A program made the position numbers and the translations under genes. The notes below the pieces were generated by a model. It saw only the letters and a list, made by a program, of their open reading frames with translations. It did not search any database and was not told where the DNA came from. Shown piece by piece: positions 1 to 20,000 of a stretch of 20,000 nt of DNA (positions are counted from its first letter, which is position 1; every line of letters starts with the position of its first letter). This DNA comes from Chiloscyllium plagiosum (lineage: Eukaryota), in NCBI RefSeq assembly GCF_004010195.1, contig NC_057718.1, positions 76,385,156 to 76,405,155 on the forward strand, given 5' to 3'.

Positions 1-395
1 ATGGGGAACCTTATCAAACGCCTTACTAAAGTCCATGTGTATGACATCAACAACCCTTCCTTCATCTATCAACTTGGTTACTTCCTCAAAGACCTCTATT
101 AAGTTGGCAAGGCACGATCTCACCCGCACAAAACTGTTGCTTATCGCTGATATGTCCATTCTTTTCTAAATATAAATAGATCCAATCCCTCAGTACCTTC
201 TCCAGGAACTTTCCCACCACTGATGTCAGGCTCACTGGCCTGTAGTTACCAGGAATATCCCAAAGACACTTCTTGTACAGGGGGACAACTTGAGCAACCT
301 TCCAGCCTGCCGGCACCTCACCTGTGTTTAATGATGCCACAAAGATATCTGTTTGGCCCCCAGCTAATTCCTCTCTCGCCTCCCTCAGCAACCTG
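1..395 (-). mobile_element. CR1/HER1-type LINE ORF2 reverse transcriptase fragment (decayed, runs off left edge)
   Basis: Minus translation ...GEVPAGWKVAQVVPLYKK...PGNYRPVSLTSVVGKFLEK, then after a frameshift SCLANLIEVFEEVTKLIDEGRVVDVIHMDFSKAFDKVPH: typical CR1 RT motifs. Confidence 0.93.
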
Positions 396-1660
396 GCAGG
401 TAATTAATCTCACACTGTGACGGGAGGTAATTATTCTCTCACCCTGACAGGAGGTAATTATTCTCTCACCATGACAGGAGGTAATTATTCTCTCACAGAC
501 AGGAGGTAATTATTCTCATACTGTGACGGGAAGTAATTAATCTCTCACCCTGACAGGAGGTTACTATTCTCTCACCCTGGCAGGAGATAATTATTCTCCC
601 ACTCTGACAGAAGGTAATTATTCTCTCACTCTGACAGGAGGTAATTATTCTCTCACTATGACAGGAAGTAATTATTCTCTCAATGTGTCAGGAGGTAATT
701 ATTCTCACATTCTGACAGGAAGTAATTATTCTCTCACTCTGACGGGAGGTAATTATTCTCTCGCTCAGACAGGAGGCAATTATTCTCTCACTATGACAGG
801 AAGTAATTATTCTCTCACTGTATCAGGAGGTAATTATTCTCTCATTATGACAGGAAGTCATTATTCTTTCACTCTGACAGGAGGTAATTATTCTCTATGA
901 CAGGAAGTAATTATCCTCTCACTGTGTCAGGAGGTAATTATTGTCTCACTCTGACGGGAAGTAATTATTCTCCCACTCTGATAGGAGGTAATTATTCTCT
1001 CACTCTGACAGGATGTAATTATTCTCTCACCCTGACGGGAGGTAATTATTCTCTCACCCTTACAGGAAATAATTACTTTTCCACCCTGACGGGAGATAAT
1101 TATTCTCTCACTGACAGGAGATAATTATTCTCTCACCCTGACAGGAGATAATTATTCTCTCATTGACAGGAGGTAATTATTCTCTCACCCTGACAGGAGA
1201 TAATTATTCTCTCAGTGACAGGAGGTAATTATTCTCTCAACCTGACAGGAGGTAATTACTCTCTCACTTTGACAGGAGATAATTATTCTCTCACTGACGG
1301 GAGGTAATTATTCTCTCACCCTGACAGGAGGGAATTATTCTCTCGCTCTGACAGGAGGTAATTTTTCTCTCACCCTGACAGGAGGTAATTAATCTCTCAT
1401 TGACGGGAGGTAATTCTTCTCTCACTCTGACAAGAGGTAATTATTCTCTCGCACTGACAGGAGGTAATTATTCTCTCACCCTGACGGGAGGTAATTAATC
1501 TCTCACTGACGGGAGGAAATTATTCTCTCACTCTGACAGGAGGTAATTATTCTCCACCTCTGACAGAAGGTAATTATTCTCTCACCCTGATGGGAGGTAA
1601 TTATTCTCTCGCACTGATGGGAGGTAATTATTCTCTCACTCTGACAGGAGATAATTATTC
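396..1660. repeat. Minisatellite, consensus CTGACAGGAGGTAATTATTCTCTCAC(T/C), 27 bp with 25-bp variants, roughly 47 copies
   Basis: Direct reading of head-to-tail units; ORFs 658-900 and 897-1124 show the 9-codon periodicity (LTGGNYSLT). Confidence 0.97.
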
Positions 1661-1833
1661 ATTCCCTGCCAGTAGCAGTGGTGGACTCTCCCTCTTTATG
1701 GGCATTTAAACGGGCATTGGGTAGGCATATGGAGGATAGTGGGCTAGTGGAGGTTAGGTGGGCTTGGATCGGCGCAACATCGAGGGCCAAAGGGCCTGTA
1801 CTGCGCTGTATTTTTCTATGTTCTATGTTCTAT
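1661..1833 (+). mobile_element. CR1/HER1 LINE extreme 3' end with (TTCTATG)n tail
   Basis: SLPVAVVDSPSLWAFKRALGRHM (ORF2 C-terminus), the 3'UTR motif GGGCCAAAGGGCCTGT and the tail TTCTATGTTCTATGTTCTAT; very similar to 17575-17636. Confidence 0.88.
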
Positions 1834-1879
1834 CTGATTAGGACCACTTAAACTGATTAGTGATACCCAAATCAGAACC

Positions 1880-2752
1880 AATCAAAATAAATGTCTAGTT
1901 AAATAGTCATCCAGTTCTAATGGCGGTCGATACTGGCTATGCCATAGCGGTGATTGCAGAATTTTAATAAAATTCGCTCTGGATCCCAGCCTTTACGTTT
2001 GTGCAAGATCTTGTCCAGGACAGAAAACATATACCGGTGATCCTTTGCTGATTAAATTTATAACTTTGATTCCAGTCTCTTATGAGAAGCAACTGGTTCA
2101 GTACCAGTGACTGGTTGCAAGAGATTCACCTAGATTGACTCAACATTTTTCAATTAGAAAATGGCTGCCTGAATGAAGTCCTAATTAAATACCTGGAAGT
2201 CTTCCAGGAAAGTCTAGGGACTATCAAAGGAACCAAAGGCCACCTTGTAGTTTGCCTAGGAAGCAATTCCATGATTCCACAAGTCCTACCCAGTGCCATT
2301 TACTTTACAGACAAAAGTAGAGACAGAAATGAGAAGCCTGGAAAATGAAGGAATCAAACCAGTCCAGTTTGCAAAATGAGCAACACTGGTCGTACCGATT
2401 TTGAATCCCAATGGGTCAGTCTACCTTTGTGGAGATTTTAGAGAAACGGGTAAGCTACTTTTTGCAGCTGGATAAATACCCAATCCCTCACATGGAGAAC
2501 TTAATGGCAGTGCTAGCAGGGGAACTGTACTTCACTAACCTGGACATGTGCCTTGCATACTTACAATTGCACTTGGGCAAAGATTCCCAGAAACATGCTA
2601 TAATTAATACCCATAAGGGCTTGTACCAATAAACGAGACTGCTATGTAGGTTATTGTCAGCCTGTGCAATTTTCCTTTGGATGACAATGAACATTTTGCA
2701 AGTTGTACCTCAGGTCACCATTTATCGAGATGACATTCTAATAACAGGAAAA
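1880..2752 (+). mobile_element. Decayed Ty3/Gypsy LTR-retrotransposon pol fragment (aspartic protease plus RT)
   Basis: Protease motif LMAVDTGYA (DTG at 1929-1937); RT VVPILNPNGSVYLCGDF, DKYPIPHMENL, FTNLDMCLAYLQ, INTHKGLYQ and YRDDILITG (YxDD at 2723-2734); several stops and frameshifts. Confidence 0.9.
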
Positions 2753-2772
2753 CAAATAAGAAGCAATTATAA

Positions 2773-2922
2773 GGCATCATGGCAACCCACAAACCCATCA
2801 ACACACTAAAACAGCAGCTAATTAACTTGAAAGACCCTATACAGACAACAAGCAAAACTCATGTCATGTAAAAAATACCGTGCAAGGATTGTAACAAACA
2901 CTACATTGGACAAACAGGCAGA
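2773..2922 (+). mobile_element. Penelope-like element GIY-YIG endonuclease fragment
   Basis: Translation GIMATHKPINTLKQQLINLKDPIQTTSKTHVM*KIPCKDCNKHYIGQTGR matches the PLE V(I/V)YKIPCxxC..YIGQTGR signature. Confidence 0.85.
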
Positions 2923-3093
2923 AATGCGCAGTTTAGTACTTATTGTTACTTTACCTACAAGAATAACTTATTTTCTTTATATGTTAATGTCCATCTATCC
3001 TTCAGTCTCCTCATGTGTTCAAATTCTACCCACACTGTGCTATTTATACTCAGTGAGTTGCAATTCCATGATATAGTTATACAGTTGCTTCAG

Positions 3094-3172
3094 GATCCTG
3101 AAGTCCTTGAAGAACAAAATGCTCTTTGTTCAACTCCTGGAGGAATTGCTGAAACTGGTACTGGGAAAAAAG
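3094..3172 (+). other. Candidate host exon (gene unidentified)
   Basis: TTGCTTCAG acceptor (alternative AG at 3083-3084) and a strong AAG/GTGAGT donor; two frames are open (ILKSLKNKMLFVQLLEELLKLVLGKK or DPEVLEEQNALCSTPGGIAETGTGKK); lies in apparently non-repetitive DNA. Confidence 0.33.
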
Positions 3173-3382
3173 GTGAGTCTAAATGTCCATGGGCCTGCGG
3201 GAGGCAGTTGCTGTAAGATTGAATTCCCAATGACTGATTTAAGAGAATTATGTAACATTTATTGTAAGAAGGAAACTAAAAGGACAACATAAACTACTGC
3301 AGGACAAGTGTGCCTTTAATTCTGGAGTAGAGTAGTGCTGGAAAAACACAGCAATTCAGGCAGCATCCAAGGAGTAGGAAAA

Positions 3383-3415
3383 CCCTACGTTTCGGACAAA
3401 AGCCCTTCATCAGGA
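3383..3415 (-). ncRNA. Minimal type I hammerhead ribozyme motif (Penelope type)
   Basis: Minus strand reads UC-CUGAUGA-A-GGGC-UUUU-GUCC-GAAA-CGUA-GG: both core boxes, a 4-bp stem II, a palindromic ACGU stem III and a GUA cleavage triplet. Confidence 0.72.
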
Positions 3416-3416
3416 C

Positions 3417-3450
3417 TCCTGATGAAGGGCTTTTGCTGGAAACATCGGAT
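3417..3450 (+). ncRNA. Degenerate minimal hammerhead ribozyme motif
   Basis: CUGAUGA (3419-3425)-A-GGGC-UUUU-GCUG-GAAA (3439-3442)-CAUC-GG; stems II and III are partly mutated. Confidence 0.55.
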
Positions 3451-5884
3451 TTTCCTGCTCCTCGGATGCTGCCTGAAATGCTGTGCTTTTCCAGCATCAC
3501 TCTACTCCAGAATCTGGTTTCCAGCATCTGCAGTCATTGTTTTTACGTAAGTGTGCCTTTAAGTCTATTAACATGACCAGTAATTCCCCAATCACATTCT
3601 ACATTACAGCATGTTCTCCACAGCTTACAGTTTTTAAAGGAAACAGTCCAAGTTCACTCCAAGTTTCTCATTTCCCAGCAGCTATCTCTTTATGGTCAGG
3701 ACCTTGAAAGGAGGCAGCACCTTTTGAGTTCTCCAGTACGCATGGCAGTTTCTAAGATATCTATTTAAGACCACCTAAATTTGGCATCAATGGTTAAATA
3801 TAATGAGTGCATTGTTGCAGTTGAAACATTTTCCATTGACAAACTCCATGCTTTGGTAATAGGATACTCTCTTCAGCTCAGCACCTTTCCTTTTGCTATA
3901 ACTTTAATTCAGAGAGCCTGCTGGATGTCAGATCAATTGCTTATTGTACTAGGGATTAGATGGATGGACAATGATGGAGTACTGGCATTATGAAAAATAA
4001 CATTGATTAAAGAATCATGAGGGAAGAGAACAACTAGCATGGATGCACTCTCACAGGAAATGCATCCATTGAAACAACCTGTAATCTCTAGATTTTTGTT
4101 TACAATGCAATAACATGTGCTTTATTGTTTAATAATAAAATTAAGAAAACACAAATAATAGAATAACTTAATAATTGCTCTTTATTTCCCTGAAAATTTA
4201 ATTGGGCAACATCAGTGTCTGCACAAATGTAAGTATCACAACCTTGGGAAAGGTCAACCTGGTATTGATGGAACTTATATGCTGCTAGCACAAAGTAAAG
4301 AAAGTCACTTAACTAAGAAGTATGTATTTTTGTAAGAATCAGTAAGATGCACCTTGTTGGATATTCATATTCAACTTGAAAACAGCAATCAATTTACCAC
4401 GACAGAATATCACATTACAAATGCTTCAACCACTGAATACTAGTTTTATTTTATAGCTATTTGCCTGTGTTCAACATGGGCATCAGCTGTAGTTTTGTTT
4501 TGTGAAGACAAAAGTAATTCAGTACTTATATTCTCCACCTTTTATTAAAATAAGCAAATCTATCACCAGAGTCTATATTCATATCTGTCCTTAAGGAAAT
4601 GAATGGAGAAATTATTCTTTTCTACCATGGTGCAATGGCGTTTCTAAAGTCCAATTCATAGCAGAGCCCTGAGGTACAACATGGGTTACTGTGAGTGGGA
4701 GAGAGGTGACCAGACTGTACAATTCTCATCTGTGTATTCCTCAGTTTCAATAATTTCAGATTATTTCCAACTTTGTCCACACGCCTCATATTGTGCCCAC
4801 TTCATGCTGTTTGAAGCAATCAGCTCATCCCTGACAGTAGCAGCTTGTTTCCTGGTGCATTTCCAGGATAGATGGCTAATAAATTGCCATACAAGATGCC
4901 AGGCATTTCTTCCATGCAAATTTAACACCCACCTATATAGTGAATATGCATTGACTTCCCGCACAATATCTATTACAGTTTTGCAGAACTTTAAATATTT
5001 CAGGCATTGGTAGAATTTCTAACATTTTACTAGTTGCATACATACCAAAGTCAAATCATTATTTTTTCTTGAGTACTTCAATAGACTATTTTTATATTTC
5101 AACATCTTTTGCAAATTTCTACACGTGCTATTAGATGAATGATGGTAGTTCTTATGTTTCCATGTTTTGAGACTATCATTGTTGTTTCGCTATGTGACTG
5201 ATGCTAGGCAATCTTTGGAGAGCTCTAACTGTGAGCATGGTGAGTAAAACCATTCATTATGATGTTGTGTATGCTTTTGAATCATATATTGTAATAAGTT
5301 ATTTAAATAACAGGCGGTTGGGCATACTTTTAAATATTTAAGTAATCAACTGTCCCTCAGAATCATTAAGCTTGGAGATCAGGAGGAATTCCTGCAACTC
5401 TTATTGATGTTGTATGATTATGTCAAAGATAAAAACCTTAGCCACAATGATCTTATGACTGAGCAGGGACACATTACATCAGCAATAACATGTCTTGAAT
5501 AAAGTAGATGTTAAATGTTATTGTCAATAGACATAGCATATAGCCACCTGCTGGAAGAGTGAGTTCTATTAATCTTTAAAATAGAATAACAATACTGGTA
5601 GCAGAAGTGTGTTCAATTGGAAATAAATGTGAGTTGCTGTATACTGCTGTGCTTCATGATTCAATCATTTAATTTCATATTGATCATTGAGTTCATTGTT
5701 GCTTAAAAGTCCATGTGTCATCGTTAATCTCAGATAGAAAGCAAAAGAAAAGTTTAGAAGTGTTAGATTGAAGCCAGTTTAATATACGTGTGAAAAAAAG
5801 GAACCAATTTTTTTTGTCAACATTACTTCTTTAGAAATACATCATTAAGTTAATATGAGCTGGACTGGCGCCATATAAATAAAC

Positions 5885-6030
5885 TAGCTTTTTCAGGAAT
5901 AAAGTTAGGAAATATTGTACACAGAGAGGATGATATAATTTTGCAACTCTGTTCTGCGAACAACTATTACAATTGCTCATTATAAATCTGAAATTTTATG
6001 AATCAAAGCTTTTAAGTGATAATAATTTAT
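5885..6030 (+). mobile_element. Very old CR1-like 3' remnant
   Basis: FRNKVRKYCTQRMI*FCNSV resembles the CR1 ORF2 C-terminal F..RK.FFTQRVV.LWNSLP motif. Confidence 0.35.
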
Positions 6031-6365
6031 ATCCCTGAGAACAAAAAGCTACACTTGGCAGCAAAAAAAAAGCCATGGGCAGGTAAAGAGATAAGGGGCA
6101 GCATAAAATGAAAAGAAAAGCCACAAACCAGAAAAAATCCTGTGGTATGGAAATGTACAAAGACCAGCAAAGCGCCACAAAGCAGCTTTTTAGAGCAACT
6201 AAAAGGGTCTATGAAAGGAAACTTGCCAGACACATCAAAATCAGTGGGAAGACATCTTATAGTTACATAAAGGGAAAATGACTTGGAGGTGCCAGTGTTG
6301 GACTGGGGTGGACAAAGTTAAAAATCACACATACCAGGTTATAGTCCAAAAGGTTTATTTGGAAG

Positions 6366-6399
6366 TACTAGCTTTCGGAGCACTGTTCCTTCATCAGGT
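6366..6399 (-). ncRNA. Minimal type I hammerhead ribozyme motif
   Basis: Minus strand reads AC-CUGAUGA-A-GGAAC-AGU-GCUCC-GAAA-GCUA-GU: stem II with one mismatch, palindromic AGCU stem III, CUA cleavage triplet and AC/GU stem I. Confidence 0.7.
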
Positions 6400-6588
6400 G
6401 GTTGTGGATCATGCTCACAGAATTTATAGCCAAAGGAGTCGTGTCATGGAGATGTGATATAGTAAACAATCTTAGATTAAAACTATCATCTTTTATAATG
6501 GGATATGCTGGTTTCTGTTCTTTGATATATAAATCCCAGAACGACTTTCAACTTACATTGTCAAGATAATTCAGCTTTTTACACAATA

Positions 6589-6885
6589 GGGCGGTACAGT
6601 GGTTAGCACTGCTGCCTCACAGCGCCAGAGACCTGGGTTCAATTCCTGACTCAGGCAACTGTCTGTTTGCACATTCTCCCCGTGTCTGCGTGGGTTTCCT
6701 CCGGGTGCTCCGGTTTTGTCCCACAGTCCAAAAATGTGCAGGTTAGGTGAACTGGCCATGCCAAATTGCCCATAGTGTTAAGTGAAGGGGTAAATGTAGG
6801 GGAATGGGTTTGGGTGGGTTGCTCTTTGGAGGGTCGGTGTAGACTTGTTGGGCTAAAGGGCCTGTTTCCACACTGGAAGTAGTCT
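6589..6885 (+). mobile_element. HE1-like tRNA-derived V-SINE
   Basis: Head GGGCGGTACAGTGGTTAGCACTG, B box GGTTCAATTCC (6636-6646), V-domain TTTGCACATTCTCCCCGTGTCTGCGTGGGTTTCCTCCGGGTGCTCCGG, LINE-derived tail GGGCTAAAGGGCCTGTTTCCACACTG; CAATA TSD at 6584-6588 and 6886-6890. Confidence 0.92.
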
Positions 6886-7904
6886 CAATAAGTGTGAAGT
6901 CTGTCTGTGTCCCAATGCTATGTCAGACTGACAAACCCTCTGCGTAGTTTTATACAGAAAATGGGTGGTCAAGAACAGTGTTATCTCGCTAAAGACTGAA
7001 AGTTGGATATTCTCAAAGACAATATATTGAACAATTACTTTGTCCTAGTATTTACAGTAGAAAAGGAAGGTAAATTGCCAGAACTCCTGCAGAAATTAGT
7101 AGTGCATCAGGAGCAAGGACTGAATAAAATTAACGTAAGTAAAACATCAGAAATGAGAAAATTAATGAAATTAAAGAGTGACAAATCCCTGACACTTGAT
7201 ATTTTGACATTTTCCATCTGAGGATGTTAAAGAAAGTAGAGGAGCACATTCTAGATACCCTAACTATAATCTTCCATTATTCCTATGGAGATGTCGCTCT
7301 GGATTGGAAAATTGCACGTCACTCTGCTTTTTAAGAAGTGCCATAGAGAAAAACCAGGGATTTACAGATCAATTGGTTGGGAAATTGTGGGGAGTGCATA
7401 ATCAAGGATGGTTCTTAGAGGCTGGGACATTGTCAGATGCCAATGTCCATGGACATATTGTTAGTGCTCACAGAGTTTGCCCTAAGATGCTGGTATCCAG
7501 TGTTGTTCGGAGCAAGAGGTAAGTTGGATCCACCAGTGCTCACTCTGGTTTCCTCACTGAGGTCTCCCAGCATCGAGCTTGCTTGGTGAGTTTGGTAAGG
7601 TGGGAGGCTGAATATTAATGAGGCAGTTGTGTTGTTAACAAGGCACTTAGCAAGCCACAGTCAACATCATTTGGCAATTTGTCATTGCTTAGTGAAAATC
7701 TCACCACGTGATTTGTGAAAAGCATAAGAGATGGCACGAGTTGCTCCCAATATTGAGATGGGTATGGCTGTGCTCGTCACTCAGTTCTACCACACGTCTT
7801 ACCATGGCCCACATCGCTCAGACATACCCCTGCTTGGATTTTCTTCCTACTGACTTTTCCAGATTTGCTGAATTGTTCCATTTACTTCAATTTTTATTTT
7901 AGAC

Positions 7905-8013
7905 AGCCAGCAGCATTTCCTTTTGCAATAGTACACTTCAAAAGTGTTTAATTGACTGAAGGTCTTTGAGTCATATGAGAATGTGCAAATTTTATATAAG
8001 AGCACTTTTTTTT
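7905..8013 (+). mobile_element. Ancient SINE 3' tail remnant (AmnSINE1/SINE3-like)
   Basis: TACACTTCAAAAGTG...ATTGACTG...TTTGAG...TATATAAG...TTTTT resembles, from recall, the Deu-SINE tail ACTACACTTCAAAAGTAC...CTATATAAATGCAAG. Confidence 0.4.
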
Positions 8014-8954
8014 AAGAAGCTGAACTATGGTACAGAGGGTTGAGAGAAACATGATTATTATATCAGACTGCTGATGTCATACTATACTGATGGCTTCAGC
8101 AAGTTGTCAGTCATTACAAAATATTTCAGATCAGCTTACAATATCTAAGCTTACAATGTGAATGAATTTCCAAAATAAGTTGGTTGATTTACCACTGAAT
8201 GGCGATCGCTATCTCTGCTAGCCAGTCTCAGCATCATTCAGAGATGTAGAAATTGAGCACAAACTATTTGACTTTGCAATCTAATTGAACTGTGAATTTC
8301 TAATGAGTCAATTACTTCAAGTAGTTACCATTCAAACCTTGGAGTTACTCCATCAGCAAAATAAGAGGCATTTACCTTCCACTTGTAGGAGGCATGCAAA
8401 GTAACAGCTATCTTGATGTTCTAGGTGTCCAATTCCAACAACAAAATTTACTTTTTAATCCATGACCCCTGTGAATTACTGAAAATTCTTGTGTGATCTG
8501 GCAGCATATGTGGAGAGAAAAATAGTTCGTCATTCTCTGAAAAAATGGGGAATAGTTAAGGGAGACAACAGGAATCAAACTCACCACAGAGACAGGGTTA
8601 GTGAGATCACCATGCCACTCCCAATAGGGAAAGCCTGACTTACCAAGCGCAACTCAAGCACCTAGCTAGACAGCAGAGGGAGACCAAGGACCCCAGGGGT
8701 GGAATTCTCATCCACCAAATCTACTTGCCAATTAGAGATACAGCTCTCTGTGAGCTACAGTACCCCTAGGAGGTACTCCTAGTATGATACCTACCTGAAG
8801 CTTAGGATCATTGCTGGATTCCTAGGCACAGATGAGAGATGATGCGGAATCTTTAGGTGTGAGTTGCAGGTGAGGGGCGGTGAAAATAAGGGTGTGAGTG
8901 GCTCCAGGGGTGCAGTCCTGAGAGAGTATGTTCCAAATAGTCCAATTGGGGAAG

Positions 8955-11760
8955 TAGCCATATTAGGCCTGGTATTGGGGAATGATCAGGTGATCAGTGG
9001 GAGAGCATCTCTGGAACAGTGACCATAATTCTTTAAGTTTTAAGATACTTATGGATAAAGATAAGAGTAGTCCTCAGATGAAAGTACTCAATAGGGGGAA
9101 GACTAACCAACACAATATTGGACAGGAACTGGGGAATGTAGATTAGGGACAACTGCTTGAGGGTAAATCTAGATATGGCATGTGGGAATCTTTTAAAGGT
9201 CAGTTAATTAGAGTTCAAGACCAGCATGTTCCTGTGAAAATGAAGGATAATGATGGCAAGATTCTGGACCTTGGATGACAAGAGAAATTCAGAGTTTAGT
9301 CAAAGAGAATAAGTAGGCTATACATAAAGTTTAGGAAACTGAAGACAGACAGAGCCCTTGAAGAATAGAAAGATAGCAGGAGTCAACTCAAATAAAGAAT
9401 TAGGAGGGCTAAAAGCATAAAATGTTTTTGGCAAACAGGATTAAGGAAGATCTTAATGCATTTTATACATTTACAAGGAGCAAGAGGATTACTATGGAAA
9501 GGGTAAGTCCACTCAAGGATAAAGGAAGGAATTTGTGCGTGATGCCAGAGGAAGTGGGTGAGGTCCTTAACAAATGCTTTGCATCAGTATTCGCAAAGGA
9601 GAAAAACGTGGTTGATGGTGAGTCCTGGGAGGAATATGTTGATATTCTATGGCATGTCAGTATAACAAAAGATGTAGGGTGTTATGAAAAGCATTAAAGT
9701 AGACAATCTGGTGGGATCCATACCACAATGCTGAGGAGGATAGGTGAGGAAATTGCCAGGGCTTTGTACAAAATCTTTGTATCCTCTTTAGCGTTCCCAG
9801 ATAACTGGAAAATAGTCAATGCTTTTCCGTTGTTTAAGAAGGGAAACAGGGATAATCTAGGATTTTACAGGCCGGTGAGCCTTATGTCAGTGAAAGAATT
9901 ATCGGAGAAGATTCATAGGGATAGTTACATTTGGAAAAATATGGATTTATTGATACTAAGCAGCATGGTATTGTGAGGGGAAGATCATGTTTCACAAACA
10001 GTTTATGACTGTTTTGAAGAAGTGACAAAGATGATTAATGAGGGTGGGCTGCAGATGTTATCTGTATGGATTTTAGTGAGGCCTTTAACAAGTTCCTCCA
10101 TGGTTGGCTGATCCAAAAGGTGAAATCACATGAGATCTGCAGTGAGCAGGTAAAATGGATACACAACTGGCTTGGTCGTAGAATTCAGAGAGTAGCAATG
10201 GCAGGATGACTTCCTGATCTGTGACCAGTTGTGTTCCACAGGGATTAGTACTTGGATCCTTGTTGTTTATAAAATGTATAAATGAGTTAGAGAAGAATTT
10301 CGATGGCCTGATTAGTAATTTTGCAGATGACACAAAAGTTGGGGAGCTGCGGATAGTGAGGAGGATTGCCAGAGGATACAGCAAGATATAGATAGGCTGG
10401 AGGCTTGGGCAGAGAAATGACAGATGGGGTTTAATCCGGACAAATGCGAGGTGATGTATTTTGGAAAATCTAATGCAGGAGGGAAGTCGACAGTAGCATC
10501 AACATTCAGAGGGATCTAGGCATACAGGTCCACAATTCGCTGGAAATGGCAACACATGTGGATAAAGTGGTTAAGAAGGTAAATGGAGTTGAGAGGTCAT
10601 GTTGCGGCTGTACAGGACATTGGTTAGGCCACATTTGGAATATTGCCTGCAATTCTGGTCTCCTTCCTATCGGAAAGATGTTGTGAAACTTGAAAGGGTT
10701 CGGAAAAGATTTGAGCTACAGGGAGCGGCTGAACAGGCTGGGGCTATTTTTCCTGGAGCGTCAGAGGCTGAGGGGTGACCTTATAGAGGTTTACAAAATT
10801 ATGAGGTGCATGGATAGGATAAATAGACACATTCTGTTCCCTGGGATCGGGGAGTCCAGAACTAGAGTGCATAGATTTAGGGTGAGAGGGGAAAGATATA
10901 AAAGAGACCTAAGGGGTGGTATGTGTATGGAATGAGATGGTAGAGGATGTGGTGGAGGCTGGTACAATTGCAACATTCGAGAGGCATTTGGATAGGTATA
11001 TGAATAGGAAGGGTTTGGAGGGATTTGGGCCGGGTGCTGGCAGGTGGGACTAGATTGGGTTGGGATATCTGGTCGGCATGGACGGGTTGGACCGAAGGGT
11101 CTGTTTCCATGCTGTACATCTCTATGACTCTATGCCATCATCAGTCAAGGCATAGACAGTCAAAAATGGCAACTCATTTGCAACTGTAGATACCTTTAGT
11201 AAGGCCATGTTTGGAATATTTCATTTAGTTTTGATCGCCACAGTACCAGAAGGATGTGGAGGCTTTGGAGATAATGCAGAAACAGTTTACCAGGATGCTG
11301 CCGATTTTGGACAGTATTAGCTATGAGGAGAAATCAGGAAAACTTGGTTTGTTTTGTCTTGAATGTCAGAGGCTGAGGGGAAATCTGATGGAAGTGTACA
11401 CAATTATGAGAGGCATGCATAGTTGGAGTTCTTCTTCCCAGGGTAGAAATGTCAATTACTAGAAAACATGGGTTTATATTAAAAGGGGTGCAGGGTGGTG
11501 AGTTTAATGGAAATGTGAAAGGCAAATTTTCTACACAGAGGGTGAAAAGTGCCTGGAATGTGCTTCCAGAGAAGCTGGTAGAAGCAGAAACAATAGCAAA
11601 ATTAAAGAGGCATCTTGACACATATATGAACAGGCAAGGAGTAGAGGCATATGAACTGTGCAGAGGCAAAGATTTTTAGTTTAGAAAGACATCACGTGTC
11701 GGCGAACGTTGGGGCCAATGAACCTGTTCTTGTGTTTTACTGTTTTTTGCTGTGCTTTGC
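8955..11760 (+). mobile_element. Decayed 5'-truncated CR1 LINE (end of EN domain, RT, 3'UTR), interrupted at about 10583-11134
   Basis: AILGLVLGN...SDHN (EN end); LANRIKEDLNAFY; WKIVNAFPLFKKGNRDNLGFYRPVSL; MDFSEAFNKFLH; VPQGLVLG; FADDTK; CQRLRGNL; STQRVKSAWNVLP; degenerate 3'UTR. Confidence 0.93.
10583..11134 (+). mobile_element. Younger CR1/HER1 3' fragment nested in the older CR1
   Basis: [53 protein letters not shown], 3'UTR GGACCGAAGGGTCTGTTTCC and a CTCTATGACTCTATG tail; duplicates the region the host encodes at about 11160-11750. Confidence 0.9.
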
Positions 11761-11764
11761 TGTT

Positions 11765-12200
11765 TGAGTAATTCACCTCCTGATTCCCTAAAGATTGTTC
11801 ACCAGCCACAAGGCACATGTCAGGATGTGATGGCATGCACACTCAGTAGCAGCTCTGTGTACTGTCTGCAAGATACACTGGAGGAATTCACCTAAAATCC
11901 TTAAACAGCACTTTTCAAACCCATGACCACTTCCATCCAGAAGGACAAGGGCAGCAGACACATGGGAACATCACTATCTTCAAGTTCCCATCCAAGCCAC
12001 TCACCATCCTGATTGGAAATACATTGTTATTTCTGCACTGTTATTGGATCAAATTTATTTAACTCCTTCTCTAGTAGCCCAGGTATTGCAGGTTGACAAC
12101 AGCCTAATTTAGCATTTTAAGAAGACAGCTCACCACCACCTAATCAAGATAATAAATGCTGGGCCAGGCCAGTGATGCTCACCTATGGTAAGTGAATTAA
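11765..12200 (+). mobile_element. L2-like LINE 3' fragment (internally deleted)
   Basis: HLLIP*RLFTSHKAHVR-like coding remnant and AGAAGGACAAGGGCAGCAG...AAGACAGCTCACCACCACC; ends AATAAATGCTGGGCC...GATGCTCAC...GTGAAT, a tail shared with the SINE at 17884-17928. Confidence 0.68.
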
Positions 12201-12312
12201 TGTCAAACATTCTTACATATTTCATGTTTGACAGCAGCTGTCAAGTGGTTGCCAGGAACTTTAAATGTCAGAATATGATAATATGACTGCTTTGAAAAGG
12301 GGAAGTGCCACT

Positions 12313-12935
12313 TGTTACAGACTAGACAAATCCCCCCTCCCCCCTTCAAATGCATCAGGAGATAGACAAACCTTAACTTTTTCTTATTTAGAGGCAGGTG
12401 TAAGGTGTTGTGTTCCAGATCTAATTCAATTTGGTCAAGCTATTCAGCTATGAGCAAAACACACTTTATTTCTATTCCACAGTTAAAATACAAAAAAAAG
12501 AAAAATTGGTCTAACAGAATAATAGATTATTTAACTCAGAAACAGCAACTGTTCCAACATTGTTACTTCCCATAAAAACACACTTGGCAAAGGCAACTTG
12601 AGTAAAATAGATTGTCTCACATGTACTTTTTCTCCAGTCCTGGAGGAAAGAACATCAAGAGAAAATACTGGCAGAGACAGAGAACTCAAGCATTTTGCTG
12701 TAGCAAGGAGAGATGTATGGCAGCTTCCAAGCCCAACAACTACAGAAAGCTAAACTAAAACCCTGGTTCTGTGGGAGCCTGAAACCACCCATTAATGCTG
12801 CCTGTATTGTTCCAACTTAAAAACAAACAAGCTGTTTACTCTATTGTTTTGGACCAGGTAGCTTGATACCTACGGTTCAAACCTTCTCTTAAAAAAAGGA
12901 TAAGATGCACCTCTTAAAGCCATAATATCATCACA
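12313..12935 (-). mobile_element. Putative solo LTR
   Basis: TGTTA...TCACA termini (TG..CA, imperfect inverted ends), flanks CACT and CAAT (4-bp TSD with one mismatch), AATAAA on the minus strand near 12465-12470, no coding signal. Confidence 0.45.
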
Positions 12936-13309
12936 CAATTCCTGGAAAACGTGCTCCAGTACTTTACAGTTGGTGAAAACTTTTAAAGTGCACTCATTCT
13001 TGCTGTGTAGGCAATTTTCACAGCCCACTTGTACACACCACACACTGAACTTATTGCCTGTGTTGGTGACATTGACACTGGGTTAGAAAGCAGGGGCCAC
13101 TCTATCAGGACCCCTAATCCAATTCTATATCAACAAGCAACTACCTTTTTACCTAAACGTTTAAATGTTGGAGTGAAGGCATTGGCTTGCCTGCTCTAAG
13201 AGTTTAAGGATAATAAGCCCATCATTAATTGACCATTAATTGGCCAATTCAGGGAATTCTTGGTCAGGTGATTGCCCCACCATACAATACTGGTGCCTGC
13301 CAGCCATTT

Positions 13310-13755
13310 TTTCTGAATTCTTCCTATAGCAGGGTGAACAGAATTATACACAGTAATCCAAATTTGGCCTTACCAATATTTTGTACAGCCACAATATGAC
13401 ATCCCAACTTTTGCACTCAGTGCCCTGACCAATGATGACAAGCGTGTCAAACAACTTCATCACCACCCTTTCCATGCGATGCTACTTTTAAGGAACAGTG
13501 CATCCCTAGGTCTCTCTGTTCGACAATACTCCCCAGGGCCCTAACCTGCCCTGTGCAAGTCCTTCCCTAGTTTATCTTAACAAATTGCATTATCTCATAT
13601 TTATCGGAATAACCTCTATCTGCCATTCCTTGGTCCATTGGCCTAGTTGGTGAAGATCCTATTGTACTCTTATATAACCTTCTTTACTTTCCACTATACA
13701 CCAATTTTGGTGCCATCTGTAAACCTACTAACCGAATCTCCTATATTCCTATAAG
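13310..13755 (-). mobile_element. CR1 LINE RT C-terminal fragment
   Basis: Minus strand VSRFTDGTKIG (FADD equivalent), LQWTKEWQ and VILWLYKILVRPNLDYCV*FCSPCYRK. Confidence 0.85.
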
Positions 13756-15415
13756 TGCATTTGATCGGATTTAGTTTCAATTTCAGTCAAACTCTTGAAC
13801 AAGTCTTATTACTGTACTGTCTCTTTAGACTGAAATTAATAATTCATCACAGACTTATTGCTGAAACTCCTTCACATTTTCAATAAGATGAATTTTAAAA
13901 GCACTTTCAGTCCATCACCGGAGTTGTGTGTTCTAATTCCTGAAATGTCAGAAATCTTTCTTGGAACTGTTAGATGTTTAGATTTTCAGATAATTCAAAA
14001 CTAGGCCCCATGAGCTTTCTGATGAACACAAAGGTGGCGCTTTGAACATACCAAGTAGTAATTCATGCAGCAACCCAATTATATACAGATTGTTACAAAA
14101 TGTGAGACTGTATGGTGAAGGTCCAAAGTAAATTGTTAATTAGTTGTTTCAAAGTATTTAGTATATTGAACAAGTCAGTTCTTTATGGAACAGGAAATTT
14201 ATTCAATCAGTAAGGGCCTCTGCTTGTTAGATCGTGAACATCAGTGGAACATTAAGTTAAGGAGTCAGGCAGTTCAAGCTGTCTGTTATTCATTGAAATG
14301 TTGCAGTTTCAAAAATGCATTCCATGTGTTTTTTTTAAAAAATGCACATAAGTAACAAGATATGCAAGGAATTTGTTGCAGAGTTTTATAGCAAAATGTA
14401 GGAGAAAACTTCAGTTATTTAGTTAGCTCAAGACACCTTCATGGACATACAAATGTTATGTGTACTTTCTTTGATTGCAACTTTCTGCACAATTTATTAC
14501 TTTGCAATACTCCATGAGTTAAATTTCAGTTAACTTTGTGGGATACCACAATATGAAGGTATATTTGTGGCTTGATTGGATAGCTGCAGATTGATTGTCA
14601 GGGAGAAGTGAAGTCTCCGTTAATGGAATTGCTCAACAATACTTGGGCCTTTGAAAATGAACCTAGTTTCCAAATGTGTTATGTAACCTCGCTTTCTGAG
14701 AATATTGGATCGTCTCTTTGTTTCTCTGGGCATTGTGTGTCTACAAATGCATTGTGAGACACCTCTCTTTTTACTAGACCTTTAGTCTCTAGCATCTCTT
14801 GTTTATCCTTATCCTATGCTTTCTCACTGTTCAGCTCTACAACATTTTATCTATACTTGTGTATGTACAGTTTACGAAGCACAACCCTCTAGTGTGGGGT
14901 ATTACCCATCCTCCATTGCCTGCTTCTCTCTGCTCTGCTTTTTCCAGAGTAACAGAGCTATCCTTTGCATATTGCATTATGCTATATCTATCTCTGAACT
15001 TCTCTTTTACATGATTTACATAAATCCAGCAATTTATTTAACTATTTCCCTTGTCATTGTTAGCATTAACATGATTATCATCATTTACCCTCTTAAGGTC
15101 TGACTCTGAAATAATGAGATGCTTTAGAACTCTGATTGCTTGCCCTTGCTTTCCACATAAGGGTGATGTTTCTCTATTTTGTGTAGGATGTTTGTCTGTG
15201 TTCCACATTCTGTGGTAATCATACTTCTTGGCTCAAGTAAGATCACTGCCTTCCAGTTTCTCTTGAACAGTCTATTAAATATGTGTGGTATATGAAATAT
15301 ATTAAGTATATATCATGTGTACACCAGATATGATCATGGTGATCTGTTCCTTTAAGAAACGTTGCCTCTACCTGACTGTTTATTATCCACGCTTCCTAAC
15401 TTGGTGGCAAAGTAA

Positions 15416-15610
15416 ATATTTTAAGTTTAATCAAGAGTCTTATCTTCAAAAAACATATAATCAAGAAAGAACACACTGTACTCACTAATACAGCCTTTCT
15501 CTTGGATAGACTTAAAACAACAATTAACTTATCTGATTCTGTGCTGTTTACTTCACCCAACAGTTCCTCCAAGATTAGTTGTGAATTTCACTGTTTGTTA
15601 ATTTTCCCAG
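15416..15610 (-). repeat. Inverted 195-bp copy of the LINE 5'UTR at 18116-18310
   Basis: Reverse complement aligns without gaps and with 2 mismatches; the identical peptide in ORFs 15502+ and 18066- reflects this. Confidence 0.96.
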
Positions 15611-15689
15611 CAGTAAAATCCCTTCATCAGGAGTACAGGTTAACCACTCAGGAGTCACCCAGTCTTCTGTCCATGGGTGTCCCCTATTT

Positions 15690-16660
15690 TATTTTCTGCA
15701 ATAACCTTTACAGTGGCACCTTATCAAATGTTATCTGGAAATCCTTGAGTACACTACATCCACCTGTTTCCCTTCAACCAAAACATATGTTATTTCCTCC
15801 ATGATAGTCAATAAATTTATTAAATATGATTTATTTCTCACAAAACCATGCTGTGCTTGATTAACTTTGAATATATCCAAGTGCCCTGCTTTAACAATCG
15901 TTTCTAACATTTTCAATATGACAGATGGTAAGCTAACTGGCTTATAGTTTCTCCCTTTCTGTCTCCCTTCCTTTTTGAATAAAACAATTATATTCATTAT
16001 TTTCTAATCCCAATCTAATGAGACCATCCCCAAATTATGGAGATTTTGGAAAATTATTACTAATACAAAAAGTAACTCACTACCTATTTCTTTTAAGATC
16101 TTATGATGAAGTCCACTAGGGCCCAAGCACTCACCAGTCGATAGCTCTAACAATTTATCAATATTACTTCTTTGGTGATTGTGATTGTGATTGTGATTTT
16201 CCTGAGTTTGACCACCTTTTGCATTTCCTGATTTTGTTGCTGTTTCTGGGATGTTACTTACATCCACTATATTGAAGACTGATAGAAAACATCTGTTCAA
16301 TCCCCCTGTCATTTCAATATTTTCCATTATTAATCCTCCAGTCTGACCTTCTCTTGAACTAGCATTCATATTGTTAACTTCTTTAGATGCAAATTAATAT
16401 AGATTATTCAGAATCTCATTAACTAAATATAAATAATTATAGAAACTCTTACTGTCTGTTTTTATATTTCTAACTAGCTTTCTCTCATTCTCACAATATT
16501 TCTCTTGTATTTTTCCATCTTTGTAAATTTTATTGGGTCATTCTTTGCTTTTTTTATATTCTGTCCACTCTTCTGACCTGCTTTCTGTCTTTGCACAATT
16601 ATATGCCTTTTCATTGAGTTTGATACTATCTTTAACATTTCTATTTAACTCCGGGATGAA
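15690..16660 (-). mobile_element. Old CR1 LINE ORF2 fragment
   Basis: Minus strand KDSIKLNEKAYNCAK, LNRCFLSVF, LGPSGLHHKILKEI, LFKKEGRQKGRNYKPVSL, QHGFVRNKSYLINL and DFQITFDKVPL. Confidence 0.88.
16175..16198. repeat. (GTGATT)4 microsatellite
   Basis: GTGATTGTGATTGTGATTGTGATT. Confidence 0.85.
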
Positions 16661-17636
16661 TGAGCCAAATTGATAGGGTTGTTAAGAAGGCGTATAATGT
16701 GTTGCTTTTATTAGCAGGGGAATTGCGTTTAAGAGCTACGATGTTATGCTGGAGCTCCATAGAGCTCTTGTTAGACCATACTTGGAATATTGTTGATCAG
16801 TTCTGGTTGCCTCATTATAGGAAGAATGTTGAAGCTTCAGAAAAGGTGCAGAGGAGATTTATCAGGATACTGCCTGGACTGGAGGGCATGTTTTGATTAG
16901 ATTACTTACAGTGTGGAAACAGGCCCTTCGGTCCAACAAGTCCACACCAACCCTCCGAAGACCAACCCACCTAGACCCATTCCTCTACATTTACCCCTTC
17001 ACCTAACACTACGGGCAATTTAGCATGGCCAATTCACCTAACCTGCGCATTTTTGGACTGTGGGAGGAAACCGGAGCATCCGGAGGAAACCCACGCAGAC
17101 ACGGGGAGAATGTGCAAACTCCACACAGACAGTTGCTTGAAACAGGAATTGAACCCAGGTCTCTGGCCCTGTGAGACAGCAGTGCTAACCACTGCCACTG
17201 TGCCACCATGCCGCCGTGTCTTATGAAGAAAAGTTGAGGGAGCTGGGGCTTTTCTCATTGGAGCAAAGAAGAATGAGAGGTGACTTGATAGAGGTGTACA
17301 AGATGTTGAGAGGCATAGATAGAGTGGATAGTCAGAGACTTTTTTCCCATGGCGGAAATGTCTATCACAAGGGGGCAAAACTTTAAGCTAATTGGAGGAA
17401 GGTTTAGGGGAGATGTCAGAGGTAAGTCCTTTACGCAGAGAGTGGTGGGTGCATGGAATGCACTGCGGGCGGTAGTAGTAGAATCAGACATATTAGAGAC
17501 ATTTAAGCAACTCTTGGATAGGCACATGGAAGATAGTACAATGAAGGGTATGTAGATTAGTCTGATCTTAGAATAGGCCGGCACAACATTGAGGGCCAAA
17601 GGGCCTGTACTGTGTTGTACTGTTCTATGTTCTATG
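16660..17636 (+). mobile_element. CR1/HER1 3' fragment with (TTCTATG)n tail, interrupted by an HE1 SINE
   Basis: IDRVVKKAY...QFWLPHYRKNVEASEKVQRRFIRILPGLEGM resumes after the SINE as [23 protein letters not shown]...FTQRVVGAWNAL; tail TTCTATGTTCTATG. Confidence 0.92.
16895..17215 (-). mobile_element. HE1-like tRNA-derived V-SINE
   Basis: Reverse complement has the head GGCGGCATGGTGGCACAGTGG, B box GGTTCAATTCC, the V-domain and a TAATCTAATC tail; homologous to 6589-6885; imperfect TSD ATGTTT/GTGTCT. Confidence 0.92.
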
Positions 17637-17932
17637 ACCCGGATAATGTTCTGAGGACCCTGGTTCAAATCCCACCATAGCAGATGGTGGAATTTGAATT
17701 CAATAAATATCTCGAACTAAAGAGTCTAGTGATGACCATGAATCCATTGTCGATTGTCAGAAGAACCCATCTGGTTCACTGACGACCTTTAGTTGGTCTT
17801 AGCTGGTCCGGTGTACATGTGACTCCAGACCTACAGCAATGTGGTTGATTCTTAAATGCCCTCCGGGCAATTAGGGATGGGCAATAAATGCTGCCTGGAT
17901 AGCGATGCCCTCATCCTGTGAATGAATAAAGA
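17637..17932 (+). mobile_element. SacSINE1-like Deu-SINE, 5' head truncated
   Basis: B box GGTTCAAATCCC, central AACCCATCTGGTTCACTG...ACATGTGACTCCAGACC...AATGTGGTTGA and tail GGGCAATTAGGGATGGGCAATAAATGCTG...GAATGAATAAA. Confidence 0.78.
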
Positions 17933-18031
17933 AGAAAGGAAGATTCAAATTCAAATCCAAATCCATGTAATCCTGTGGCCATATCTTTGTAATGACTACC
18001 AGGTCATACATGGTGAGGACAGTGCAGGAGG

Positions 18032-18051
18032 GAGAGAGAGAGAGAGAGAGA
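18032..18051. repeat. (GA)10 microsatellite
   Basis: Direct reading. Confidence 0.9.
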
Positions 18052-18402
18052 ACCAACCTGCACAGTTACTGCCTTTGCTGTTTGAATTCATGTATCGCTG
18101 GACATCGGAGTGCATCTGGGAAAATTAACAAACAGTGAAATTCACAACTAATCTTGGAGGAACTGTTGGGTGAAGTAAACAGCACAGAATCAGATAAGTT
18201 AATTGTTGTTTTAAGTCTGTCCAAGAGAAAGGCTGTATTAGTGAGTACAGTGTGTTCTTTCTTGATTATATGTTTTTTGAAGATAAGTCTCTTGATTAAA
18301 CTTAAAATATAAGCCACAGCTATTAACTTAACCTGGGGCAGTGTTTTGTAGAGGAATAAAACGGTGTTATTTTTTGGGTCTGTAGATTGTGAAGGAGCAA
18401 AA

Positions 18403-19317
18403 ATGGCCTTTGCAGTGATATGTACTTCTTGTCAGATGTGGGAGTTTAAAGAGAGTTTAAGGGTTGCTGCGGATTATATCTGCCATAAATGCTGTTGGAT
18501 GCGAATCTTATCAGATTAAGTGGATCAGTTGGAGAGACAGATAGAAACAATGAGGAATTTGCAACAGCAACAGTATGTGATGGATGGCAGTTATAGGAAG
18601 GGGGGAAAGTCTCAGATACAGTCACATAGATGGGTTAACTCCAGGAAGGGTAAGAGAGGTAGGCAGCTAGTGCAGGAGTCTTTTGTGGATATACCCATTT
18701 CAAACAGGTAAGCTGTTTTGGAAAATGTAGGTTGTGATGGATTCTCAGGGGAACGTAGCATGAACAGCCAAGTTTCTGGTATTGAGACTGACTCTAATGC
18801 AACGAGGGGTCAATTGTGTTAGGGGATTCTGTAGTCAGAGGTACAGACAGACGTTTCTGTGGCCAGCAGAGAAAAAGCAGAATGGTGTGTTGCTTCCCTG
18901 GTGCCAGGATCAAGGATGTCTCAGAGAGGGTGCAGAATGTTCTCACGGGGGAGAGGGGCCAGCAGGAGGTCATTGTACACATTGGAACCAACGACATAGG
19001 AAGGGAAAACGTTGAGATTCTGAAGGGACATTGCAGAGAGTTAGGCAGAAATTTAAAAAAGGAGGTCCTCAACGGTAGTAATATCTGGATTACTCCCAGT
19101 GCTATGAGCTTGTGAGGGCAGGAATAGGAGGATAGAGCAGATGAATGCATGGCTGAGGAGCTGGTATATGGGAGAAGGATTCACATTTTTGGATCATTGG
19201 AATCTCTTTTGGGGTAGAAGTGATCTGTACAAGAAGGATGAATTGCATCTAAATTGGAAGGGGACTAACATACTGGCAAGGAAATTTGCTAGAACTGCTT
19301 GGGAGGATTTAAACTAG
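18403..19317 (+). pseudogene. CR1 ORF1p: CxxC..CxxC zinc knuckle, coiled coil and SGNH/GDSL esterase (disrupted)
   Basis: MAFAVICTSCQMW...YICHKC...DQLERQIETMRNLQ; GDS (18822-18830), PGAR, HIGTND and DELH (19237-19248); stops at 18517, 18709 and 19106; frameshifts near 18810 and 19060. Confidence 0.9.
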
Positions 19318-19424
19318 TAAGGTGGGGGGGTGGGACCCACGGAGATAGAGAGGCAAGAGATCGATCTGAGACGGGTACAGCTGAGAATAGAAGTGAGTCA
19401 AATAGTCAGGGCAGGCAGGGCAGG

Positions 19425-20000
19425 CAGGACTAATAGATTAAACTGCATTTATTTCAATGCAAGGGGCCTAACAGGGAAGGCCGATGAACTCAGGGCATGG
19501 TTAACAACATGGGACTGGGATATCATAGCAGTTACAGAAACATGGTTCAGGGATGGGCAGGACTGGCAGCTTAATGTTCCAGGATACAAATGCTACAGGA
19601 AGGATAGAAAGGGAGGCAAGAGAGGAGGGGGAGTGGCATTTTTGATAAGGGATAGCATTACATCTGTGCTGAGGGAGGATACCCCTGGAAATACATCCGG
19701 GGAAGTTATTTAGGTGGAACTGAGAAATAGGAAAGGGATGATCACCTTATTGGGATGTATTATAGACTCCCCAATAGTCAGAGGGAAATTGAGAAACAAA
19801 CTTGTAAGGAGATCTCAGCTATCTGTAAGAATAATAGGGTAGTTATGGTAGGGGATTTTAACTTTCCAAACATTGACTGGGATTGCCATAGTGTTAAAGG
19901 TTTAGATGGAGAGGAATTTCTTAAGTGTGTACAAGACAATTTTCTGATTCAGTATGTTGATGTACCTACGAGAGAAGGTGCAAAACATGACCTACTCTTG
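19425..20000 (+). pseudogene. CR1 ORF2p apurinic-like (APE) endonuclease domain (disrupted)
   Basis: CIYFNARGL, DIIAVTETW, YRKDR..KRGGGVA, YYRLP, MVGDFNFPNIDW and PTREGA; TAG at 19711 and a frameshift near 19755. Confidence 0.93.

Follow-up and report, generated by a model that had tools for sequence, protein, structure and literature searches.

A 229-bp fold-back insert with opposed minimal hammerhead motifs as a probable insertion of a Penelope-like element

Introduction

A 229-bp insert in the stretch of DNA analysed here (20,000 nucleotides; in the following, the window) forms a long hairpin with a hammerhead core on each strand and is enclosed by a TSD. It raises the question of whether such a fold-back is a mobile unit in its own right or the product of the insertion of another retroelement. 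A preliminary description had left the choice between an ambisense, retrozyme-like family and a one-off fold-back product of a Penelope-type reverse transcriptase. Our analysis argues that the insert is very probably a tiny insertion of an EN+ Penelope-like element (PLE), in which two 5'-truncated, hammerhead-bearing terminal-repeat ends stand head to head within the TSD. The head-to-head layout is a pattern that has already been described for Penelope-like elements. The locus by itself is of minor importance, being one aged copy of a repeat that is very abundant. As a class, ORF-less head-to-head stubs represent PLE insertion in its simplest form. Whether PLEs transpose by two-strand priming or by self-priming is an open question, which could be addressed through the letters at the junctions of such stubs, the offsets of their tails and the lengths of their TSDs. 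In shark genomes, the stubs moreover give rise to long dsRNA hairpins and to spurious 'novel ribozyme' calls.

Results

Structure of the insert

The insert and its boundaries comprise the following features, given by window position and strand; the assignments to a PLE are putative.

3306..3319, plus strand: left TSD copy, 14 bp, identical to 3549-3562
3320..3415, minus strand: inverted, tail-less PLE terminal-repeat (pLTR) end, 88% complementary to 3417-3513
3416, no strand: C, the single nucleotide at which the two 5'-truncated ends meet; relatives mostly carry A or T
3417..3513, plus strand: pLTR end in direct orientation, a copy of the one in the inverted arm as judged by arm complementarity
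3514..3548, plus strand: one-sided PLE tail, 35 nt, with the 3' end of the family; relatives leave behind 3546
3549..3562, plus strand: right TSD copy, 14 bp, matching the left copy in 14 of 14 positions
3379..3420, minus strand: minimal type I hammerhead, C3 at 3413, by comparison with the available parts of the min-HHR description in PMC4209133
3412..3453, plus strand: damaged minimal type I hammerhead, C3 at 3419; relatives mostly carry C at 3438

The perfect 14-bp TSD of the preliminary description was recovered, and its two copies are the only exact 14-mers repeated at a spacing of 150-400 nt within window positions 1701-20000. The TSD encloses both arms, in line with the single, non-coding insertion event that had been proposed. 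The inverted arms (3319-3415 and 3417-3513) are 97 nt long each and show 12 mismatches around the centre C3416. The previously described arm length and 1-nt centre thus hold, except that the first base of the left arm, 3319, is also the last base of the TSD, leaving 96 nt of this arm inside the 229-bp insert; the two terminal-repeat stubs accordingly measure 132 nt (with the tail) and 96 nt. The tail had been described as a 35-bp unpaired stretch, and its 35 nt match the 30-40 bp known for PLE tails. Folded as a hairpin, the insert has an MFE of -148.9 kcal/mol (z = -17.7), and none of 200 shuffled sequences folded equally well. Half of the arm mismatches (six of 12) do fall into positions 3436-3449, as had been pointed out, but this clustering is borderline (simulation p 0.049, with the interval picked post hoc) and no signal is claimed from it. 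Similarly, the perfect complementarity of the innermost 19 bp of the arms (chance p ~0.06) is not taken as a signal.

Opposed hammerhead motifs

On both strands, CUGAUGA (from 3419 on the plus strand and from 3413 on the minus strand) is combined with one extra A between positions 9 and 10.1, a 4-bp helix II and GAAA, after which a two-base step leads to U16.1-H17. The earlier claim of a hammerhead core on each strand is thereby borne out. According to the parts of Cervera and De la Pena (2014, PMC4209133) available to us, the min-HHRs of metazoan PLEs have three hallmarks: one additional nucleotide between 9 and 10.1, pairing of G10.1-C11.1, and a palindrome at 15.2-16.2. As far as this portion of the source goes, the anatomy agrees with the suggested minimal type I class: CUGANGA, GAAA and the extra nucleotide are present in both arms, and G10.1-C11.1 and the palindromic 15.2-16.2 are present in the minus arm and lacking in the plus arm. 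The minus-strand hammerhead has an intact G10.1-C11.1 pair, an intact helix III palindrome and an A as residue 17 (3386); its helix I is weak, with one mismatch and three G-U pairs among seven positions, and takes bases from across the centre. On the plus strand, the G10.1-C11.1 pair is lost through a G at 11.1 (3438), and helix III is no longer palindromic owing to an A at 16.2 (3444). Opposite-strand pairs are known for the min-HHRs of Schistosoma as well; in the accessible text of PMC4209133 these lie 100-700 bp apart, compared to 5 nt here, and the Schistosoma families have a helix II of 7-8 bp, compared to 4 bp here. Unlike the min-HHRs described in the parts of PMC4209133 at hand, the plus-strand copy is damaged, and these parts contain no shark example. 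A comparison of the window with Rfam at E values up to 1 yielded no hammerhead match; the two matches obtained were weak and unrelated.

In the full hairpin, both cores are predicted to be paired with a probability >0.99, and opening one core is predicted to cost 33-36 kcal/mol, which supports the previous suggestion that a dsRNA hairpin would mask the ribozymes. The available part of PMC4209133 reports that a single metazoan min-HHR did not cleave in vitro and that dimers cleaved at a low level. For the insert, a dimer hammerhead fold would be impossible in cis, because there is one ribozyme per strand only. Judging from the loss of G10.1-C11.1 on the plus strand and from the predicted burial of both cores in the hairpin, the insert copy is unlikely to cleave. 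The predicted cleavage site (3446) lies ~30 nt downstream of the junction, so that junction and cleavage site differ.

Two further stretches of the window resemble the element in part. A solo terminal-repeat stub of a second family (6278-6410, minus strand) carries its own minimal hammerhead with C3 at 6397 and a palindromic helix III; it has no clear TSD and shares just 11 core letters with the element at 3306..3562. A 24-nt match to centre and core of the element is found at 15611-15634. It adjoins one copy (15416-15610) of a 195-nt inverted duplicate whose other copy (18116-18310), 99% identical, lies 2.5 kb apart; the duplicate is located upstream of LINE-like sequence at 18400-20000.

Relatives at other loci

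Relatives of the element were surveyed by comparing window positions 2940-3900 to contigs of DNA runs from three organisms (A, B and C) at 80% likeness, and 31,031, 33,502 and 39,258 contigs per run matched. The survey covered four of 24 listed runs, these three and one RNA run; the latter gave 0 reads, a count that carries no weight for or against expression. Depth was ~14-33 in the unique flank versus 5e5-1.2e7 in the inner bins of the element, with the maximum at 3468-3500; these depths and the centre/flank ratios of 6,072-9,983 are not copy numbers and support 'many loci' only. The element is a highly abundant repeat that occurs at many loci in the three organisms. A short stretch close by (3006-3071) is moderately repeated, with a depth of 800-2,500 versus ~18 in the flank.

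Behind 3546, 394, 487 and 590 contigs depart into unrelated letters (agreement 0.35-0.37), so that the family's 3' terminus and the TSD boundary are no more than 2 nt apart. Alignments of relatives stop at 3335/3336, the mirror position of ~3497, and three of the 24 contig pieces listed start exactly at 3417. At position 3416, A and T together account for 85-93% of the depth among relatives in the three runs, and the letters aligned there reach up to 28-35 nt from the contig end. Fold-backs over the same centre position exist at other loci in all three organisms. Among the 24 pieces listed, ten that belong to other loci or variants extend over the centre. They contain 0-9 gap letters, and all of them lack the 31 letters on each side that were set as the measure of bridging; part of the A/T depth at the centre may stem from single arms that extend a few native bases past it. 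A second centre, 6 nt shorter, was found in 8, 13 and 5 contigs, where it makes up 0.5-3.4% of depth. When doubled, the centre depth corresponds to ~18-22% of the arm depth 20 nt away, and by this rough comparison single-arm relatives appear to outnumber fold-backs. Opposite-strand joints run from 3500 to 3546 in 11-15 contigs per run and from 3504 to 3546 in 5-10 contigs per run; these tail-to-tail joints amount to 0.17-0.52% of the centre depth. A discrete family would call for an invariant centre and invariant ends with distinct TSDs. The relatives show a dominant centre and a common 3' end, but the second centre recurs, and the contigs do not resolve whole copies with their TSDs. Since fold-backs with the same centre recur at other loci in three organisms, the insertion is not the one-off event that had been considered.

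Age and decay

Contigs from each of the three organisms extend out of either unique flank into the element and reach 23-47 letters beyond the TSD. The flank-crossing pieces differ from the window in 5 of 806, 11 of 781 and 27 of 712 letters, respectively, and no empty-site joint is present among the 15 joints listed for the three organisms (237 more are unlisted). Because the element occupies the same site in all three, the insertion is older than the split of A, B and C. In organism C, the left TSD has a substituted base at 3306 and has lost 2 nt at 3308.

The divergence between the arms is 12 of 97 positions (95% interval 6.6-20.6%). Judged by the majority letters of the relatives, positions 3437, 3438, 3444 and 3497 have changed in the right arm and positions 3396, 3386, 3383 and 3375 in the left arm; as to the remaining mismatches, one has changed in both arms (3478/3354) and three lack a clear polarity. 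This distribution is compatible with neutral decay of the two arms. The arms have an additional G near 3447 and A3477 in common, where most relatives read otherwise (C in 65-81% of depth), indicating that both arms come from one template lineage. The insert copy is probably old and dead.

Discussion

The Penelope-type origin suggested by the preliminary description agrees with published PLE insertions in layout, tail and hammerhead. In the available parts of Arkhipova et al. (2013, PMC3846280), PLE inserts are completed by an adjacent inverted pLTR, one pLTR carries a 31-bp tail and the TSDs are 8-10 bp long; head-to-head is given there as the commonest PLE arrangement, and self-priming was proposed as its cause. 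Similarly, the portion of Craig et al. (2021, PMC8557442) at hand describes an inverted, 5'-truncated PLE copy and a tail of 30-40 bp, often at one end only. With these complex insertions of EN+ PLEs, as far as the accessible text of both papers describes them, the present insert shares the head-to-head, 5'-truncated inverted copy, the one-sided tail (35 nt), the hammerhead in the terminal repeat and the enclosing TSD (14 bp). Unlike them, it is devoid of any ORF and consists of 132 + 96 nt of terminal repeat; its TSD of 14 bp compares to 8-10 bp in the rotifer examples in the available part of PMC3846280, and its junction is located 2-3 nt upstream of the hammerhead core, a position that differs from those in the published EN+ PLE insertions within the parts of the literature accessible to us.

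For PAc, a Poseidon PLE of Anolis, it has been demonstrated that the purified protein nicks and extends both target strands, that reverse transcription begins at two sites bracketing the tail, and that hammerhead cleavage is dispensable (Frangieh et al. 2024, PMC11167929). The insert resembles PAc in that its tail would correspond to the interval between two RT start sites and in its AT-rich target ends, and nicking and extension of both strands as in PAc would give the layout seen here (PMC11167929). The main text on PAc does not describe head-to-head products.

The following assembly might be proposed. A PLE protein would nick the two target strands 14 nt apart, giving rise to the 14-bp TSD. 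One primer would initiate copying at the tail end and its counterpart at an inner start site, the two sites on the RNA bracketing the tail. Both reverse transcripts would halt at a favoured position located a few bases upstream of the hammerhead core. Joining of the two cDNA ends would follow, and the mirror half would thus be built during insertion. Within the PLE explanation, we consider the chances of priming from both nicks to be about even; self-priming or snap-back is a possible but less probable route, and other routes are unlikely. Hairpin loops require about 3 nt, and the 1-nt spacer between perfect arms is therefore too tight for intramolecular snap-back, which favours two separately made strands. 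The junction that is 6 nt shorter is neutral in this respect, as it can be drawn as a 3-bp snap-back or as an annealing of two ends. The strict one-sidedness of the tail is left unexplained by the in vitro result for PAc, where RT start sites are alike on both strands (PMC11167929). There is somewhat less than an even chance that the mini-insertions, which number in the thousands, have arisen in vivo by priming from both nicks; if this is true, PLE second-strand synthesis would be testable from genome statistics. Twin priming is a term from LINE-1 work, and no paper tying it to PLEs was found by title or abstract.

Three other origins have to be weighed against the head-to-head PLE insertion. 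Improbable, although it fares best among them, is a discrete non-autonomous family in which the whole ambisense double-hammerhead fold-back would be transcribed and re-inserted by PLE enzymes in a retrozyme-like fashion. A single centre position dominates in three organisms, as a fixed master hairpin would have it, and joints such as the opposite-strand ones at 3500/3504-3546 would be expected from tandem units or circle junctions; moreover, retrozymes are reported as derivatives of PLE terminal repeats in the part of a preprint available to us (bioRxiv 10.64898/2026.07.22.740005). However, these joints are rare relative to the centre depth and are also compatible with tail-to-tail PLE insertions, the second centre recurs, and the centre-crossing pieces contain gap letters, the places of which are not given. 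By the rough depth comparison, about four fifths of the arm depth is not accounted for by the dominant centre. In addition, a template of ~97-bp dsRNA is predicted to bury both hammerhead cores, and each strand has one ribozyme without a same-sense partner. In the accessible portions of the literature, non-LTR retrozymes are same-sense tandem repeats expressed as circles (Cervera and de la Pena 2020, PMC7229834; Li et al. 2026, bioRxiv 10.64898/2026.07.22.740005; PMC6155905). The insert is similar to the retrozymes in the available parts of PMC7229834 and bioRxiv 10.64898/2026.07.22.740005 in being non-coding, in its type I hammerhead, in its kinship to PLE terminal repeats and in its longer TSD. 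Whereas the same-sense tandems of retrozymes, as these parts describe them, lead to circular RNA, the insert comprises one inverted pair of minimal ribozymes without a tandem: there is one core per strand, and the unit occurs only once in the window. No description of a hairpin-type retrozyme was found in the literature searched. Given the single ribozyme per strand, the second centre and the rarity of the tail-to-tail joints, the ambisense family put forward in the preliminary description is weakly supported at best. If the fold-back were nevertheless mobile, it would represent a hairpin-type retrozyme, and the rare tail-to-tail joints would be tandem or circular junctions.

It is more improbable still that a single pLTR stub was inserted first and that the inverted arm was added later by a host DNA event such as a template switch or repair. 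The perfectly paired innermost part of the arms could reflect repair or conversion, but both arms lie exactly within the TSD, other loci show the same centre again and the asymmetry of the insert equals the known PLE tail length; the contigs also suggest many fold-backs with the TSD outside the arms and a constant tail offset. The least probable origin is a MITE-type DNA transposon with long inverted repeats that would derive by chance from a PLE end: the insert is short, non-coding, palindromic and high-copy, but its ends are asymmetric with the 35-nt tail on one side only, single-arm relatives appear commoner than fold-backs in the rough depth comparison, and we know of no common cut-and-paste superfamily that the 14-bp TSD would fit.

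Further searches were directed towards the parent of the PLE insertion and towards look-alikes. To link the arm to an autonomous PLE protein, one of its reading frames (3418-3546) was used in two protein searches, which gave no hits. Scanning metagenomes for the hammerhead motif revealed one locus (L001, 1146-1211, GC 38%) on a coral-like contig, where a minimal hammerhead core that is almost the same stands next to a partial copy in inverted orientation; neither a TSD nor an RT match was found at this locus, which was judged an analogue instead of a copy of the insert. This analogue and the other PLE debris near the insert speak for the PLE explanation. Two scans of viral contigs for the motif yielded none in either case. 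Among prokaryote genomes, two loci were obtained (L002, 1501-1526, minus strand; L003, 1501-1526, plus strand), which may be bacterial hammerheads as judged by sequence; they were set aside as relatives, as they match in the motif only and have a GC of 64-65%. A scan for bacterial promoters and terminators, which is inapplicable to a eukaryotic locus, returned nothing. No description of the present shark family was found in the open literature searched.

Surroundings of the insert

Upstream of the insert, a Penelope-type GIY-YIG endonuclease fragment (2773-2922, plus strand) contains one stop codon and shares 80% identity with P0001, an RT protein from a shark, over 50 aa; a Pfam search with this fragment gave one weak, irrelevant match only. 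By its sequence, the fragment supports a PLE-rich, shark-like host; it is at most a candidate for the parent of the insert. The adjoining decayed RT-like fragment (~2200-2760) presumably resembles an LTR retrotransposon. A 79-nt exon-like stretch with two open frames (3095-3173, plus strand), preceded by AG and followed by GTGAGT, lies ~130 nt upstream of the insert, and a Pfam search with four fragments near the insert, this stretch included, returned no family. The window further contains a minisatellite with units of 25-27 nt (368-1670) and two SINE-like copies in opposite orientation (6597-6885 and 16899-17194) that are 89% identical.
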